From: a virus
Lineage: Duplodnaviria > Heunggongvirae > Uroviricota > Caudoviricetes
Virus record (IMG/VR): IMGVR_UViG_648276652_000012
Reading direction: 5' to 3' (one strand)
DNA length: 21,453 nt
Part shown: piece by piece, positions 1 to 21,453 of the stretch
How the letters are laid out: every line of letters starts with the position of its first letter
How positions within the stretch are numbered: the first letter of the stretch is position 1
Program-made: the position numbers and the translations under genes
The notes under the pieces: model-generated
Databases searched by the model: none
Told to the model about the DNA's origin: nothing
What the model saw: only the letters and a program-made list of their open reading frames with translations

Positions 1-252
1 GGCGGTGCGGAGTCCGGAGAGTAACGGCATAGCAGAGAGCTTCGTGAAAACGATAAAGCGTGACTACATCAGTGTCATGCCCAAACCAGACGGGTTAACG
101 GCAGCAAAGAACCTTGCAGAGGCGTTCGAGCATTATAACGAATGGCATCCGCATAGTGCACTGGGTTATCGCTCGCCACGGGAATATCTACGGCAGCAAG
201 CCAGTAATGGGTTAAGTGATAACAGGTGTCTGGAAATATAGGGGCAAATCCA
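1..252 (+). mobile_element. IS2 right end (partial; element continues left of the window)
   Basis: Encoded protein ends ...[29 protein letters not shown], recalled as the C-terminus of IS2 OrfB. The terminus ...tggaaatataggggcaaatcca ending at 252 matches my memory of the IS2 inverted-repeat end. Not verified by alignment. Confidence 0.8.
2..241 (+). CDS. insD: IS2 transposase OrfB (InsD) C-terminal fragment, 5'-truncated by the window edge
   Basis: Open frame running to a stop at 239-241; DDE-transposase C-terminal sequence recognised from memory. Confidence 0.8.
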
Positions 253-280
253 GTTTGCTCTGCCATTTATTAAAACTCCT

Positions 281-311
281 GACAACAAAAAACCCACCGC
301 GAAGTGGGTTT
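281..311 (-). terminator. rho-independent terminator downstream of the GT tail chaperone gene
   Basis: Minus strand reads aaacccac-ttcgcg-gtgggttt followed by ttttgttgtc: a perfect 8-bp GC-containing stem (plus-strand core aacccac 291-297 / gtgggtt 304-310) and a T-run. Confidence 0.6.
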
Positions 312-431
312 CAGGCGACATAATAGTAGATATAGCGATTACGAGGCCACGCAATGCTTTTCTCCAGGAGCATCATCGATTTAATTAAAGACACCATCAC
401 ATCTCTGTAACAGAGTGTACGTAATTAACAA

Positions 432-1201
432 CTACACACACTGCTCCTGAAAATACTGGTCATCCAGTGCAAAGATCACTGCTTCAAATTCATCGCGCTC
501 AATCAATACCGGATGAGTGGCTAAATATTCATTTATCTCTGTCAGAGATAAAGGCAAAGGCACCCCAGCCATTCCAGCATAACGTCGGGCACGGGATATT
601 ACCGAATAGGCGTACAACAACTCCTTAAGCACCGGGTCTATTTCTGGTTCCGGTATCGGTGGCAACCTGAGTTTTTCTCGCTTCCATCTTGCCTTTTCCC
701 CCCTTTCTCCCCCGAACTCCGATAACCACCGCTGGGCAGCTATGGCTTTTTTATCGTATCCTGCTTCTGCTGCTCTTTACCCTGGGCGATGCTGGCTGCT
801 TCTGCAAGGATCTGCCAGTACAACTCTGGATTCTGCTTAAGCAGCGCGATCCCTCGTTCTGCCGTATATTCCAGTGCAACCTCAACACCATTAACCAGTT
901 CACCAACCCCTTTCCAGTCTTTCAGCAGATAACGAGCGGCATTATCAATGAGTAAATCATCAACAGAATCCACCTCGGAAACCTTTGAAATATCAAACTC
1001 CTTCGTTCCGACGTGCAAACTGGCATCCATTTTCTCAATGTGGCGACGGATTAATGCATTACGGGAGCGATACTGATCGTTATCGCTGCTTGCCACCAAC
1101 AGTTTTAACCCGTCTACAGGTTTTAAGTCCTTCATTGGCGTAAACCAGCGTTCTCCACCAATGATAATTTTCTGATTAAGAATAAACATCCATAACCTCA
1201 T
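432..1201 (-). CDS. tail assembly chaperone GT-like fusion product made by -1 frameshift at A_AAA_AAG (746-752)
   Basis: The G-like ORF ends 2 codons after an in-frame slippery heptamer A AAA AAG. The -1 frame is open from there to a stop at 432-434 (about 105 codons) and is the same frame as the listed 432..665 ORF. Position directly after the major tail gene fits the G/GT arrangement. Confidence 0.6.
740..1201 (-). CDS. tail assembly chaperone (G-like), zero-frame product
   Basis: 153-codon ORF immediately downstream of the major tail protein gene; ATG at 1201-1199; terminates just after the slippery site. Confidence 0.6.
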   Translation of the reverse strand: MRLWMFILNQKIIIGGERWFTPMKDLKPVDGLKLLVASSDNDQYRSRNALIRRHIEKMDASLHVGTKEFDISKVSEVDSVDDLLIDNAARYLLKDWKGVGELVNGVEVALEYTAERGIALLKQNPELYWQILAEAASIAQGKEQQKQDTIKKP

Positions 1202-1281
1202 TCAATGCGTCCCCCTGTAGGGCAGTACCACAGGAGGAATAACGGAAAATCAACTAATCGCCTCAGCACTGGCTTTTGCGA

Positions 1282-2211
1282 TCACGGCAGCCGGGGAATT
1301 TTTTTTCTGGTTATCGTAGGTGCTTCATCTGCTGCGGTAATGCTCAATTGAACCTGGATAATGTCGCTATTACCCCCATCAGGCCATTCACCTGACACCT
1401 GAACCTTCGGGAAACTGAAAGTGTATGCCCCCTCTCCATTCGAAAGCGTGAAGCTGAACGGAACTGTTTCTCCAGTCAGTGTTTTACTCCAGATTTCCCA
1501 CGCGGCTTTAGACCATGAAAGCGTCACCGTACCGGACGGTGTAAAAGTAGTCGGAATATTTGCTCCTGCATAAGGCGAGCCAGTCCCGATACAACGCTGT
1601 GTCTGGAGTTTGTTATCGAACTGAATATCAAAACTGTCGATACAAAAACCGTTACCTCCGGCAACACCATTCAGGCTTACTGCTGAAACCTCCTTAAACG
1701 AATAACGTAGCTTTCCTGCACTATCCACAGGTTCGCCTTTGATAAAATTCGTATCATCGGCCTTTGATTCCCAGTCCAGTCCGGCAAAGGTTACGGTCGC
1801 TGTAATATCGCCGTCGTTAGGGATCTGCATTTTCCATGAGCCAACCTGCGCTCCTCTGACGACAGAGGCAATTCCGACATCGGACGCATAGGTCGCCAGA
1901 GAAAATGTTATTCGCTCATTCCCCATTGTCAGAGAATCGCCTGACCATTCCGCGCCGAAACAGGATGCAAGAAAATCATCATGTTGACCCCAGCGAAATT
2001 TGGTACCAACATCACCGCCGACATCCACAGTGCCAGGCGTCGCCCCCTGAGCCATCCGGGAGCCACCAATCTCATTATTTTCGCCTTTATTCTGGGTGGG
2101 TTTTACTCCCCAGCTTGTGCGTTTTAATAAACTCCAGTCACCACTTGCTGGCGTAGTGCCTGCAACCGTCTCCCGGATAAATGCCGAGATAACCTTTGCA
2201 CCTGAACTCAC
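1282..2211 (-). CDS. major tail (tube) protein
   Basis: 309-aa ORF with GTG start preceded by AGGAGG (5-nt spacer). Sits between the tail-terminator-like gene and the G/GT pair; sequence is Gly/Thr/Ser-rich as expected for a beta-rich structural protein. Called by synteny. Confidence 0.6.
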   Translation of the reverse strand: MSSGAKVISAFIRETVAGTTPASGDWSLLKRTSWGVKPTQNKGENNEIGGSRMAQGATPGTVDVGGDVGTKFRWGQHDDFLASCFGAEWSGDSLTMGNERITFSLATYASDVGIASVVRGAQVGSWKMQIPNDGDITATVTFAGLDWESKADDTNFIKGEPVDSAGKLRYSFKEVSAVSLNGVAGGNGFCIDSFDIQFDNKLQTQRCIGTGSPYAGANIPTTFTPSGTVTLSWSKAAWEIWSKTLTGETVPFSFTLSNGEGAYTFSFPKVQVSGEWPDGGNSDIIQVQLSITAADEAPTITRKKIPRLP

Positions 2212-2237
2212 AGGAGCCTCCTATGTCATTAATTGCG

Positions 2238-2630
2238 CTAGAGCGCGCGATATGGAATTTGAAGATTAAGCTGGAACCAGCCATTCTTTTCGCCAACGGC
2301 TATTGAGGAAACAGCCTGGTAACTGAGACGATCGTCATCCTGAAACTCAAACAGTTCCCGCAATTTATCGGCTGTCTCAGTAATGAGTTTTGAACCAGAA
2401 CCTGCGGGGACAAATAACTGAATAATGATTATCCCCGTGCGATAAACAATCGGCCCCGCGCCAATTTCATTAACTCCAGCCTGCCCGGGAATATTACTTA
2501 ACCGCGCCCAGATTAACTTACCGGAAGGATCGAACGTTGGCGCGTTCGGATACAATACGTCTTTTCCATCAATAATCGTCTGTGCCGTCATTCTGGAAAT
2601 AACCGTATTTCTGATTTCAGTAAACGTCAT
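2238..2630 (-). CDS. tail terminator / tail completion protein (by position)
   Basis: 130-aa ORF; ATG at 2630-2628 overlaps the upstream stop in an ATGA arrangement; fourth of four small head-tail joining genes. Confidence 0.5.
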   Translation of the reverse strand: MTFTEIRNTVISRMTAQTIIDGKDVLYPNAPTFDPSGKLIWARLSNIPGQAGVNEIGAGPIVYRTGIIIIQLFVPAGSGSKLITETADKLRELFEFQDDDRLSYQAVSSIAVGEKNGWFQLNLQIPYRAL

Positions 2631-3007
2631 TTGTAAGCCTGTAAAACACCATGAAAAGCGTTGGCATACACGCCAGTTGGCGCTTGTTGTGAATGACCGT
2701 TTTCAAGAGCCTCTGCATAAGGAAGGTTATTCTGGATATAAATAACTCCGTAATTTGCAGCTTTCGAAATAACCCCGATCCCACGCTGAACAGCAATCGT
2801 ACCGTTCGGATCCACGTTATCAGATATACCAAAATCGGGATGCTGTAACGACACCAGGTTGTTATTTCTGAAACGTCCGGTATCAACCGGAGCAGCAATA
2901 TCAATAGCAGTAAGAATCTGAATAGCGATGTAGCGAATCTTCAGCCCTACATCTTCCTCAATCATCCCGGCAAATATTGACGGTTCTATATCCCATGCCT
3001 TTGCCAT
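2627..3007 (-). CDS. head-tail joining component (HK97 gp10-like size and position)
   Basis: 126-aa ORF, translationally coupled to its neighbours; placed by synteny. Confidence 0.5.
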   Translation of the reverse strand: MAKAWDIEPSIFAGMIEEDVGLKIRYIAIQILTAIDIAAPVDTGRFRNNNLVSLQHPDFGISDNVDPNGTIAVQRGIGVISKAANYGVIYIQNNLPYAEALENGHSQQAPTGVYANAFHGVLQAYK

Positions 3008-3391
3008 TTACGCTCTCCTTAACTGGATAGAGTAAACTGATGCGGAAGGATCTACACTTGCTGTAATTACCTCGTATCGTTGTAACTGCCTTGATACAGG
3101 ATCATAAATCTCAATAATATGGTCGACAGCTGGTTTATCCGTAACCTCGCATACCAGAGCGGTTAATTTAAGGTCACCATGCAAAATATTAATCCCATCA
3201 ATTCTGCCCAGCTTATAACGTGTCAACACGCCTCGCCCGGTATAGATTGCGGTGGATTCGCCGCCAGTTTCCGTCACAGGATCCCAGTGCCGGTGCGTAA
3301 CGTAAGAACCAGAAAAATCACTCACGGCGTCCGCTAAATCCTCATCAAAAGCAGCGGCAACCTCTGACTGAATCTCTTCACGAAGCCCCAT
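3008..3391 (-). CDS. head closure / head-tail joining protein (by position)
   Basis: 127-aa ORF; its ATG at 3391-3389 overlaps the upstream TAA (TAATG). Confidence 0.5.
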   Translation of the reverse strand: MGLREEIQSEVAAAFDEDLADAVSDFSGSYVTHRHWDPVTETGGESTAIYTGRGVLTRYKLGRIDGINILHGDLKLTALVCEVTDKPAVDHIIEIYDPVSRQLQRYEVITASVDPSASVYSIQLRRA

Positions 3392-3786
3392 TATCCCCCC
3401 CTCACAACCCTGACTTGTGAGCGACTAAGTCCGTACGGTTTCAGCAGTGCTATCGCAAGCTGTAAATCGGGTTCAAGCAATGCAGTGCTGTTTGCTGGCA
3501 ACTCAGAAAATGATTTCGATACACTGACCCCGTCAGCCGACACGGCTTTACTGATAACAACGCCAGAATCATTTTTCTGCTGAAACAACTTACCGAATGA
3601 GGCAATTCTGGCTGCATATGCTCCCGCAAGTTTTACCTCTTCCGGAATACGGGATGGGTTAATTTTCAGGTTGAAGCCATTAAGCCAGGCATTAGCCATT
3701 AAAACAGCTTTATTTTTAGCGTTCTCACTCGTCCAGGCGTTCCCAAACGCATTATCAACGTCATCACAGGTCACGTAAGTGATCAT
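3391..3786 (-). CDS. head-tail connector/adaptor protein (by position)
   Basis: 131-aa ORF, first gene after the capsid gene and small ORF; ATG at 3786. Confidence 0.45.
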   Translation of the reverse strand: MITYVTCDDVDNAFGNAWTSENAKNKAVLMANAWLNGFNLKINPSRIPEEVKLAGAYAARIASFGKLFQQKNDSGVVISKAVSADGVSVSKSFSELPANSTALLEPDLQLAIALLKPYGLSRSQVRVVRGG

Positions 3787-3789
3787 GTG

Positions 3790-3966
3790 TTACTCCTGAG
3801 TTTTCCAGCCCATAGCCTTCCAGTTGTCAACTTCATCAGGATGAACATTAGCGATAGTTGGTGCGCCGGGAAACATCTGATAATCGGTCACCATAACCAC
3901 TAACTCAATTTGCGTTTTTTGTGCGGCTTCACGCTGTGCTCTTTGCTCTTTAGTTAATCCGGCCAT
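3790..3966 (-). CDS. small hypothetical protein (58 aa), absent from the ORF track
   Basis: Manual translation: MAGLTKEQRAQREAAQKTQIELVVMVTDYQMFPGAPTIANVHPDEVDNWKAMGWKTQE. ATG at 3966-3964; TAA at 3792-3790, 3 nt before the next gene start; fills an otherwise empty gap. Confidence 0.4.
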   Translation of the reverse strand: MAGLTKEQRAQREAAQKTQIELVVMVTDYQMFPGAPTIANVHPDEVDNWKAMGWKTQE

Positions 3967-3975
3967 ATGCCCCCC

Positions 3976-3998
3976 ATTAAAAATGGGGCCGAAGCCCC
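3976..3998 (-). terminator. rho-independent terminator immediately after the major capsid gene
   Basis: Minus strand reads ggggc-ttcg-gcccc followed by atttttaatgg: GC stem with a TTCG tetraloop and a T-run, just downstream of the capsid stop at 4009. Confidence 0.55.
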
Positions 3999-4008
3999 GT
4001 TTGAATGT

Positions 4009-5148
4009 TTAACCAAGAATCAGACAACCATGTGCCGGCTTCACTGATGAAACACCCCATGCCAGTCCAACTTCATAGCGCACCTGGCGATACTGACGAT
4101 ACAGTGCAATCTGGAACGTAATCCCTGAAATCGGGTCCGTAACATTCATTACATCATCAGCATTATCGCCACCTTCCGGCATTGCCGGAGTACGGGATGC
4201 CAGCAGAAACGCGTTGCGATCAAACGCCATATTTGCCGTAAAGGCCCCAACAACTGTGATGGCAGTATCATCGGCCAGATCCTGACGCAGTCCGGGCGCT
4301 GCAAGAGTAATCAGATTGCTGGTCGCTGCTGCCACAACATACTGATTCGGATCACCAGCGAACGTAACAATCTGACCTGCAGAAATACTCCCCGAACCAG
4401 TATCAATGGAAATAAGAACATCGCCTTCTTTTTTCTCTCCATTCACGAGATAACCAGTTGCAGCAACCTTTGGCGCTCGTTTCACACCTGCCGAACTGTG
4501 AATATTGAATCCCTCCAGACGCCCCAACACGCCCTCACGCAGTAGCTGTTCAGTGCCGGATTCATTCACTTTAAACAATACAGACTGTTTTCCGCGCAAA
4601 TTAGCAATGGCAGTGGAGCCAAGCACCATCTGCAGATCGGTTGTCGGTGCGCCGTTATCCTCCAGAACCTGACGAGCCAGAGCAGCATCAGAAAGATCAT
4701 CTTTAACACCAAACGGCGTTGTCCCTGCGGTTCCCACGGCGCGGGAAGCACCGAAATACAACGCACCAAGATCAGCCTCAACCTCGTTTGCAAGGGCGCG
4801 AAAAGCCTGCTTGAACTGATCAGCCAGAATGGTGTTGTAAGTCCCTGAAGGGCCAAGAGCCAGTTGTTCTTCACCATTCCATTTAACCGGTGCCATTTTG
4901 GATTTAGTAATTTTTACATCAACAGTGCCAATATTTTGATCACCGGTATTCGGAGCTGACGGCCCCGGTACGATATCTTCGGTTTTCGCCTCAGGCGCAA
5001 CTGGCGCGGTTACCGTCTGATCTTTTGCTGCGGCGTCAGCTTTTACGTTTTTTGCTACCGCAGGGATAAAACCTACCTGCTCACGGGATACAACATCCAG
5101 GGCGGTATAAATAGTCGGGATCAACCCGGTCAGGGTATTTCCAGCCAT
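4009..5148 (-). CDS. major capsid protein
   Basis: 379-aa ORF trimmed to the ATG at 5148-5146, which has AAGGA about 10 nt upstream. The longer ORF-track start at 5241 would overlap the scaffold gene. Placed after the scaffold gene and before the connector genes. Confidence 0.65.
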   Translation of the reverse strand: MAGNTLTGLIPTIYTALDVVSREQVGFIPAVAKNVKADAAAKDQTVTAPVAPEAKTEDIVPGPSAPNTGDQNIGTVDVKITKSKMAPVKWNGEEQLALGPSGTYNTILADQFKQAFRALANEVEADLGALYFGASRAVGTAGTTPFGVKDDLSDAALARQVLEDNGAPTTDLQMVLGSTAIANLRGKQSVLFKVNESGTEQLLREGVLGRLEGFNIHSSAGVKRAPKVAATGYLVNGEKKEGDVLISIDTGSGSISAGQIVTFAGDPNQYVVAAATSNLITLAAPGLRQDLADDTAITVVGAFTANMAFDRNAFLLASRTPAMPEGGDNADDVMNVTDPISGITFQIALYRQYRQVRYEVGLAWGVSSVKPAHGCLILG

Positions 5149-5246
5149 AATTAAATATTCCTTAAAAATTTGCGTAATTGTGAATAGATGGAGTAATGAG
5201 CTATCCAGCCCTGACACCAGCTCCCATCCGGAAGCTGACAAATGTG

Positions 5247-5768
5247 TTAATCAACGATTGTGATACCGTCTTTCAATGCGTTTTGCTTACCTGCAACATC
5301 CAGTGCATCAAAAGCAGAGCGTTTCATCGTTTTCTGACCAATATCATGCTGTGTCGGACGGGAGCCGCCGCCATTGTTGCCACTGGCTTTCAGGATGTAG
5401 TCTTTCTGAGGGTAATTTTCGACAAGGAACTCCAGCGCCTCATCAAACTGCGCCAGTTCGCCAGGCTTCGCGCGGGAATAAATTTTGTTGCCGGAAGCGT
5501 CATAAGCAACGATCTTCCCTTCTTCCACTTTGAATGCCTGCCCGAAGCGGGCTTGTAATAAATCTGCCGGGATCGCAATTTTATCGGCAATATATTTTGA
5601 ACCCGCAAAACTACCGCCAATCATAGAATCGTAAAGCTGCGTCTCCAGCATCTGAGAGCGTTGCTTTTCTTCATCTAATTGCTGCTGAAAATTTTTCGTA
5701 ATTTCTGCCTTAACCTGGTCAACCTGTCCCGCATCGATCAGCTTTTTCTGGTCGATTTTTAACAGCAT
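5247..5768 (-). CDS. head scaffolding-like coiled-coil protein (possibly the 3' part of a frameshifted longer gene)
   Basis: 173-aa ORF rich in Lys/Glu/Gln/Ala, between the MuF-like and capsid genes. Its frame stays open about 50 codons upstream of the first ATG, back to a TAA at 5924-5922. Confidence 0.6.
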   Translation of the reverse strand: MLLKIDQKKLIDAGQVDQVKAEITKNFQQQLDEEKQRSQMLETQLYDSMIGGSFAGSKYIADKIAIPADLLQARFGQAFKVEEGKIVAYDASGNKIYSRAKPGELAQFDEALEFLVENYPQKDYILKASGNNGGGSRPTQHDIGQKTMKRSAFDALDVAGKQNALKDGITIVD

Positions 5769-6010
5769 TTCCAGTGCCTCGATCGCCTTCTTCGGGTCTT
5801 CGATAGCGGCAAACTTAGCCAGTTTTTCCTCTGCAGCTTCTTTAGCCAGGCGATGATTTTTTGCCTCGCCATTAAGCTCTGTAATTTTTTTATCGCCAGC
5901 GGTGCATCGAAGCCGATTTCTTTACCATCGTCGTGCACATAAACTGGCAGGCCAGCAGTATCAATTTCTGCGTATTGTTTTCCGTTAATCTCGACCGTTT
6001 TCAGTTTCAT
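5759..6010 (-). CDS. possible N-terminal segment of the scaffold gene, in a different frame
   Basis: ATG at 6010-6008 (MKLKTVEINGKQYAEIDTAGLPVYVHDDGKEIGFDAPLAIKK...). After an A7 run (plus-strand T-run 5885-5891) this frame gives an implausible tail (RRRRSRHWKCC), while the -1 frame continues into the 5247..5768 ORF. Confidence 0.35.
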   Translation of the reverse strand: MKLKTVEINGKQYAEIDTAGLPVYVHDDGKEIGFDAPLAIKKLQSLMARQKIIAWLKKLQRKNWLSLPLSKTRRRRSRHWKCC

Positions 6011-6070
6011 ATTAGTACCTGGTTTAAGTCTTCCGACAGTTACGCTGCTCACCATCCGGATCGCAGCAAT

Positions 6071-6100
6071 AAAAAAGGCCACCCGAAGGTAGCCTGTTGT
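6071..6100 (-). terminator. rho-independent terminator between the MuF-like gene and the scaffold gene
   Basis: Minus strand reads ggctacc-ttcg-ggtggcc followed by ttttttattg: 7-bp stem with one G-U pair, TTCG loop and T-run; lies in the 6083-6114 intergenic gap. Confidence 0.55.
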
Positions 6101-6114
6101 AATAAATGATTTAT

Positions 6115-7230
6115 TTAAATCCCTGCTTTTCTGAATACCTGTGCATCACGCTCACGGAGTTGCTTCAGCGTCAGCCATTCGCCTTTATCGGTGTAAAATT
6201 CATCTGGCGACATACCGCCATCCCGAATCAGCTTTGCCCGGGTTTCCCCCACAATCTGTTTTTGTCTGGTGTAAGGCTGACGCAAAAACCATTCCCTGTA
6301 GGTTGTATCTCCGGCCACCACGCCATCCATGCTGGCCCGCTCAGCCGGGGAAATATCACGAACATCAATACCCAGTTCCTTCGCTGATTTCAGAATGAAC
6401 GTTTCCGTTGAGCGGCAGCAGAAATGAATTTTTCCCGGCCCATGCAAATAAGGCACACTGTGACCTACAGGTTTATTATCCAGCGTATATTTGAGGCGAT
6501 CCCTGATTCGACATTGTGGCGTAGTACGATTATCAAGCGTTGATAACCATTGCTTACCCTTAATCAAATCATTATTCGCGCTGGCAAAACTCTCACGGGC
6601 AGTAGCAGCAAGATGTCCAACCGCTGTTTTTGCAATGCTGGCCGCATTAGCCCGGCTCATCTGCAATGCACCATCCTGAAATCCCTTGCTGACATGTCCC
6701 CGAATTTTTCTTGCGATCTGCTCATTGGTATCCCCCAGCAAAAAACCCTGACGCACCGTATTTGTTATGCGTCTGAGCCGATCCGCCTCAAGATCCAAGG
6801 CCCACTCACTGAGCAGTCGTCCCTGGAATGGTCGCGCCATTGCAGCGGCGTAAAGTGCATCAGAAGATATACCAACCAGAGGGTGAACATCAGCAACAAA
6901 ATCAGGTAGCAGAGAATCAAACAGACTTAACTGATAACCAGCCTCATAAATTGCCAGCTCGTTCAGCTCTCCGGAGAGACTGGTAAACATGCTGTTAATA
7001 GCAGCGCGGTTAACCTCTCTGACACTCGCCAGAAGTGACTCCAGGCGCGTAACGGTAAAACTACCAGGATCGAGGCTGTCCAGTGCTACCAGCAGGCGAG
7101 CTGTAAGCTCCGCATCGCTGTCATTCAGTATTTTCACCATTCTGGCAGCCACACCAGTGCTATAGCGGGATATCCAGACTGCATGAGCAATTGATTCATC
7201 ACGCAGCCGTTCATTCACGGTTTGCATCAT
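6115..7230 (-). CDS. head morphogenesis protein (Mu F / SPP1 gp7-like minor head protein)
   Basis: 371-aa ORF directly downstream of the portal gene, overlapping its stop by 20 nt; size and position typical of this family. Confidence 0.7.
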   Translation of the reverse strand: MMQTVNERLRDESIAHAVWISRYSTGVAARMVKILNDSDAELTARLLVALDSLDPGSFTVTRLESLLASVREVNRAAINSMFTSLSGELNELAIYEAGYQLSLFDSLLPDFVADVHPLVGISSDALYAAAMARPFQGRLLSEWALDLEADRLRRITNTVRQGFLLGDTNEQIARKIRGHVSKGFQDGALQMSRANAASIAKTAVGHLAATARESFASANNDLIKGKQWLSTLDNRTTPQCRIRDRLKYTLDNKPVGHSVPYLHGPGKIHFCCRSTETFILKSAKELGIDVRDISPAERASMDGVVAGDTTYREWFLRQPYTRQKQIVGETRAKLIRDGGMSPDEFYTDKGEWLTLKQLRERDAQVFRKAGI

Positions 7231-8617
7231 TGATTTCCATCAACATTACACTCTGATTTTTTAATTCATCGATCACATCCTCTGGACGGGAATCCTGATC
7301 GATAAATTTCAACGCCTGCAACACCCGAACCGCATCAATCTGACGTATATCACCGCCCTGACGCAATGACTGAACAGCCAGCGCGGAGGATGAGTCAAAC
7401 ACCTGGGCAGATACATCCAGTTCAGTGCGCACATCCACATTGCCACCGCAACTCTCTCCGCTCCATTCCGCCATTATCTGGAGAATATTATCGAGGGCAT
7501 CTTCGAGGGAGTTCGCCATTGTATAAAGCGGCGAGTGTTCCTGCATCCGCTCTTCATTAGTCTGATCAACAGATTTGGTGGATGTATTTTCAGCCCGCAG
7601 AAGTTTAGCGCCGGCATGACGCATCTGATTTTCCAGCTTCTCAAGTGATGTTTCGCCAGATTCTATCGCTGCGCCACTATGTTCAACATATTCGAGGCCA
7701 TTTTTTGTTCTGTCCTCAAAAATCGTAGCCGTGGATGCACCAACCGTCAGTTCTTCATTCCTGTCCAGCCCGTAGGCCACCAGCAATGGAACGCGGGCAA
7801 CATGAAGAATATTGTCCTGCTCGCTCTGGCTTTGCCAGTGCTTGATATTCAGCAAGCCAAGATTAAGCAATGGCGGTGTACCACGCATAAACCCTGTTTT
7901 CTTCGTATACAGTGTTACCAGAGGAATATCATCACGGCTGGTATTCCATGACTCATGAAGCATCCAGACAGATTCGCCATTAGTACCTTCGCTGCGTCGA
8001 TAAATTTCTACTCGACGGGGCATAATATGGCGGATCTGCTCCACCTTCTTCTGCCCGAAATCATCACCATCAATAATGATGACCTCTTTTATACGCAAAT
8101 CAGTGAGAACAACTTTCCCTTTTTCAACTTTCGATTTCCATCCAATAACCTGGCGTGGATTCAGCATCGTAACGTACGGGCGACCACCGGCCGCGTTTTC
8201 ATCGGCTTTTGTCCGAATCTCGTTCATATCCGTTCGTGGATAGTCCACCAGCGCATGTGCCACACCATACTGAAATGCGAGACTGAAAAATTGCTGCGCC
8301 CACACATCCAGTCGGCTCCCCTCCATGTCGATATTTTCTGCATATTCCCTGATTTTTTCCGGCGTTTCCTCACTCAATACTGTCGGCTCTGCAAATATGC
8401 GCCCAATATTTTGTTTGATGCTTTCTTCATACACAGGAAGTAACGTAGCCACAGACAGGCGTTTTTTATAAGCGTCTTCATCTTCATTAGGCCATTTGGG
8501 GAGATAATTTTCCCCCTGCCTGCGCATTTCAAGCGTACCGCCCATCAATGCGTCGTTAATATCCCACGCCTCCAGCATATCGTTATAGTCGAGGTTGGGT
8601 GTTGATATATCAGCCAT
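7211..8617 (-). CDS. portal protein
   Basis: 468-aa ORF starting 3 nt after the large terminase stop; ATG at 8617; called by size and synteny. Confidence 0.75.
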   Translation of the reverse strand: MADISTPNLDYNDMLEAWDINDALMGGTLEMRRQGENYLPKWPNEDEDAYKKRLSVATLLPVYEESIKQNIGRIFAEPTVLSEETPEKIREYAENIDMEGSRLDVWAQQFFSLAFQYGVAHALVDYPRTDMNEIRTKADENAAGGRPYVTMLNPRQVIGWKSKVEKGKVVLTDLRIKEVIIIDGDDFGQKKVEQIRHIMPRRVEIYRRSEGTNGESVWMLHESWNTSRDDIPLVTLYTKKTGFMRGTPPLLNLGLLNIKHWQSQSEQDNILHVARVPLLVAYGLDRNEELTVGASTATIFEDRTKNGLEYVEHSGAAIESGETSLEKLENQMRHAGAKLLRAENTSTKSVDQTNEERMQEHSPLYTMANSLEDALDNILQIMAEWSGESCGGNVDVRTELDVSAQVFDSSSALAVQSLRQGGDIRQIDAVRVLQALKFIDQDSRPEDVIDELKNQSVMLMEINDANRE

Positions 8618-8619
8618 AA

Positions 8620-9921
8620 TTAAATCCGAAGTGATGTGACTCTTCCGGTCGGTTTGACAATAGGGAATTGCTTAACGATGAAATAACCTCCGGCATCATT
8701 CGGGTGATCATTGCCAGATTTTTTATCAGGCTCCCCCTTATCATCCCAGACCTGTTGCTCCAGAGATTCGGCATATACCGGACAACGCTTCACATTAACT
8801 TTATAGCGACGCTCACCATTGGCATTGCAGAACATTGCATTCATTGAGTTAACGCGATCTTTTACTGGCGGGTTCGAGCTGTTCACCACAACGTTAAAAC
8901 CTGCCTGCTTAAGCTGGGCTATATCCGTCGTACTTGCGTTACTTGATTTTCTGGAATCTCCGGAAGCATCTGGATAAATATAAATCTCCCTCACTTTCCG
9001 GTAATCATGCCCGTCATACAGCCAGAAGCGTTCTTTAATGAGGCGGATCATATCCGGCGTATCGTAGGCATTGATGATTTCAGTTACCGCACATGGAAGC
9101 CCCAAACGCAGCACATGGACGATTCCCGCCATCTTTCCAACGTTAAAATCCATCCCAATATAAATCGGCTCCCCTGGCTGCTCCACTTCTTCGCAATTAT
9201 TCAGTTTCCGGTCAAACTGATGGTAAACAGTACCACTTGTCAGGTTAGTAAACCGTCCTAGAAGATAGGCTTTAATCAGCTCTGGAGGGTATGATTCAAG
9301 AAGTGAAGGAATGTAATCTGCTGGCAGGTTCTTTTCATTATCGAAAGTAGATGCCTGCACCAGACCATACAGTGAGGCCAGCTCTGTTTTTTCACGCACG
9401 GCTTTAACAAACTGCTCGTAGACAAATTTGAATCCTTCCGGCGTGGTTGTAACGTCAATACCGTTGCGAAGTCCATCAATCTTATAACGCATACGCGCAA
9501 TTATCTTGCGCCACGCCGTTCTGGCTTTTTCCTTCGGCAAAATGTCCAGTTCATCCACCAGCGCATTACCAATTTTGAAACCGACGATCGTTTGTGGCTT
9601 CTCCATCGATCTGCAGATAGTGGTTCCCCGATACTGGCGTCCGTAATAAAAGTGAACCTCTTTATTTCCCTCATTAATTTTTACGTTCAATCCCCAGTCA
9701 GCAGCAACTTCTTCCACTGTAGGGTAAAAAATATCGCGAATTTGGGGATACGTTGGCGCAAAATATCCCTGATTTATACCTGGATGCTCCCAAATCCCCT
9801 TGCATATGCCGCCACACCCAACCCATGTTTTGCCCGAGCCAAAACCAGCAATATAGGCTTTAAATTTATGGGGCATTGAAAGAAATCGCGCCTGAGGCAC
9901 ATTAAGCGTCGGAGAGATCAT
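8620..9921 (-). CDS. terminase large subunit
   Basis: Walker A motif AGFGSGKT near the N-terminus and an acidic nuclease-like C-terminal half. Start set at the ATG at 9921 (AAGGAG 8 nt upstream); the ORF-track start at 9930 is GTG. Confidence 0.85.
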   Translation of the reverse strand: MISPTLNVPQARFLSMPHKFKAYIAGFGSGKTWVGCGGICKGIWEHPGINQGYFAPTYPQIRDIFYPTVEEVAADWGLNVKINEGNKEVHFYYGRQYRGTTICRSMEKPQTIVGFKIGNALVDELDILPKEKARTAWRKIIARMRYKIDGLRNGIDVTTTPEGFKFVYEQFVKAVREKTELASLYGLVQASTFDNEKNLPADYIPSLLESYPPELIKAYLLGRFTNLTSGTVYHQFDRKLNNCEEVEQPGEPIYIGMDFNVGKMAGIVHVLRLGLPCAVTEIINAYDTPDMIRLIKERFWLYDGHDYRKVREIYIYPDASGDSRKSSNASTTDIAQLKQAGFNVVVNSSNPPVKDRVNSMNAMFCNANGERRYKVNVKRCPVYAESLEQQVWDDKGEPDKKSGNDHPNDAGGYFIVKQFPIVKPTGRVTSLRI

Positions 9922-10996
9922 CTTCATCACTCCTTAATCTGGCATCAACCACATTAATATTGATCGCCACAGGCTGGGGATGTTCATTATCCTCCACCGT
10001 TTCGATCTCTTTGCGCAGCTTCTGGTTCTCTATTCTGCGCCGTTCAATTTCCAGTTCCTGTAGCCGCTTATCTGCACATAATGCCCCGCCAGCAGAAAGC
10101 AAACGCAACAATTCACGCCGGGCGGCAGCCTTATCCTCCAGCAGGATCTCAACACCGTATTTTCCGAGCTTTGACCCTGCATATAATTGCCGCGCATCCC
10201 CATCAAGCAGTGTGGTATCAGCCATATAAAGCTGTCCTGTTCCCTCACCGCAGCACTTCGGGCAATCAGGATTGGGTATGGCGTTATCAACAAAGCCGAG
10301 GCCTCCATATTCCGGCTCGGGTTTACCATCTCTGGAGGCCTGTGCCGCAGCCTTATCGAATTCTGCAATATCACGCCACTGGTAGAGATGATTCTCGCCC
10401 CAGCAATAACGGCAGTTAACACGGCGAAATTGTGCCAACTGATTGGGGTCGGCCTGGACAATGGCCATCAACTGGCTCACCAGTAAATCCAGGTCTGCGG
10501 TATAGCGTTTCTGGTACTGATTGCGGAAGTAGCTGATAGCACGATAAACCCTGGCATTTCTAAGCATACGGCTGGCGTTGCTGTTAGCTGTCGCACCTTG
10601 CCCCTCATAACCAGCCAGTCGGTATGCCTCTGTCGGCTTTTTCCCCTGAGCAACCAACATGGCGAATTTTGCCTGCTGGTCAGAAATACCGAATTCATCG
10701 GGGCAGAACGAAATTTCTTCCGTGTCCCCCTCAATCAGGAGTGCATCGGATACAGCCTTTTTTTTCTGAGATTTTCCGTTCTGCCTTTGCGCAGTCTGCG
10801 CAGTTTTTTTTCGCGCACTTTTTTGCGCAGTTTTGCGCATTTCTTTCTGCGCATTTTTCGGAGTTTTTTTGATGTAACGACGGGCTGTTGCGTAGTTCAG
10901 TCCCCTTGCTTCACACCATGCCACCGGAGATATACCGGAGCGGGTGTATTCAGCAATATACTCCTGCTGCAACGCCCCCCAGTCCGGTCTGCTCAT
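9902..10996 (-). CDS. terminase small subunit-like DNA-binding protein with an atypical extended architecture
   Basis: 364-aa ORF directly upstream of the large terminase gene. N-terminal helix-turn-helix-like segment, a Lys/Gln/Ala-rich low-complexity stretch, CRYC...CPKCC cysteine pairs, and a C-terminal coiled-coil with an acidic tail. Confidence 0.55.
   Translation of the reverse strand: MSRPDWGALQQEYIAEYTRSGISPVAWCEARGLNYATARRYIKKTPKNAQKEMRKTAQKSARKKTAQTAQRQNGKSQKKKAVSDALLIEGDTEEISFCPDEFGISDQQAKFAMLVAQGKKPTEAYRLAGYEGQGATANSNASRMLRNARVYRAISYFRNQYQKRYTADLDLLVSQLMAIVQADPNQLAQFRRVNCRYCWGENHLYQWRDIAEFDKAAAQASRDGKPEPEYGGLGFVDNAIPNPDCPKCCGEGTGQLYMADTTLLDGDARQLYAGSKLGKYGVEILLEDKAAARRELLRLLSAGGALCADKRLQELEIERRRIENQKLRKEIETVEDNEHPQPVAININVVDARLRSDEDDLSDA
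10755..10870. repeat. periodic T-tract plus (T/C)GCGCA repeat array inside the small terminase gene
   Basis: Six copies of tgcgca/cgcgca at 10788, 10797, 10812, 10824, 10834 and 10848, each preceded by a T4-T8 tract; spacing 9-15 bp. Confidence 0.6.
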
Positions 10997-10999
10997 CAG

Positions 11000-11251
11000 T
11001 TAGTCCTGATTTTTATCCACCCTGAGTAGTTCGCGCAGAGCAAAGGCATCCCCTTTTCTGGCAAGCTTAAACAATGCCGCTCGTAACTCGGCTTCACCTT
11101 TCGCTCTGCCCTTACGGATGGCCGCATAAAAATCTGTCATTGCTTCCCGATTTTCTTTCAGTCGGTTCAGATCAACATCCAGAACGTCAGCGATTTGTTG
11201 TGCAGTCATCCGGCACGCTGCCAGAGACTCGACTTTCGAATACGGAATCAT
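11000..11251 (-). CDS. small hypothetical protein with a possible helix-turn-helix
   Basis: 83-aa ORF ending 3 nt before the small terminase start; ATG at 11251 has GGGGGTG upstream. Overlaps the 3' end of the upstream gene by 65 nt, so the start is uncertain. Confidence 0.4.
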   Translation of the reverse strand: MIPYSKVESLAACRMTAQQIADVLDVDLNRLKENREAMTDFYAAIRKGRAKGEAELRAALFKLARKGDAFALRELLRVDKNQD

Positions 11252-12119
11252 TTGTCACCCCCATTGATATGCAGGGTGTCTTCTTCCTGTATTTTTCGTG
11301 AAGGATTTTTACTGCAGCGTTGTTCCAGGTGACCTGATGGTGAATGCGTTTATGGCTGGCACCCATCAGTGAGATTTTTACGCACGACGGCGAATACATG
11401 ACGGAGTAAAAACTTTTAACGTAGGTTCCGGAATCCAGATACAGCTCGGTCATTCCGCCGCTGTTTTTCTGCGTCTGTTTCTGCCCTAACTGGACAGCAC
11501 CGATCGTCATAAACAATTCACCACAGCGACCGAGATTCGTGTACGTATTCACATCCTCGTTAATGCGCCCCATGAATGAGAACGGTCGATCAACCGAACA
11601 GATAAAGCTGTTCATTGCCTTGCGTTTCACCCACGAAGCATGGCCGCCATTGTCACCAAGAAAATCCCCGCCCTGCGACATAGCGATGGAAAGCGCGGGT
11701 ATTGATTCGTAATACGCCAGCATTTCAGAAAGGATCGCATCCAGTTTCCTTATCGGGAAATAGGCCTGGTCATAGTTGCGATCCACCCGAAACTGGAACT
11801 CGTGATAATCATCATCGAGCTGAATGAAGTATTTACACCCGACCAGTTTTGCCAGGTCGAAACAGGCATTACGGGCGTAAAAAATTGAGCGGCGATCACC
11901 AAAATTATCGGCTTCGTCAAAACGACTGGCAATATCGGCTTTGGAAAATACCAGCACCTGTTCACCAAATTCAGCCATGTACTGATGCCGTGTCTTATCT
12001 TCATCATCAACAACGATAAAAATTTTCCCGGTATAGCCAGCACGACGCAACGTCCGGTAAGTCAGAACTTTGTCCGGTCGCCCGTGAGTCAGAATAAAGG
12101 CGCAAAAATCATCACGCAT
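11187..12119 (-). CDS. GT-A-like putative nucleotide-sugar transferase (glycosyltransferase motifs)
   Basis: N-terminal FILTHGRPDKV...KIFIVVDDED resembles the GT2-type sugar-nucleotide binding signature; a downstream QLDDDYHEF resembles a DXD motif. No predicted transmembrane stretch. Start set at the ATG at 12119, preceded by GGAGGAGGAGGAGG. Motif-based call, not verified. Confidence 0.5.
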   Translation of the reverse strand: MRDDFCAFILTHGRPDKVLTYRTLRRAGYTGKIFIVVDDEDKTRHQYMAEFGEQVLVFSKADIASRFDEADNFGDRRSIFYARNACFDLAKLVGCKYFIQLDDDYHEFQFRVDRNYDQAYFPIRKLDAILSEMLAYYESIPALSIAMSQGGDFLGDNGGHASWVKRKAMNSFICSVDRPFSFMGRINEDVNTYTNLGRCGELFMTIGAVQLGQKQTQKNSGGMTELYLDSGTYVKSFYSVMYSPSCVKISLMGASHKRIHHQVTWNNAAVKILHEKYRKKTPCISMGVTNDSVFESRVSGSVPDDCTTNR

Positions 12120-12906
12120 ATTCCTCCTCCTCCTCCCCGCCATGCATGATCTCCACCATGCGCTGCGTCATTCGGACAAATCCATTTTCAATAGCCTGCT
12201 GATAATCAATGATCACCAGCGCCGACTCCTCGAAAAGGCACTGAATTTCAGCGGGGGCATGAGCGTAATAGTCCGCAATTCTGCTGAAATTAAACACTGT
12301 GTGACGTTCTGCCGCACACAGGAGGAATTTCTCAATATCAGGATCAAGGGACGCCGAACGTATCCGGCTGATCAGCTCCTGAGTTTTCGTATCGTCGTAC
12401 AGTTCACTGATATCCGGTTTACCGCCCGACGGCTCATAAACAGGCGTATCAATTTTCGTCGTATACGGCTCCTCCTCATTTCCTGTACCGGGCAAAACAT
12501 CCGTCAACAGTTCATCAATTTCTGTCGGGATGAAGCCTGTCAGGGAGACATCAAAATCAGCATTGATTAGGTCCGACAGCTCCATCCGCAACAGATCTTC
12601 ATCCCAGCCAGCATTCATCGGCAGGCGATTATCTGCCAGGCGGTACGCCTTTTTCTGCTCATCCGTCAGGCCAGACAGAACAATGACCGGAACAGAATCC
12701 ATTTTGAGCATTTCAGCCGCCATAACACGACCGTGACCCGCAATAATTTCGCCCTTTTCGTCAATCAGCACCGGATTAGTCCAGCCGAATTGCTTAATAC
12801 TTTCTACCAGTTGTGCCACCTGCTCAGGGCTGTGCGTCCTGGCGTTGTGCGCATACGGTGACAATTCTTGTAATGGGCGATAGACTATCTTTAATTTCTC
12901 GCTCAT
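12112..12906 (-). CDS. ParB-like nuclease domain (ParB/Srx N-terminal domain) protein
   Basis: N-terminal region PLQELSPYAHNARTHSPEQVAQLVESIKQFGWTNPVLIDEKGEIIAGHGRVMAA fits the ParB/sulfiredoxin-fold pattern; acidic C-terminus (GGEEEEEYA). Confidence 0.7.
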   Translation of the reverse strand: MSEKLKIVYRPLQELSPYAHNARTHSPEQVAQLVESIKQFGWTNPVLIDEKGEIIAGHGRVMAAEMLKMDSVPVIVLSGLTDEQKKAYRLADNRLPMNAGWDEDLLRMELSDLINADFDVSLTGFIPTEIDELLTDVLPGTGNEEEPYTTKIDTPVYEPSGGKPDISELYDDTKTQELISRIRSASLDPDIEKFLLCAAERHTVFNFSRIADYYAHAPAEIQCLFEESALVIIDYQQAIENGFVRMTQRMVEIMHGGEEEEEYA

Positions 12907-12920
12907 ACAGCCTTGCTTTA

Positions 12921-12958
12921 TGAATAAAACGCACCCCAGCAGCCAGTGCTACTGGGGA
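12921..12958 (-). terminator. rho-independent terminator downstream of trkG
   Basis: Minus strand reads ccccagtagcactggctgctgggg (imperfect roughly 10-bp stem) followed by tgcgttttattcat. Confidence 0.55.
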
Positions 12959-13043
12959 CGGAGGGGTTGCTGGTAAAGTTAGGTATTGGATCAATGAGTG
13001 AGTCAACATAATATTAAACTCACAATTATAAATCAGCCATATA

Positions 13044-14501
13044 TTAGGAGCGCCAAAAAAAACCTGAAAACAATATAATAACAGGATAAATTTCAAGGCG
13101 ACCAAGAATCATAGCTATGCACATTAAACATTTTGCAATGTCATTAAGCACTCCGAATGACGATGCAGTAGCCCCAAAACCTAATCCCATATTATTAATA
13201 CATGCAGCCACTGTTGCAAATGATGTAAGAAAATCATATCCCATACCATTTAACACCAGTATAAAAAACACCGTGAAGAGAGTATAAAGAAAAAAGAAAC
13301 TCCATACAGACCTCATTACACGATCTGTAACTATCTTCCCTCCTACATTTACACTCAACAACGCTCTGGGATGAGAAAGCTGATTTATCTCGTGTTTGCT
13401 TTGTTTGAAAAGTATAAGAAATCGAAGTGACTTAATTCCACCACAAGTTGAACCTATACATCCCCCAAAGAAACTTGACAACAGCAAAAACACTATCGTG
13501 TGCGTGGGCCAACTTGCATAATCCTGCGTAGCTAAACCATTATCAGTGAGCATGGAGCTGGCAAGAAAAAACGAATGAATAAAACTTCCATGCAAGTCAT
13601 ACATACCTATATGCCAGACCTGGAAAGAGGTAACAATGATCACCCCTAAGGCTATTAACAGAAAGAAACGAAGTTCAATATCTCTGATTAAAGGTTTTAT
13701 CGTTTTCCTGCTAATAACAATATACCAAAGAGTGAAGTTGAAAGCCGATAGCAGGGAAAAAGAACCAGCCACCAGCTCAACCAAATAGTTATTAAAATAT
13801 CCGATACTCTCGCTATGAGTTGAGAAACCACCAAGCGAAACTGTGGAAATCCCGTGACAAATAGCATCAAACAAAGGCATTCCTGCAAGTCTATAACAGA
13901 CAATACAAGCAATACCTAATAAAGAATAAGTTATCCACAGTGTCCGTGACGTATCGGCCAGGCGGGGAGTGAGTTTGTCATCCTTAAATGGCCCCGGCAT
14001 TTCTGACTGATAAAGCTTTGCACCACCAATACCCAATAATGGCAATACAGCAACCGCCAGAACAATAACTCCTAAACCACCTATAAAATTTAACTGTGAC
14101 CGATAGTACAAATATGCCCGAGGTAATGAACTAACATCATCAATTACAGTTGCTCCTGTTGTTGTTATTCCAGAAACCCCTTCAAACAGAGCATCAATGA
14201 ACGTTAAATTAAGTTCTGAGTCAATCCATAAAGGGAATGCACTAATAACAGAAAACAAAATCCAAAACATTACAATTATAATAAACCCATCACGGGTACG
14301 TAATTGAATGCCAGATTTCTTAGTTGTATACCACGCTCCGCCACCAATGCAAAAAAATATAACGAAAGTTATAAAGAAAACGAACAGGCTTTTTTCTTTA
14401 TAAAACAATGCTACAACCATTGGTGGCAACATTGAAAGACTATAGAGCCAAACCAGGAACCCACACATATGAGTAACAACTCTTACATGAGATGTATTCA
14501 T
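13044..14501 (-). CDS. trkG: Trk-system potassium uptake protein TrkG (TrkH/KtrB family)
   Basis: 485-aa polytopic membrane protein starting MNTSHVRVVTHMCGFLVWLYSL..., recognised from memory as E. coli TrkG. Markedly AT-rich compared with flanking phage genes. Start trimmed from the TTG at 14519 to the ATG at 14501. Confidence 0.9.
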   Translation of the reverse strand: MNTSHVRVVTHMCGFLVWLYSLSMLPPMVVALFYKEKSLFVFFITFVIFFCIGGGAWYTTKKSGIQLRTRDGFIIIVMFWILFSVISAFPLWIDSELNLTFIDALFEGVSGITTTGATVIDDVSSLPRAYLYYRSQLNFIGGLGVIVLAVAVLPLLGIGGAKLYQSEMPGPFKDDKLTPRLADTSRTLWITYSLLGIACIVCYRLAGMPLFDAICHGISTVSLGGFSTHSESIGYFNNYLVELVAGSFSLLSAFNFTLWYIVISRKTIKPLIRDIELRFFLLIALGVIIVTSFQVWHIGMYDLHGSFIHSFFLASSMLTDNGLATQDYASWPTHTIVFLLLSSFFGGCIGSTCGGIKSLRFLILFKQSKHEINQLSHPRALLSVNVGGKIVTDRVMRSVWSFFFLYTLFTVFFILVLNGMGYDFLTSFATVAACINNMGLGFGATASSFGVLNDIAKCLMCIAMILGRLEIYPVIILFSGFFWRS

Positions 14502-14638
14502 ATCTAAATATTCTTTCAATTATAACCACCTTGCTGCAATATTATGATTATACTGTATAAAATTTAACTCCTCTTAGATCTTACTTCACTGTTCCTTATG
14601 AAACAATCATCAAAATGAATCATATTGTAGTTAAGATT

Positions 14639-15103
14639 TTACTTTAAACACTGCTCGGTTATGTATTGCTGAGCACCTTCAAGTTGGGCCTGCATCATTA
14701 CCAGTCGTTCCCGGAGGGTGAAATAATCCCGTTCAGCGGTGTCTGCCAGTCGGGGGGAGGCTGCATTATCCACGCCGGAGGCGGTGGTGGCTTCACGCAC
14801 TGACTGACAGACTGCTTTGATGTGCAACCGACGACGACCAGCGGCAACATCATCACGCAGAACATCATTTTCAGCTTTCGCATCAGCTAACTCCTTCGTG
14901 TATTTTGCATCGAGCGCAGCAACATCACGCTGACGCATCTGCATGTCAGTAATTGCCGCGTTCGCCAGCTTCAGTTCTCTGGCATTTTTGTCGCGCTGTT
15001 CTTTGTAGGCGATGGCGTTATCACGGTAATGATTAACACCCCATGACAGGCAGACGACGATGCAGATAACCAGAGCGGAGATAATCGCGGTTACTCTGTT
15101 CAT
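14639..15103 (-). CDS. Rz: Rz i-spanin
   Basis: N-terminal transmembrane segment then a coiled-coil periplasmic domain; ATG at 15103 overlaps the endolysin stop (ATGA). Confidence 0.85.
14698..14883 (-). CDS. Rz1: Rz1 o-spanin, embedded out of frame inside Rz
   Basis: [20 protein letters not shown] lipoprotein signal with a lipobox cysteine, followed by a proline-rich PPPPP segment; entirely nested in Rz. Confidence 0.85.
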
Positions 15104-15597
15104 TGCTGACCCCACAAACAGATTTCACGCTCAATCTCACGACGAGTCATGAGACCTTTCCATTGCTTACCGCCAGCATATGTCCAGCGACGTAGCTGAT
15201 CACATGCGCCTTTGATATCGCCCTGGTTTATTTTGCGAAGAAGCGTCGATGTTCTGAAATTGCCAGCACCCACGTTGTAAACGAATGAGTAAAGAGCGCC
15301 GCGCGTTGTTTCCGGTATATCGACTTTGATGTACGGGTTAATTTGTCTGGCGACCGTGGCAAGGTCTTTATTCAAGAGTGTTTTGCATTCTGCTTTGGTA
15401 TACGTTTTACCGAGCATGATGTCTTTTCCTGTATGCCCGTGACATACAGTCCATACACCAACAATATCTTTGTATGGTATGTAGCTGACACCTTCCAGAC
15501 CATCGTTACCACTTGGGCCAGTGATTAACACTGATGCTATAGCAATTGCTCCGCCACCAATAGCAGCAGCAACGGCTTTTCGTAATGATGGAGGCAT
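15100..15597 (-). CDS. R: SAR endolysin (phage 21 R-type lysozyme)
   Basis: 165 aa; weakly hydrophobic Gly/Ala-rich N-terminal signal-anchor-release segment ([20 protein letters not shown]) followed by a lysozyme domain; recognised from memory as R21-like. Confidence 0.9.
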
Positions 15598-15812
15598 TAT
15601 TCACCTCTCGCAGCCTTGCGCTTATCTTCTTTAATCTTGAAATAAAGATTTGTCAGATACGTCAGCAGGCCAAATACCAGGCTACCCAGCACACCTATTG
15701 CCGCCCACTGTGAGGGCGTGACTTTATCGAGCAACTGTAAAAACCAGTATCCCGCACTACCCGCGGATGTTCCGTAGGCAATGCCAGTAGAGATTTTGTC
15801 CATTGATTTCAT
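15597..15812 (-). CDS. S: pinholin (phage 21 S-type holin) with dual-start motif
   Basis: 71 aa beginning MKSMDK (Met1 and Met4 starts), two transmembrane segments; GGAGG 7 nt upstream; stop overlaps the R start (TAATG). Confidence 0.9.
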
Positions 15813-15930
15813 AGCAACGCCTCCGCAAGTAACGGATTGCGTAGTTCTTATATTGGGAAGGGGAAAAAAGAAGGCCGCAGCGTAACTATCACTGATGAAT
15901 TCAGGACAGCCAGTGGCTCCGGCTCAGTTA

Positions 15931-16006
15931 TGGTGCTGGTTAACGGACTTGAACCGCTACCCATTCGCTTACAAGGCGACTGCTCTACCATTGGAGCTAA
16001 ACCAGC
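15931..16006 (-). tRNA. tRNA, anticodon UGU by manual fold (tRNA-Thr)
   Basis: Minus-strand 76-nt sequence GCTGGTT-TA-GCTC-CAATGGTA-GAGC-A-GTCGC-CTTGTAA-GCGAA-TGGGT-AGCGG-TTCAAGT-CCGTT-AACCAGC-A-CCA. Perfect 7-bp acceptor and 4-bp D stems, T8/A9, GG in the D-loop, TTCAAGT T-loop, encoded CCA. Anticodon assignment rests on hand folding. Confidence 0.7.
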
Positions 16007-16011
16007 ATATT

Positions 16012-16086
16012 TGGCGGGACAGCGTGGACTCGAACCACGATAAGAAGGTTAACAGCCTTCCGTAATGACCTTTATGCGACTGACCC
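16012..16086 (-). other. degenerate tRNA-like element (possible pseudo-tRNA or unusual tRNA, anticodon GUU if folded)
   Basis: Good T-arm (CGTGG-TTCGAGT-CCACG), perfect anticodon stem (GAAGG/CCTTC, loop CTGTTAA), 3' CCA; but a T-T mismatch in the acceptor stem and a poor D stem. Confidence 0.3.
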
Positions 16087-16087
16087 A

Positions 16088-16125
16088 AACAAAAAAAGCC
16101 ACCGTTGCAACTTAAGAGTCACTAA
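16088..16125 (-). terminator. putative tR'-like terminator downstream of the late promoter
   Basis: Minus strand reads gccgtt...gttgcaacggtggc followed by ttttttt gtttggg; the stem is imperfect but the 7-T run is clear. Confidence 0.4.
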
Positions 16126-16142
16126 CGGCAGCTTACCTTCTA

Positions 16143-16172
16143 ATTATGGCTAAATGGATAATTGCATGTCAA
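16143..16172 (-). promoter_or_regulatory. candidate late promoter pR' (sigma-70; consensus -35, 18-nt spacer, near-consensus -10) overlapping the Q 3' end
   Basis: Minus strand: TTGACA (plus 16167-16172) - 18 nt - CATAAT (plus 16143-16148). The Q stop codon lies between them; the T-run terminator follows about 45 nt downstream. Confidence 0.6.
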
Positions 16173-16668
16173 GGCTTTTAACAGCAACATGCTTAACTTT
16201 CTCAACACGTTTACGCATTTTGAAAGCATTTTGCATTGGCTGGTACAAAACAAATAACGACGCTTTCAGGATGTCGTCAATTTCGTTTCTACAGGTTGCC
16301 AGTGAAGGTTTTCTCCATCCCTCGCCACCACGTCCACACATCTTGCGTGGCTTTGCAGTCGCGTGATAGTAGGATGCAATTGCTCGCTTAGATGAACCAT
16401 GAGCGTAGTAGCTGAGGAGGATGCCAAAGGCTTTTTTGTCAATGCACATGACGGAATCGACGACCTGAGAAATCAACATTCCATCATCATCATTACACAT
16501 TGGCCTTGTCATAACTCTTCCCGGCTCTACGCTCTCCATGAACTTAGCTATTACGCTGCTCATGCGCTTTTCCAGACGACCTGAATAAACCCATGCGCCC
16601 CACAGTTCAAGCCAGCCATTCAGCCACTCGTGCTGTTCTTTGGTGAGGTTTAGTTCTCTTATGCCCAT
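16150..16668 (-). CDS. Q: late antiterminator Q (phage 21/82-type)
   Basis: Motifs ELWGAW, CNDDDGM and LLSYYAHG recalled from Q-family proteins; sits between ninG and the lysis genes. Start set at the ATG at 16668 (GGGAGAAGG upstream) rather than the GTG at 16725, which overlaps ninG. Confidence 0.8.
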   Translation of the reverse strand: MGIRELNLTKEQHEWLNGWLELWGAWVYSGRLEKRMSSVIAKFMESVEPGRVMTRPMCNDDDGMLISQVVDSVMCIDKKAFGILLSYYAHGSSKRAIASYYHATAKPRKMCGRGGEGWRKPSLATCRNEIDDILKASLFVLYQPMQNAFKMRKRVEKVKHVAVKSLDMQLSI

Positions 16669-16711
16669 GCGCCTTCTCCCTTGTGATCTGGAATGGTTTT
16701 TACTGAGAACG

Positions 16712-17323
16712 TCATGCGGCCTCACTTCTGCTGTTTCGCAGGTCTTTGAGTTTCTGCTGATACTCCGCCTTGATGGCCCTGCACTCTTCGACAGTCCAGC
16801 GATGGCGGTTATGGTTTGATTCGATTTCGTCTACTGCTTCCTGCCCGATGCGGCTAATCAGTTCGACGCGATACGGAACGAGATTTCCGCTTTTGTGCTG
16901 GTTGCACACCACGCATTGCTTGTGAATATTGCGTTCATCAAATCGGAGTTGAGGTGCCGCAGCAGTTGTCCGGTAATGTCCGGCATCCCACTGAGCAGAC
17001 GTGAGCGTTCCGCACGAGATACATGGTAAGTCGCGGTCTCTTTCTCTGATGAAGGCGTTTACGGCTTGTTGGGCTTGTTTAATCCAGTAACTGCGGGGCT
17101 TTAAGGCGAGTTTTCGAATCTTAAGTTTATCTTTCTGTTTCTGCTCCTCTCGTCGTCGTTTCTTCTCTGCTGCTTTTTCCGCTTTTTCGCGTTCTTTACT
17201 TCGTCGTTCGAGTGCTATCTTGGTTCCACACTCTGGAGAGCACCACCACTGATTAGCGAATGCAGGATGAAACCATTCCCGACATTCTTCGTTTTTACAT
17301 CGTCTTCGCGCTTGTTTAGCCAT
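16712..17323 (-). CDS. ninG: NinG (Rap) recombination-associated protein
   Basis: 203 aa, [33 protein letters not shown]..., recognised from memory as nearly identical to lambda NinG. Confidence 0.9.
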
Positions 17324-17592
17324 TATGGTTCGCTCCAGTAATTCTCAATTGCAGCAGCCATTCTCTGCATCCACTCAGCCAGCTTTAACGCGGCTTCTCT
17401 TTCAGAACCACATTTAGGGAAATCCTTCATTTCCATGCTGGCCTTATATGTTCTGAATGCTAGGTCTCCGGTAATAACCAGCTCCTGATCAAGCACCGAG
17501 CGTTTATTCCGGTGTTGAACGTAATAGACAGATTCAGTCCGCATTTCTTCTCTGTCTTTTTTGAAGGAAATAAGCTCAGAGAAATCACTCAT
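17323..17592 (-). CDS. hypothetical nin-region protein (89 aa)
   Basis: ORF translationally coupled on both sides: its ATG overlaps the ninF 3' end and its TAA overlaps the ninG ATG (TAATG). Not present in lambda at this position as far as I recall. Confidence 0.55.
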
Positions 17593-17761
17593 CGTCTTCT
17601 TCCTCGTACATTGAGCTATTCGGATCGCTCATCAGTTCTGCGCAGCAATCGGAGCACACGTGAACTTCCAGCACATGCAGCTTCTGACCGCAGTTAGCGC
17701 ACGTTAAAGCCCGCTCGACGCTTTCTTTCTGGTATTGAAGGGATTGGGATGGGCTAAGCAT
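17585..17761 (-). CDS. ninF: NinF
   Basis: Manually translated 58-aa ORF (below the ORF-track cutoff): [58 protein letters not shown]; recognised from memory as lambda NinF-like. Confidence 0.8.
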   Translation of the reverse strand: MLSPSQSLQYQKESVERALTCANCGQKLHVLEVHVCSDCCAELMSDPNSSMYEEEDDE

Positions 17762-18119
17762 TATTGGCGTCCTGCATCATGAGAAAGACAATCATGGCAG
17801 CGCGGAGTGGGTTTTCATCTTGAGTCATATGATATGGGGTACTATCACTGCCAACTTTTCTATGCGCAGCCTTCCATAATCCATTTTCTGGCGCTGGAAT
17901 AATGCCAATTCTGTTCTCTACGATAATCGGCTCTGCGTCTGACGGGCTTTTACAGTAATCAACCGCTTTTATTGCATAACCAGTTTCGTCATCCCACTCA
18001 ACACCAACGATTGATGTTCCCAACTTTGCGATTTCGCAATCTTCGGGAGCAAATCCACAGCAAATTGCCACTCGCTTGTTAATTTCAAAATCACTTAACT
18101 GTGAATAATCCATTGTCAT
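17754..18119 (-). CDS. hypothetical nin-region protein (121 aa)
   Basis: ORF between ninE and ninF; start set at the ATG at 18119, which overlaps the ninE stop (ATGA). Confidence 0.55.
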
Positions 18120-18292
18120 TTCCTCGCACGATGTCTTAGCCACCGGATATCCCACAGGTGAGCCGTGTAGTTGAAGGTTTTTACGTCAGATTCTTTTGGG
18201 ATTGGCTTGCGTTTATTTCTGGAGCGTTTCGTTGGAAGGTATTTGCAGTTTTCGCAGATGATGTCGGTGAAACTTCGTCGCTGTCGCCTCAT
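18116..18292 (-). CDS. ninE: NinE
   Basis: 58 aa, [58 protein letters not shown]; recognised from memory as lambda NinE-like. ATG overlaps the methylase stop (ATGA). Confidence 0.85.
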
Positions 18293-18816
18293 GCCGCCCT
18301 CCTGACGCCCTGCCCGATCGCTATCAATGCCGCTTTGGATACGGTAGTAAACATCCGTCGAGGACTGATGAACGGTCGCCAAATCAGCAGCATGGAGCCT
18401 TTGCTGTTTCCCTTCTTCTCCAGCCCCGTCGATGGTTCGATAAAATTAATCCGTCCATCAGTGATAATGCGAACTTCGTCGACACTCTCCAGAGCCTTGC
18501 TGAACCATCCGACTGACATATCCTCTGGCACAAGCATCACTACCGTCTGTCGCTGTTGTATGCACTGCTCAGCGGCTTTTTCCACCCACGGCCTGATATT
18601 GCTGTACGGTGGGTTATTCCAGATTGCACCGTGGCTTACCCACTCAGAATTGAGCGCGTCGTCGGCCTCAGTTAGCCAGTGAGCACACAGAGCATTTTTG
18701 TCGCTCGCTGCCGAATCCAGCCAGAATCCAAACTCAATATCCAGTGCATCAAAAAGCCAAAGCGGCGTTTGCCAGCAGTCCTTGTCGTGTGCTGGCGTAT
18801 TTGATTTGATAGTCAT
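18289..18816 (-). CDS. phage-type DNA N6-adenine methyltransferase (Dam-like)
   Basis: 175 aa with DKDCWQTP near the N-terminus and the NPPY catalytic motif; ATG at 18816 overlaps the ninB stop (ATGA). Occupies the slot where lambda has ninC/ninD. Confidence 0.8.
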
Positions 18817-19253
18817 GCAGCCCGATCTCCCCATCTCGCTTTCCACTCCAGAGCCAGTCTCGCTTCGTCTGACCACTTAACGCCACGCTCTGTACCGAAT
18901 GCCTGTATAAGCTCTAATAGCTCCGCAAATTCGCCTACACGCATCCTGCTGGTTGACTGGCCTATTACCACAAAGCCATTCCCGGCAAGGTTAGGAACAA
19001 CATCCTGCTGCTTTAATGCTGCGGTAAACACACACTTCCAGCTTTCTGCATCCAGCCAGCGACCATGCCATTCAACCTGACGAGAGACGTCACCTAAGCA
19101 GGCCCATAGCTTCCTGTTTTGGTCTAAGCTGCGGTTGCGTTCCTGAATGGTTACTACGATTGGTTTGGTTGGGTCTGGAAGGATTTGCTGTACTGCGTGA
19201 ATAGCGTTTTGCTGATGTGCTGGAGATCGAATTTCAAAGGTTAGTTTTTTCAT
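18813..19253 (-). CDS. ninB: NinB (Orf) recombination protein
   Basis: 146 aa, MKKLTFEIRSPAHQQNAIHAVQQILPDPTKPIVVTIQERNRSLDQNRKLWACLGDVSRQVEWHGRW...; recognised from memory as lambda NinB. Confidence 0.9.
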   Translation of the reverse strand: MKKLTFEIRSPAHQQNAIHAVQQILPDPTKPIVVTIQERNRSLDQNRKLWACLGDVSRQVEWHGRWLDAESWKCVFTAALKQQDVVPNLAGNGFVVIGQSTSRMRVGEFAELLELIQAFGTERGVKWSDEARLALEWKARWGDRAA

Positions 19254-19267
19254 GACTTCCCTCTCCC

Positions 19268-19301
19268 CCAAATAAAAAGGCCTGCGATTACTAGCAGGCC
19301 T
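19268..19301 (-). terminator. tR2-like rho-independent terminator between ren and ninB
   Basis: Minus strand: AGGCCTGC-tagtaatc-GCAGGCCT (perfect 8-bp stem) followed by ttttatttggg; same position as lambda tR2. Confidence 0.7.
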
Positions 19302-19326
19302 GTTATTAGCTCAGTAATGTAGATGG

Positions 19327-19617
19327 TCATCTTTTAACTCCATATACCGCCAATACCCGTTTCATCGCGGCACTCTGGCGACACTCCTTAAAAATCAGGT
19401 TCGTGCTCATCTTTCCTTCCCGTTCTTCCCTGGTAGCAAACCGGTAATACACCGTTCGCCAGACCTTACCTTCGATAACCAGAAGACCTGCCCGTGCCAT
19501 TTTAGCCGCAGCCTGATTTATGCTGGTTACTGTTGCGCCTGTTACCGCGGCAACGTCCTGCGCACAGAAGCTCTTATGCGTCCCCAGGTAATAAATAATT
19601 GCCTCTTTGCCCGTCAT
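19327..19617 (-). CDS. ren: Ren protein
   Basis: 96 aa, MTGKEAIIYYLGTHKSFCAQDVAAVTGATVTSINQAAAKMARAGLLVIEGKVWRTVYYRFATREEREGK...; recognised from memory as lambda Ren. Start overlaps the P stop (ATGA). Confidence 0.9.
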   Translation of the reverse strand: MTGKEAIIYYLGTHKSFCAQDVAAVTGATVTSINQAAAKMARAGLLVIEGKVWRTVYYRFATREEREGKMSTNLIFKECRQSAAMKRVLAVYGVKR

Positions 19618-20315
19618 ACACTTGCTCCTTTCAGCCCAAACTTAGCTTTGATTTCTGCGATCTTCGCCAGAGCCTGTGCACGATTTAGAGGTCTACCGCC
19701 CATGACAGGAAGTTGTTTTACTGGTTCAGGGATCGCCTCACCACGGTTAATTCTCGCAGTCATATGGACAAGCTCATCTGCGGCCTTACGGCGTAATTCC
19801 GCATCAGTAAGCGCATTGGCCCTCATGTTCTGATACAGGTTGGTAACCAGCCAGTAGTGCGCGTTTGATTTCCACGGATAAGACTCCGCATCCGGATACA
19901 GGCCTCGCTTCCGGCAATACTCGTAAACCATATCAACCAGCTCGCTGACGTTTGGTAGTCCGGCGATAACGGATGCTTCTTCCCGGCACCATGCAACAAA
20001 CTGCCCGGGTGATGGCAGAAATGGTCGATTCTGCCGACGGGCTACGCGCATTCCTGCGTTAACCTGTTCCATTGTGGTGATCCCGTTTTCCCGGAAAGCC
20101 AGCACCCACTGGCGGCGGATTTCGTTCAGTTCGTTCTGGTCACGGTTAGCCAGGCTCGCCGGGAAAGTTGCCAGTAACTGGCTGAACACACCGTTGATGA
20201 TCTGCGCTACCTGCTGTACCTGCGGCTTTTCGTCGTACTGTTCCGGCATGTTGTTGGCGATCCGACGCATCTGCTCACGGTCAAAGTTAACCATCTGTGC
20301 GGCGATGTTTTTCAT
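19614..20315 (-). CDS. P: replication protein P (DnaB helicase loader)
   Basis: 233 aa, MKNIAAQMVNFDREQMRRIANNMPEQYDEKPQVQQVAQIINGVFSQLLATFPASLANRDQNELNEIRRQW...; recognised from memory as lambda P. Start overlaps the O stop (ATGA). Confidence 0.95.
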   Translation of the reverse strand: MKNIAAQMVNFDREQMRRIANNMPEQYDEKPQVQQVAQIINGVFSQLLATFPASLANRDQNELNEIRRQWVLAFRENGITTMEQVNAGMRVARRQNRPFLPSPGQFVAWCREEASVIAGLPNVSELVDMVYEYCRKRGLYPDAESYPWKSNAHYWLVTNLYQNMRANALTDAELRRKAADELVHMTARINRGEAIPEPVKQLPVMGGRPLNRAQALAKIAEIKAKFGLKGASV

Positions 20316-21211
20316 AGATCCACCCCGTAAATCCAGTCTGTGTTTGTCAGGTCGAGTTTTGGTTTGCTGGCTGTCACGACTGCCTGTTGCTTGTTACGGT
20401 TGATTTCGAGCTGGGTCCACTTGTCGCGGAGTTTGGCCGGACTCAGCACGTTACCGGACCAGAAGTTGTCCTGGCAGGCCCAGCGGAACAGCACGCACAT
20501 GTCGCGGTGGTTACGTCCGTCACGTTCACGCATCAGGCGGATATCGTTAGCCCACCCTGCAAAATTCGGTTTTCTGGCTGATGGCGCGATGGTCTTCACC
20601 ATGTCAAACATCCACTCTGCGGCGGTCAGGTCTTCTGCTGTCCCCCACTTGCTGCCGCTCTGAATTGCAGCATCCGGTTTAACCACAGAAAGATCGTTTT
20701 CTGGCTGGTCAGAGGATTCGCCAGAATTCTCGGACGAATAATCTTTTCTTTTTTCTTTTGTAATAGTGTCTTTTGTGTCCCCCTGTTTTGAGGGATAGTA
20801 ATCCCCCAATTTGAGGGATGTTTTATCCCTCGTTTTAGGGGATTTTCCCTCGTTTTGAGGGATACACCATTCTGAGATGTTTTTATTTGGTCCAAACATG
20901 CCGCCTTGCTGCTTGATAATATTCATTCTGACGAGTTCTAACTTGGCTTCATTGCACCGTTTGACAGGTAACTTTGTAATCTCGCTAAGTTGAGAATCGG
21001 TGATTCTGTCCATTGGTTTATTCCACCCATAGGTTTTACGCAGAATGGCAAGCAGCACTTTAAACTGTCGCTTGGTCAGATCTGCGCCCGAATAAGCCTC
21101 AAGCAGCATATTTGATAGTCTGGCGTAACCATCATCGAGATCTGCCACATTACGCTCCTGTCCGGCAAAGTTACCTCTGCCGAAGTTGAGTATTTTTGCT
21201 GTATTTGTCAT
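20312..21211 (-). CDS. O: replication initiator protein O
   Basis: 299 aa, MTNTAKILNFGRGNFAGQERNVADLDDGYARLSNMLLEAYSGADLTKRQFKVLLAILRKTYGWNKP...; recognised from memory as lambda O; iteron repeats lie inside the coding sequence. Confidence 0.95.
   Translation of the reverse strand: MTNTAKILNFGRGNFAGQERNVADLDDGYARLSNMLLEAYSGADLTKRQFKVLLAILRKTYGWNKPMDRITDSQLSEITKLPVKRCNEAKLELVRMNIIKQQGGMFGPNKNISEWCIPQNEGKSPKTRDKTSLKLGDYYPSKQGDTKDTITKEKRKDYSSENSGESSDQPENDLSVVKPDAAIQSGSKWGTAEDLTAAEWMFDMVKTIAPSARKPNFAGWANDIRLMRERDGRNHRDMCVLFRWACQDNFWSGNVLSPAKLRDKWTQLEINRNKQQAVVTASKPKLDLTNTDWIYGVDL
20735..20864. other. lambda-type replication origin: four iterons plus adjacent AT-rich region, inside the O gene
   Basis: Four 18-19 bp iterons, each itself an inverted repeat (atccctc...gagggat), at about 20778-20796, 20801-20819, 20825-20843 and 20847-20864; A/T-rich tract at 20735-20777. 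Confidence 0.85.
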
Positions 21212-21213
21212 AA

Positions 21214-21453
21214 TGAACCGCCCCGGGTTTCCTGGAGAGTGTTTTATCTGTGAACTCAGGCTGCCAGATCATCGTTTCCGATGGAAGCATAATAAGCTTT
21301 TTCTGCTTCTGCCGGTGGGATATGGCCCAGCCTTTCCAGCAATCGTCGATTGTTATACCAGTCCACCCACGTGAGTGTGGCCAGCTCCACTTCTGTCCGG
21401 TTTTTCCAGCTCTTACGGTGTATTACCTCCGCTTTGTAAAGGCCATTGATGCT
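21214..21453 (-). mobile_element. IS3-family insertion sequence, one end (element continues right of the window)
   Basis: Terminus begins TGAACCGCC... at 21214, 2 bp from the O start codon; contains the transposase 3' end. The exact boundary is inferred. Confidence 0.7.
21256..21453 (-). CDS. IS3-family transposase OrfB C-terminal fragment
   Basis: Minus-strand translation ...SINGLYKAEVIHRKSWKNRTEVELATLTWVDWYNNRRLLERLGHIPPAEAEKAYYASIGNDDLAA with stop at 21258-21256; typical DDE-transposase C-terminus of the IS3 family. Confidence 0.8.
   Translation of the reverse strand, partial: SINGLYKAEVIHRKSWKNRTEVELATLTWVDWYNNRRLLERLGHIPPAEAEKAYYASIGNDDLAA

Follow-up and report, generated by a model that had tools for sequence, protein, structure and literature searches.

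An IS2 insertion at the extreme start of the tape-measure gene of a Rac-family prophage of Escherichia coli MS 119-7, next to a native terminator-like hairpin

According to the review by Cumby and colleagues (PMC3594210), gene 15 of phage HK97 sits in the gap between the genes for the tail chaperone and the tape measure, and a moron comes with a promoter and a terminator of its own. The GenBank record of HK97 spells out the arrangement: GT is followed by gp15 (a "moron product"), then by a putative terminator (ACCCGCT-ATCA-AGCGGGT-T8) and, 12 nt later, by the ATG of gene 16, which encodes the tape-measure protein (TMP). In lambda, the T and H genes overlap, with no spacer or hairpin known between them. 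The E. coli K-12 Rac prophage (ydaY to ynaA/tmpR) has lost its terminase-to-tube genes and most of its TMP gene by deletion; what it retains of this region is considered below. The other known system that bears on this locus is an insertion sequence: IS2 has terminal repeats of 41 bp (IRR) and 42 bp (IRL) and transposes by a copy-out/paste-in pathway that goes through a figure-of-eight and a minicircle (PMC3299598).

The stretch of DNA analysed here, referred to below as the window, is the entire 21,453-bp contig ADWU01000056.1 of the draft assembly GCA_000179155.1 of E. coli MS 119-7; proteins from it have been deposited under that strain name as EFK43542.1 and EFK43550.1. The region of interest is the right end of an IS2 element joined to the TMP start of a Rac-family lambdoid prophage (Table 1). 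The explanation as a whole, which we hold to be very probably correct, is that IS2 has split the TMP gene of this prophage and that the hairpin just upstream of that gene is native to the phage, where it serves as the terminator of the slot between GT and TMP. All the elements named in a preliminary description of this DNA are present, essentially where it placed them; its suggestions that the hairpin is unusual or tied to the insertion were not supported.

Table 1. Features of the IS2/TMP junction and of the adjoining chaperone genes (window positions)
Feature	Position	Strand	Remark
IS2-group (IS3 family) right end, 252 bp	1-252	+	contig terminates inside the element
IS2 right inverted repeat (IRR), 41 bp	212-252	+	ends ...GGGGCAAATCCA
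63-codon junk frame: MAEQT and 58 residues antisense through the IS2 end	75-266	-	product of the native TMP start
GTTTG, one copy of the 5-bp target-site duplication	253-257		single copy in the intact site
First 14 nt of the TMP gene (ATGGCAGAGCAAAC)	253-266	-	severed from the remaining 1073 codons
Shine-Dalgarno sequence AGGAG	276-280	-	9 nt before the TMP ATG; read from sequence
Intrinsic-terminator-like hairpin with UUCG-type loop, then T-run	283-312 (stem 312-289)	-	terminator scan
Spacer from GT stop to TMP start, 165 nt, an almost empty "moron slot"	267-431	-	38-1783 nt in relatives
T part of the GT fusion (-1 frame)	432-752	-	stop TAG 434-432; frame arithmetic and translation
Slippery heptamer A AAA AAG for the -1 frameshift from G to GT	746-752	-	near the end of G
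G (YdaY) tail assembly chaperone	740-1201	-	PHROG 313, E 4e-46; PF27119 Phage_YdaY

The boundary between element and phage is sharp. Every alignment of the IS-free relatives to the window starts exactly at 253. On the other side of that boundary, the translation of 2-241 (+) corresponds to positions 223-301 of 301 in the NCBIfam family "IS2 transposase TnpB" (E 2e-50): the last 79 residues of OrfB are present, and rve_3 is matched as well. The IRR has 1 mismatch in its final 41 bp with that of the complete canonical IS2 of strain S1-IND-01-A. Over the full 252 bp there are 9 mismatches with canonical IS2 and 4 with the 1331-bp element of TUM9868. That ADWU01000056.1 terminates within IS2 reflects a repeat that broke the assembly. 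(An observation on the terminus: at 241-261 (+), IS2 end and target together form an inverted repeat, GCAAA-TCCA-GTTTGC, that the scan for terminators picked up. Read as its reverse complement, the IS2 tip is similar to the target GTTTGC, perhaps by chance, perhaps because IS3-family elements target end-like sequences.)

The ATG at 266-264 (-), which opens MAEQT and had been proposed as a gene start, is the annotated start of TMP in intact relatives. FDAARGOS_497 (L001), 100% identical to window 253-1300, has a 1077-aa "phage tail tape measure protein" annotated from the base equivalent to window 266; other genomes and phage records have TMP annotated from the same start, the homologues in Klebsiella phages begin at the equivalent MTEQTSRLA, and the Shine-Dalgarno sequence is conserved in relatives as AGGAG, TGGAG or CGGAG. 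The intact site reads ATGGCAGAGCAAAC|CTCGCGTCTC. The IS2 end stands after nucleotide 14 of the gene, that is, after 4 codons and 2 nt, for which "5 codons", as originally given, was a fair approximation. The gene product matches TIGR01541 (E 1e-64) and PHROG 24; its domains are TMP_2, TMP_4 and Tape_meas_lam_C (PF06791, PF24622 and PF09718). The genomic setting is the expected one: the TMP gene directly follows G/GT, and the tail-tip genes M, L, K (a C40 peptidase), I and J lie downstream on a second contig, ADWU01000070, to which we return below.

The 256-aa GT fusion matches PHROG 313 ("tail assembly chaperone") end to end (positions 13-246 of 258). Several features of the genes upstream of it deserve a word in passing. 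The homopolymer at 1299-1306 in the tail tube gene (1282-2211, -) is T8 here and T9 in most relatives, which alters the last codons and makes the product 309 rather than 320 aa long; the 309-aa tube recurs on 1000 contigs or more, which marks it as a common allele rather than an obvious sequencing error. The protein encoded at 5247-5768 is, in turn, a rare allele, seen on 47 contigs. Between the lysis genes and the terminase (11187-14519, -) lie trkG (a potassium transporter gene, host-type cargo), a gene with a ParB_N domain and a PF20691 (TAGT) gene; the pairing of ParB_N and PF20691 ahead of the packaging genes is unusual. The gene for the Q antiterminator (PF06530) occupies 16150-16725, and a near-consensus promoter, TTGACA-18-CATAAT (11/12), at 16172-16143 (-) overlaps its 3' end; this is likely the late promoter, the equivalent of PR'.

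The hairpin that precedes the TMP gene reads GAAACCCAC-TTCG-CGGTGGGTTTT, is followed by a T-rich tail, and has a folding energy of -12.8 kcal/mol. A lenient terminator scan yields 4 sites in 2.5 kb where 2.7 are expected, which on its own is not significant; the argument for the reality of the hairpin consequently rests on its conservation. The hairpin and what surrounds it are identical in IS-free genomes such as FDAARGOS_497 and in K-12 Rac, where ydaY and ynaA flank it, and in other IS-free relatives the hairpin differs only by small changes in the loop, the end of the stem and the T-run. The idea that the terminator might belong to the history of the insertion thus falls away: relatives that have no IS possess it too, and K-12 Rac matches it at 100% identity. 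The hairpin at 289-312 belongs to the phage itself and is no part of the insertion. (A terminator created by IS2, or brought with it, is ruled out on the same grounds.)

How general is this element? The spacers between GT and TMP were compared in 80 IMG/VR loci with G homologues of 77-100% identity, plus one Klebsiella phage. These yield 29 distinct spacers, and their lengths run from 38 to 1783 nt. In 26 of the 29, a GC hairpin and T-run end 20-27 nt before the TMP ATG; the 3 exceptions have weakened hairpins in the same place. Random 93-nt windows of the same loci have such a hairpin at a rate of 4.9%. The stems come in at least 7 different sequences (CCCAC/GTGGG, CCCGC/GCGGG, GCCGC/GCGGC, GGCCCCGC/GCGGGGCC, CCCGG/CCGGG and others), while the T-run and the ribosome-binding site stay similar, and several of the stem differences look compensatory by eye (for example, GCGGGTT/AACCCGC versus GTGGGTT/AACCCAC). 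A terminator between GT and the next gene, which had at first seemed out of the ordinary, is therefore nothing of the kind in these phages: its position is fixed in 26 of 29 spacers of the family, and HK97 provides a precedent. The window has other hairpins of this type on the minus strand: at 3985-3998, just after the major capsid gene (UUCG-type loop, -11.1 kcal/mol); at 6076-6095, after the Mu-F-like head gene (UUCG-type loop, -13.8 kcal/mol); and at 12934-12957, after the trkG cargo gene (-22.5 kcal/mol). Since comparable hairpins follow the capsid gene, the head gene and trkG, internal terminators are a normal feature of this late operon; as in lambda, polymerase presumably passes them in lytic growth.

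What might the hairpin do? In the reading that we favor, it is a putative intrinsic terminator that would close a variable slot between GT and TMP, a slot that in this lineage is almost empty. In the lysogen, transcripts of slot cargo would end there and not reach the tail genes; during lytic growth, Q-modified RNA polymerase, by analogy with lambda, would be expected to pass the hairpin. The hairpin may also act as an attenuator.

One can also think of the hairpin as mainly a regulatory element of the phage backbone rather than as a moron's terminator. It would hold tube and chaperone expression high and TMP expression low, either through partial termination or through protection of the upstream message at its 3' end. 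The minimal spacers of 38-39 nt, which carry no cargo, nevertheless keep the hairpin, and for that reason a backbone role in dosage or mRNA stability is at least as plausible as a terminator linked purely to cargo. The nearly fixed distance to the TMP ATG (20-27 nt), the turnover of stem sequence with retention of pairing, and the presence of similar UUCG hairpins after the capsid and head genes of the same operon all point the same way. On the other hand, a Q antiterminator is encoded by this phage, and polymerase modified by a lambda-type Q disregards intrinsic terminators; moreover, lambda makes do with a T/H overlap in which no hairpin is known, so that the element would not be a general requirement. 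A mainly regulatory role is accordingly a possibility that we entertain with some doubt. In its broadest form the conjecture, likewise tentative, is of a conserved backbone element, its pairing kept by compensatory change even in the absence of cargo, which would either set the chaperone:TMP expression ratio or mark a preferred recombination boundary for the exchange of cargo.

The favored reading, in which the hairpin closes a slot, draws on what that slot holds in other phages. The long spacers of relatives carry cargo genes that are unrelated to one another: an Ail/Lom-type outer-membrane barrel of 178-185 aa; a protein of 132 aa that has no Pfam match and, judged by eye, a hydrophobic N-terminal segment; a membrane protein with DUF2545 and zinc-ribbon parts; a KilA-N protein; and several open reading frames that belong to no family. 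(The cargo-bearing loci are L059, L068 and L070-L074; L014, L091, L092 and L095; L087 and L090; and L083, L093 and L096.) These are candidate lysogenic-conversion or exclusion genes, and a variable cargo slot marked by a hairpin at a constant spacing from the start of TMP should be of modest use for spotting cargo genes in prophages. The corresponding spacer of the window (267-431) has no open reading frame of 35 aa or more, and its minus strand shows nothing that resembles a promoter. Slot and terminator are thus present in the window, but, for want of a promoter-like site and a cargo gene, a moron is not. Remnants of the long cargo spacers, sought in the 165-nt spacer with blastn, came to a single 13-nt chance match, and a literature search on ynaA together with ydaY turned up nothing relevant.

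Could the 165-nt spacer itself be a tiny moron, specifying a small RNA or a peptide of 21-28 residues (MVSLIKSMMLLEKSIAWPRNRYIYYYVA), with the hairpin as its own terminator? A 28-codon frame (MVSLIKSMMLLEKSIAWPRNRYIYYYVA) runs at 313-397 (-) and ends 2 nt before the terminator stem. An open frame that stops 2 nt short of a stem is suggestive; the spacer, besides, hardly varies between relatives in which the flanking proteins diverge by 5-10%, and gp15 of HK97 is also small (62 aa). But that strand offers no promoter-like site, an Rfam scan of 1-2500 returned only a sub-threshold chance hit, and nothing is annotated in the corresponding spacer of curated K-12. The first ATG of the frame is ATA in relatives L075-L082, and substitutions are too few for a test of coding constraint. 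We consider a tiny moron unlikely.

We come now to the other half of the split gene. IMG/VR was searched with a gapped pattern consisting of the left end of IS2, then at most 12 free bases, then TMP nucleotide 15 onward. The yield was one contig (L098, 11,259 bp), identical to ADWU01000070.1 of the same assembly, GCA_000179155.1; its proteins are deposited as EFK43308.1 and EFK43303.1 (E. coli MS 119-7). At the window junction one reads ...AAATCCA|GTTTG CTCTGCCAT, and at the L098 junction ...GCGAGACGCGAG GTTTG|TAGACTGGCCCCC (in longer form, ...ATTGCGAGACGCGAG GTTTG|TAGACTGGCCCCCTGAATC). The second copy of GTTTG lies at L098 11000-11004, directly before the IS2 left end TAGACTGG...; the IRL is present, the sequence from 11005 reading TAGACTGGCCCCCTGAATCTCC.... 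The preliminary description had proposed that IS2 interrupts a tape-measure gene at its extreme 5' end, and had looked to a reading frame resuming beyond the element, with a 5-bp duplication, as the way to find out. The TMP frame on L098 does pick up at nucleotide 15, exactly where it was cut, with GTTTG on both sides, and the proposal is borne out: with IS2 and one GTTTG taken out in silico, the gene reads as an unbroken 1077-aa TMP that is identical to that of an intact relative at 1069 of 1077 residues. This is a simple IS2 insertion after TMP nucleotide 14, with duplication of GTTTG. The TMP frame is otherwise undamaged, and the insertion is, for that reason, probably recent.

The two ends also resemble each other as IS2 sequences. 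Both belong to one minority variant: each shows 4 mismatches against the TUM9868 element, where canonical IS2 gives 9 and 14; over the 507 bp that are seen, this copy is approximately 94-96% identical to canonical IS2. ADWU01000070.1 holds the first part of OrfA (HTH_Tnp_1). Each contig stops approximately 250 bp inside the element, and the central approximately 0.8 kb of the copy is absent from the assembly; related full-length copies are 1331 bp long and are annotated with the OrfA/OrfB programmed frameshift.

The physical contiguity of the two contigs is thus something that we infer from the matching duplication and the matching IS variant, and that was not read directly. Both contigs end inside a repeat, and IS2 is present in several copies in E. 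coli genomes (a query that includes the IS2 segment matches each genome at a median of 3 places, with a maximum of 41), which leaves room for the suggestion that the two ends come from different IS2 copies, or that later IS2-IS2 recombination (producing an inversion, a deletion or a composite structure) has left the TMP start and its remainder no longer adjacent. Recombination between copies, however, normally leaves non-matching flanks at each copy, and here GTTTG is found at both ends, both ends are of the same minority variant, and taking out the IS gives a perfect TMP frame; such rearrangement is very improbable. A draft assembly whose exact junction is missing from all 5,426 complete E. 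coli genomes, from the GTDB representative genomes and from IMG/VR might be suspected of having fused an IS2 read to phage sequence in a chimeric contig end. This suspicion can be set aside almost entirely, given a break exactly at the canonical IS2 terminus and, on an independent contig, the reciprocal junction at the same nucleotide with the expected 5-bp duplication.

The single IS2 insertion in MS 119-7 has counterparts in the same tail module. In E. coli M18 (L102), an IS2-group element is inserted in G/ydaY; in TUM9868 (L002), in the T frame, with duplication of CATTC; and in S1-IND-01-A (L003), approximately 320 nt into the TMP gene, with duplication of ATTCC. There are thus at least 4 independent IS2-group insertions in the stretch comprising G, T and the TMP start, in different strains. 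The orientation is shared by all of the other insertions, but the search favored it, as it did proximity, and for this reason neither a hot spot nor an orientation bias is claimed.

What are the likely consequences for the prophage? The element would have arrived by the copy-out/paste-in route, through a minicircle intermediate; it is oriented with its transposase genes running against the direction of the phage late operon. The insertion cuts the ribosome-binding site, the ATG and the first 4 codons of TMP from the other 1073 codons. Translation from the native start would run into the antisense of IS2 and yield a 63-residue peptide; the protein collection has on record no gene with such a product. 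As for the TMP remainder, an in-frame TAA stands 42 nt upstream of the junction, within the left end of IS2, and the first possible start codon (ATG, GTG or TTG) is that of Met31. (An in-frame IS2-TMP fusion starting from an ATG in the IS2 left end is ruled out by that TAA and by the lack of a start before Met31.) With a 63-residue peptide from the native start and a remainder that has no start before Met31, no functional TMP is to be expected. By the example of lambda gpH, tail assembly should then fail in this prophage. The rest of it, replication, lysis and head genes included, looks undamaged: O, P, NinG, NinX, Q, lysozyme, Rz, trkG, terminase, portal, capsid and tube.

These considerations have a bearing on annotation. 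The "TMP" that GenBank lists for the second contig, EFK43308.1, is 1047 aa long and starts at Met31; judging by the two sequences, it appears to be a truncation artefact of a TMP gene split over two contigs. A contig from Logan SRR25183528 (L099) has the same 1047-aa TMP called; it is apparently free of IS, with 564 nt from the end of G to the called start, and the call there may reflect a gene caller's choice of Met31 as start rather than any disruption. Because the 1047-aa call occurs there too, length alone cannot identify IS-split TMP genes in databases. The MS 119-7 prophage looks complete and is nevertheless almost certainly tail-less, with one IS2 splitting TMP across two contigs. It makes a clean example of the disabling of a prophage by an IS.

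All the components of this locus are of well-known kinds, and the finding fits known biology. The element compares with IS2 of the IS3 family in having the same IRR and IRL termini, the C-terminus of OrfB and a 5-bp target duplication; it differs in being a sequence variant of the canonical element, and in its site, TMP nucleotide 14, which is so occupied in 0 of 5,426 complete E. coli genomes. HK97 has the same order of parts: GT (made by -1 frameshifting), a variable slot, a GC hairpin with T-run, a ribosome-binding site and the TMP ATG. The slot here, in contrast to that of HK97, has no recognisable gene or promoter, and no DNA similarity is detectable between the two modules. The classic picture of HK97 gene 15 is in this sense extended to the Rac family, and leaves current understanding unchanged. 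With lambda, the locus shares the G/GT pair generated by -1 frameshifting and a Tape_meas_lam_C TMP, followed by M, L, K, I and J; it departs from lambda in the spacer with hairpin, which is always present in the Rac-type family (weakened in 3 of 29 cases). The closest likeness is to K-12 Rac, which shares G, the T frame, the spacer, the hairpin and the TMP start, is 100% identical over window 253-420 (the stretch searched), and has trkG in the same place. The two prophages part ways in how they decayed: whereas K-12 Rac suffered deletion, the MS 119-7 prophage keeps its whole late operon and has, as it seems, been disabled by IS2 instead.

Follow-up and report, generated by a model that had tools for sequence, protein, structure and literature searches.

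A conserved −1 frameshift site of the phage G/GT type predicted in the ydaY gene of Rac-type prophages

Positions 254–2300 of the window, the whole stretch of 21,453 nucleotides that was analysed, are 98–100% identical to Salmonella phage SPF_0923 and to induced E. coli prophages (vB_EcoS-...R). Of 5,426 complete E. coli genomes, 1,073 (about a fifth) contain the segment 254–1300, and 766 do so at an identity of at least 99%; the locus is a Rac-like prophage. The features considered here lie on the minus strand and comprise a tail tube gene, a tail assembly chaperone gene (G), a further coding segment (T) and the beginning of a tape-measure gene (Table 1). Counterparts of the gene upstream of G are annotated as 'phage tail tube protein' or 'BIG2 domain-containing protein'. 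G itself bears the RefSeq label "ydaY: protein YdaY", attached to a model of 119 aa that starts at TTG 1099; this model is 5′-truncated and copied from the K-12 Rac remnant. Given the RefSeq name, the Rac-type prophage is therefore present here in its intact form. K-12 MG1655 retains window positions 432..1091 exactly, and with them a 5′-truncated G, the slippery heptamer and the complete T; this piece is flanked by ynaK and by ynaA, a tape-measure remnant, and its T ORF is unannotated. Downstream of T, the tape-measure CDS of SPF_0923 and E. coli LD22-1 starts at the base matching window position 266. An IS2 element (insD; positions 1–253, 100% identity) cuts this gene after 13 nt. Because IS2 interrupts the tape-measure gene, the slip site, although intact, is unlikely still to contribute to tail assembly in this host. 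The terminator-like hairpin in the gap ahead of the tape-measure gene is no part of the frameshift signal.

The G reading frame opens at ATG 1201 and closes after 153 codons at TAG 742..740, its 3′ end reading ...CAG GAT ACG ATA AAA AAG CCA TAG. Within this end, the heptamer A_AAA_AAG (752..746) lies in the phase X_XXY_YYZ with respect to G, spread over the codons ATA AAA AAG, and a single sense codon, CCA, separates it from the G stop. The first-pass annotation had described a 153-codon ORF that ends two codons after an in-frame A AAA AAG, and the G stop does occupy the second codon past the heptamer. After TAA 779..777 the −1 frame is open from 776 on, and it runs from the re-read G at 746 through 104 open codons to TAG 434..432, close to the figure of about 105 codons, ending at 432–434, that had been given earlier; its translation is AIAAQRWLSEFGGERGEKARWKREKLRLPPIPEPEIDPV...DDQYFQEQCV. 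The listed ORF 432..665, which had been said to coincide with the −1 frame and to lack an ATG of its own, is contained within the open stretch and starts with TTG. Reading from the opening at 776, this TTG 665, 27 codons past the heptamer, is the earliest ATG, GTG or TTG in the T frame, and the first ATG, at 572, follows 58 codons past the heptamer. At the 5′ end of G, the start common to homologues is the second Met, ATG 1189 (MFILNQ...), with GAGG 6 nt upstream. Because the homologues begin at this position, ATG 1189 is the likelier start, in which case G would measure 149 aa and the fusion GT 252 aa. A −1 slip at the heptamer is predicted to create the junction ...QDTIKK/AIAAQRW..., the slip falling between KK and AI.

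Table 1. Features of the chaperone locus in window coordinates.
Feature	Coordinates	Strand	Basis or remark
Tail tube (major tail) gene, directly upstream of G	1282..2211	minus	annotation of identical or near-identical records
G, tail assembly chaperone, 'ydaY' of Rac-type prophages	740..1201	minus	phrog_313 match
Slippery heptamer A_AAA_AAG, followed by CC	746..752	minus	in the phase of G; invariant in relatives
T segment, 104 sense codons (AIAAQRWLSEF...QEQCV) plus TAG 434..432	432..746	minus	phrog_1189; C-terminal half of phrog_313
Predicted GT fusion, 256 aa (from ATG 1201) or 252 aa (from ATG 1189)	432..1201	minus	phrog_313
Terminator-like hairpin, GAAACCCACTTCGCGGTGGGTTTT plus T run	289..312	minus	in the 165-nt gap from the T stop to the tape-measure start
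Tape-measure gene, first 13 nt (ATG 266..264), downstream of T	254..266	minus	CDS starts in SPF_0923 and LD22-1

Among the PHROG profiles, G matches phrog_313, 'Tail assembly chaperone', with an E value of 4e-46, and the conceptual G–T fusion matches the same profile with an E value of 6.3e-51 over profile positions 13–246 of 258. The fusion spans phrog_313 nearly end to end, and this profile has therefore been built from proteins spanning both parts. T matches phrog_1189 (E 1.4e-36) in addition to the C-terminal half of phrog_313. Membership in a chaperone family is carried by the curated match to phrog_313, with no match above cut-off in Pfam or NCBIfam: a search of a local Pfam copy gave no match for G, T reached PF23812 (Phage_TAC_18) with an E value of 4.9e-4 and 20.6 bits, under the gathering cut-off of 27, and an NCBIfam search gave no match for either G or T. 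Homologues carry a precomputed assignment to PF27119, a family that this Pfam copy does not contain. An AlphaFold2 model of G, obtained with 30 homologues of 57–95% identity, is of low confidence (pLDDT 51.8, pTM 0.45), and a sequence profile search of the PDB with the GT alignment returned a chance match alone (E 0.74).

No record of a close relative that was examined annotates a frameshift between G and T. G appears in these records as "YdaY" or "hypothetical protein", and T as "hypothetical protein" with inconsistent starts, or it is left unannotated; where pieces of T are annotated, they measure 41 aa (LD22-1), 46 aa (vB_EcoS-473R12) or 61 aa (SPF_0923). Literature searches returned nothing linking ydaY to frameshifting or to tails, and no database protein is an annotated GT of the close family. 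Database proteins that do cover both G and T were considered and set aside as mutational or assembly products rather than annotated frameshift products: one (P0001) can be explained by the loss of 35 nt between two GCAGAAGCAG repeats, and three (P0002, P0003 and P0010) are partly translated in wrong frames. The small ORFs that GenBank and RefSeq place within T would fit a locus of two independent genes, in which T starts internally (at TTG 665, GTG 632, TTG 617 or ATG 572) and no fusion is made. An AAGGAG located 3 nt ahead of TTG 617 speaks for such a start; however, it lies too near this codon and is absent from the Klebsiella homologues. The annotated T starts, moreover, conflict among records, and PHROG family 313 spans the G and T parts alike. 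Further evidence on this point comes from the variation among relatives, as set out below.

Taken by itself, the word AAAAAAG is no rarity: the window contains it 12 times against an expectation of 6.4 ± 2.7, and 5 of 100 shuffles reach 12 occurrences. In-frame heptamers of the form X_XXY_YYZ number 27 in the 29 minus-strand ORFs, with a median −1 extension of 7 codons. Three other heptamers in the window also have a long −1 extension. At 3394–3400 the extension merely enters the next gene, with which there is an ATGA overlap; the heptamer at 5885–5891 marks a 1-nt lesion; and G_GGA_AAC at 18406–18412 is followed by 96 open −1 codons. A run of at least 104 open −1 codons is found at only 3.3% of all codon positions. 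Unlike the word AAAAAAG itself, the combination of features at the chaperone gene is unusual in the window, and the decisive evidence against chance is comparative.

A tblastn search with the fusion matched 27 phage records at a coverage of at least 80%, each in two pieces lying in neighbouring frames, at identities of about 65% in Klebsiella, 55% in Erwinia, 32% in Pseudomonas and 31% in Acinetobacter. A scan of IMG/VR yielded 80 related viral loci of 63–98% identity, and T lies in the −1 frame behind an in-phase A_AAA_AAG in 79 of them. Comparison with related G/GT pairs, which had been proposed earlier as a check, thus favours the frameshift both through these contigs and through the joined CDS annotated in Acinetobacter phage TRS1. 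In the sole exception (L012), where T is apparently in frame 0, the heptamer is unchanged and two 1-nt homopolymer deletions lie downstream; this locus was not retained as a true counterexample. The 0-frame stop follows the heptamer after 1 codon in 60 loci, 7 codons in 14, 25 codons in one and 35 codons in four. Since this distance varies across the 79 loci, the 0-frame stop is free to move and the heptamer is not. The same comparison bears on the idea that G and T arose from one ancestral gene through a 1-nt indel in the A run, whether by decay or as a sequencing artefact. The prophage copy in the window does carry IS2 in its tape-measure gene as well as two homopolymer differences that break or shorten other genes, homopolymer length varying elsewhere in the prophage (A8 versus A9 at 1299–1306, A7 versus A8 at 5885–5892). 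However, 79 of 80 independent contigs, isolated phages and the 766 E. coli genomes that carry the segment at an identity of at least 99% all share one A6 heptamer and −1 arrangement, and the −1 arrangement persists in other genera at 25–33% protein identity. An accidental split of this kind is extremely improbable.

Substitutions were then tabulated by codon position in 39 distinct sequence contexts of related loci. Over the 45 nt that precede the heptamer, 13 of 15 third positions of the 0 frame are variable, as opposed to 3/15 and 4/15 at the first and second positions; in the 100 nt downstream, it is the third positions of the −1 frame that vary (30/33 versus 12/33 and 12/34). Between these two segments, all seven bases of the heptamer are invariant in the 39 contexts, including its first A, which is the 0-frame wobble base of an Ile or Val codon (ATA or GTA), whereas the codons around the heptamer vary synonymously across the 39 distinct sequences. 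The 27 codons that precede the earliest possible start of T are kept as protein, as exemplified by AIAAQRWLSEF, AIEAQKWLKEF, VIEAQEWLNEF and AIARFQWESEW in different relatives. The variation switches frame at the heptamer, and it shows selection reading the −1 frame from the heptamer on, 27 codons ahead of any possible start. Such a switch is predicted by a programmed shift and not by an independent start of T, which is contradicted by the start-less codons being conserved as protein with third-position variation in the −1 frame. Two independent genes are thus a very unlikely account of the locus.

In more distant relatives, the heptamer changes and its last codon stays. The site reads A_AAA_AAG at the same position in Klebsiella phages (about 65% protein identity), G_GGA_AAG in Acinetobacter phages, with TRS1 annotated as a joined CDS, G_GAA_AAG in Pseudomonas phages, identically so in all 15 distinct sequences listed, and GCA_AAG, directly followed by TAA, in Erwinia Gungnir39; when viral contigs were scanned with the Erwinia protein, no relatives turned up. 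The AAG lysine codon is retained in the same alignment column by relatives of 25–57% identity. In an alignment of seven fusions, this lysine (K152) is among only 15 invariant columns, and all inferred shift sites are located there. One AAG lysine codon thus appears to host every slip in the family while the preceding codon changes. The same relatives help to judge whether the frame might be changed during transcription instead, the polymerase inserting an extra A at the A6 run (751..746 region) and the resulting mRNA encoding ...IKKAIAAQ... in a single frame. Six consecutive A are present at the site, the product of such a polymerase slip would be identical to the GT made by a ribosomal slip, and homopolymer length is variable at the two other places in the prophage mentioned above (1299–1306 and 5885–5892). 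On the other hand, bacterial RNA polymerase is known to slip efficiently on runs of about 8–9 or more A or T, so a run of A6 is short for it, and relatives with runs of only 3–4 A keep both the arrangement and the AAG. The retention of AAG next to short A runs fits re-pairing of tRNA-Lys and not polymerase stuttering, and transcriptional slippage is a highly improbable source of the fusion. The ribosome is the agent that we infer for the slip.

The first-pass annotation had suggested a search for a stimulatory RNA structure downstream of the heptamer; none emerged from single folds of 103 and 56 nt or from an alignment fold of 12 relatives. The 103 nt from the heptamer fold with −25.7 kcal/mol against −24.9 ± 2.9 kcal/mol for shuffled sequences (z −0.30), and the 56-nt downstream fold is no better than shuffles (z +0.76). 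A single local hairpin is predicted, and it starts with the final base of the heptamer, so that no spacer of 5–8 nt separates the two. For the 12 diverse relatives, the consensus fold amounts to −5.2 kcal/mol, its covariation term is −0.13, and compensatory changes occur at only one of the 12 predicted pairs. The downstream hairpin or pseudoknot that characterizes stimulated cassettes of the dnaX and IS3/IS911 type is accordingly missing from these folds. Upstream, an AGGA (762..759) lies 6 nt from the heptamer in most enterobacterial relatives and is absent from the Pseudomonas clade; it falls in conserved Gln-Asp/Glu codons and hence is coding-constrained too. Because it lies within conserved codons and is missing from the Pseudomonas clade, this AGGA, the only Shine-Dalgarno-like element, is not claimed as a signal.

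The heptamer A_AAA_AAG is among the most shift-prone in E. coli (PMC4066793). In reporters, its shifting rate is 0.29% without stimulators (PMC4066793, Table S3); the best 3′ context raises it to as much as about 3.7%, the stimulators of IS911 to 4.3% and the IS3 pseudoknot to 39% (PMC4066793). The dinucleotide 3′ of the heptamer is CC here, and 3′ CC has been reported as the most shift-prone dinucleotide context (PMC5009743). Given that no stimulator was found, and with the published efficiencies of A_AAA_AAG and the 3′ CC in mind, GT is expected at a low level, from a few tenths of a per cent (about 0.3%) to a few per cent, which would be in line by analogy with the G:GT ratio of roughly 30:1 in lambda (PMC5009743).

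Of the features by which Xu, Hendrix & Duda (2004) recognize G/GT pairs, those that a sequence can reveal are present at the locus: the order is tube gene, G, T, tape measure; T, read in a different frame, overlaps the 3′ end of G and has no initiation signal of its own; an in-phase slippery sequence lies within the overlap; and both the arrangement and the slip site are kept despite sequence divergence. The G/GT frameshift architecture proposed from the first inspection is therefore upheld by position, protein family, frames, heptamer conservation and distant relatives alike. With a probability of roughly 0.9, the site would be a programmed −1 ribosomal frameshift of the phage G/GT type and, judged from sequence comparison, it is a conserved, canonical and so far unannotated example in the ydaY gene of Rac-type prophages. 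Ribosomes that initiate at ATG 1189 or 1201 would mostly stop at TAG 742..740 and release G (149 or 153 aa). A small fraction would slip one base back on A_AAA_AAG, the tRNA-Lys on AAA and AAG re-pairing with AAA AAA. The slipped ribosomes would then read GCC ATA GCT... and continue for 104 more codons to TAG 434..432, giving GT (252 or 256 aa). If lambda is a guide, the tape-measure protein may be coated by G and by the G part of GT, and the T part may recruit the tail tube protein.

The sites G_GAA_AAG of Pseudomonas and GCA_AAG of Erwinia are not canonical X_XXY_YYZ heptamers. If these sites really shift, re-pairing of a lone tRNA-Lys might suffice for a physiological level of GT, a suggestion that we regard as rather doubtful. 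Were it true, the chaperone family would form a natural series for gauging the contribution of the P-site codon to slippage. The slip site survives in the ydaY remnant of K-12, where it is directly assayable. "YdaY" would be the tail assembly chaperone of a prophage family found in 1,073 of 5,426 complete E. coli genomes, and a joined CDS entry would correct the records and give ydaY a function. The site is one more case of a well-established rule; the understanding of frameshifting is unchanged by it, and its value lies mainly in annotation.

Several known systems resemble the one described here. Lambda gpG/gpGT (Levin, Hendrix & Casjens 1993; Xu, Hendrix & Duda 2004, 2013, 2014; reviewed in PMC5009743) agrees with the Rac-type prophage in that the chaperone gene is flanked by the major tail gene and the tape-measure gene. 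In lambda, and as predicted here, a −1 slip towards the 3′ end of G appends a T domain encoded in the −1 frame, the A-site codon is the lysine codon AAG, and the products measure about 150 and about 250 aa. No stimulator was detected here, and the lambda shift, too, is reported to need no stimulator. The two differ in the heptamer, which is G_GGA_AAG in lambda and A_AAA_AAG here. A second chaperone gene, the lambda-like ECs1801 of prophage Sp9 of E. coli O157:H7 Sakai, has been placed by Sharma et al. (2014) in the cluster A_AAA_AAG_25 with the entry 'tail assembly chaperone; [true]' (PMC4066793, Table S4). Like ydaY, it resides in E. coli and carries A_AAA_AAG at the end of the chaperone ORF (AGA AAA AAG TAG), followed by a −1 extension of about 100 codons and by a terminator-like hairpin ahead of the tape-measure gene; the stop directly adjoins the heptamer, however, and the products have 124 and 226 aa. 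The ECs1801 cluster was considered as the same gene and rejected as an unrelated family (BLASTP E 1.0): similarity of G to lambda-type G is undetectable, hhalign of the G alignment against ECs1801 giving a probability of 0.15%.

The frameshifts of E. coli dnaX and of the IS3 family share with the phage site the heptamer A_AAA_AAG and the re-pairing of tRNA-Lys (PMC5009743). These sites employ a strong downstream hairpin or pseudoknot and sometimes an upstream Shine-Dalgarno sequence, and they reach tens of per cent; the phage site, unlike them, shows no structure beyond chance. The gene pair TRS1_18/TRS1_19 of Acinetobacter phage vB_AbaS_TRS1 (NC_031098) belongs to the same family as G and T, with about 25% identity over the full length and the same gene order. 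The slip in TRS1 is placed on an AAG in the same alignment column as in the Rac-type gene, with the differences that its heptamer is G_GGA_AAG and that the 0-frame stop comes 26 codons after the heptamer rather than one. TRS1 is annotated as a frameshift product by means of the joined CDS, whereas the Rac-type genes are not. The closest functional analogue of the ydaY site is lambda G/GT, and the closest relative annotated as a frameshift is that of TRS1.

The tail assembly chaperone gene G, listed in RefSeq as 'protein YdaY', is modelled there from a TTG at 1099 as a product of 119 amino acids (window 740-1099). This model is a K-12 deletion remnant that has been carried over onto intact prophages and therefore truncates the real gene of 149/153 amino acids. 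E. coli K-12 MG1655 keeps window 432..1091 exactly, including the slippery A_AAA_AAG heptamer and the entire -1-frame T ORF, which is without annotation in that genome. A natural in-frame fusion of G and T exists in E. coli (P0001, NB16F79_39920, 240 amino acids), reading ...LAEAGYDKKAIAAQ.... Judged from the protein, this fusion could have arisen by deletion of 35 nt between two GCAGAAGCAG copies just upstream of the heptamer, and its gene would yield only a GT-like protein.

Homopolymer runs and heptamers also occur elsewhere on the minus strand. The A run at the 3′ end of the tail tube gene comprises eight residues (A8) in the window versus nine (A9) in 19 of the 23 matching related loci. 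With A9, the tube gene extends to a TGA at 1252..1250, matching the 320-amino-acid RefSeq model, whereas with A8 it stops at 1282 and its five-residue tail differs. The shorter run may have arisen by mutation or be due to erroneous sequencing, or the run may be prone to slippage. On the minus strand at 5885-5892, the GAC AAAAAAAA of Salmonella phage SPF_0923 corresponds to GAT AAAAAAA in the window. Being one base short here, a 278-amino-acid head-module gene, labelled 'hypothetical' or 'coat protein' in other records, is cut into ORFs 5759..6082 and 5247..5768. The site in the window is an in-frame A_AAA_AAA followed by 212 open -1 codons, which makes it resemble a site of frameshifting, although it has the look of a lesion. 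Downstream of an in-frame G_GGA_AAC heptamer, the -1 frame stays open for 96 codons, the third-longest extension among those of the 27 in-frame X_XXY_YYZ heptamers found in 29 minus-strand ORFs of the window.

Minus-strand features in and around the tail genes and elsewhere in the window
Feature	Window position	Strand	Location
A run	1299-1306	minus	3′ end of tail tube gene (1282..2211)
In-frame G_GGA_AAC heptamer	18406-18412	minus	inside ORF 18289..18876
Terminator-like hairpin with T run	289-312	minus	inside 165-nt gap (267-431) from T to tape-measure gene

The tape-measure gene (minus strand, ATG 266..264) is broken 13 nt past its ATG by the end of an IS2 element (window 1-253; 100% identity to insD-bearing copies), so that this prophage copy probably cannot make tails. 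A hairpin similar to that preceding the tape-measure gene lies in the same gap of prophage Sp9 of O157 Sakai (about 20690-20718 of that locus). Since relatives from Klebsiella, Pseudomonas, and Acinetobacter carry 1-4 additional small ORFs there, the gap seems to be a hot spot of insertion or regulation within the tail operon.

At the lysine column homologous to the heptamer's AAG codon, a canonical X_XXY_YYZ heptamer is absent in the Erwinia and Pseudomonas relatives. Erwinia phage Gungnir39 (about 1984-1995) features GTC GCA AAG TAA at this column, and CTG GAA AAG is found in the Pseudomonas phages (15/15 distinct sequences listed; about 1885-1893 in L007, one of these phages), some of which have a -1-frame stop just 4 codons upstream of the site. 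By their sequence, the Erwinia GCA AAG TAA and the Pseudomonas GAA AAG are candidate non-canonical A_AAG shift sites.

Follow-up and report, generated by a model that had tools for sequence, protein, structure and literature searches.

The window, by which we mean the whole stretch of DNA analyzed (21,453 nt), lies in a lambdoid prophage that adjoins trkG and carries a ParB-like gene and ydaY. The head genes are arranged in the order DUF4055 portal, Mu-F-like minor head protein, scaffold gene and P22-type coat protein, and the scaffold gene is split across two reading frames at a run of seven A residues. The features of this gene and its immediate upstream region are as follows:

5247..6010, minus strand: full extent of the frameshifted pseudogene for a putative head-scaffolding (DUF6651) protein, 764 nt, compared to 765 nt for the intact allele, which specifies 254 aa
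5885..5891, minus strand: A7 homopolymer, from which one nucleotide has been deleted relative to the A8 of intact alleles (alignment with A8 copies and census)
5759..6010, minus strand: N-terminal fragment ORF, 83 aa plus stop; residues 1-42 native, residues 43-83 out of frame
5247..5768, minus strand: C-terminal fragment ORF (173 codons and a stop), corresponding to residues 82-254 of the unsplit protein; EFK43550.1
5777..5780, minus strand: GAGG, resembling a Shine-Dalgarno sequence, 8 nt before the ATG at 5768
6076..6095, minus strand: terminator-like hairpin with a T-run, in the gap that separates the scaffold gene from the Mu-F-like minor head gene

In the minus-strand ORF that starts at the ATG at 6010, MKLKTVEINGKQYAEIDTAGLPVYVHDDGKEIGFDAPLAIKK precedes the A7 run (plus-strand T-run 5885-5891). 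The run opens at the third position of an ATA codon, GCG AT[A AAA AAA] TTA, so that the zero frame contains an in-phase A_AAA_AAA heptamer. Past the run, the zero frame continues as ...AIKK LQSLMARQK...RRRRSRHWKCC, an arginine- and cysteine-rich stretch of 41 codons that ends at the TAA at 5761-5759. From 5921 on, no stop codon interrupts the -1 frame, which reads ...KKITELNGEAKNHRLAKEAAEEKLAKFAAIEDPKKAIEALEMLLK..., also given as ...KKITELNGEAKNHRLAKEAAEEKL..., into the 173-aa ORF at 5247-5768. Translation with one A added at the run yields a single protein of 254 aa, with the junction peptide ...AIKKITELNGEAK. The original prediction had described a scaffold gene split at this homopolymer, with fusion by one extra A into a protein of about 255 aa; all its sequence facts (the ATG at 6010, the seven A residues, the in-phase heptamer) hold, and its length estimate was one residue too high.

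The ATG at 5768 overlaps the stop codon of the upstream frame (ATGCTGTTAA). The GAGG at 5780-5777, which had been noted as a potential ribosome-binding signal for the 173-aa ORF, is present at a spacing of 8 nt rather than 9, and is coding sequence in the intact gene (...IEALEM...). The 173-aa ORF contains the whole Pfam DUF6651 domain. By exact protein look-up, this ORF and a 107-aa ORF upstream are EFK43550.1 and EFK43551.1 of Escherichia coli MS 119-7, respectively. The 107-aa ORF starts at the GTG at 6082, within the terminator-like hairpin 6095-6076; in phage HK639, a terminator is annotated at the equivalent position, and the RefSeq start of the intact scaffold gene is the ATG equivalent to 6010. 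The 107-aa ORF from this GTG is spurious, and the real start of the scaffold gene is the ATG at 6010. The span originally proposed for the gene, 5247-6082, does hold an ORF, but its upper end is the GTG in the hairpin and not the annotated start.

Identity of the split gene

The repaired 254-aa protein is 100% identical to WP_000770036.1, annotated as “DUF6651 domain-containing protein”. Residues 116-226 match Pfam PF20356 with 206.2 bits (E=1.7e-61), against a gathering cut-off of 27 bits, and residues 1-253 align with positions 1-249 of the 250 positions of the PHROG 784 profile (E=2e-126), a full-length collinearity that is obtained with one A restored, the window sequence itself being split. 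A weaker match was found to phrog_206, “head scaffolding protein” (E=1.1e-22). The portal/Mu-F-like/scaffold/coat gene order of the window recurs in HK639, Klebsiella phage 5, Gungnir39 and SPF_0923. Thus, the Pfam score, the profile collinearity and the scaffold-type gene position all place the gene in the DUF6651/PHROG 784 family, and the scaffold-like identity that had been suggested from the sequence is borne out by the matches to PF20356, PHROG 784 and phrog_206 together with the gene position.

The position and the PHROG label suggest that the DUF6651 protein acts as a head scaffold. It resembles the PHROG 206/P22 gp8 scaffolds in the location of the gene between portal/Mu-F and coat, in its coiled-coil-rich sequence and in the profile match; P22 gp8 is taken here as the functional analogue. 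A search of the scaffold protein against solved structures gave no useful match (the best, with E=0.015, was to an unrelated ribosomal protein), and a literature search found no mention of DUF6651 in the searchable library. Folded alone, the 173-aa ORF produced a poor model (pLDDT 48.8).

A single polypeptide in divergent homologues

Homologues from Klebsiella phage 5 LV-2017 (80% identity), HK639 (gp05, 68%) and Erwinia phage Gungnir39 (54%) are single ORFs of 250-254 aa, and their alignment is continuous across the junction. For two of these three distant homologues, the junction was read at the DNA level, as GGAAAAATC in the Klebsiella phage and ACCAAAATC in HK639, and both are without an A-run at this point. 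With the 173-aa ORF as query, a full HMMER scan retrieved 1238 relatives. Among the 150 best representatives of these, 118 are 234-292 aa long and all but one of the 118 (117) start with Met; in the best family representatives, the match to the 173-aa ORF begins after a median of 80 residues.

Residues flanking the junction on both sides are conserved among the 119 aligned sequences, namely, G29 (107), E31 (100), I43 (86), L46 (93), E49 (104) and R54 (107). The two lysines at positions 41-42, which are encoded by the A-run, are found in only four of the 119. Because the homologues are single-frame, the junction flanks are conserved and the lysine pair is rare, the family is, as judged from the alignments, one polypeptide; the A8 tract is a chance outcome of codon usage in one lineage, and A7 is a deletion of one base within it.

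We also considered Met82, the first residue of the 173-aa ORF, as a conserved internal start that would give rise to a natural short isoform. This candidate was rejected on an alignment of the 118 full-length representatives: the corresponding column contains Thr in 56, Lys in 23 and Met in 9 of the 119 aligned sequences, and the next column is mostly Val. Several divergent representatives of ~170-187 aa begin with Met just before the IDxKKLIDAG motif, and a more plausible origin of these short proteins lies in truncated, frameshifted or GTG-start gene calls. The original prediction had named two outcomes that would speak for separate genes, an independent start of the 173-aa protein and homologues with two conserved genes in the same overlap. 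As to the first, Met82 is rare in the family and does not mark a conserved start; the second was not found in the homologues, which consist of one fused gene.

Ancestral state of the A-run

We performed exact-match censuses with short queries across ~700 (678-701) complete E. coli genomes that have the site. The GAT-A7 sequence was matched exactly in four complete genomes and GAC-A7 in four, that is, A7 is present in 8 of ~700. By comparison, GAT-A8 was matched exactly in 215 complete genomes, and GAC-A8 was the other large haplotype seen; no A9 allele was detected on either the GAT or the GAC haplotype in this census. Overall, ~99% of these genomes have A8 and one reading frame, and A7 accounts for ~1% in total. 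In an even sample from 756 complete E. coli genomes, 36 of the 39 full-length matches span 932 nt, compared to 931 nt for the query, and the alignment identifies the additional base as the eighth A. All ten closely related phage records likewise match over 932 nt, which fits A8, as checked directly in SPF_0923. RefSeq labels all four inspected A7 copies, including the identical copy in NZ_CP104117.1, as “frameshifted”. From these comparisons, the split is derived, not ancestral. Of the three explanations that had been left open in the original prediction, a pseudogene, a sequencing slip and recoding, the A8 state of ~99% of the copies favors the first; the second is made unlikely by the sharing of the allele among strains, and the third is not supported, the homologues being a single fused gene. 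The alignment against intact homologues that had been proposed as a check gives the expected answer for a pseudogene, with A8 or a single frame in the intact copies.

The two “hypothetical proteins” EFK43551.1 (107 aa) and EFK43550.1 (173 aa) therefore derive from the same scaffold gene, and one joint annotation as a frameshifted pseudogene would be appropriate. RefSeq already gives such an annotation to identical copies.

A circulating allele

The window is a complete draft contig of E. coli MS 119-7, an assembly that we take to be a Human Microbiome Project era draft, and the sequencing platforms of that era under-call homopolymers. At least one homopolymer call in the contig is private, T8 at 1299-1306, where the near-identical contigs L014, L015 and L017 have T9. 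The strain could, accordingly, truly carry A8 at the scaffold gene, with the draft contig having lost one A to under-calling. The distribution of the allele makes such an error very improbable. The scaffold A7 is common to L014, L015 and L017, which come from other strains and differ in the positions of their IS elements, and it is also present in the eight complete genomes. At least 11 other NCBI contigs encode precisely the 83-aa fragment, and 47 encode precisely the 173-aa fragment.

The individual copies are informative. L015 (GCA_025527595.1), which has A7, matches the window without a single mismatch across 15,211 nt. It must come from a different strain, because the tape-measure gene of L015 is uninterrupted and an IS is found, instead, in the lysozyme gene, at the position equivalent to window 15462. 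L017, also with A7, differs from the window at two positions, and in this contig an IS interrupts the Mu-F-like minor head gene (window 6887). The complete genome NZ_CP104117.1 (L001) matches the window exactly across 3.8 kb, and here an IS3 interrupts the 131-aa head-tail gene, at a point just downstream of window 3790. A7 is found as well in the apparently intact prophage of L014 (GCA_025671665.1), so that the allele is not limited to plainly dead copies. When the whole window was compared to complete E. coli genomes, there was no full-length match, and the best coverage was 88%.

The frameshift occurs on several protein haplotypes, AIKKLQS, ATKKLQN and ATKKLQS, and has therefore arisen more than once. 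Because near-identical contigs, eight complete genomes and other contigs carry the allele or its products, A7 is a real circulating allele and is unlikely to be a private slip of the window contig. The most economical reading of the sequence data is that MS 119-7 inherited this circulating A7.

Comparison with programmed frameshifting and slippage

Programmed recoding would join the two frames by a -1 shift at A_AAA_AAA, or by transcriptional slippage, and would thereby fix the proportions of short and long scaffold products. Several features of the locus are compatible with such a site: the heptamer at 5891-5885 is correctly phased, the -1 frame has no stop in the region of A7, some IS elements use A_AAA_AAA (PMC4066793), and the prophage has an A_AAA_AAG tail-chaperone site at 752-746. 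However, of the properties expected of a programmed -1 site, only the in-phase slippery heptamer was found, and neither a conserved two-ORF organisation nor a stimulatory element was. A single frame is present in ~99% of the copies and in every divergent homologue, and the A-run itself is not conserved, as reflected in the rarity of the lysine pair. The 85 nt downstream of A7 fold with -23.1 kcal/mol, compared to a shuffle mean of -19.5 (z = -1.16), and 29 of 200 shuffles fold as well; no Shine-Dalgarno-like stimulator was seen by eye in the 20 nt upstream of the run. Given that the homologues are one fused gene and that the A-run is lineage-specific, programmed recoding is not supported, and we consider it extremely improbable.

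Published measurements for heptamers of this type span a broad range. In E. coli, unstimulated A_AAA_AAA is listed among the motifs with >0.10% frameshifting, and no unstimulated motif in E. coli reporters exceeded 10x the 0.055% background (PMC4066793), whereas C_AAA_AAA under T7 overexpression gave 25-60% frameshifting (PMC1851650). The A_AAA_AAA and A_AAA_AAG sites of the IS1 and IS3 families share with the scaffold gene the heptamer class, the phase and the two overlapping ORFs (PMC4066793), but the IS sites are conserved together with the overlap and often have a downstream structure, whereas the scaffold site has neither conservation nor significant structure.

The scaffold gene also falls outside the transcriptional-slippage class exemplified by T. 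thermophilus dnaX, Shigella mxiE and IS elements. Genes of this class typically have, where their ORFs overlap in a conserved manner, a conserved run of at least nine A or T residues, and selection against slippage is evident mainly at nine (PMC1088944); the scaffold run has seven residues here and eight in intact copies, and its conservation does not extend beyond the E. coli clade. Nor does the locus behave as a phase-variable contingency locus: among ~700 complete genomes, there are 8 A7 and 0 A9 alleles, with the OFF state at ~1%.

A useful comparison is available 5 kb away in the same element. The ydaY gene (~1096/1030 to 738, minus strand) contains A_AAA_AAG at 752-746, three codons before its stop (...QDTIKKP*), and the -1 frame is open (...DKKAIAAQRWLSEF...) through a downstream 66-aa ORF (~630-430), which is upstream of the tape-measure gene. 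By analogy, this site looks like a tail-chaperone frameshift of the lambda G/GT type; it is probably the “first” recoding site that the original prediction had in mind when it referred to a second one at the scaffold gene. The two sequences are closely similar, ACG ATA AAA AAG in ydaY and GCG ATA AAA AAA in the scaffold gene, and both -1 frames are open. The ydaY site, however, lies three codons before the upstream stop, as in lambda G/GT, whereas the scaffold split is absent from ~99% of the copies and from all divergent homologues. Thus, ydaY displays the organisation expected of a programmed site, and the scaffold A7 can serve as a negative control for recoding scans: considered alone, it mimics a programmed site, and its homologues reveal a recent deletion from A8.

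Proposed mechanism and possible leakiness of the A7 allele

Overall, we put the probability at roughly 85% that the locus is a homopolymer frameshift pseudogene of a head-scaffold gene, an ordinary and recurrent lesion in a decaying prophage. The deletion would have been generated by replication slippage that dropped one A from A8 (ATA AAA AAA ATT, encoding I-K-K-I) and would have been inherited since. Translation would then depart from the native frame past Lys42 and reach a stop after another 41 codons, and the main product is predicted to be the 83-aa fragment; re-initiation at the ATG at 5768 may yield the 173-aa C-terminal fragment. Full-length scaffold would be made only via unprogrammed slippage at A7, either a -1 ribosomal shift or an extra A in the transcript. 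Both events would recreate the exact wild-type sequence, probably at a low level.

Scaffold proteins are needed in large, stoichiometric amounts. Because the scaffold is required in bulk, the A7 haplotypes are rare and IS elements have inserted in the A7 lineage, the simplest reading is that the A7 allele is inactivating or strongly hypomorphic and belongs to a decaying prophage lineage.

Alternatively, the mutation could be leaky or partly compensated, with useful scaffold activity supplied by slippage at A7, by the 173-aa re-initiation product, or by both. The ingredients for such compensation can be recognized at the locus: a slip in either process would give exactly the wild-type protein, the GAGG is 8 nt before the ATG at 5768, which is overlapped by the upstream stop, and the 173-aa ORF includes the whole DUF6651 domain. 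In addition, A7 occurs in the intact-looking prophage of L014, and the AAA-AAA sites studied under overexpression shifted with the high efficiency cited above (PMC1851650). Set against these points, unstimulated heptamers reach at most 10x the 0.055% background (PMC4066793), which contrasts with the stoichiometric requirement for scaffold. Met82 is not conserved (M in 9/119, T in 56/119), and the N-terminal module, which the 173-aa product would not include, is conserved and present in 118 of the 150 representatives. Each A7 haplotype is rare, ~1% in total, and independent IS insertions are found in or next to the prophage in four copies of the A7 lineage (the window, L015, L017 and H1). We therefore regard a leaky or partly compensated allele as unlikely. 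Some leakiness is conceivable because A7 is itself slippery and the published AAA-AAA values range widely; that slippage and a 173-aa core scaffold together could sustain some capsid assembly, so that A7 would not be null and would represent a natural “compensated frameshift”, seems to us a rather more doubtful proposition.

Homopolymer pseudogenes with slippage rescue, namely, an E. coli orthologue pair (Baranov et al. 2005, PMC1088944 Fig. 5), human apoB A8 and endosymbiont poly(A) tracts, offer a parallel to the inactivating deletion favored here, in that a single-base indel in an A-run splits an ORF that is otherwise intact, and the native protein could be regained through ribosomal slippage or through an additional A in the mRNA. 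The cited bacterial rescue cases, however, involve runs of ~9 or more, whereas the scaffold run is only A7 and lies in a prophage with other lesions, and rescue here is putative.

Decay of the prophage and other lesions

The window is bounded by transposase sequences. Positions 1-252 and 21217-21453 are ends of multicopy IS3-family transposase genes, found at a median of three places per E. coli genome; by eye, these elements look like IS2 and IS629/IS1203. The left IS end cuts the tape-measure gene about four codons past its start near 264, and only a few bases separate the right IS end from the downstream replication gene, whose start is at 21211. No IS was found within the scaffold gene. 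The description of the element as IS-disrupted, which had been offered as a reason to expect decay, is thus accurate for the ends of the window and does not extend to the scaffold gene itself. The presence of different IS insertions in near-identical A7 copies (L015, L017 and NZ_CP104117.1) suggests relaxed selection on this prophage lineage.

The scaffold gene has more than one indel hotspot, as public variants are shifted also at a second A-run (A6, ~5857-5862, GGCAAAAAATC), which is located 24 nt downstream of A7. In one variant (P0007), the shift is at A6 and the first run is intact; two others (P0014 and P0016) are shifted at both runs. In another one (P0010), the protein retains 254 aa, with the middle 60 residues out of frame and the frame then restored. 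Long A-runs in prophage structural genes are recurrent inactivation points. A different kind of lesion is represented by a 354-aa protein (P0051), in which scaffold residues 1-185 run straight into the C-terminal portion of the major capsid sequence (equivalent to window ~6010 to 4009); this is evidently a deletion joining the scaffold and capsid genes in one of the copies of this prophage, a further sign of decay in the family.

The tail-tube gene (2211 to 1282) also contains a homopolymer of variable length. In the window, the T8 at 1299-1306, a minus-strand A8 near the 3' end of the gene, results in a protein of 309 aa ending in ...TRKKIPRLP*. In L014, L015 and L017, the run is T9 and the protein is 320 aa long, ending in ...TRKKNSPAAVIAKASAEAIS*. 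The tail-tube run of ETEC H10407 is also eight residues long, and that gene is annotated as “frameshifted”. The T8 of the window may be a private mutation or a miscall.

Three cargo genes are present in the late region, at 11187-12906 and 13044-14519, between the lysis and terminase genes: one for a TET-associated glycosyltransferase (PF20691, E=6e-35), one whose product has a ParB N-terminal domain, and one for the potassium transporter TrkG. We take the trkG-ParB-like-ydaY neighbourhood to resemble the Rac remnant of K-12.

Follow-up and report, generated by a model that had tools for sequence, protein, structure and literature searches.

A long, mosaic small terminase of Escherichia coli prophages and a candidate packaging site within its gene

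Known small terminases and pac sites

To our knowledge, the pac sites of headful-packaging phages are hard to find, and they are known for a handful of phages only. In P1, P22 and SPP1, the site is located inside terS, the small terminase gene, or at its start; the SPP1 site contains direct repeats and overlaps the terS start. The small terminase of SPP1 and SF6, G1P (PF03592; PDB 3zqp/3zqq, 2cmp, 4zc3), is a protein of 145-164 aa whose gene immediately precedes that of the large terminase; its type has a helical oligomerization core and a C-terminal beta-hairpin that build a ring of 9-10 subunits. The canonical DNA-binding domain of the SF6 protein binds DNA weakly and non-specifically (PMC4737164), a property that would allow specificity to reside in another module.

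In P1, pac spans 161 bp within pacA and contains seven TGATC(A/G) hexamers that are needed by PacA and PacB (PMC10028697). According to the P1 record, the hexamers are located at nt 194-228 and 324-375 of pacA, on either side of the cut at nt 276-285, and the N-terminal helix-turn-helix (HTH) of PacA, 'NPNTARRYLRAF', is found just ahead of them. Outside the phages, the DNA-recognition subunits of the herpesvirus terminases, HSV-1 pUL28 and HCMV pUL56, carry zinc-binding cysteine clusters (PMC9611059).

The locus and the architecture of its small terminase

The window analysed here is the whole stretch of 21,453 nucleotides of the IMG/VR virus record IMGVR_UViG_648276652_000012. A small terminase candidate had been placed at 9902..10996 in a preliminary description of this DNA; the coordinates hold, but the gene is read from the minus strand, the plus-strand translation having been rejected because it is riddled with stops. 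The reading frame runs from ATG to stop (stop codon 9902-9904), encodes 364 aa and has an AGGA 7 nt ahead of its ATG.

The proposed identity was borne out. The protein matches Pfam Terminase_2 (PF03592) with an E of 1.2e-8 and 36.1 bits, against a curated cut-off of 26.1, and PHROG 51 with an E of 6.4e-75. In RefSeq and in phage records it is named terminase small subunit, and its top matches in a viral structure library are small terminases only. Because residues 122-316 correspond to positions 19-129 of the 141 of the PF03592 model, about 85 residues are surplus to it. Homologues number in the thousands, the features of the protein go beyond chance, and the prophage family carrying the long terS is found in 1,629 of 5,426 complete E. 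coli genomes (~30%). We regard it as practically certain that this is a genuine Terminase_2 small terminase (TerS), common in E. coli prophages; it stems from a Rac-like E. coli prophage that is intact and packages its DNA by the headful mechanism.

Downstream of terS, and also on the minus strand, follow the large terminase gene terL at 8620..9930 (Terminase_6N, E 3.5e-32; Terminase_6C, E 7.8e-11), a portal gene at 7211-8617 and a MuF-like gene at 6115-7230, an order of co-oriented genes that is matched in phage records. As in SPP1 and SF6, the large terminase gene comes directly after that of the small subunit; terL and the end of terS have 20-29 nt in common, an overlap which supports the identity of TerS and is repeated in the annotation of the phage records. 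A separate canonical small terminase, which had been named as grounds for abandoning the assignment, is not present besides the 364-aa TerS, yet the 83-aa gene immediately upstream belongs to phrog_309, which is annotated as small terminase (see below).

The protein had been described as about twice the usual size, and this agrees with the lengths of the solved relatives (134-164 aa) and of most members of its subfamily (240-270 aa). Compared with G1P, TerS has ~100 more N-terminal residues, consisting of a second HTH and its tether, and a core insertion of ~80 aa with four conserved cysteines (Cys4) which G1P lacks; the unusual length is mostly due to the former. An alignment-based AF2 model (a single-sequence AlphaFold run gave a pLDDT of only 45) was combined with profile comparisons to divide the protein into modules, all encoded on the minus strand. 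An N-terminal HTH module of the type found in PacA and in the TerS of Stx-converting phages (aa 1-45, 10862..10996; AF2, hhalign) is followed by a basic, low-complexity and probably disordered linker (aa 46-103, 10688..10861), and then by the canonical Terminase_2 HTH DNA-binding domain (aa 104-164, 10505..10687), which has the G1P fold. The oligomerization core begins with a first helix (aa 165-184, 10445..10504; helix 169-181 in AF2), is interrupted by the Cys4 module (aa 185-265, 10202..10444), and resumes with a beta-hairpin and a long C-terminal helix (aa 266-336, 9989..10201).

In the AF2 monomer, the order of secondary structures, i.e. core helix, beta-hairpin and C-terminal helix, fits the G1P core. 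A PDB search with the single TerS sequence gave marginal matches only, and it was the family profile that aligned to SF6 G1P, as two pieces with ~95 profile positions between them; the first extends to SF6 residue ~102, and the second, to residues 117-153, is weak (i-Evalue 1.1), the Cys4 insertion interrupting the core. The C-terminal coiled-coil and acidic tail previously noticed were recovered as a single long helix (aa 289-336) and an acidic tail modelled with low confidence (aa 337-364, 9905..9988; pLDDT ~50), which contains the conserved motif 'PVAININVVDAR'. The tail is probably a docking peptide for the large terminase: its type follows the type of the downstream large terminase and is independent of the type of N-terminal module.

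The inserted cysteine module

The Cys4 module separates the first core helix from the beta-hairpin and is modelled with a pLDDT of 97-98. Its cysteines, C195 (10412-10414), C198 (10403-10405), C245 (10262-10264) and C248 (10253-10255), form two knuckles, NCRYCWG and DCPKCCGEG. The paired cysteines pointed out earlier (C195-R-Y-C198 and C245-P-K-C248, the latter followed by C249) are well supported, since in an alignment of 94 homologues (25-51% identity) these four are invariant, as are R196, G200, G250 and G252. The module is an insertion, because it is missing from both the Pfam Terminase_2 model and SF6 G1P. The earlier idea of a fusion can be kept insofar as the protein has several domains, among them an additional module for DNA recognition and a probable metal module, but the latter is inserted in the core and not fused to an end.

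Nor is the cysteine module a peculiarity of this gene. The CxxC...CxxC pattern occurs in 114 of the 149 top cluster representatives, the remainder being mostly fragments; the insertion is universal in a subfamily of 1,261 representative clusters (at E<=1e-10) that takes in phages F116 and Bcep22, and the pattern is invariant across Proteobacteria, Firmicutes and others. The TerS of Pseudomonas phage F116 and of Burkholderia phages Bcep22 and BcepIL02 have the same Terminase_2 core with the Cys4 insertion (CCRYCHG ... CPECAGDG in F116 gp38, which is 33-36% identical to TerS over aa 104-284). However, these proteins of 259-271 aa have no N-terminal HTH, no linker and no in-gene array, and their recognition of pac must differ.

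The CxxCxG/CxxCxGxG pair of TerS recalls the CxxCxGxG motif of DnaJ and of anti-TRAP, to which (3lcz) the profile gave a marginal match (E 3.3), a pattern which we take to be a classic Zn(Cys)4 signature. Judging from this pattern, the four cysteines most likely hold one structural Zn(Cys)4 site. That they instead form two disulphides, or hold a cofactor other than zinc, iron for instance, appears quite improbable: the two knuckles, ~47 residues apart and each followed by a Gly, are invariant over Proteobacteria, Firmicutes and others and carry the signature just mentioned, and disulphides are unlikely because the protein is cytoplasmic. What speaks for such an alternative is that the isolated segment matched no Pfam model, zinc-finger models included, and that structure searches with the module returned no structural match and no zinc-ribbon neighbour. 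The zinc fingers of the herpesvirus terminases are a functional parallel only, as no sequence or fold relationship with the Cys4 module was detected. Our guess would be that the lobe has a structural role or offers a docking surface. Literature searches yielded nothing relevant on zinc modules in the small terminases of phages; if the assignment is true, this insertion would be the first one described, and it marks a large small-terminase subfamily without any solved structure.

The N-terminal module and the repeats in the linker-coding DNA

The HTH-like segment anticipated at the N-terminus is indeed a three-helix unit (aa ~6-38; helices 6-20, 24-31 and 35-38, pLDDT 87-95), with 'NYATARRYIKK' as the putative recognition helix. 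The alignment of 94 sequences was picked to include full-length members, and only ~20-30% of these have residues aligned at the N-terminal HTH and linker; occupancy of the linker is ~16-43% per 10-residue block, mostly 16-31%. The module is present in a minority of the family only and is an optional add-on. The isolated segment gave nothing significant against Pfam, and the NCBIfam search yielded just one sub-threshold match, to an IS66 TnpA-like HTH. By hhalign, however, the module matched the N-terminus of the TerS of VT2-Sakai (probability 98.6%, E 1e-15), and a set of 11 N-terminal modules matched residues 1-64 of PacA (probability 87.6%, E 3.5e-6), with 40 colinear columns including TARRY. 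The homology with PacA is modest, in that tblastn against the whole phage collection hits the PacA of phage D6 at only E 0.1. The module is found on three different scaffolds, all of them proteins annotated as terminase subunits.

The basic, low-complexity linker described before is also present, rich in Lys, Gln, Ala and Thr and modelled with a pLDDT of 43-75, but its sequence seems to be shaped by a DNA repeat array, beyond its function in the protein. Six TGCGC(A/G) hexamers, a candidate pac site, are located in the linker-coding DNA at 10788..10853 (nt 144-209 of terS), with start-to-start spacings of 14, 10, 12, 15 and 9 bp and A-runs in between. The array was picked up by Tandem Repeats Finder, and of the ten TGCGCRRA matches found over the 21-kb window, six are packed into 68 bp here. 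In 32 close variants there are 4-7 copies of the hexamer, the number shifting by whole units; its T always ends the codon ahead of Ala-Gln, and the Ala is always GCG. A comparison of 21 loci in ~20 species found between 4 and 10 copies at nt ~135-290 of terS, and they account for nearly all the TGCGCA sites of each ~6-kb locus.

It might be argued that the array has no role in cis and is the footprint of a tandem T/S/N-A-Q-K peptide repeat, expanded by replication slippage, in a basic and disordered linker in contact with DNA. The composition of the linker and the whole-unit changes in copy number among close relatives would fit, and the repetition is partly a peptide repeat too, since 91 of the 129 hexamers of the 21 loci fall into a single codon phase, in which they are read as x-A-Q or x-A-H. 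As a full account this is nevertheless very improbable. The hexamers occur in all three phases (91/25/13) and in 20 peptide contexts, and the 38 outside the main phase give unrelated peptides (LRT, MRN, CA and others) with the DNA hexamer kept exact. In 30 variants in the same register, 4 of 36 hexamer columns are variable as opposed to 20 of 30 in the spacers, which are coding as well (Fisher p=6e-6). A peptide repeat explains neither the inverted copies present in other subtypes, described below, nor the near absence of the motifs from the remainder of each locus, and the layout is like that of P1, where the DNA site is proven. At the level of sequence comparison, these data show a genuine repeat array under selection as DNA.

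Other subtypes of the N-terminal HTH have, at the same spot, other repeated 7-8-mers (GGTACGCA, GGTTCGCA, GGGGCAAA, GTGGAAAC, CCGACC/GGTCGG, TGCGAAT and AAAAAGTCAC), often as direct and then inverted copies that are usually found nowhere else in the locus. A 7-mer with at least four copies is present in 84% of 50 linker windows, compared with 0.7% of the 1,016 windows taken from these loci as controls, and thirty family members lacking the N-terminal module contain no such arrays. When motifs were forecast from the recognition helix alone, and recorded beforehand, three out of four were exact and the fourth was off by one base. This success, like the covariation of HTH and motif, could largely reflect co-inheritance, the two lying no more than ~150 bp apart in the gene.

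A reading code of one helix for one motif proved too simple. The helices of P1 ('TARRYL') and TerS ('TARRYI') are nearly the same, but the hexamers differ (TGATCA versus TGCGCA), and a second, different helix type, 'STLRY(L/W)AK', is also paired with TGCGCA. As for the canonical Terminase_2 HTH, it was rejected as the main reader: TGCGCA arrays accompany at least three types of core DNA-binding domain, repeat arrays are also found on scaffolds without Terminase_2, and they are missing from members without the N-terminal module.

The comparison with P1 is close in layout and less so in detail. PacA (397 aa) and TerS are both long small-terminase-type subunits, in which a homologous N-terminal HTH ('NPNTARRYLRAF' versus 'NYATARRYIKK') is followed by a basic segment; both genes contain palindromic TGNNCA hexamers in several codon phases, from nt 194 in P1 and from nt 144 in terS. 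The remainder of PacA is unrelated to TerS and has no Cys4 module; neither PacA nor the PacA of D6 matched Terminase_2, and P1-like phages are missing among the full-length tblastn matches listed. The P1 hexamers are Dam sites, arranged four plus three around the cut together with an IHF site. Two clusters flanking a cut were not found in the window, where the six TGCGC(A/G) form one cluster of 66 bp, and hexamers of the GATC/Dam type were not found in it either. While P1 pac is under Dam control and the repeats of the Stx phages do hold GATC, the terS hexamers do not. In the Stx-converting phages (933W/VT2-Sakai orf49 type) the N-terminal module of TerS is clearly homologous (~40% identity), and directly after it come four (C/T)GATCATGA repeats with a 12-bp period, read as IDHE/IDHK/TDHE. 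The protein (268 aa) is otherwise unlike ours, with no Terminase_2 match, no Cys4 module and a different repeat motif.

Because the hexamer occurs in three phases, the spacers vary more, other subtypes have repeats of their own and the layout is P1-like, the array is most likely the pac site and the N-terminal HTH its reader, both as candidate assignments drawn from comparative evidence. The literature searches yielded no packaging-start or cleavage data for the phage family of the long terS, and nothing relevant that links TGCGCA to a terminase or bears on the pac site of Stx phages.

The same HTH might instead bind the array for regulation, either as an operator for autoregulation of terS/terL or as a roadblock to read-through in the late operon. 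Operators are typically made of an HTH and repeat arrays, this array is within the first gene of the packaging operon, and both the N-terminal module and PacA hit transposase/homeodomain-like HTH families, although below threshold. Still, the module sits at the N-terminus of annotated terminase subunits on three scaffolds, the pac sites of P1, P22 and SPP1 are within or at the start of terS, and the homologous arrangement of P1 is a packaging site. A regulatory function in place of packaging is, in our opinion, unlikely; the two roles are mutually compatible.

The gene upstream of terS (11000..11251, minus strand) ends 3 nt before it and encodes an HTH-like protein of 83 aa, a conserved partner of terS. 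It matches phrog_309, 'terminase small subunit', with an E of 8e-23, at profile positions 145-218 of 319 only. Over the N-terminal two-thirds of the TerS of Pasteurella phage Pmp13, a protein of 129 aa, the 83-aa protein shows 35% identity. One might conclude that the 83-aa protein is the recognition subunit, reading the array or another site, and that the 364-aa protein is at best one of the small terminases at work. In many diverse loci, the long terS is indeed immediately preceded by a homologue (34-71% identity), and the Pmp13 relative directly precedes the large terminase and is the sole TerS candidate there. Yet the 83-aa protein spans just two-thirds of that relative, the 364-aa protein has the Terminase_2 features and its gene overlaps terL, and four loci (L004, L005, L167 and L169) have arrays but no 83-aa gene, which does not favour it as the array reader. 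We consider this alternative most improbable, even though the 83-aa neighbour could be the real reader of some site.

Proposed function and significance

Taken jointly, we think it reasonably probable that TerS is a four-part mosaic, with a Cys4 insertion and an N-terminal HTH that reads a pac array within its own gene. Within the TerS ring, the HTH domains of several subunits, held on flexible tethers of ~55 aa, would bind one hexamer apiece, and this binding would mark the phage DNA for the first cut. The SF6/SPP1-type HTH (aa 104-164) would wrap or hold the DNA, the Cys4 module (~80 aa) would add a rigid extra lobe to each subunit, and the C-terminal helix and acidic tail would recruit the cognate large terminase. 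The Lys-rich, repetitive peptide of the linker (TAQK, SAQK, NAQK) would largely be the translation of binding sites spaced by A-tracts.

A broader proposal, about which our judgement is evenly balanced, is that the N-terminal HTH and the array constitute a portable packaging-specificity cassette, in which reader and site share ~250 bp, with at least three unrelated scaffolds and at least 10 specificities. The scaffolds would be the Terminase_2 protein with the Cys4 insertion, the Stx-phage TerS and P1 PacA, and the specificities would be TGCGCA, TGCGAAT, GGTACGCA, GGTTCGCA, GGGGCAAA, GTGGAAAC, CCGACC, CCGTCC, AAAAAGTCAC and GATCATGA.

If the proposed reading is true, it would help to explain how a ring of weak, non-specific HTH domains acquires sequence specificity, and it would be a clear case of overlapping codes, in which a DNA signal dictates an amino-acid sequence. 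A rule that looks for a PacA-like HTH with a repeat array behind it in the same gene would then allow pac sites and packaging specificity to be read from the sequence of a large class of prophages, and with them a forecast of the chromosomal regions that a prophage mobilizes by lateral or generalized transduction. Swaps of the cassette should, in that case, retarget packaging.

The small terminase gene and its product

The terS gene (9902-10996) is on the minus strand, with its ATG at 10996, an AGGA 7 nt upstream of it and its stop codon at 9902-9904; the plus-strand frame over the same interval was ruled out, being full of stops. Its minus-strand neighbourhood is a phage late region, comprising the genes for holin, lysozyme and Rz (14639-15812), trkG (13044-14519), a ParB/Srx-like gene (ynaK, 12112-12906), a TAGT-type glycosyltransferase gene (11187-12143; Pfam TAGT, PGAP name 'GREB1-related protein'), an 83-aa ORF (11000-11251), terS itself, the large terminase gene terL (8620-9930; Terminase_6N/6C), which overlaps terS by 20-29 nt, and the genes for the portal (7211-8617; DUF4055) and a MuF-like protein (6115-7230). 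Many E. coli chromosomes contain the region 8500-13200 at 100% identity, and 1,629 of the 5,426 complete genomes have a match to it. The stretch is also found, at 94% identity and with unchanged gene order, in induced E. coli phages, for example vB_EcoS-666R9. Therefore, the window is an intact Rac-like prophage in which terS was already annotated (PGAP: 'terminase small subunit').

The potassium-uptake gene trkG, which the defective K-12 prophage Rac also carries, is here a cargo gene flanked by the lysis cassette on one side and the packaging genes on the other, in an apparently intact Rac relative. The MuF-like head morphogenesis protein is named 'NAD+--asparagine ADP-ribosyltransferase' in a related phage record, an annotation which suggests that its C-terminal domain is possibly toxin-like.

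The 364-aa protein is almost certainly a small terminase (TerS). It matched Pfam Terminase_2 with 36.1 bits (cut-off 26.1) and PHROG 51 (small terminase) with an E-value of 6e-75, while a family profile of 94 diverse homologues matched the SF6 small terminase (3zqp, E 3.6e-16) through two separate segments (profile 5-87 with SF6 21-102, profile 183-219 with SF6 117-153), with further matches to the small terminases of Pam5, PaP3 and NV1. An alignment-based AlphaFold model was obtained with a mean pLDDT of 86 (> 90 over most of residues 100-330), and the top matches in a viral structure library were all small terminases. These results confirm the preliminary description of a long, multi-module small terminase. 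The protein consists of an extra helix-turn-helix (HTH, residues 1-45), a basic, poorly modelled linker (46-103), the canonical Terminase_2 HTH (104-164), a first core helix (165-184), an inserted module with two CxxC knuckles (185-265), a beta-hairpin followed by a long helix (266-336), and an acidic tail (337-364) that includes ININVVDAR.

It had also been proposed that a DNA-recognition module is fused to an extra metal-binding domain, a reading that is borne out in part. The cysteine module is indeed there, but not as a terminal fusion: residues 122-316 align with only 111 positions of the Terminase_2 model, which implies an insertion of about 85 aa, and the module is lacking both in the Pfam model and in SF6 G1P, and must therefore be an insertion in the core. 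All of 94 sequences (25-51% identity to the query) share residues C195, R196, C198, G200, C245, C248, G250 and G252, and 114 of 149 cluster representatives have the CxxC...CxxC pattern, the remainder being mostly fragments. Knuckle pairs of the CxxCxG/CxxCxGxG form typically mark structural Zn(Cys)4 sites, and the module very likely binds zinc. The subfamily with this module comprises 1,261 clusters (50% identity) at E <= 1e-10, distributed over Enterobacterales, Pseudomonas, Burkholderia, sphingomonads, Paenibacillus and others, and includes the TerS of F116 (CCRYCHG ... CPECAGDG), Bcep22 and BcepIL02. No zinc-finger model of Pfam matched the module, no fold neighbour was found in the PDB, and its sole database echo was a marginal match to anti-TRAP; a literature search for zinc fingers in terminases returned herpesvirus subunits only, and none for phage TerS. 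As far as could be found, this form of the Terminase_2 fold with an insertion is widespread but had not been described.

A hexamer array in the linker-coding DNA

In the coding strand of the linker, A-runs alternate with six copies of TGCGC(A/G) (10788-10853), an array detected also by Tandem Repeats Finder. TGCGCA is a palindrome, and six of the ten matches to TGCGCRRA in the whole 21-kb window fall inside the array. In 80 close relatives, the hexamer is present in 4-7 copies, Ala is always encoded by GCG, and the codon in front of Ala-Gln always ends in T (AAT, ACT, AGT, TCT, TTT, GAT). With 30 unique variants in the same register aligned, 4 of the 36 columns in hexamers are variable, compared with 20 of the 30 in spacers (Fisher p = 6e-6). 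The hexamer recurs far outside this group: a Klebsiella phage TerS only 39% identical has TGCGCA at the equivalent place in three codon phases, and 21 loci from about 20 species have 4-10 hexamers at nt ~135-290 of terS, which account for nearly all TGCGCA sites in each ~6-kb locus. In these loci all three codon phases are used (91/25/13), in 20 different peptide contexts. This pattern of conservation points to selection acting on the DNA, and not only on the peptide. The array is, in our opinion, very probably a functional DNA site; that it serves as pac, with the N-terminal HTH as its reader, appears reasonably likely.

Two isolated copies of the hexamer with its flank, TGCGCAAA (10010-10017, minus strand), ~770 bp downstream of the array near the 3' end of terS, and TGCGCGAA (11030-11037, minus strand), ~180 bp upstream of it in the 83-aa gene, may be due to chance.

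It should be noted that several related loci (L048, L085, L105 at 2265-2486, and L118) have a terS disrupted by frameshifts or early stops within the linker, where A-runs of up to 8-9 A are located. These homopolymers between hexamers may be prone to slippage, and may thereby often inactivate the prophage.

Putative recognition helices, the associated repeats and phage P1

When family members with a different third helix in the N-terminal HTH were compared, a different repeat was found at the equivalent spot: GGTACGCA with helix EGAIRKRAKKNGWVR, GGTTCGCA with DTAIRKRAKADEWPK, GGGGCAAA with KALRYMAGKKGW, GTGGAAAC with HTAINQKAKAKGW, CCGACC/GGTCGG with KSTLIDMAKK, TGCGAAT with TAKRYIK, and AAAAAGTCAC with YETIIRRAKKYGW. 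The repeats are often arranged as direct copies followed by inverted copies, and are usually absent from the rest of the locus. Four motifs were predicted from the helix type alone and recorded before the DNA was fetched; three were exact, and the fourth was one base off (CCGTCC, predicted CCGACC). A 7-mer with at least four copies was present in 84% of 50 linker windows vs 0.7% of 1,016 other 240-nt windows drawn from the same loci, and in 30 family members without the N-terminal module, no such array was found in the interval -700 to +900 relative to the start of the gene. Both the covariation and the successful predictions could reflect co-inheritance, because HTH and array are only ~150 bp apart. 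In addition, the code from helix to motif is not one-to-one: STLRY(L/W)AK likewise pairs with TGCGCA, and P1 has the TARRY helix of the window TerS, yet other hexamers.

The N-terminal module has a clear homologue at the N-terminus of Stx-phage TerS (hhalign probability 98.6%, E 1e-15) and a weaker one at that of P1 PacA (87.6%, E 3.5e-6; NPNTARRYLRAF vs NYATARRYIKK). The pac of P1 has been defined experimentally: it occupies 161 bp within pacA and comprises two clusters of TGATC(A/G) hexamers, seven in total, with an IHF site and the cut between the clusters, and synonymous recoding of the hexamers lowers packaging ~9-fold (PMC10028697). The annotated P1 record places the hexamers at nt 194-228 and nt 324-375 of pacA, with the cuts at nt 276-285; they lie just behind the HTH and a basic segment and, as among the relatives of the window array, in several codon phases. 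The pac sites of P22 and SPP1 are likewise within or at the start of terS. The canonical DNA-binding domain of SF6, taken alone, binds weakly and non-specifically (PMC4737164), which fits the existence of a separate specificity module. DNA-level conservation, together with homology to a proven system, makes the array a candidate pac site, and this in-gene array with its apparently P1-like logic is the most interesting result of the analysis.

Similar repeats were noticed in other phages. The VT2-Sakai TerS gene (orf49, L172 2501-3307) has four (C/T)GATCATGA repeats with a 12-bp period right behind the HTH, which are read as IDHE/IDHK/TDHE/IDHD and contain Dam sites, as P1 pac does; pacA of the P1-like phage D6 (L171 2501-3865) has ATGATC repeats further into the gene. 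Both may represent pac sites that have so far been overlooked.

Directly upstream of the packaging genes, the window carries the glycosyltransferase (TET-associated type) and ParB/Srx-like genes, and elsewhere the equivalent position is taken by ParB-methyltransferase fusions or a Dam-like plus a GNAT gene (loci L105 596-1999, L170 347-1735 and L168 1-1072). A putative DNA-modification module beside a putative pac site is reminiscent of P1, in which pac is under Dam control.

PacA and the Stx-phage TerS both lie outside the Terminase_2 family, and the HTH-plus-array unit consequently looks like a cassette that has been joined to different scaffolds.

The upstream partner and the C-terminal tail

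The 83-aa HTH-like ORF stops 3 nt before terS. It matches phrog_309 ('terminase small subunit') along only part of the profile, and shares 35% identity with a 129-aa TerS from Pasteurella phage Pmp13, over the first two-thirds of the latter; the gene for this TerS is directly before the large terminase gene of Pmp13. The 83-aa protein is not a separate canonical small terminase. Homologues (34-71% identity) are immediately upstream of long terS genes in many diverse loci, with any N-terminal type, and some loci have arrays without the 83-aa gene. The gene is a conserved partner of terS. GenBank phage records contain only a 69-aa version starting from an internal Met; the 83-aa form probably has the correct start, because the homologues keep the first 14 residues.

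The last ~30 residues of TerS (9905-9988, minus strand; loci L086-L170) fall into discrete types. When 43 loci were sorted by type of downstream large terminase, tail 'PVAININVVDAR...' went with the large terminase type of the window, and 'DYQLQAL.PDEP.P..PIL', 'Y.PEDY...DLD' and 'VVHNAL.PG' each with another type, irrespective of the type of N-terminal cassette. As the tail-coding DNA directly adjoins terL, linkage could here, too, account for the association. The C-termini of small terminases are known to bind the large terminase, and the pattern fits this role. The match of the tail to terL and its independence of the N-terminus argue for a three-part recombinational origin, and terS is thus a mosaic of a recognition cassette, a core and a terminase-specific tail.

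Follow-up and report, generated by a model that had tools for sequence, protein, structure and literature searches.

The window, that is, the whole stretch of 21,453 nucleotides analysed here, belongs to a lambdoid Rac-type prophage of E. coli, and carries the genes of the large and small terminase subunits (terL and terS) on the minus strand. Inside terS, a span of 66 bp (10788-10853) was found to contain TGCGCA, a palindrome, five times and CGCGCA once; this span corresponds to nt 143-208 of the gene counted from its start codon. The features concerned are listed below, with the hexamers numbered in gene order; conservation is given for 38 close relatives.

8620..9930, minus strand: terL, large terminase, 436 aa, Terminase_6N and Terminase_6C; overlaps terS by 29 nt
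9902..10996, minus strand: terS, small terminase, 364 aa; helix-turn-helix (HTH), linker, Terminase_2 core, C-terminal tail
10868..10996, minus strand: predicted HTH-coding part, TerS residues 1-43, PacA-like / transposase-like, from sub-threshold profile matches and AF2 helices
10715..10867, minus strand: Lys/Gln/Ala-rich linker, TerS residues 44-94, of low predicted order (pLDDT <50), with the array inside
10788..10853, no strand assigned: hexamer array, candidate pac recognition element, six TGCGCA-type units in 66 bp
10848..10853, no strand assigned: hexamer 1, TGCGCA, N-A-Q; intact in 38/38
10834..10839, no strand assigned: hexamer 2, TGCGCA, in another frame (aTG CGC Aaa = M-R-K); intact in 29/38
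10824..10829, no strand assigned: hexamer 3, TGCGCA, T-A-Q; intact in 37/38
10812..10817, no strand assigned: hexamer 4, degenerate (CGCGCA on the plus strand, TGCGCG on the coding strand), S-A-R; TGCGCA in 29/38
10797..10802, no strand assigned: hexamer 5, TGCGCA, T-A-Q; intact in 36/38
10788..10793, no strand assigned: hexamer 6, TGCGCA, T-A-Q; intact in 23/38, the least conserved in-frame copy

The TGCGCA copies start at positions 10788, 10797, 10824, 10834, and 10848, and the CGCGCA copy starts at 10812; the successive hexamers are thus spaced by 9, 15, 12, 10, and 14 bp. Five of the 12 TGCGCA copies in the window sit in these 66 bp, for which the first-order scan-statistic bound is 3.5e-7. 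The nearest further YGCGCA/TGCGCR sites lie outside the array at 11032 and 10191, and a second distal cluster, of the kind seen in P1 and the Stx phages, was not found in the window: the array is a single cluster. It codes TerS residues ~48-70, KNAQKEMRKTAQKSARKKTAQTAQR, and five of the six copies share one frame, in which they specify x-Ala-Gln/Arg. The original prediction had described six units at 9-15 bp intervals within about 70 bp, located in the Lys/Gln-rich coding segment of a putative small terminase, and the spacings, the span, and the position in the linker agree with that description. The repeated unit, given there as GCGCA, is in full the 6-bp palindrome TGCGCA.

The copies are flanked by T-runs of 4-8 nt (10758-10765, 10772-10775, 10804-10811, 10819-10824, 10831-10834, 10854-10858, and 10864-10870), which had been regarded as helically phased A/T tracts that bend the DNA. 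This idea did not survive the Fourier and phase-coherence analysis, in which the T-tracts and hexamers were found to be phased at 11.5-12 bp, or about four codons: the AA/TT power was 3.87 at 12 bp against 0.30 in shuffled sequences, while that at ~10.5 bp, 0.38, was not significant relative to the shuffles. The tracts are largely Lys codons. The A-rich flanks of the hexamers are 54-72% conserved, and certain homologs with the hexamers, such as those of Aeromonas phiARM81mr and a Pantoea prophage, have weak tracts or none. It is the hexamer that is conserved and not a bend, and helical phasing or bending as the functional basis is rejected in view of the 12-bp period. Since a mean spacing of ~12 bp is out of helical phase, simultaneous binding on one face of the DNA is not obvious.

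TerS matches Pfam Terminase_2 (PF03592) over residues 122-316 with 36.1 bits (cut-off 26.1), and its core was assigned to phrog_51 by PHROG match (E 6e-75). This core contains an insert with four invariant cysteines (C195, C198, C245, and C248). The Pfam search of the N-terminus of this TerS gave no match, the NCBIfam match to IS66 TnpA (E 1.4e-5) was under the cut-off, and the search of the N-terminal profile against the PDB gave a single weak match, to the HTH of IS21 IstA (E 0.058). When residues 1-99 were used as the query, residues 6-79 matched the PacA family phrog_1711 (E 2.2e-5), and pairwise BLASTP aligned the TerS N-terminus with residues 3-40 of P1 PacA (E 0.007); the two N-termini have the motif ..NxxTARRY[IL][KR] in common. 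Residues 1-43 are homologous to the N-terminal domain of P1 PacA and, on the basis of the sub-threshold profile matches, are predicted to form an HTH. The predicted recognition helix (helix 3) reads ..ATARRYIK.., and the codon for R39 is at 10880-10882. The AF2 model of full-length TerS was built from a shallow alignment, with a mean pLDDT of 49, and was used for the pattern of order and disorder only: the HTH residues are helical at pLDDT 73-81, with a short helix 3, the start of the core is also confident, and the stretch between them (residues 44-94) falls below 50. As for TerL, its closest phage relatives are the Jersey-, Dhillon-, and Kaguna-like siphophages (40-52% identity), which we take to be headful packagers; a comparison of TerL with the PDB sequences gave no match.

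The number of hexamers is well above that expected from the encoded peptide. Synonymous-codon resampling of TerS residues 41-80 yielded ~0.6 TGCGCA on average and never more than 4 in 50,000 trials, against the observed 5. For 31 non-redundant family members, 174 motif copies were seen, with 19.8 expected under the same procedure, and the mapped P1 pac, which served as the positive control, gave 8 hexamers with 2.4 expected. TerS homologs of 33-54% identity hold 3-8 TGCGCA at nt ~130-330 of the gene, and about one copy in the remaining ORF of each; they are found in prophages of Serratia, Superficieibacter, Pseudescherichia, Scandinavium, Erwinia, Pantoea, Kluyvera, and Citrobacter, and also in E. 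coli PHB10. An Aeromonas phage and the Stx-type phages, which have the N-terminal module alone in common with this TerS, show the same pattern of TGCGCA copies. At the DNA level, the sole BLAST match in E. coli VE-F5 (39% protein identity) runs from the end of the HTH-coding part into the first hexamers.

The hexamers persist among the homologs while the linker peptide is poorly conserved, and all three reading frames are used by the homolog arrays (x-Ala-Gln, Leu/Met/Val-Arg-x, and Cys-Ala); in Pasteurella phage Pmp11, a variant motif forces Cys-Glu repeats in the peptide. Every Ala codon in the array is GCG and follows a codon ending in T, whereas the third base of the Gln codon is free to vary. 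In a reverse test on viral contigs in which three TGCGCA lie close together, the first 120 were examined, and 76 of them were found to have a PacA-like domain adjoining the array, with the domain end located -10 to +26 nt before it; two further contigs were truncated family members. The 38 close relatives have 4-6 units per array, copies 2 and 6 being often mutated, and the variability of their hexamer columns (0.037) was not clearly lower than that of the spacers (0.051), a comparison that is uninformative at such a divergence. Related records named 'vB_EcoS' are in-silico prophages. The element is common: its 401-bp region was matched in 897 of 5,426 complete E. coli genomes, and the same HTH-array module is present in Shiga-toxin-converting phages. 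E. coli CFSAN061771 is one of the strains that match this region at 100%, and ETEC H10407 has a relative at 91.5%. Judged from these comparisons, the array is a DNA-level element, retained beyond the needs of the peptide and co-inherited with the HTH. Such conservation at the DNA level had been put forward in the original prediction as a check, and it was borne out by the resampling and by the conservation across genera and in three frames; the contrary case named there, the same peptide with recoded hexamers, was found in none of the 31 representatives.

A correspondence was also found between the hexamer and the predicted recognition helix. The 21 representatives with [TS]ARRY[IL]K have TGCGCA and zero TGCGAA, and the nine with [TS]AKR[YH]IK have 5-8 TGCGAA/TTCGCA and 0-1 TGCGCA. 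When arrays in viral contigs were located by the DNA pattern alone, ARR was found in all 74 TGCGCA arrays with a readable helix 3, and AKR in 8/8 TGCGAA arrays. In a tree of residues 1-36, the ARR/TGCGCA and AKR/TGCGAA types are interspersed, and some pairs are identical over those residues. The same rule is obeyed by AQ-rich and AN-rich linkers in the library of 50%-identity cluster representatives, and the pairing holds regardless of the terminase core downstream. In these sequences, the identity of the hexamer corresponds to residue 39 in the predicted recognition helix, ARRYIK occurring with TGCGCA and AKRYIK with TGCGAA(T). Residue 39 cannot be the sole determinant, because P1 PacA has the same ARRY helix with TGATCA. 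Similarly, in Stx phages with the helix TARTRIK, the proximal array is switched to YGATCAT and the distal TGCGCA pair is retained, so that a scheme of one HTH for one motif is too simple. The HTH module is found on unrelated cores, namely phrog_51 (the window), phrog_370 (Stx-type phages), and PacA; no similarity was detected when the TerS core was compared with the PacA core and with the Stx-type cores.

The P1 system provides the closest parallel. P1 pac consists of TGATCA/G hexamers inside pacA (Sternberg and Coulby; Skorupski et al.; summarised in PMC10028697), which also act as Dam sites controlling cleavage, and their synonymous recoding lowered the phage titre ~9-fold (PMC10028697). The hexamers lie at nt 193-232 and 323-379 of pacA and flank the annotated cleavage at nt 275-284. 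Like the window, P1 has several palindromic hexamers at irregular spacings of 7-15 bp in the 5' part of a small-terminase gene; they lie just downstream of the part coding the homologous N-terminal HTH (..NTARRY..), occur in more than one reading frame, and exceed the synonymous expectation in number. The two systems differ in the motif (TGCGCA/G in the window, TGATCA/G in P1), and also in the arrangement, which is one cluster of six in the window and four plus three flanking the cut in P1. The window array has no GATC and so, unlike P1, no Dam control; some Stx-phage relatives carry YGATCAT arrays, that is, arrays with GATC. P1 has an IHF site in the cleavage region between its two clusters and needs IHF/HU, whereas a scan for the IHF consensus found a single site in the window, at 6562, and none near the array. 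Further, the Terminase_2 core with its four-Cys insert is unrelated to the PacA core, the window TerL has no significant similarity to P1 PacB, and the element here is a lambdoid prophage, not a P1-like plasmid prophage.

Taking these results together, we consider that the array is probably the recognition part of the prophage's pac site, working like the hexamer arrays of P1 pac, and we put the probability at roughly 0.7. This reading is favoured because the hexamers are retained at the DNA level and conserved in three frames, a PacA-like HTH always lies upstream, and the motif co-varies with helix 3. The proposal of a pac or TerS recognition site within terS is thus upheld by comparative evidence as to recognition, while the bending rationale, given the ~12-bp period, is not. 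Each HTH of an oligomeric TerS may bind one hexamer, and flexible tethers of ~50 residues would allow a number of HTHs to contact sites at irregular spacings of 7-15 bp. From many weak 6-bp contacts, a complex that is both specific and avid could then form on the phage concatemer and would recruit TerL, the presumed nuclease and motor; the first cut would be made nearby, and the headful packaging series would begin.

The same layout could be read as an operator, through which TerS would regulate its own gene or the late operon with its HTH, by a transcriptional roadblock or translational feedback. All of the indications of HTH binding fit such a role equally well, and the site lies within terS itself, 143-208 nt from the start codon. 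However, in P1 PacA, the sole experimentally studied homologous system, this layout is pac with mapped cleavage, and the module occurs only on small terminases with differing cores, for which a packaging role fits better than that of a generic regulator; an operator therefore seems unlikely. It is quite improbable that the hexamers are targets of a protein other than TerS, be it a DNA methyltransferase, a restriction system, or some regulator of host or phage origin. With GCGC inside it, TGCGCA is a palindrome of the restriction type, the P1 hexamers double as Dam sites, and the window codes a phage Dam-family methylase and a ParB_N/TAGT-like gene pair beside terS. Nevertheless, TGCGCA has no GATC, no cytosine methylase domain (for GCGC or otherwise) was found in the window, where only the Dam-family adenine methylase and a ParB_N-only protein occur, the variant TGCGAA is not palindromic, and the motif tracks a residue of the adjacent HTH and no other gene.

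Two further explanations were considered. The hexamers might act through nucleic-acid structure, either as three mRNA hairpins that modulate TerS translation or as antisense terminators on the plus strand. The coding-strand RNA is indeed predicted to form three consecutive 6-bp hairpins (-29.5 kcal/mol versus -18.2 in shuffles, z = -4.1), and three terminator-like hairpin and T-run calls were obtained on the plus strand (10787-10803, 10824-10839, and 10834-10853). Yet arrays of the non-palindromic or GATC type fold ordinarily (z = +0.36 in Pmp11, -0.62 in a Yersinia phage, -1.1 in P1, and -0.31 in an Stx phage). Such arrays follow the same domain at an equivalent position, so that structure is not what has been conserved; the window hairpins are treated as a by-product of the self-complementarity of TGCGCA, and we give a structural role little credence. 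Least of all do we favour the idea that the repeat is a by-product of slippage in a low-complexity (K/T/S)-A-Q-K peptide repeat, with no function at the DNA level. It would account for the shared frame of five copies, for the period of four codons, and for the variable copy number (4 versus 5 units in Stx phages, 4-6 in close relatives). It is, however, already largely refuted: synonymous resampling never reached the observed count, the GCG and T-ending codons are fixed next to a free third base of Gln, the three frames force odd peptides (Cys-Glu, Cys-Ala, and Leu-Arg), and the hexamer stays where the peptide diverges, with no recoded counterpart of the same peptide among the 31 representatives.

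The candidate pac array can also be compared with other packaging systems. In lambda, the repeated elements R1-R3 of cosB lie beside the cut and are bound, together with IHF, by the winged HTH of gpNu1, so that an N-terminal HTH is again the reader; unlike the window, lambda has fixed cohesive ends at cos, 16-bp repeats outside the coding sequence, a requirement for IHF, and a reader of another domain family. In P22 and Sf6, which are headful lambdoid phages, pac lies within the gene for the small terminase, as the candidate array does in the window, and wobble-position mutations can separate the site from the protein (PMC11260489). P22, however, has one ~22-bp asymmetric site in mid-gene instead of a hexamer array, and its TerS is of a different fold family without a tethered N-terminal HTH. 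The G1P of SPP1/SF6 belongs to the same Pfam family as the TerS core of the window, and its pac (pacL, pacC, and pacR), likewise found where the terminase operon begins, involves several short contacts in place of one long site (PMC4737164; PMC9611059). The same model, in which many HTHs of one oligomer (the HTH ring in G1P) engage one DNA, would apply to both. In the window, recognition is assigned to an extra tethered PacA-like HTH, which SPP1 G1P does not have; the hexamer is exact and conserved, whereas SPP1/SF6 TerS binding is reported to be weak and largely sequence-independent (PMC9611059); and, in contrast to the bent pac of the SPP1 type, A-tract bending in helical phase is absent. 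In the literature on TGCGCA with terminase and on Stx-phage pac sites, no description of the array was found.

Since the array lies inside the DNA that codes the tether of the HTH, the reader and its site would travel together when terminase genes recombine. We consider, at about even odds, that the HTH and the array constitute a portable cassette of pac specificity, grafted on at least three unrelated TerS cores (the Rac/lambdoid Terminase_2 type, the Stx-phage type, and P1 PacA), with a code readable from the sequence. Such a cassette would hold the reader and its own sites in one ~210-bp stretch, the sites being within the tether-coding DNA, and its code would pair Arg39 with C at hexamer position 5 (TGCGCA, TGATCA, and YGATCA) and Lys39 with A (TGCGAA).

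The recognition of pac by small terminases has been described as unclear and controversial, and the P22, Sf6, SF6, and SPP1 TerS proteins bind their own pac DNA weakly or non-specifically in vitro (review PMC9611059). The present family is unusually legible, in that the hexamer is exact and present 3-8 times, the HTH is small and tethered, and natural Arg/Lys variants have matching TGCGCA/TGCGAA arrays; if the interpretation is correct, it would provide a tractable model, with natural specificity switches, for the sequence-specific reading of pac by a small terminase. For a large proportion of the prophages of enterobacteria, the Shiga-toxin phages among them, pac sites and packaging specificity would then be predictable from sequence. 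With the pac site and its orientation known, the chromosomal regions mobilised by lateral or generalised transduction could be predicted, packaging signals could be designed for phagemid delivery, and self-packaging could be disabled by synonymous recoding, as for P1.

In this lambdoid, Rac-type E. coli prophage, whose genes read on the minus strand, the small terminase gene (terS) carries an array of six TGCGCA-type hexamers, a candidate pac recognition element. The genes, in their order, and the hexamers are as follows.

Minus strand, first in gene order: replication genes O and P, NinB, Dam-family methylase, NinX, NinG and Q
18289-18876, minus strand: the Dam-family methylase just listed, a phage N6-adenine methyltransferase gene (PF05869, E 2e-64)
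Minus strand, after Q: holin, lysozyme and Rz lysis genes
13044-14519, minus strand, after the lysis genes: TrkH/TrkG-family K+ transporter gene (PF02386, E 5e-145)
11187-12906, minus strand, between transporter and terS: ParB_N-like gene, then TET-associated-glycosyltransferase-like (TAGT-like) gene (PF20691, E 6e-35)
11000-11251, minus strand, immediately before terS: 83-codon ORF
9902-10996, minus strand: terS
8620-9930, minus strand: large terminase gene (terL)
Minus strand, after terL: portal, MuF-like, coat and tail genes
Starts 10788, 10797, 10824, 10834 and 10848, plus strand, inside terS: TGCGCA
Start 10812, plus strand, inside terS: CGCGCA

The transporter gene is inserted in the late operon, with the Rz lysis gene on one side and the packaging genes on the other, a position like that of trkG in the K-12 Rac prophage. 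The glycosyltransferase-like and ParB_N-like genes may form a DNA-modification or anti-defence module; the ParB_N-like protein matched only the ParB part of the PADLOC 'type II methyltransferase' model, and neither a TET/JBP nor a methylase domain was detected alongside the pair. TerL has Terminase_6N/6C domains, and its closest phage relatives are Jersey-, Dhillon- and Kaguna-like siphophages, which we take to be headful packagers. The Terminase_2 core of TerS contains an insert with an invariant four-Cys pattern (residues 195-248; C195-x2-C198 ... C245-x2-C248) that resembles a zinc ribbon; homologs as distant as 39% identity keep it.

The original prediction of a six-unit repeat at 9-15 bp spacing within terS agrees with the array in positions, spacings (9, 15, 12, 10 and 14 bp) and span (66 bp). 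TGCGCA is its own reverse complement, and 5 of the 12 copies in the 21.4-kb window lie here, a clustering with a first-order scan-statistic bound of 3.5e-7. Read on the coding strand, the units are xxT-GCG-CAr/CGa (x-Ala-Gln/Arg) in five cases and aTG-CGC-Aaa (Met-Arg-Lys), in a different frame, in one. The accompanying proposal that A/T tracts in helical phase bend the DNA was not borne out: the T-tracts and hexamers have a period of 11.5-12 bp (four codons), with an AA/TT power at 12 bp of 3.87 versus 0.30 in shuffles, and the array has no excess over shuffles at 10.5 bp. Across homologs the A-rich flanks show only moderate conservation, with 54-72% A in the positions closest to the hexamers, and an Aeromonas phage and a Pantoea prophage that both retain the hexamers have weak flanks; what is conserved is the hexamer rather than an A-tract bend. 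A8 runs occur on the coding strand in and beside the array (10758-10765 and 10804-10811). Many public terS versions with an identical N-terminus are frameshifted or truncated near the A-rich stretch (loci L085, L087 and L118; proteins P0121-P0131), which could reflect homopolymer sequencing errors or real slippage.

The repeat is kept beyond what the protein requires. When the peptide of residues 41-80 was fixed and synonymous codons were drawn from the window's own usage (50,000 trials), the TGCGCA count averaged ~0.6 with a maximum of 4, while 5 are observed. The same resampling on 31 non-redundant relatives (< ~85% nucleotide similarity) gave 174 motif copies observed versus 19.8 expected, with P <= 0.0015 for each array save the GATC array of the Stx phage (P = 0.0125). 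P1 pac, which has been defined by experiment, behaved likewise (8 versus 2.4). A genome-collection scan with the TerS alignment as query matched prophages of Serratia, Superficieibacter, Pseudescherichia, Scandinavium, Erwinia, Pantoea, Kluyvera and Citrobacter, whose TerS are 37-54% identical to that of the window; those retaining the N-terminal domain have 4-8 TGCGCA each, located at nt ~130-330 of terS. In E. coli phage PHB10 (TerS 33.9% identical) there are 3 copies, and Aeromonas phage phiARM81mr and Stx-type phages likewise carry copies after this domain. Among TerS homologs the linker peptide is poorly conserved, the remainder of each ORF holds about one TGCGCA, and the hexamers use all three frames (Ala-Gln, Leu/Met/Val-Arg, Cys-Ala). 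For E. coli VE-F5, whose protein is 39% identical, the sole DNA-level BLAST match to a 401-bp query runs from the HTH-coding end into the first hexamers. In 38 close relatives, each with 4-6 intact copies, copies 1, 3 and 5 (in gene order) hardly vary; turnover affects copies 2 and 6.

The array follows a PacA-like HTH. In an overall poor AF2 model, residues 1-43 are helical (pLDDT 73-81), the array-coded residues 44-94 fall below 50, and residues 99-163 are confident. The N-terminal 99 residues matched phrog_1711, the PHROG family of P1 PacA (E 2.2e-5), and phrog_370, the Stx-phage small terminase family (E 1.6e-17), and pairwise BLASTP against PacA gave E 0.007 over WxxxxxxxxxxxxGxxxxxxxxxxxLNxxTARRY[IL][KR]. 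PacA has weak profile matches to Pfam HTH_23 and HTH_28, the IS21 IstA HTH in PDB is a weak match (E 0.058; RKTVRKYI aligned with NTARRYIK), and matches to the NCBIfam IS66 TnpA, IS21 and IS3 models were all under their cut-offs. The domain thus appears to group, weakly, with transposase-type HTHs, and because of these weak profile matches ..TARRYIK.. is taken as the putative recognition helix (helix 3). From the array side, 76 of the first 120 viral contigs carrying TGCGCA-N3-9-TGCGCA-N3-9-TGCGCA code, on the strand of the array, for a PacA-like domain that ends -10 to +26 nt before it, and 2 further contigs have truncated members; most of the others are explained by tandem repeats in the peptide or by chance matches in GC-rich DNA. 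Two other viral contigs (L193 241-873; L210 6320-6973) code for ~210-residue proteins with a similar but more distant N-terminus (..DWE..DY.AG..SLR.IA....ES.IR..) and three TGCGCA each, ~20 codons past the helix. The HTH-then-array principle may reach further small-terminase families that the HMM used here missed.

Helix 3 and the motif co-vary, as tallied below.

Helix 3 type and motif copies in 31 representatives
[TS]ARRY[IL]K, 21 representatives: TGCGCA 2-8 (2 in a frameshifted contig); TGCGAA/TTCGCA 0
[TS]AKR[YH]IK, 9 representatives: TGCGCA 0-1; TGCGAA/TTCGCA 5-8
TARTRIK (Stx phage), 1 representative: TGCGCA 2, distal; TGCGAA/TTCGCA 0; 4 YGATCAT instead

The [TS]AKR[YH]IK relatives (Yersinia vB_YenM phages, Providencia PSTCR3, Klebsiella RothD, Pasteurella Pmp11 and several IMG/VR contigs) carry TGCGAA(T) arrays, often TGCGAATTCGCA, in place of TGCGCA. 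In Pmp11, eight such copies lie within nt 120-330, and nine direct TGCGAA copies are counted after the HTH at L036 1640-1800; they are coded as Cys-Glu or Ala-Asn. Its array peptide, ..EKCEQNCETAN..ENCETNCESNCETAK.., strikingly illustrates how a DNA motif can impose an unusual peptide. In a DNA-only scan for viral contigs with three closely spaced copies of either motif, the arrays preceded by the domain had ARR in 74 of 74 TGCGCA cases with a readable helix and AKR in 8 of 8 TGCGAA cases. The 46-residue domain was found in 190 clusters by searching 50%-identity cluster representatives, where an ARR helix is accompanied by an AQ-rich linker and an AK helix by an AN-rich one. In a tree of residues 1-36 the two types are interspersed, some pairs being identical there, and the TerS proteins that carry either type fall into several length classes and PHROG core families. 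Helix 3 is therefore inherited jointly with the array, apart from the remaining protein. Across all types, hexamer position 5 is C where residue 39 is Arg (TGCGCA, TGATCA, YGATCA) and A where it is Lys (TGCGAA). Residue 39 is not the sole determinant, because P1 and the window share ARRY yet differ at positions 3-4.

P1 pac spans 161 bp inside pacA and contains seven TGATCA/G repeats, which are Dam sites; when these were recoded synonymously, P1 phage titre fell ~9-fold (PMC10028697). In the annotated P1 genome (pacA start L040:5530), TGATCA lies at nt 193, 200, 212 and 227 and TGATC[AG] at nt 323, 335, 346 and 374, with the primary cuts at nt 275-284 beside the IHF site. The window likewise has the HTH first and then a hexamer array ~140-210 nt into the gene; however, it has a single cluster of a different hexamer without GATC. 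No IHF consensus was found near its array, and no similarity was detectable between the TerS core and PacA or between TerL and PacB. Stx2-converting phages of the 933W/Sakai type (L038 1625-1770; L241-L279) have the same N-terminal HTH (helix TARTRIKMGK), followed by 4-5 YGATCAT at exact 12-bp spacing (peptide IDHEIDHKTDHEIDHD; 5 in L278, the number differing among isolates) and, ~60-100 nt beyond, a TGCGCA pair, a two-cluster layout like that of P1 pac. P1-like methylation control may apply to these GATC-containing arrays. The pacA of the P1-like phage D6 (L037 1501-2865) keeps the HTH (helix TARKHLN), with no TGATCA or TGCGCA array in its first 420 nt and, by eye, only a few GGTGCRG-like repeats; any D6 pac motif differs from TGATCA/TGCGCA.

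Among other explanations of the array, a by-product of a pure peptide repeat is excluded, being contradicted by the synonymous resampling and the multiple reading frames. RNA hairpins (z = -4.1 in the window array) and terminator-like hairpin plus T-run sites on the plus strand, antisense to terS (10787-10803, 10824-10839 and 10834-10853), follow from the palindromic hexamer; such structures are not conserved in arrays of other motifs. The three terminator-like sites are built from hexamer pairs followed by T-tracts, and the scanned 900 bp has 4 sites in all, versus 1.0 expected. Their role may be to keep antisense transcripts out of the late operon, or they may simply be a consequence of the array. 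A methylation or restriction target lacks a candidate enzyme in the window and leaves the non-palindromic variant unexplained. The main rival to a pac recognition element is an autoregulatory operator bound by TerS.

The hexamers of P1 pac are already known and classical; the searchable literature yielded no description of TGCGCA/TGCGAA arrays or of an HTH-array cassette in lambdoid or Stx phages, and a 2022 review regards sequence-specific pac recognition by TerS as still unresolved (PMC9611059). The anatomy of the array, its constraint at the DNA level, the homology to PacA and the co-variation of helix with motif are direct findings. For the array as a pac element, we infer that several tethered HTHs of a TerS oligomer would each bind one hexamer, the flexible linker accommodating their uneven spacing of 7-15 bp. 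This multivalent complex would then tag phage DNA and recruit TerL for the first cut of the headful series.

Follow-up and report, generated by a model that had tools for sequence, protein, structure and literature searches.

The DNA analyzed here, a stretch of 21,453 nucleotides referred to below as the window, is from a Rac-like E. coli prophage. Three minus-strand open reading frames had originally been predicted between 11000 and 12906, and their positions were confirmed from the list of open reading frames. The features of the locus are as follows.

12112..12906, minus strand: ParB-like gene (full-length YnaK), 264 aa; based on Pfam, PHROG, fold, conservation, and dN/dS.
11187..12119, minus strand: TAGT-family glycosyltransferase (GT) gene, 310 aa; based on PF20691, GT-A fold, conservation, and dN/dS.
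12112..12141, minus strand: translational-coupling junction of the ParB and GT genes; based on sequence, with overlapping stop and start codons also in relatives.
11000..11251, minus strand: small ORF, relative of a TerS segment, 83 aa; based on PHROG 309.
9902..10996, minus strand: TerS, context gene, 364 aa; based on Terminase_2 and PHROG 51.
8620..9930, minus strand: TerL, context gene; based on Terminase_6N and Terminase_6C.
12934..14519, minus strand: trkG moron with terminator hairpin; based on ORF 13044..14519, GC content, hairpin, and annotation.

The longest mechanically derived reading frame of the GT gene starts at 12143. We set the start at 12119, the position at which the family alignment begins (MRDDF) and which RefSeq entry WP_001204033.1 (933 nt) also uses. 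The two genes then overlap by 8 nt, from the ATG of the GT gene (12119..12117) to the TGA stop codon of the ParB gene (12114..12112). Upstream of this ATG lies a GGAGG-rich run that encodes the EEEEE tail of the ParB-like protein and acts as a Shine-Dalgarno-like sequence for the GT gene. The overlap of stop and start codons recurs in relatives, in agreement with the tight coupling claimed for the two genes. The 3' end of the GT gene in turn overlaps the small ORF, which is shorter in RefSeq (11000..11209, 69 aa) than in our list (83 aa). In comparisons with E. coli and enterobacterial variants, dN/dS was 0.06-0.14 (ParB-like, ~0.07-0.14; GT, ~0.06-0.10), showing that both are real genes under purifying selection.

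The GT had been regarded as not belonging to any recognized named system. It turned out to be a member of Pfam PF20691 (TAGT, "TET-associated glycosyltransferase"), matching residues 16-230 with E = 6e-35 and 121.5 bits against a cut-off of 27.5; the same domain is carried by all of its close homologues. PHROG 842, labeled beta-glucosyl-HMC-alpha-glucosyltransferase, was matched with E = 1.5e-103. The RefSeq name "GREB1-related protein" reflects a shared assignment, since GREB1, like the base-J glucosyltransferase (JGT), is placed in this GT-A family. GREB1 glycosylates a protein (PMC7968844), an observation that speaks against DNA as acceptor. The motifs ILTHGRPDKV, IFIVVDDED, and QLDDDYHEF were all found in the GT. 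An AlphaFold2 model (pLDDT 77.6) matched GnT-I, SpsA, GalNAc-Ts, and glycogenin in the PDB, all of them GT-A enzymes with prob 1.00. SunS was a further match, and the nucleoside glycosyltransferase AvpGT (9jn3) was among the top GT-A matches; the matches are generic for GT-A (TM ~0.3-0.45), that to AvpGT being no better than the others. A PDB sequence search with the TAGT profile gave nothing meaningful, matches being obtained by the fold search only. The DXD motif, D102-D103-D104, was invariant in 41 sequences and in 11 divergent ones, and ~55 further residues were invariant in the TAGT alignments. Residues 1-285 make up the conserved core, and residues 286-310 form a lineage-specific, low-confidence tail. 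The maximum 19-residue Kyte-Doolittle hydropathy was 1.08 for the GT and 1.25 for the ParB-like protein; therefore, neither contains membrane segments. The fold matches, the invariant DDD, and the lack of membrane segments bear out the prediction that the transferase is soluble, of GT-A type, and equipped with a conserved DXD.

TAGT is a large family, with 1499 clusters at 50% identity at E ≤ 1e-3 and 714 at E ≤ 1e-30. Identity between the E. coli protein and its homologues from viruses of archaea, Gram-positive bacteria, and actinobacteria is 41-48%, a level that speaks for a universal acceptor. Long homologues are fused to a SAM methyltransferase, a carbohydrate-type sulfotransferase, a P-loop domain, or a second TAGT, and these tailoring fusions point to a persistent decorated glycan. 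A Rosetta-stone search revealed no ParB-TAGT fusion among the best 150 representatives. Solitary phage TAGTs have already been mentioned in print, with undefined function (PMC13216743). That the GT is a remnant of K-12 YdaY was considered and rejected, ydaY being flanked by the tape-measure and tail-tube genes.

The ParB-like gene is full-length ynaK. Its product matched PF02195 (ParB_N) with E = 1.2e-6 and 28.9 bits against a cut-off of 26.3, and PHROG 620 with E = 1.5e-90. Models of ParB-methyltransferase fusions matched its N-terminal 140 residues (PHROG 498, E = 1e-50; PADLOC MTase_II, E = 2.5e-38). In Foldseek searches, the modeled N-domain matched Noc, ParB, KorB, PadC, and sulfiredoxin, and free serine kinase was also among the fold matches. 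The ParB/Srx fold proposed for the 264-aa protein was thus recovered, with residues ~1-135 predicted by the model to form a ParB/Srx nucleotide-binding fold; for both proteins of the pair, profile and structure-prediction searches yielded the folds expected. In 46 non-redundant partners, Gly57 of the GxxR motif was conserved in 100% and Arg60 in 94%; some partners, e.g. that of NTR1, lack the arginine of GxGR. The nucleotide-binding fold is followed by an acidic linker, predicted to be disordered, with a near-invariant Y148...P155-x-Y157...P164 motif, in which Tyr157 was invariant and Tyr148 was conserved in 98% of the 46 partners. The C-terminal domain is helical, with Arg201, His202, Tyr214, Glu226, and Asp234 conserved, and precedes the EEEEE tail. 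The protein has a pI of 4.46 and a net charge of about -26. Very low pI values (4.1-4.8) are common to the partners, which is unusual for a DNA-binding protein and, by itself, speaks against a DNA acceptor. A canonical ParB of a ParABS system was not supported, in view of this net charge and of four negative results: the TIGR00180 score of 38.5 was below the cut-off of 58.45, no HTH family was matched in Pfam, no ParA was found in the window, and 10800-13150 contained only short chance-level parS-like repeats with no prominent palindrome.

Two surveys of TAGT neighborhoods, totaling ~165 loci, established how regularly the two genes occur together. A ParB gene was located directly upstream of TAGT in ~85 of 86 assessable loci in survey 1 and adjoined it in 75 of 80 in survey 2, where the other five were second copies of tandem TAGT duplicates. 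The pairing was kept at 27% identity in a Porphyromonas phage and was also seen in Halovirus HHTV-2, Lactobacillus phi jlb1 and c5, and Nocardia NTR1. Virulent phages carry the pair too. In 191-kb Vibrio phages, TAGT lies among primase, exonuclease, and helicase genes without an adjacent ParB gene. A mirror-tree comparison of ParB and TAGT identities gave a Pearson coefficient of 0.57 and a Spearman coefficient of 0.31, a moderate correlation only that we do not count as evidence.

The order ParB-TAGT upstream of terminase was found in viruses of Proteobacteria, Firmicutes, Actinobacteria, Bacteroidota, and haloarchaea. TerL followed within 3.5 kb downstream in 66 of 74 and 41 of 51 assessable loci, and three different, unrelated TerL families accompany the pair. 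The gene order in cos-type relatives is HNH-cos-[ParB-TAGT]-TerS-TerL; in NTR1 and some metagenomic loci, TerL comes directly after TAGT without a TerS ORF in between. Among complete E. coli genomes, 867 of 5426, or ~1 in 6, covered at least 80% of the locus. TerS is co-inherited with the pair in this species: 841 of the 967 genomes matching a probe for the TerS/GT junction covered at least 80% of it contiguously. The small ORF, originally described as the third gene of a set, matched positions 145-218 of 319 in the TerS-related PHROG 309 (E = 8e-23). Its homologue of 83-85 aa occurred between TAGT and TerS only in enterobacterial loci; therefore, it belongs to the packaging block and not to the pair.

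The pair had also been interpreted as accessory cargo of the slot between lysis and packaging genes. This interpretation holds for trkG, which is real cargo between the lysis genes and the ParB gene, but not for the pair, which travels with the terminase genes across phyla. The 491-aa ORF annotated as trkG (13044..14519) has a GC content of 0.35-0.41 compared with ~0.48 in its flanks, whereas that of the pair (0.48-0.50) is like the flanks. A terminator hairpin of trkG at 12957..12934 consists of a 10-bp stem with seven GC pairs and is followed by a T run. The pair is located downstream of this terminator within the late operon, and no promoter-like site was seen on the minus strand upstream of the ParB gene. 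In PADLOC-DB 2.0, the GT and the small ORF had no match, and the ParB-like protein matched only positions 13-151 of 436 of a type II methyltransferase model. With no PADLOC match for the GT, no promoter of its own, and occurrence in virulent phages, the pair does not have the appearance of the defense module considered earlier. Nor is it a conserved core packaging accessory. In LL-Ku and Ld25A, viable relatives of c5, deletions of 845 and 1199 nt, respectively, remove most of both genes and leave cos, TerS, and TerL in place. From these natural deletions, it follows that packaging and growth do not require the pair.

Transferases of this kind normally require a hydroxymethylated base, and a source of such bases was sought. 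Pfam detected no TET/JBP dioxygenase in the large ORFs of the window, and neither the window nor the Rac prophage annotation contained a 5mYOX/TET-JBP enzyme, a thymidylate-synthase-like hydroxymethylase, or another producer of hydroxylated bases. No TET/JBP or other 5-hydroxymethylpyrimidine source was present within ±8 kb in loci L002-L007, and no hydroxylated-base producer in the complete 31.8-kb genome of phage c5. Beside the ParB gene, the surveyed loci held no cognate 5-methylpyrimidine dioxygenase, the adjacent gene always being TAGT. Direct scans of the commonest neighbor clusters revealed no dioxygenase or other producer of a hydroxylated base; this neighbor survey for TET/JBP was indirect in that cluster representatives were used. 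When 134 neighbor ORFs were scanned against Pfam as one alignment, none of the matches listed (25 of 100 families) recurred in more than two clusters. No known DNA acceptor for TAGT is therefore available. As the searches turned up neither a 5hmC nor a 5hmU source, the sugar goes either to a DNA position that has yet to be described or to something other than DNA.

We propose, with a probability of roughly 0.45, that the pair is a late-expressed module of two proteins for the glycosylation of DNA, the ParB-like protein assisting the transferase. At that level, the DNA-directed modification suggested by the original prediction remains the leading reading, by virtue of TAGT family precedent, the enzyme features, the obligate ParB partner, and the linkage to terminase. 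TAGT would be a soluble metal-dependent GT-A enzyme moving a sugar from a nucleotide-sugar donor. Its obligatory partner would be the acidic ParB-like protein with its ParB/Srx N-domain, Tyr/Pro linker, and helical C-domain and no recognizable DNA-binding HTH. Like ParB176 with its cognate thymine dioxygenase, this partner may switch the transferase on or place it on double-stranded phage DNA. The pair shares its transcription with the terminase genes, so phage DNA would receive the mark after replication, immediately before packaging or while it proceeds; protection from host nucleases would be the most likely benefit. Iyer et al., in 2013, reportedly placed JGT, which glucosylates 5hmU in DNA, in the same family. 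The second glucosyltransferase of T2 and T6, also PF20691, acts on DNA (PMC13390438, PMC13216743). In a published case, a ParB-like protein that itself has no DNA-binding domain activates a phage dioxygenase acting on double-stranded DNA, and the commonest neighbors of phage 5mYOX dioxygenases are GTs, ParBs, and terminases (PMC13229309). In the literature, we found neither a functional study of the pair nor experimental data on the DNA of phages carrying it.

It is possible, though doubtful, that the pair glycosylates on its own, without any hydroxymethylpyrimidine precursor, and places the sugar directly on a canonical base or another position of DNA, or on the invariant tyrosines of its own ParB. 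The direct-DNA form would amount to an undescribed modification chemistry, carried out immediately before packaging in viruses of no fewer than five prokaryotic phyla. In the self-partner form, the ParB-like protein would resemble glycogenin, as a viral glycoprotein whose ParB domain is gated by a nucleotide.

Among the alternatives to DNA glycosylation, modification of a protein in the manner of glycogenin or GREB1 is unlikely, yet it has several observations on its side. TAGT would act on its own ParB partner, the best candidate, at the near-invariant Tyr148, Thr153, and Tyr157 in the linker YTTKIDTPVYEPS, or else on a packaging or virion protein. The ParB partner is the only protein that always accompanies TAGT, it is a poor DNA binder on charge alone, and the conserved tyrosines lie in the predicted disordered segment; GREB1, also a member of the family, attaches O-GlcNAc to a protein (PMC7968844), and the fold matches include glycogenin, GalNAc-Ts, and SunS. 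These matches are, however, generic GT-A ones, and the conserved linker motif could equally be a docking peptide. The terminase, portal, and capsid families vary between carriers; therefore, none of them is a conserved acceptor. The Vibrio phage TAGT, among replication genes and without an adjacent ParB, also does not fit. We consider it improbable that the target is a nucleotide, nucleoside, or signal, with the ParB/Srx domain binding a nucleotide and the GT glycosylating such a molecule and thereby disarming a host defense or altering a precursor pool. ParB-CTPase folds bind CTP, ATP, or GTP in varied contexts (PMC12704722), the ParB/Srx fold includes kinases such as the free serine kinase matched here, AvpGT is a nucleoside glycosyltransferase, and certain TAGTs carry a fused P-loop NTPase/kinase-like domain. 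Against this stand the generic quality of the AvpGT match, the lack of precedent in the TAGT family, the partners devoid of the GxGR arginine, and the position of the genes at the head of a late packaging operon, counter-defense genes usually being early.

A packaging helper that modifies nothing is similarly improbable. Here, ParB would be a nuclease, NTPase, or cos/pac-site factor and the GT-like protein a structural one, aiding terminase as HNH proteins do in cos phages. The constant position between HNH/cos and TerS/TerL and the loci in which TerL directly follows TAGT agree with such a role, and methylase-fused ParB domains can nick DNA (PMC5512222). It is contradicted by the viability of LL-Ku and Ld25A and by the association with three unrelated TerL families; moreover, the invariant DXD and ~55 other invariant residues argue for catalysis, and fusions to tailoring enzymes would be senseless for a structural protein. 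Very unlikely is a moron that benefits the lysogen through prophage defense or superinfection exclusion. The slot between lysis and terminase genes of lambdoid prophages does hold morons, namely trkG in the present prophage and, in a Yersinia relative, genes for LT-II-like toxins, but the pair is syntenic with terminase and not with the variable slot, shares the GC content of its flanks, lacks a promoter of its own downstream of the trkG terminator, and occurs in virulent phages and archaeal viruses; in PADLOC, the ParB match covers just the ParB part of a methyltransferase model. We give least credence to a relic of a TET/JBP-ParB-GT hypermodification cassette, inert without its dioxygenase. 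TET association gave the Pfam family its name, and ParB and GT genes are the commonest neighbors of phage 5mYOX genes (PMC13229309), but the low dN/dS of both genes, the 714 clusters at E ≤ 1e-30, and a two-gene arrangement without dioxygenase across five phyla are not those of a relic.

Phage DNA glycosylation has so far been understood as decoration of 5-hydroxymethyl- or 5-hydroxy-pyrimidines. The occurrence of TAGT plus ParB without a precursor enzyme in five phyla implies either an unrecognized acceptor or that ParB-fold proteins partner modifying enzymes beyond the single published dioxygenase case. With the module present in about one-sixth of complete E. coli genomes, this is directly testable in the best genetic system, and dairy Lactobacillus phages provide natural deletion variants of the pair. 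If the product is a DNA modification, it would be relevant to evasion of restriction and type IV defense and to sequencing artifacts in prophage-derived DNA, and it might offer a new enzymatic DNA-labeling tool.

Several known systems resemble the pair in part. The T2/T6 beta-glucosyl-HMC-alpha-glucosyltransferase and other phage TAGTs are, like the GT studied here, phage-encoded, soluble PF20691 proteins of GT-A fold with a DXD, and act after replication. The T-even-type enzymes are only ~25% identical to our GT (Aeromonas Ah1 match) and add a second sugar to glucosyl-5hmC, which derives from hydroxymethyl-dCTP and an alpha- or beta-GT. In contrast, no hmC pathway or alpha/beta-GT was found in this prophage, and its obligate ParB-like partner is absent from T-even phages. 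JGT and GREB1 belong by assignment to the same GT-A family but come from eukaryotes and are far larger; JGT requires JBP dioxygenases, and GREB1 targets a protein (PMC7968844). In phage ParB-DNA methyltransferase fusions, which are enriched in prophage regions (PMC12704722), the ParB module strongly matches the N-terminal 140 residues of the ParB-like protein. The pair differs from them in consisting of separate, translationally coupled polypeptides and in the transfer, as predicted, of a sugar and not a methyl group, and the ParB-like protein has its own conserved linker and C-domain. The HNH accessory of cos-phage terminases shares its neighborhood with ParB-TAGT. In HK97-like cos phages, HNH is required for cos cleavage, whereas the ParB-TAGT pair is deleted in viable relatives.

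The system 5mYOX176/ParB176 (O'Toole et al. 2026, PMC13229309) differs from the pair in its enzyme, a dioxygenase and not a glycosyltransferase, and no dioxygenase was found near our pair; GTs mostly accompany the ParB-independent dioxygenase clade (PMC13229309). In both cases, a ParB-like protein is encoded beside an enzyme that modifies DNA after replication (in our case, as proposed), and terminase and GT genes are frequent neighbors. ParB176 consists of an NBD and a CTD and has no recognizable DNA-binding domain; judged by description, and with a C-domain model of low confidence, the architecture of the ParB-like protein studied here is compatible with that of ParB176.

A Rac-type lambdoid E. 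coli prophage makes up the window. On its minus strand, the replication genes O/P, the Nin region (including a phage Dam methylase), Q, the lysis genes and trkG are followed by the ParB-like gene, the glycosyltransferase (GT) gene, a small ORF, TerS, TerL, portal, and head and tail genes. The three minus-strand ORFs of the original prediction were found where it had placed them, and the motifs it quoted are present in the sequence. The region is laid out as follows.

12934..14519, minus strand: low-GC trkG insert, flanked by the lysis genes and the ParB gene
12112..12906, minus strand: ParB-like gene, 264 aa
11187..12119, minus strand: GT gene, 310 aa
11000..11251, minus strand: small ORF, 83 aa (69 aa in the RefSeq version)

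The pair had been regarded as accessory cargo of the slot between lysis and packaging. Instead, trkG was identified as the true moron of this slot by its low GC content (0.35-0.41 vs. ~0.48 in the flanks) and its own terminator, a strong hairpin at 12957..12934 on the minus strand. In a Yersinia prophage (L006, 2180..3332), LT-II-like enterotoxin A/B genes occupy the equivalent slot. The Nin region encodes a phage-type Dam N6-adenine methyltransferase (18289..18876, minus strand; PF05869, E=2e-64), and the prophage thus already has one DNA-modifying enzyme. Three direct repeats of TTTTGCGCA (10821..10856, spacing 10 and 14 nt) lie within the 5' part of the TerS gene and encode an AQK-rich repeat.

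The longest mechanical ORF of the GT starts at 12143; the start at 12119 (MRDDF) is shared by all homologues in the alignment and is also the RefSeq start. The ParB stop and GT start codons overlap by 8 nt, preceded by a GGAGG-rich run. Comparison with variants 4-20% diverged gave dN/dS of 0.06-0.14, showing purifying selection on both genes. The pair-carrying locus is common in E. coli: it was present in 1619 of 5426 complete genomes, 867 of which cover at least 80% of it. ParB, TAGT, small ORF and TerS were contiguous in 841 of the 967 E. coli genomes matching a TerS/GT junction probe; this block is co-inherited. An enterotoxigenic (ETEC) prophage (L093) has a truncated TerS and no ParB-TAGT. 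Its gene after TerL (1833..3269), labelled "anti-CBASS protein Acb1 family", occupies the place of the window's portal-like DUF4055 protein, and the label may be questionable.

The ParB-like gene is ynaK in its full-length form. RefSeq/PGAP labels the intact 264-aa gene (12112..12906) as a 258-nt "ynaK pseudogene, missing C-terminus", as at 13750..14007 and 21750..22007 in two genomes 100% identical to the window (L001 and L175), leaving ~530 nt without annotation. This call is probably an artefact of using the truncated YnaK of K-12 as reference.

No named system had been recognised in the original prediction; the GT nevertheless falls in a named family, PF20691 "TET-associated glycosyltransferase" (TAGT), which it matches far over the cut-off. 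TAGT was reportedly defined by Iyer et al. in 2013. The GT also matches PHROG 842, and some RefSeq records name it "GREB1-related protein". The GT-A fold expected for it was recovered in an AlphaFold2 model (pLDDT 77.6), whose top PDB fold matches are GnT-I, SpsA, a mycobacterial GT, AvpGT, GalNAc-transferases and glycogenin. Homologues from archaeal, Gram-positive and actinobacterial viruses share 41-48% identity; in an alignment including them, the DDD motif (D102-D103-D104) and ~55 other residues are invariant. As had been noted, the GT has no membrane segments, and neither protein has a hydrophobic stretch of membrane-helix length. Its 25-residue C-terminal extension (286-310; 11187..11261) is lineage-specific, has pLDDT <50, overlaps the small ORF start and is missing from ~288-aa relatives.

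The ParB-like protein cleared the ParB_N (Pfam) cut-off, and the predicted model of its N-domain matched Noc, ParB, KorB, PadC and sulfiredoxin, in line with the proposed ParB/Srx fold. The first 140 residues are closest to the ParB module of phage DNA methyltransferase fusions (PHROG 498, E=1e-50; PADLOC MTase_II, E=2.5e-38). An acidic linker, predicted to be disordered, and a helical C-domain follow, with conservation at least that of the N-domain. Y157 and E226 never vary among 46 non-redundant partners, in which Y148, R201, H202, Y214 and D234 reach 96-98% conservation. These proteins are strongly acidic (pI 4.1-4.8), with a net charge of -15 to -27 in non-halophiles.

A ParB gene (~260 aa) whose stop codon overlaps the start of a following TAGT gene (~285 aa) was also seen in metagenomic phages that are unrelated, have HK97-type terminases and carry HNH upstream of the pair, and in a Yersinia prophage, Lactobacillus phages phi jlb1 and c5, Nocardia phage NTR1, haloarchaeal virus HHTV-2 and, at only 27% identity, a Porphyromonas phage. 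Co-occurrence was evident in both of two IMG/VR surveys. In the first (88 TAGT genes), all but one of the loci with sequence available on the upstream side had ParB immediately before TAGT, and in 66 of the 74 loci that could be assessed TerL followed no more than 3.5 kb downstream. In the second, seeded by the Lactobacillus protein (40-50% identity), ParB adjoined TAGT in 75/80, the remaining five being second copies of tandem duplicates, and TerL followed in 41/51. Tandem TAGT genes behind one ParB gene were seen in four loci (L102, L107, L108 and L112). Because at least three different large-subunit families adjoin the pair, it moves as a unit relative to the terminases while keeping its position. 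Vibrio phages (191 kb) carry TAGT without adjacent ParB, among primase, exonuclease and helicase genes. One metagenomic phage with the pair (L004) has two Glycos_transf_2 genes 3' of the capsid gene (15837..16894), which may serve a separate virion-glycosylation function.

An exhaustive profile search gave 1499 clusters (50% identity) at E<=1e-3, 714 of them at E<=1e-30. TAGT was fused to a class I SAM methyltransferase (locus L080, 10001..11719; proteins P0247 and P0254), a carbohydrate-type sulfotransferase (Sulfotransfer_2; P0287), an uncharacterised N-terminal P-loop domain (GxSCAGKS; P0267, P0291 and P0302) or a second TAGT (P0260 and P0273). The fused domains look like glycan-tailoring partners.

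A TET/JBP dioxygenase or other source of hydroxylated pyrimidine was found neither within the window nor in the annotation of a complete Rac prophage, nor by precomputed Pfam labels within 8 kb on either side in three divergent examples. None turned up either among the neighbour clusters that recur in the two surveys, an indirect test that rare cases could escape. The complete c5 genome (31.8 kb, 50 ORFs) has no dioxygenase or hydroxymethylase annotation, and none of its unassigned ORFs exceeds 208 aa. A radical-SAM gene directly follows TAGT in three metagenomic loci, including L105 and L106 (8843..9796; PF04055, E=8e-14), a possible alternative route to an acceptor.

The best-supported reading, at a probability of about 0.45, is a two-protein, late-expressed DNA-modification module, in which a catalytically competent GT-A transferase, assisted by its ParB-like partner, would act on replicated DNA before packaging. 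The enzyme adding the second glucose to glucosyl-hmC in T2/T6 is a PF20691 member (PMC13390438; PMC13216743), and solitary TAGT homologues of undefined function occur in 288 of 753 phage genomes (PMC13216743). The value is no higher because the acceptor is unexplained, the ParB-like partner is very acidic, and GREB1, of the same family, glycosylates a protein (PMC7968844). Protein glycosylation, most plausibly of the invariant tyrosines in the partner's linker, is a less probable alternative. ParB-CTPase folds can bind CTP, ATP or GTP (Kaljevic et al. 2025, PMC12704722); a function directed at a nucleotide or small molecule is unlikely.

The place beside the terminase genes would suit a non-catalytic packaging helper, which is likewise improbable, being weakened by the invariant DXD and by natural deletions. 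Phage c5 in circular form reads HNH, cos, ParB, TAGT, ORF3, ORF4, TerL (intact pair region, L176 90..1713). Relative to c5, the viable Lactobacillus delbrueckii phages LL-Ku and Ld25A, of its genus, lack ~194-1038 (845 nt) and 362-1560 (1199 nt), respectively, and thus most of both pair genes. The remnants are joined into single ORFs (L178, 90..938; L177, 90..515). Since cos and the terminase genes are kept and the phages are viable, the pair is dispensable for packaging and lytic growth; LL-Ku and Ld25A are ready-made natural controls for c5. Despite this dispensability, wide conservation and low dN/dS show that the pair is selected in nature. A defence moron is considered very unlikely, and an inert relic more improbable still.

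Literature searches turned up no work on the function of either the ParB-TAGT pair or full-length YnaK. The gene families are already named and annotated, and the association of ParB domains with DNA-modifying enzymes is published as a general idea. New, as far as found, are the obligate pairing of this TAGT clade with a distinct acidic ParB-like family, the position of the pair as the first genes of the packaging operon in viruses of archaea and bacteria alike, and the occurrence of the pair without any precursor-making enzyme. A subclass of phage thymine dioxygenases requires a ParB-like activator without DNA-binding domain (O'Toole et al. 2026, PMC13229309); the genes most often neighbouring those of phage dioxygenases encode GTs (31%), ParBs (27%) and terminases (19%) (PMC13229309), and DNA methyltransferases are frequent fusion partners of phage ParB-CTPase folds (Kaljevic et al. 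2025, PMC12704722). In the DNA-modification reading, the assisting role of the ParB-like protein would be analogous to that in the ParB-dioxygenase pair and the ParB-methyltransferase fusions.

Follow-up and report, generated by a model that had tools for sequence, protein, structure and literature searches.

The trkG cassette of a Rac-family lambdoid prophage: limits, terminator and late-operon context

Since 1991, the trkG gene of the Rac prophage has served as a standard example of a host-fitness gene carried by a prophage. Add-on gene units of phage genomes are called morons. The bor gene of lambda and phage 21 and other lambdoid morons resemble trkG in that a gene of benefit to the host lies directly after Rz/Rz1, deviates in composition, is expressed from the prophage and probably has its own expression signals; in phage 21, bor sits after Rz. 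The two cases differ in orientation and cargo. Transcription of bor runs against the late operon, whereas trkG is oriented along it and must be read through in late transcription, and bor encodes a small lipoprotein whereas trkG encodes a 12-helix transporter.

In E. coli K-12, trkG (b1363) is located in the cryptic Rac prophage and is regarded as foreign, with 38% GC compared with 53% for trkH (PMC9898762). The K-12 protein confers Na+-dependent K+ uptake and is able to substitute for TrkH, the uptake has been reported to depend on TrkA, and the gene is partly repressed by H-NS (PMC9898762). Its paralogue TrkH, known from E. coli and by the V. parahaemolyticus structures 3PJZ and 4J9U, belongs to the same family and has the same predicted fold and the same pore-loop motifs. 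Low GC content, H-NS control and transport properties of trkG are already published, and the importance of a further trkG locus lies mainly in its correct annotation.

We analysed a stretch of viral DNA of 21,453 nucleotides (the window; IMG/VR record IMGVR_UViG_648276652_000012). As a whole the window is a new mosaic (best match: 88% coverage), whereas its trkG region is commonplace. The segment at 12907-14638 is the trkG cassette of a Rac-family lambdoid prophage, consists of essentially K-12 DNA and is already known. What we add are the probable limits of the cassette, the assignment of its terminator to the phage backbone, a flag on the annotated start and a corrected view of the packaging module, none of which changes the verdict that the cassette was known before.

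Match to the K-12 Rac locus and prevalence

The segment is the exact interval from the start of a ParB-like gene (12112-12906) to the stop of Rz (14639-15115). A preliminary description of this DNA had placed a potassium uptake gene between the spanin genes and the ParB-like gene, and it lies exactly there, between the Rz stop at 14639 and the ParB-like start at 12906. The features of the locus, in the direction of transcription, are as follows.

16092-16172, minus strand: late promoter region (TTGACA-18-CATAAT at 16172-16143) and tR'-like terminator (about 16132-16092)
14639-15115, minus strand: Rz, inner-membrane spanin, the upstream flank (Pfam Phage_lysis, 4e-53)
14698-14883, minus strand: Rz1, embedded in Rz (Pfam Rz1, 2e-19)
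14520-14638, minus strand: AT-rich leader and putative promoter region of the cassette (23-30% GC; consensus -10 TATAAT at 14552-14547; identical to K-12)
14526-14532, minus strand: Shine-Dalgarno-like AAGGTGG, 6 nt 5' of the TTG, read off the sequence
14502-14519, minus strand: possible N-terminal extension MKEYLD of 6 codons (a TTG start at 14519-14517 would give 491 aa)
13044-14501, minus strand: trkG CDS according to the K-12 annotation (485 aa from an ATG; coordinates include the stop codon)
12977-13043, minus strand: AT-rich 3' untranslated end of the presumably imported cassette (GC about 0.30; dissimilar to trkG-less relatives upstream of 12976)
12907-12976, minus strand: putative backbone segment ahead of the ParB-like gene, common to trkG-less relatives and holding a terminator-like hairpin
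12112-12906, minus strand: ParB-like N-terminal-domain protein of 264 aa, the downstream flank (Pfam ParB_N, 1.2e-6; full-length ynaK)

Over 12860-14724, the window departs from the K-12 Rac locus by three substitutions in about 1865 aligned nt, of which two are silent changes within trkG and one falls in the 3' spacer; protein, leader and 3' region are those of K-12. The gene order is also conserved. K-12 Rac is annotated as rzpR (a pseudogene)/rzoR, trkG and ynaK, corresponding to Rz/Rz1, trkG and the ParB-like gene of the window, so that the likeness to the Rac trkG locus proposed at the outset extends to synteny. According to its annotation, the prophage of strain SE11 has the gene order of the window too, with intact flanks and a terminase/head module.

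The window differs from K-12 Rac in what surrounds this core. Unlike Rac, it has a full-length Rz and Rz1 and, downstream, a complete terminase/head module. Its ParB-like protein of 264 aa compares with an 87-aa YnaK remnant in K-12, the match covering residues 1-89 only, and its early region carries lambda O and P instead of ydaU/ydaV. Upstream of trkG, none of Q, pR', S and R is present in K-12 Rac. The preliminary description had set the window apart from Rac by a lambda-like replication and packaging backbone. The first half of this description stands, as the replication genes are lambda O and P and the Q-pR'-tRNA-S-R-Rz region is lambda/21-like. Its second half does not, as the head/packaging module consists of a T4-type TerL, a DUF4055 portal, a MuF-like protein and a P22-type coat. 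We conclude that this structural module is the native Rac-type one, mostly lost in K-12.

Nor is the contrast with Rac special, because the full-length ParB-like gene and the adjoining glycosyltransferase gene occur together in 888 complete E. coli genomes and trkG in 1550. The 1732-bp segment was found in 1550 of 5426 complete E. coli genomes, with at least 1515 records at 99% identity or more, and the ParB-like gene in 1579. In addition, trkG is present between these neighbours in ten deposited phage records. The K-12 arrangement is accordingly a deletion remnant of a widespread intact module of lysis genes, trkG, ParB-like gene, glycosyltransferase gene and terminase.

The prophages that carry trkG are often defective, and some trkG copies have been struck by insertion sequences. 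In one genome (NZ_CP159152.1) an IS5-like element divides the match to the segment into two parts. In another locus (L037, positions 1-268) the native leader and Shine-Dalgarno sequence have been removed by an IS3-family element whose end lies 8 nt 5' of the TTG. One might suppose from such copies that trkG is a decaying, non-functional remnant that is carried passively. We give this reading practically no credence: the frame in the window is intact and differs from K-12 by the two silent changes only, the conservation across at least 1515 records at 99% identity or more speaks against decay, and the K-12 allele is experimentally active (PMC9898762).

In one Shigella flexneri locus (CP182557.1), the products of terL, terS and the glycosyltransferase gene match their counterparts in the window at 100% identity. 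The alignment of the DNA, however, opens 40 gaps over 9.75 kb, with apparent frameshifts in trkG, Rz and the ParB-like gene; these could reflect either assembly error or real decay in Shigella.

Identity, start codon and composition of trkG

The single long open reading frame of the segment spans 13044-14519 on the minus strand and encodes 485 aa when counted from the ATG at 14501. Its product matches the Pfam TrkH family (PF02386) over profile positions 3-500 of 502 with an E-value of 5e-145 (484 bits; cut-off: 27) and is identical to K-12 TrkG at 485 of 485 residues (100%), which confirms the earlier naming as a trkG potassium uptake gene. The product also passes the cut-off of the NCBIfam TrkH family TIGR00933 (415 bits; cut-off: 331) but misses that of the TrkH equivalog NF008020 (449.7 bits; cut-off: 866), so that it belongs to a separate TrkG clade and is not to be filed as TrkH. 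It aligns collinearly over 479 residues with the solved V. parahaemolyticus TrkH (3PJZ/4J9U; E-value 1e-120). Four pore-loop motifs (TTTGA, SLGGF, TDNGL and NNMGLG) are invariant across an 11-sequence alignment and align with the motifs of the solved TrkH. Following the 3PJZ structure, we assign these motifs, with their conserved glycines, to the selectivity filter formed by four pore-loop repeats (M1-P-M2). The partner gene trkA is a host gene and is absent from the window.

The annotated start codon may be wrong. Six codons upstream of the ATG, a TTG at 14519 opens the same frame and would give a product of 491 aa, which is the length of many TrkG homologues. At this position, the window, E. 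fergusonii, Citrobacter and Enterobacter have TTG, TTG, TTG and GTG, respectively, whereas the position of the annotated ATG reads ATG, ATG, CTG and TTA. The motif AAGGTGG precedes the TTG, and no Shine-Dalgarno motif comparable to it lies ahead of the ATG at 14501. E. fergusonii has GGAGG at the matching site, and in both sequences the Shine-Dalgarno motif is followed by ATAATTG. Because the TTG position is conserved, many homologues have 491 aa and AAGGTGG precedes the TTG rather than the ATG, it is plausible that translation of trkG begins at TTG 14519.

A further open reading frame of 93 aa (12824-13105, minus strand) covers the trkG stop, the 3' untranslated region, the terminator and the start of the ParB-like gene. 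We regard it as spurious.

The segment has a GC content of 0.374 (37.4%), compared with 0.485 (48.5%) in the rest of the window. Among other windows of 1732 bp the minimum was 0.455, with a standard deviation of 0.014, placing the trkG segment about 8 standard deviations low. The drop begins at the Rz stop. The GC content at third codon positions (GC3) of trkG was 0.32, compared with 0.40-0.55 in 13 neighbouring genes. The gene is thus markedly more AT-rich than its neighbours, as had been noted before.

TrkG is rich in Phe, Ile and Leu, and the first and second codon positions are low in GC as well (0.42 and 0.40). Low GC could therefore simply follow from the amino acids that make up a strongly hydrophobic membrane protein and say nothing of foreign origin. 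We consider this extremely unlikely, as it is GC3, largely free of protein constraint, that is lowest of all. The non-coding DNA is AT-rich too (leader: 23-30% GC; 3' untranslated region: about 30%), the change in composition falls on the homology breakpoints at 12976 and 14638, and E. coli's own trkH, which encodes a protein of the same family, has 53% GC (PMC9898762).

A foreign origin agrees with the distribution of homologues. The nearest non-identical proteins are those of E. fergusonii (79% identity), Citrobacter (77%) and Pectobacterium (75%); further homologues at 61-73% occur in Pantoea, Enterobacter (70%), Buttiauxella, Serratia and Xenorhabdus. None of the three homologue surroundings examined was in a prophage context. 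The chromosomal copy of E. fergusonii (GC 0.42) lies between porin genes and a gene of the DJ-1/PfpI family, with a Peptidase_M90 gene adjoining, the Citrobacter copy adjoins genes for dynamin-like GTPases, and the Enterobacter copy, surrounded by ordinary chromosomal genes, has a radical-SAM gene on one side and a multicopper-oxidase gene on the other, near a gene for a topoisomerase IV subunit. The chromosomal TrkG-type genes of Enterobacterales (E. fergusonii, Enterobacter, Buttiauxella and Serratia; 61-79% identity) keep the upstream start position, and that of E. fergusonii also keeps the -10 and Shine-Dalgarno motifs. As the three examined homologues lie outside prophages, TrkG-type genes are ordinary enterobacterial paralogues of trkH. 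The phage trkG was in all likelihood captured from an unsampled lineage, the closest sampled copy having 79% identity.

Limits of the cassette and ownership of the terminator

The downstream limit was derived from 80 IMG/VR loci that encode the ParB-like protein of the window. In 76 of them trkG lies just upstream of the ParB-like gene; it is absent from four (L081, L088, L093 and L098). These four share with the window about 2.9 kb at about 95% identity, comprising the ParB-like gene, the glycosyltransferase gene, an 83-aa open reading frame and the 5' part of terS. The homology starts at window position 12976 in three and at 12929 in the fourth, and upstream of the breakpoint all four have another lysis cassette than the window.

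The DNA thus held in common includes the site at which the preliminary description had reported an intrinsic terminator of trkG (12921-12958). A terminator scan found a terminator-like hairpin there (12957-12934, minus strand) with ten pairs, seven of them G-C, and a loop of 4. Its fold has a free energy of -22.5 kcal/mol (z = -2.6 compared with shuffled sequences). It is directly followed by TGCGTTTTAT, and the T-tract extends down to about 12924 with an interruption (UGCGUUUUAU). The trkG-less loci have a different hairpin and U-tract at the same place. The hairpin with T-tract is accordingly present as described, but it cannot be called trkG's own, being shared with relatives that lack trkG. 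Since trkG-less phages share the terminator DNA, it belongs permanently to the leading end of the ParB-like module and did not arrive with trkG. From the sequence, we predict termination at this backbone element, which would now also end the trkG transcript, and we place the limits of the imported cassette at about 12977-14638.

We looked for an empty site at which this Rz and this ParB-like gene directly adjoin. None was present in the phage collection, in which all records with the ParB-like module carry trkG; the GTDB species representatives yielded only trkG-positive Escherichia/Shigella loci or distant relatives, and IMG/VR only the four trkG-less loci, each behind a different lysis cassette. 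As no relative with both flanks joined turned up in these collections, the upstream junction is set only by composition and the end of Rz. A search for flanking direct or inverted repeats, as expected of a transposon or integron-like insertion, returned only short AT-rich chance matches, and an Rfam scan of the whole window found two tRNAs and no match inside 12907-14638.

In the trkG-positive loci, the DNA shared with the window always extends upstream through Rz; the break lies at the start of Rz in 23 loci, while in 39 it lies at the holin. Therefore trkG, this Rz allele and the ParB-like module move together as one block. Other DNA can occupy the same position: in a relative from Yersinia thracica, two unrelated open reading frames lie between Rz1 and the ParB-like gene. 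In this prophage (L008:4700-5900), the slot before a ParB-like gene of 61% identity holds an open reading frame of 161 aa and a reverse-strand one of 190 aa.

The upstream flank is a mosaic of its own. Rz is identical to that of phage 21 as far as 14714, and similarity ends altogether at the stop codon. The last 75 nt (14639-14713; 25 codons) have about 65% nucleotide identity to phage 21, with the C-terminus still homologous.

Downstream, the ParB-like gene is overlapped by the glycosyltransferase gene (11187-12143, minus strand; Pfam TAGT, TET-associated glycosyltransferase, E-value 6e-35), which PGAP names 'GREB1-related protein'. The two genes sit just before the small terminase gene and, as a pair, are deleted in K-12. 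They could be a DNA-modification pair or a link to packaging.

Expression of trkG within the late operon

All genes of the window are on the minus strand, and from Q onward their order is Q, pR'/tR', two tRNAs, S, R, Rz/Rz1, trkG, ParB-like gene, glycosyltransferase gene, terS, and TerL onward. The late promoter candidate TTGACA-18-CATAAT at 16172-16143 has 11 of 12 matches in a promoter scan and aligns with the annotated pR' -35 of phage 21, and tR', tRNA-Asn, tRNA-Thr and the ribosome-binding site of S are nearly identical to those of phage 21. As the late unit starts at this phage-21-like pR'/tR', trkG does lie inside the late operon, as had been proposed.

Candidate -10 boxes had also been proposed for the spacer at 14520-14638. 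Such hexamers are present (TATGAT at 14624-14619; TATAAT at 14552-14547 and 14524-14519), yet they are expected in DNA of such AT-richness. A scan of 12000-16200 found six promoter-like sites, compared with 8.2±2.7 in shuffled sequences, and this consensus scan did not single out the leader; the best -10 (14552-14547) was without a recognisable -35. The scan by itself therefore establishes no promoter. The sequence GTATAAT upstream of trkG is, however, common to the window and the chromosomal homologue of E. fergusonii.

Evidence for a promoter comes from the literature on the identical K-12 sequence, as do transport activity and H-NS repression. In K-12, expression of trkG comes close to that of trkH and rises through derepression in hns and hns stpA mutants, and a fragment from upstream of trkG drives a luciferase (lux) reporter (PMC9898762). 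We mapped the published primers of this reporter fragment to window positions 14502-15011. The fragment also includes most of Rz, and its part at 14502-14724 is identical in the window and K-12. Since K-12 Rac is without Q, pR', S and R, expression there must stem from a promoter inside the fragment. A literature search for trkG papers on transcription start sites or morons gave nothing relevant.

These data also bear on the view that trkG is without a promoter of its own and is simply one more late-operon gene, made only in lytic growth. Its orientation, that of every late gene, its position downstream of pR' and a promoter scan of the leader with nothing above chance all fit that view. It is nevertheless very unlikely, because K-12 Rac expresses trkG at about trkH level without any upstream Q, pR', S or R, the K-12 fragment drives a reporter (PMC9898762), the leader in the window is identical to that of K-12, and a chromosomal homologue that lies in no phage has the consensus TATAAT as well.

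We favour a captured trkG moron with its own promoter, and consider the following account as a whole highly probable. A gene for a TrkG-type K+ transporter would have been captured from an enterobacterial chromosome together with its AT-rich leader and promoter, and inserted in a slot of variable content, with the lysis cassette (S-R-Rz/Rz1) on one side and the ParB-like gene, the first gene of the packaging region, on the other. In the lysogen, trkG would be transcribed from its own sigma-70 promoter, for which 14552-14547 is the best candidate -10, and would be partly repressed by H-NS. TrkG would then serve as a second Trk membrane subunit that takes up K+ in a Na+-dependent manner with the TrkA (and SapD) of the host. 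Ahead of the ParB-like and terminase genes, the trkG transcript would end at the hairpin and T-tract (12957-12924). Once the prophage is induced, RNA polymerase modified by Q is expected to read from pR' through trkG and the terminator into the head genes.

Being oriented along the late operon, trkG would be produced in excess when Q antiterminates late transcription, and its product could restore K+ in late infection. Active Rac-family phages might accordingly keep trkG because it also serves the phage by late K+ restoration, with a protein that starts at the TTG (491 aa); this extension of the account is speculative and, in our judgement, rather unlikely.

The Q gene and the -10/Q-binding region are unlike those of phage 21, suggesting that the late leader common to both is served by Q proteins of different specificity. 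The two tRNA genes, tRNA-Thr(TGT) and tRNA-Asn(GTT), lie at 15931-16086 on the minus strand, between the late promoter/tR' and the holin. A gene for a Dam-type N6-adenine methyltransferase (18289-18876, minus strand; Pfam Dam, E-value 2e-64) is located in the nin region, with the replication genes on one side and NinX/NinG on the other.

Follow-up and report, generated by a model that had tools for sequence, protein, structure and literature searches.

[quoted passage not shown] We consider it highly probable that this phage 21-type pair is expressed mainly in dependence on the antiterminator Q and that its Thr tRNA would replace the host tRNA encoded by thrU; its Asn tRNA may act as a partner under the same logic. 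The evidence comes from the window, by which we mean the whole 21,453-nucleotide stretch of IMG/VR record IMGVR_UViG_648276652_000012, and from related loci in phages and bacterial genomes.

Two tRNA Genes Follow the Late Terminator

ARAGORN finds two tRNA genes in the whole 21.4-kb window, both of them on the minus strand. The genes and their neighbors, in order of transcription, are:

16150..16668, minus strand: Q antiterminator gene (phage 21/Sf6-type), 172 amino acids from ATG (MGIRELNL...), from open reading frame and homology
16143..16172, minus strand: pR' late promoter, TTGACA-18 nt-CATAAT, 11/12 in a consensus scan, overlapping the end of Q
16089..16134, minus strand: tR' intrinsic terminator, with hairpin 16134..16096 and U7 tract 16095..16089
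16086..16012, minus strand: tRNA-Asn(GUU), 75 nt, CCA encoded, discriminator G73, from ARAGORN, Rfam and covariation
16007..16011, minus strand: inter-tRNA spacer AAUAU, 5 nt
16006..15931, minus strand: tRNA-Thr(UGU), 76 nt, CCA encoded, discriminator A73, from ARAGORN and Rfam
15864..15923, minus strand: long hairpin 15923..15874 followed by U-rich run 15873..15864, from folding, between tRNA-Thr and the holin gene
15597..15812, minus strand: S21-type pinholin/antiholin gene, 71-amino-acid open reading frame, first downstream late protein gene

Transcription thus runs through Q, pR', tR', tRNA-Asn, 5 nt, tRNA-Thr, a 118-nt spacer and the S21 pinholin gene, after which come the SAR endolysin and Rz/Rz1 genes. 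The Q region shares approximately 98% nucleotide identity with Sf6 gene 59 and approximately 89% with phage 21, and its counterpart in E. coli CP53 is annotated as an "antiterminator Q family protein". The promoter lines up with the late promoters annotated in Sf6 and phage 21, the tR' sequence is identical to the annotated late terminators of phage 21 and Sf6, and the S21-type reading frame matches the phage 21 S21-71/68 annotation. The tR' fold has a predicted energy of −20.2 kcal/mol (z = −4.28), and none of 200 shuffled sequences is equally stable.

Both tRNAs also score well above the gathering score of 29 bits for Rfam family RF00005, at 61.5 bits (E = 2.3e-11) for tRNA-Thr and 47.3 bits (E = 1.8e-7) for tRNA-Asn, and therefore neither is a chance match. 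The tRNA-Asn gene starts 2 nt past the U-tract of tR'. This proximity is typical of the family to which it belongs, as 204 of 248 Asn-family members lie no more than 20 nt after a run of at least five T residues.

A preliminary description of this DNA had proposed tRNA cargo in a lambdoid late leader, between Q/pR'/tR' and the holin gene, and the location of pR', tR' and the S21 gene bears this out. It had also folded by hand a first, 76-nt tRNA with anticodon UGU and had placed a second element 5 nt away. ARAGORN accepts both elements and reports the first at 15931-16006 with the same anticodon, and the gap falls at 16007-16011. The order given there must be reversed, because on the minus strand tRNA-Asn is transcribed first and tRNA-Thr second. 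Within the interval that had been assigned to the pair (15931-16125), the tRNAs occupy 15931-16086, whereas 16087-16125 hold the U-tract of tR' and the 3' half of its hairpin. The first element had further been called canonical; it is a real tRNA, but its anticodon stem is shortened by a G27·A43 mismatch and position 14 is C where A is usual.

Because the tRNA genes lie behind tR', they should be transcribed mainly when Q makes RNA polymerase terminator-resistant. Their position suggests that they are expressed mainly with the late mRNA, by the Q-modified polymerase. RNase P and 3' trimming would then release both tRNAs, whose CCA ends are encoded in the genome.

The 118-nt spacer 3' of tRNA-Thr has a predicted folding energy of −37.8 kcal/mol (z = −3.06). 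Here, at 15864-15923 on the minus strand and before the holin start, the long hairpin is followed by CUUCUUUUUU. The 5' part of the hairpin is kept in phage 21, Sf6, HK446 and prophages in which an alternative insert occupies the tRNA slot. As judged from its sequence, the hairpin with its U-run is possibly a second terminator-like element that brackets or closes the slot. If it is a terminator, polymerases that read through tR' without Q would give a short, tRNA-only transcript.

A Known Cassette in a Mosaic Prophage

A 1.2-kb region of the window matches phage 21 (89%), SfI and Sf6 (98%, over Q and the tRNAs) and many P22-like Salmonella phages. Both tRNA genes carry annotations in the records of phage 21, Sf6, SfI and BTP1 and in hundreds of prophages of E. 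coli, and tandem Asn(GUU) and Thr(UGU) genes downstream of Q have been described in SfI, Sf6, ST64T, PS3 and phage 21 (PMC3636060). Among 5426 complete E. coli genomes, the Thr gene is present in 345 (215 records are identical to the window) and the Asn gene in 367. The window tRNA-Thr is identical at 76 of 76 positions to the "tRNA-Thr21" of phage 21 and to the Sf6 and HK446 copies, and tRNA-Asn is identical at 74 of 75 positions to the copies of phage 21, Sf6, ST64T and HK446.

Phage 21 (OL657228, CPT_21_64/65), Sf6 (AF547987), SfI (JX509734), BTP1 and HK446 thus carry the same tRNA pair. Phage 21 shares with the window the order of Q, pR', tR', Asn, 5 nt, Thr and lysis genes as well as an identical terminator, and differs by one substitution in the Asn gene (U11→C in the window) and one in the spacer. 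The spacer reads AACAT (60) or AATAT (52) in relatives. In HK446 (NC_019714.1, 2098-2253), both tRNAs directly follow that phage's own lambda-type Q/pR'/tR' and not a 21-type module, which indicates that the cassette moves between late-control modules. HK446 has been described as encoding a single tRNA, Thr(UGU) (10.64898/2026.07.10.737580), and its GenBank record annotates neither tRNA in 2098-2253; ARAGORN finds Asn beside Thr.

Compared with phage 21, the window holds the cassette in a mosaic prophage with trkG between the lysis and head genes. The trkG-like potassium transporter gene occupies 13044-14519 on the minus strand, with ynaK-like genes upstream at 11187-12906 on the plus strand. 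Both are situated between the lysis cassette and the terminase/head genes, an arrangement also found in the Rac prophage. The collection contains no complete E. coli genome that combines this trkG-like/ynaK-like block with the Q21-type tRNA cassette, and none that covers at least 80% of window positions 12500-17500. A prophage of E. coli CP53 (NZ_CP033096.1) is identical to the window only over the 341-bp cassette and differs downstream. This CP53 prophage, which has the same C11 allele of the Asn gene, is lambda-like and encodes Gam, a known trigger of P2-OLD; its cro gene is interrupted by IS5. The possibility that the tRNAs compensate for use of an integration site was considered and rejected, since they lie in the late leader and not at an att site, with the integrase of the CP53 relative 15 kb away.

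In Stx phages of the 933W type, the tRNA genes ileZ-argN-argO lie between Q and stx, and the classic explanation for their presence is rare-codon supply. Schmidt and colleagues are said to have described ileX near the Stx2 operon in 1997 (cited in PMC3636060). These phages resemble the window in that tRNA genes ride in the lambdoid late leader behind Q and differ in having other tRNAs and anticodons.

The Asn Element Is a Structurally Maintained tRNA

The preliminary description had seen in the second element intact T and anticodon arms, a defective D stem and an acceptor mismatch, and had suggested that it may be a degenerate, decaying tRNA. The structural details are accurate. The acceptor stem has a U4·U69 mismatch (16083/16019), the D stem has two mismatches, C11·A24 and U13·U22, and the anticodon and T arms are intact. 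Decay is contradicted at the level of the family, where the element is an annotated tRNA-Asn with compensatory changes, and keeps some force for this copy, which has the rare U11→C substitution.

The identity set of E. coli AsnRS consists of anticodon nucleotides G34, U35 and U36 together with discriminator G73. The window element presents its GUU anticodon within a CUGUUAA loop and has G73 followed by an encoded CCA, and by these identity elements it is an E. coli-type tRNA-Asn. It also retains the full set of U8, A14, G18G19, U33, a purine at position 37, the T-loop UUC, C61-G53 and the 3' CCA.

Comparison with relatives reveals structural constraint. In an alignment of 21 distinct family sequences, 93.9% of the cells of the cloverleaf are paired, as opposed to 34-53% in slid controls. 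The covariation score is 0.403, compared to at most 0.12 in slid controls, and 0 of 500 shuffles reach this value. Eight pairs have changed on both sides, and RNAalifold agrees. The clades recovered (phage 21-type, Klebsiella type, RCIP0098 type, and Mixta and Pantoea variants) differ from each other in the acceptor, D, anticodon and T stems, whereas all of them share the GUU anticodon loop, G73 and CCA without variation. At the family level, the Asn element is a structurally maintained tRNA and not a relic.

The three mismatches differ in their distribution. The 4:69 pair was scanned with searches anchored on the anticodon arm (leaving the acceptor free), with searches anchored on the 3' end (leaving U4 free), and in species-representative genomes (leaving both sides free). 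Among 248 loci it is U·U in 242, U·G in 4 and U·C in 2, such that U4 is invariant opposite U, G or C69. Position 4:69 is non-Watson-Crick in every clade, and the acceptor mismatch is a conserved family trait. The U13·U22 mismatch is a clade trait, with C13-G22 in its place in the RCIP0098-type clade. Only C11·A24, which results from U11→C at 16076 where the consensus has U11-A24, is private to the window copy, and it accounts for the sole broken 11:24 cell in the 21-sequence alignment.

This private change is the basis for an alternative in which the Asn tRNA of this prophage is inactivated or decaying, with U11→C blocking its folding, processing or charging and Thr alone being functional. The C11·A24 mismatch leaves two non-adjacent Watson-Crick pairs in the D stem, and the substitution lowers the Rfam score from 55.3 bits for the consensus U11 allele to 47.3 bits and abolishes the cloverleaf as the minimum-free-energy fold. 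The C11 allele is rare, with 2 occurrences among 373 E. coli records and 1 among 120 viral contigs, and one of the two E. coli records is the prophage with the IS5-interrupted cro. Moreover, the degenerated neighboring slot of phage ST64T demonstrates that decay does happen in this cassette. On the other hand, only one transition separates the two alleles, and the resulting C·A can pair in a wobble-like manner and is what one would expect midway between the U-A and C-G pairs of sister clades. The C11 allele remains 18 bits above the Rfam threshold and is still called by ARAGORN, and its identity elements and tertiary-interaction nucleotides are all intact. The loss of the predicted cloverleaf is not decisive, because minimum-free-energy folding fails for genuine host tRNAs also; asnT and thrU of the host misfold without giving a cloverleaf, and we dropped this fold as a test of well-formedness.

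Taken with these observations, inactivation of the window Asn tRNA seems unlikely. The U11→C change is possibly mildly deleterious, which would amount to a mild degeneration specific to this copy. With the family under structural constraint and the anticodon loop, G73 and CCA intact, a single private mismatch is not enough to call the window Asn gene a pseudogene.

In ST64T (AY052766), it is the second slot at 787-855, and not the Asn gene, that is aberrant; the slot holds a tRNA-like sequence whose anticodon arm comprises a 5-bp stem and a 4-nt loop. ARAGORN rejects this sequence, which has an Rfam score of 42.1 bits. The Asn gene of ST64T is the intact consensus allele.

A second alternative is that the Asn element acts mainly as a structured RNA, either as RNase P/RNase E punctuation that detaches the terminator leader and stabilizes the late mRNA, or as a decoy that would soak up a toxin targeting tRNAs. 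Such a role would suit its position, since the Asn family heads the array in 226 of 228 loci (a Phe(GAA) gene is upstream in the other 2), as well as the invariant U4 with a 4:69 pair that is never Watson-Crick in any clade. The same slot holds a non-tRNA, tRNA-like RNA of approximately 200 nt in other prophages, and competition or decoy action of viral tRNAs has been raised as a possibility (PMC12409363). However, strict retention of the GUU loop, G73 and CCA across otherwise divergent clades is what decoding would require and exceeds the demands on a processing signal, and experiments with the Thr tRNA show replacement and not decoy action (PMC12445682; 10.64898/2026.07.10.737580). We therefore regard a mainly structural role as very improbable.

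The RNA of approximately 200 nt corresponds to an unannotated insert that replaces the Asn and Thr pair in E. coli E308 (NZ_CP030281.1, approx. 1439524-1439735) and 98218, where its flanks, the tR' terminator on one side and the downstream sequence on the other, are those of the tRNA pair. Its predicted fold (z = −2.65) consists of a 5' hairpin and a tRNA-like body, the latter made up of an acceptor stem, a D arm, an anticodon arm that is long and irregular, an additional arm and a fully paired T arm (GCCGG-UUCGAUU-CCGGC); the 3' end reads ACCC. In both strains the insert yields no ARAGORN tRNA and no Rfam family, with a weak tmRNA-like match of 20.2 bits (gathering score 47).

The Thr Element Matches an OLD-Resistant tRNA

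The function of this tRNA-Thr has been established for other phages. In lambda-infected cells, the P2-OLD nuclease is lethal because it cleaves host tRNA-Thr(UGU) at paired CNG motifs in the anticodon stem (PMC12445682). The tRNA-Thr21 of phage 21 protects against P2-OLD and resists cleavage owing to C28U/G42A and a shorter stem (Govande et al. 2025, PMC12445682), and in tRNA-ThrU both loss of the CNG and shortening of the stem are required for resistance (PMC12445682). Likewise, the Thr(UGU) tRNA of HK446 restores plating on OLD+ cells (Derzhaev et al. 2026 preprint, 10.64898/2026.07.10.737580). Overexpression of host thrU does not rescue from OLD, whereas the phage Thr tRNA does (PMC12445682; 10.64898/2026.07.10.737580). 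OLD is one of several nucleases with this substrate, as PARIS-AriB also has Thr(UGU) as a prime target (PMC12409363) and for HepS it is a secondary one (PMC13043305).

The anticodon stem of the window tRNA-Thr is GUCGC/GCGAA, in which the G27·A43 mismatch shortens the stem and no CNG motif is present. Apart from position 14, the other conserved tertiary and loop nucleotides are present, as is the CCA. When compared to the GenBank record of phage 21 and to the published description (C28U/G42A, shorter stem), tRNA-Thr21 does not differ in sequence from the window Thr, and neither does the Thr of HK446; all have C28U/G42A, no CNG and G27·A43. The window tRNA therefore has both of the features associated with OLD resistance, namely loss of the paired CNG (nt 28-30 and 40-42) and an unpaired G27·A43. 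With one pair fewer in its anticodon stem and no paired CNG at which to be cut, it is predicted to resist P2-OLD.

On the strength of this identity, we infer that the window Thr is the same OLD-resistant tRNA and would function in this prophage as it does elsewhere. It would stand in for host tRNA-Thr(UGU), the product of thrU, when the latter is destroyed by abortive-infection tRNases. Covariation is uninformative for the Thr gene, because the copies, which were gathered only beside a family Asn, are nearly invariant.

Codon Supply Might Contribute

The cassette might instead only top up tRNAs for codons that are overused in the AT-richer late genes, with no nuclease evasion. A comparison of codon usage between the late genes and the host, which the preliminary description had proposed as a check, does reveal a bias. 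The codon ACA occurs 13.6 times per 1000 codons in the late genes of the window, where it makes up 24% of Thr codons, versus 7.1 in the host; in SfI the value is 17.3, and codon supply was proposed for that phage (PMC3636060). The partner tRNAs Arg(UCU) and Gly(UCC) in related arrays also read classic rare codons. The Thr tRNA would thus serve the ACA-rich late genes in addition.

Host tRNA-Asn is multi-copy and abundant. Asn codons are only mildly enriched in the late genes of the window, at 45 per 1000, and no Asn bias appears in the earlier study (PMC3636060). Furthermore, extra host thrU fails against OLD and phage Thr succeeds, so that sequence differences matter and not dose alone, which counts against an explanation by codons only. 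Codon supply and nuclease evasion are not mutually exclusive. As the sole function of the cassette, however, codon supply is rather unlikely in our estimation.

Might the Asn tRNA Also Evade Nucleases?

The significance of the Asn tRNA "is not clear" (PMC3636060). We found no paper that tests the Asn tRNA of a lambdoid phage, the phage 21 and HK446 work having tested the Thr member only. By its sequence and position, the Asn tRNA may be a functional partner of Thr that follows the same replacement logic. [quoted passage not shown]

With regard to OLD, the anticodon stem of host asnT (GCGGA/UCCGU) bears CGG/CCG, whereas that of the phage Asn (GAAGG/CCUUC) has no CNG. The phage stem has its full 5 bp with CNG lost from both strands, while resistance of tRNA-ThrU to OLD required shortening as well. 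The missing CNG is weak evidence of selection, because lacking a CNG is the default for a random stem. Paired CNG motifs are kept in Klebsiella-clade Asn (GCAGG/CCUGC), in 30 partner Thr (GCAGC/GCUGC) and in Gly(UCC) partners. A paired-CNG (OLD) rule for the whole cassette family was therefore rejected, given that Klebsiella-clade Asn, one Thr type and Gly(UCC) keep the motif.

For AriB, the published rule involves substitutions in the site U36-A-A-U39-C40|A41, where the bar marks the cut, and at U16 (Belukhina et al. 2025, PMC12409363). The phage Thr has G39, G41 and A16 where host thrU has U39, A41 and U16, and the phage Asn has C39, U41 and A16 where host asnT has U39, C41 and U16. Judged by this rule, both phage tRNAs carry the substitutions published for AriB resistance and may resist the nuclease, although AriB recognition also has further distal determinants (PMC12409363).

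Phage T5 provides a precedent, as its tRNA-Lys, tRNA-Thr and tRNA-Asn variants neutralize PARIS (Burman et al. 2024, PMC11464382; Belukhina et al. 2025, PMC12409363). The window resembles T5 in that Thr UGU and Asn GUU are two of the three tRNAs needed and in having substitutions at positions 39 and 41, beside the site that AriB cuts, and at position 16 of the D-loop. In contrast, the window tRNAs are not sequence-homologous to those of T5, and there is no tRNA-Lys(UUU), which corresponds to the main target of AriB. The window phage is also temperate, with expression that would depend on Q, unlike T5. To our knowledge, no lambdoid phage is a PARIS trigger.

The contents of the slot vary among relatives. 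Among 228 loci, 123 arrays are Asn-Thr, 30 are Asn alone, 30 are Asn-Arg(UCU) and 11 are Asn-Phe-Thr-Arg; further arrays combine Asn with Gly(UCC) and Met(CAU), and Thr is found somewhere in 152 of the 228. The tRNAs that OLD depletes most include Thr(UGU), Gly(UCC) and fMet(CAU) (10.64898/2026.07.10.737580). This overlap fails to discriminate between nuclease evasion and codon supply, because Arg(UCU), Gly(UCC) and Thr(UGU) are classic rare-codon readers.

Expanded post-Q arrays, nearly always headed by Asn(GUU), occur in lambdoid phages of Klebsiella, Enterobacter and Citrobacter. Examples are Asn-Phe-Thr-Arg(UCU), with or without a following Gly(UCC), Asn-Arg(UCU), Asn-Gly(UCC)-Thr and Asn-Met(CAU), and the carriers include Klebsiella phages ST101-KPC2phi6.1 and RCIP0098 as well as IMG/VR loci.

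We tentatively suggest, while considering it somewhat doubtful, that the Asn tRNA resists nucleases and serves specifically to replace host tRNA-Asn. Its U4 and the non-Watson-Crick 4:69 pair might perhaps serve as an anti-determinant or as a processing signal. The slot behind tR' would then be a modular "anti-tRNase tRNA cassette", in which Asn is combined with Thr(UGU), Gly(UCC), Arg(UCU), Phe or Met and which partly mirrors the targets of OLD-family nucleases.

The window provides another copy of a known counter-defense tRNA-Thr. Its Asn partner is as widespread as Thr, is structurally constrained with a conserved acceptor mismatch, and has the anticodon of a secondary target of two Toprim tRNases. 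The function of this Asn tRNA bears on whether temperate phages, like T5, carry multi-tRNA counter-defense sets.

Follow-up and report, generated by a model that had tools for sequence, protein, structure and literature searches.

An IS629-type element abuts the replication gene O of a lambda-like prophage and parts the pO promoter from oop

The window, which is the whole stretch of DNA analysed here, corresponds to contig ADWU01000056.1 (draft assembly GCA_000179155.1) over its full length of 21,453 bp. It carries genes of a lambda-like prophage that follow one another on the minus strand in the order O, P, ren, nin genes, Q, lysis genes, and morphogenesis genes (Table 1). The parts of a lambda-type replication module are all present, namely the O initiator, the P helicase loader, and iterons within O. 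Within the query, the opening 317 nt (positions 20900-21216) match the 5' region of phage lambda O at 100%, and the Megablast identity reaches 21216. However, cII and the native AGGAG leader do not lie directly upstream of O; from position -3 upward their place is taken by the end of an IS629-type element. Identical O proteins are widespread, and the related loci that encode them all carry cII 32 nt upstream. Likewise, the exact O, NinB, and Q proteins occur as common alleles only, each with an intact cII-O arrangement.

Table 1 Features around the start of O, in window coordinates
Feature	Position	Strand	Basis or remark
O, lambda-type replication initiator, intact, 299 aa (ATG 21211-21209)	20312..21211	minus	PF04492, E = 5.6e-36
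P, replication gene, intact, 233 aa, downstream of O in the same operon	19614..20315	minus	PF06992, E = 5.4e-62
ren	19617-19327	minus	Early-right operon, after O and P
Four ori-lambda-type iterons inside O	20778..20862		Read directly from the sequence
IS629-type IS3-family element, right-hand 240 bp	21214..21453	minus (transposase sense, same direction as O)	Identity to L030; runs off the contig end
Right terminal inverted repeat (IRR), ending ...GGTTCA at 21214	21214..21238	minus	23/25 positions match the left repeat of the full copy
Transposase orfB, 3' end, 65 codons (stop 21258-21256)	21259..21453	minus	Pfam rve_3, rve_2
TTA, predicted 3-bp target site: two remaining native bases and the A of the O start codon	21211..21213	minus	Inferred from duplications at reference copies
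GGGGCGG tract within the IRR, possible surrogate Shine-Dalgarno	21218..21224	minus	6 nt upstream of the O ATG (-13 to -7), GGxGG-type
pO promoter (oop RNA): -35 TTGAGT 21186-21191, 17-nt spacer, -10 CATAAT 21209-21214	21186..21214	plus	Sole promoter-like match in the region

E. coli 300709 (L030) has a complete IS3-family element of 1310 bp, whose right end matches the last 240 bp of the window (TGAACCGCCCCGGGTTTCCTGGAGAGTG... on the plus strand) at 240/240 positions. That full copy begins with TGAACCGCCCCGGGAATCC and terminates in GGGGCGGTTCA. Identity to three copies labelled IS1203 by PGAP in strain 23CRST009 (L013) is about 96% (95-96%). The terminal sequence of the window element, TGAACCGCCCCGGGTTTCCTGGAGA, is the right end of both the full 1310-bp copy and the three IS1203 copies, and it belongs to a terminal repeat with TG...CA ends. 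We take the element to be IS629, a common insertion sequence of E. coli, from the ends of the full copy and from the PGAP labels of its IS1203 relatives. The 65-residue C-terminal fragment of OrfB carries a DDE integrase core, scoring 30.5 bits against rve_3 (cut-off 26.5) and 30.9 bits against rve_2 (cut-off 22). All four complete reference copies (4/4) terminate precisely in ...GGTTCA, each flanked by 3-bp target duplications. This shared terminal base confirms 21214 as the boundary, and the preliminary description, which had an IS3-family element ending 2 bp before the O ATG, was correct to the base. IS629 has been described as a 1310-bp element with orfA and orfB, TG...CA ends, and a target duplication of 3-4 bp; it favours prophage DNA, where 62% of its copies lie, and has no defined hot spot (PMC3271280).

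Just upstream of O, the minus strand of the window reads ...CCAGGAAACCCGGGGCGGTTCA-TT-ATG. The leader of phage lambda is ...tatcaacAGGAGtcattATGacaaat, and a second locus, L026, can be compared with it. L026, a Logan assembly of SRR16118458, came to light together with L027 through the rare NinX allele of the window, which is found in 3 contigs of the whole collection. It matches the window at 100.000% over 5,497 bp, from 15720 to 21216, and then continues into an intact cII-O spacer, ...caacAGGAGTCATTATG. Lambda and L026 both read ...AGGAGTCATT-ATG before O. Compared with these two, the native leader ...caacAGGAGTCATT-ATG has become ...cccGGGGCGGTTCATT-ATG in the window, and the native AGGAG Shine-Dalgarno is lost at the junction. 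Two native bases (TT) are left before the ATG by the boundary of the element, whereas five (TCATT) are unchanged by sequence identity, because the terminal TCA of the element coincides with a native TCA. L026 is the empty site of the insertion. The N protein, two ORFs in the rex position, and the cI, cro, and cII proteins of L026 are all common. The perfect identity to the empty-site allele, together with the intactness of every window gene, suggests a recent, strain-specific event.

L027, a Logan assembly of SRR088908, begins 31 nt inside the element and has the junction exactly as in the window. This bears on whether the junction is an assembly artefact, in which a read from the element was chimerically joined to O. 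The contig ends in repeats on both sides, where draft assemblies can mis-join. However, the join sits exactly at the canonical terminus of the element and is reproduced in L027, which is a separate assembly, not separate data, if SRR088908 holds reads of the same strain, as it may. We therefore give an artefact hardly any credence.

The junction is rare. In a Megablast search of 5,426 complete E. coli genomes, no genome (0/5,426) contains the element-O junction in one piece, every full-coverage match consisting of two separate pieces. Scans for the exact junction detected none in the species-representative genomes and none in the JGI metagenome contigs. A junction-specific partial product, O preceded by 10 codons derived from the element, occurs in one run only, SRR088908. 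The best match of another search was rejected, its element lying on the other side of ren.

Related arrangements are found farther upstream. IS629-type right ends that face O occur in 31 complete E. coli genomes (L031, 4155-5678, and L032, 4692-5905, are among the loci) and fall into four spacing classes, about 298, 454, 525, and 630 bp upstream of O. The search registered elements in this orientation only and hence gives no measure of orientation bias. In strain Z1323CEC0013, an IS629-type element separates cro from cII, and cro and cI are present on its far side. In E. coli E2865 and about 20 related strains (the 549-bp class), the element abuts cII, a truncated sieB lies on its far side, and cro, cI, and N are missing; the PGAP-called cII ORF of this class overlaps the end of the element. 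These loci resemble the window in that the right end faces O, in the same orientation, 298-630 bp upstream. They differ in that the element lies in or upstream of cII, so that the O leader, its Shine-Dalgarno, and the pO-oop unit are intact, and in that one class has lost cro, cI, and N. The window also resembles the IS629 insertions in lambdoid prophages of E. coli O157:H7 and its relatives in the type of element and in the preference for prophages (PMC3271280); it differs from them in that its site is 2 nt before O, in the start region of pO and oop, and is found in one strain only. The insertion is of a well-known kind and an ordinary step in prophage decay.

We put at about 0.7 the probability that a 1310-bp IS629-type element transposed recently, in one strain, into the spacer between cII and O of a lambda-like prophage, pointing the same way as O and probably at TTA (-2 to +1), impairing the expression of O and of the pR/pO/oop region. 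The TTA target is predicted from the 3-bp duplications at the four reference copies, the window containing one flank only. A simple insertion would place cII next to the left end of the element, with the TTA duplicated. The far junction would then run ...AGGAGTCATTA/TGAACCGCC, that is, ...GGAGTCATTA joined to the left end that opens the full copy, giving GGAGTCATTATGAACCGCCCCGGGAATCC. If the insertion is simple, the duplicated TTA and the terminal TG of the element also recreate an ATG behind the orphaned native AGGAG, and this ATG opens a mini-ORF of 9 codons (MNRPGNPGD) in the left end of the element.

The far side could instead be the product of an IS-associated deletion or rearrangement, in which an older IS629 in cII, cro, or N had its right end joined to the TTA, with the immunity region deleted or relocated and O-P-nin-Q left without pR. 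E2865 and its roughly 20 companion strains, described above, provide a precedent, and literature cited within PMC3271280 describes IS629-linked deletions in EHEC. The window is silent on the far side of the element: it begins with 252 bp of IS2 and finishes with 240 bp of IS629, both of them collapsed repeats, so the flanks are unassembled rather than absent. On the other hand, Z1323CEC0013, with cro and cI beyond the element, is a precedent of the opposite kind, the start of the flank fits an ordinary 3-bp target, and the absence of any mismatch to the empty-site allele speaks for one recent event. A rearrangement is thus an unlikely alternative that nevertheless deserves some weight, and the simple transposition remains our preferred reading.

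The insertion also affects a promoter on the opposite strand. In lambda, a mutation in the -10 element of pO lies 2 bp from the first O codon (PMC3985674). The -10 element has been given as ATTAT, with position -19 at 38694 (PMC3349717), which puts oop +1 at 38675, 11 nt upstream of the O ATG. In the window, the pO hexamers overlap the start of O at a position that agrees with both reports. The -10 hexamer takes its final T from the first base of the element, and the element thus lies precisely between this hexamer and the start of oop. The 77-nt oop body and the tO terminator do not follow pO directly; IS629 sequence does, and the discriminator of pO is now GC-rich and derived from the element. 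In the empty-site allele L026, an evident homologue of oop is present, together with a terminator hairpin and a U-run. Accordingly, oop and tO are detached from pO, which now faces the IS629 element, antisense to orfB. On the reading of the junction, oop and tO have been moved to the far side of the element or lost in the strain of the window. This pO-oop split is a consequence that the preliminary description did not contain.

In lambda, oop antagonises and down-regulates cII (PMC3349717), and the activity of pO tunes pR read-through and replication initiation (PMC3985674). With these roles, the regulatory damage extends past the ribosome-binding site of O, and the tuning of cII and of replication initiation by pR, pO, and oop would be broken. 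The locus can be likened to lambda pO-minus and oop mutants in that pO-driven oop transcription is lost. It differs from them in that the promoter hexamers are kept, only the oop body being displaced, and in that pO is redirected into the element.

Transcription of O is altered as well. The preliminary description had stated that O, P, and the nin/Q genes are cut off from pR, cro, and cII. Comparison with lambda and L026 bears this out, in that the adjacency is lost and pR-cro-cII is displaced by the element. The pR-cro-nutR-cII segment would now lie at least 1.3 kb from O, if it is still attached at all. The description had also allowed for an outward promoter within the element; a consensus scan of the element end and the full copy for sigma-70-like outward promoters on the O-sense strand found none. 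A hybrid outward promoter across the junction (TTCATT, 17-nt spacer, AATACT) was considered and rejected, as it matches at 7/12 positions by eye and its start would fall inside O. The element and O share their orientation, and a scan for terminator-like sites on the O-sense strand found none in either the element end or the full copy. Therefore, N-antiterminated pR transcripts or read-through from the transposase could still reach O. Transcription of O-P-nin-Q would thus hang on read-through of the element, either from pR with N antitermination or from a weak transposase promoter.

It is established lambda genetics that N-modified, antiterminated polymerase overrides the polarity of insertion sequences. 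The classical polar insertions in the cII/y region of the lambda pR operon, r32 (IS2) and r14 (IS1), are suppressed by N. As in r32 and r14, the element of the window lies between pR and the replication genes, where such insertions lower O and P and N-modified polymerase reads through them. In contrast to the window, r32 and r14 are laboratory isolates, involve other types of insertion sequence, and do not remove the ribosome-binding site of O. A literature search on lambda r32/IS2 found nothing.

Translation of O is likewise changed by the junction. The preliminary description had left O with no Shine-Dalgarno. The native AGGAG is indeed gone, but the claim was too strong, since the end of the element brings in GGGGCGG, whose predicted pairing is about as strong. 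In RNAduplex calculations with the 3' tail of 16S rRNA, GGGGCGG reaches -7.0 kcal/mol, compared with -6.9 kcal/mol for the native AGGAG. The pairing of GGGGCGG contains one mismatch and two G-U pairs. The region is also somewhat more base-paired than the native one, with a mean unpaired probability of 0.40 versus 0.51, and the G tract lies partly in a local hairpin. What the sequence supports is therefore the apparent replacement of the native Shine-Dalgarno by a weaker-looking surrogate. Translation of O would be lowered but not necessarily abolished, as the GGGGCGG of the element can pair with the anti-Shine-Dalgarno. Production of O as a fusion to OrfB is ruled out; the frames differ, there is a stop in the O frame 19 codons upstream, and no alternative start codon is available.

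With predicted pairing as strong as at the native site, efficient translation of O may persist, and replication may hardly be affected by the insertion. A reading along these lines takes the insertion as near-neutral or as a re-wiring, in which O is still transcribed through the element and translated from GGGGCGG, and the module works without oop control while pO makes antisense RNA on the transposase. The acceptable spacing and the pairing energy of GGGGCGG fit this reading, as do the shared direction of the element and O, the O-sense strand free of terminator-like sites, and the intact O, P, and origin. The mismatch and G-U pairs, the partial sequestration of the G tract in a hairpin, and the lack of a consensus promoter in the element count against it. 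In addition, untranslated stretches of an insertion sequence usually bring Rho-dependent polarity. We thus consider a near-neutral insertion rather improbable. A further step, which we regard as very improbable, is a reciprocal capture, in which read-through from IS629 and the surrogate ribosome-binding site provide low, repressor-independent expression of O and P, while the antisense RNA from pO damps transposition. If true, it would amount to a small mutual regulatory capture between prophage and insertion sequence.

On the preferred reading, a single 1.3-kb insertion at once removes a ribosome-binding site, distances the early promoter, and splits a promoter from its antisense RNA. The preliminary description is thus partly supported; its structural claim was right, and its functional claim is plausible but was overstated on the Shine-Dalgarno. 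The locus records, at base level, a further route by which resident prophages are disabled or deregulated by insertion sequences, with little import beyond annotation.

The other end of the window also bears on the state of the prophage. The right end of IS2 (…GGGGCAAATCCA) stops at 252. Read as their reverse complement, positions 253-266 give ATGGCAGAGCAAAC, the 14 nt with which the tape-measure gene begins in an intact relative in ETEC H10407. This gene is therefore broken by IS2 after nt 14 (codon 4), and the contig does not include the remaining tail region. The prophage had been called crippled on account of insertion sequences at both ends. The IS2 in the tape-measure gene supports this, but the presence of insertion sequences at both ends is mainly an effect of assembly. 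As a caution for genome scans, such a pattern can simply mean that a draft contig is broken in repeats, and need not mark prophage boundaries. The IS2 in the tape-measure gene is a genuine second lesion and supports the word crippled as far as particle production is concerned. The IS629 element before O and the IS2 in the tape-measure gene would together mark a prophage that is being disabled by insertion sequences. Counting against impairment, O, P, ren, and all other genes of the window are intact, with no sign of long-term decay.

An Rfam scan of the window detected two tRNAs and nothing else. These genes, Thr-TGT and Asn-GTT, lie at 15931-16086 on the minus strand, between the Q antiterminator gene and the holin gene. 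Relatives of the prophage are located beside ybhC, at the lambda attachment site, and carry trkG between the lysis and packaging genes. In the 23CRST009 relative, copies of IS2, IS3, and IS1203 abound at other sites. In the window, trkG, a Rac-like cargo gene (13044-14501, minus strand), encodes a host-type potassium transporter of 485 aa. It has the lysis cassette on one side and a ParB-like gene on the other, a placement shared with the relatives in H10407 and 23CRST009.
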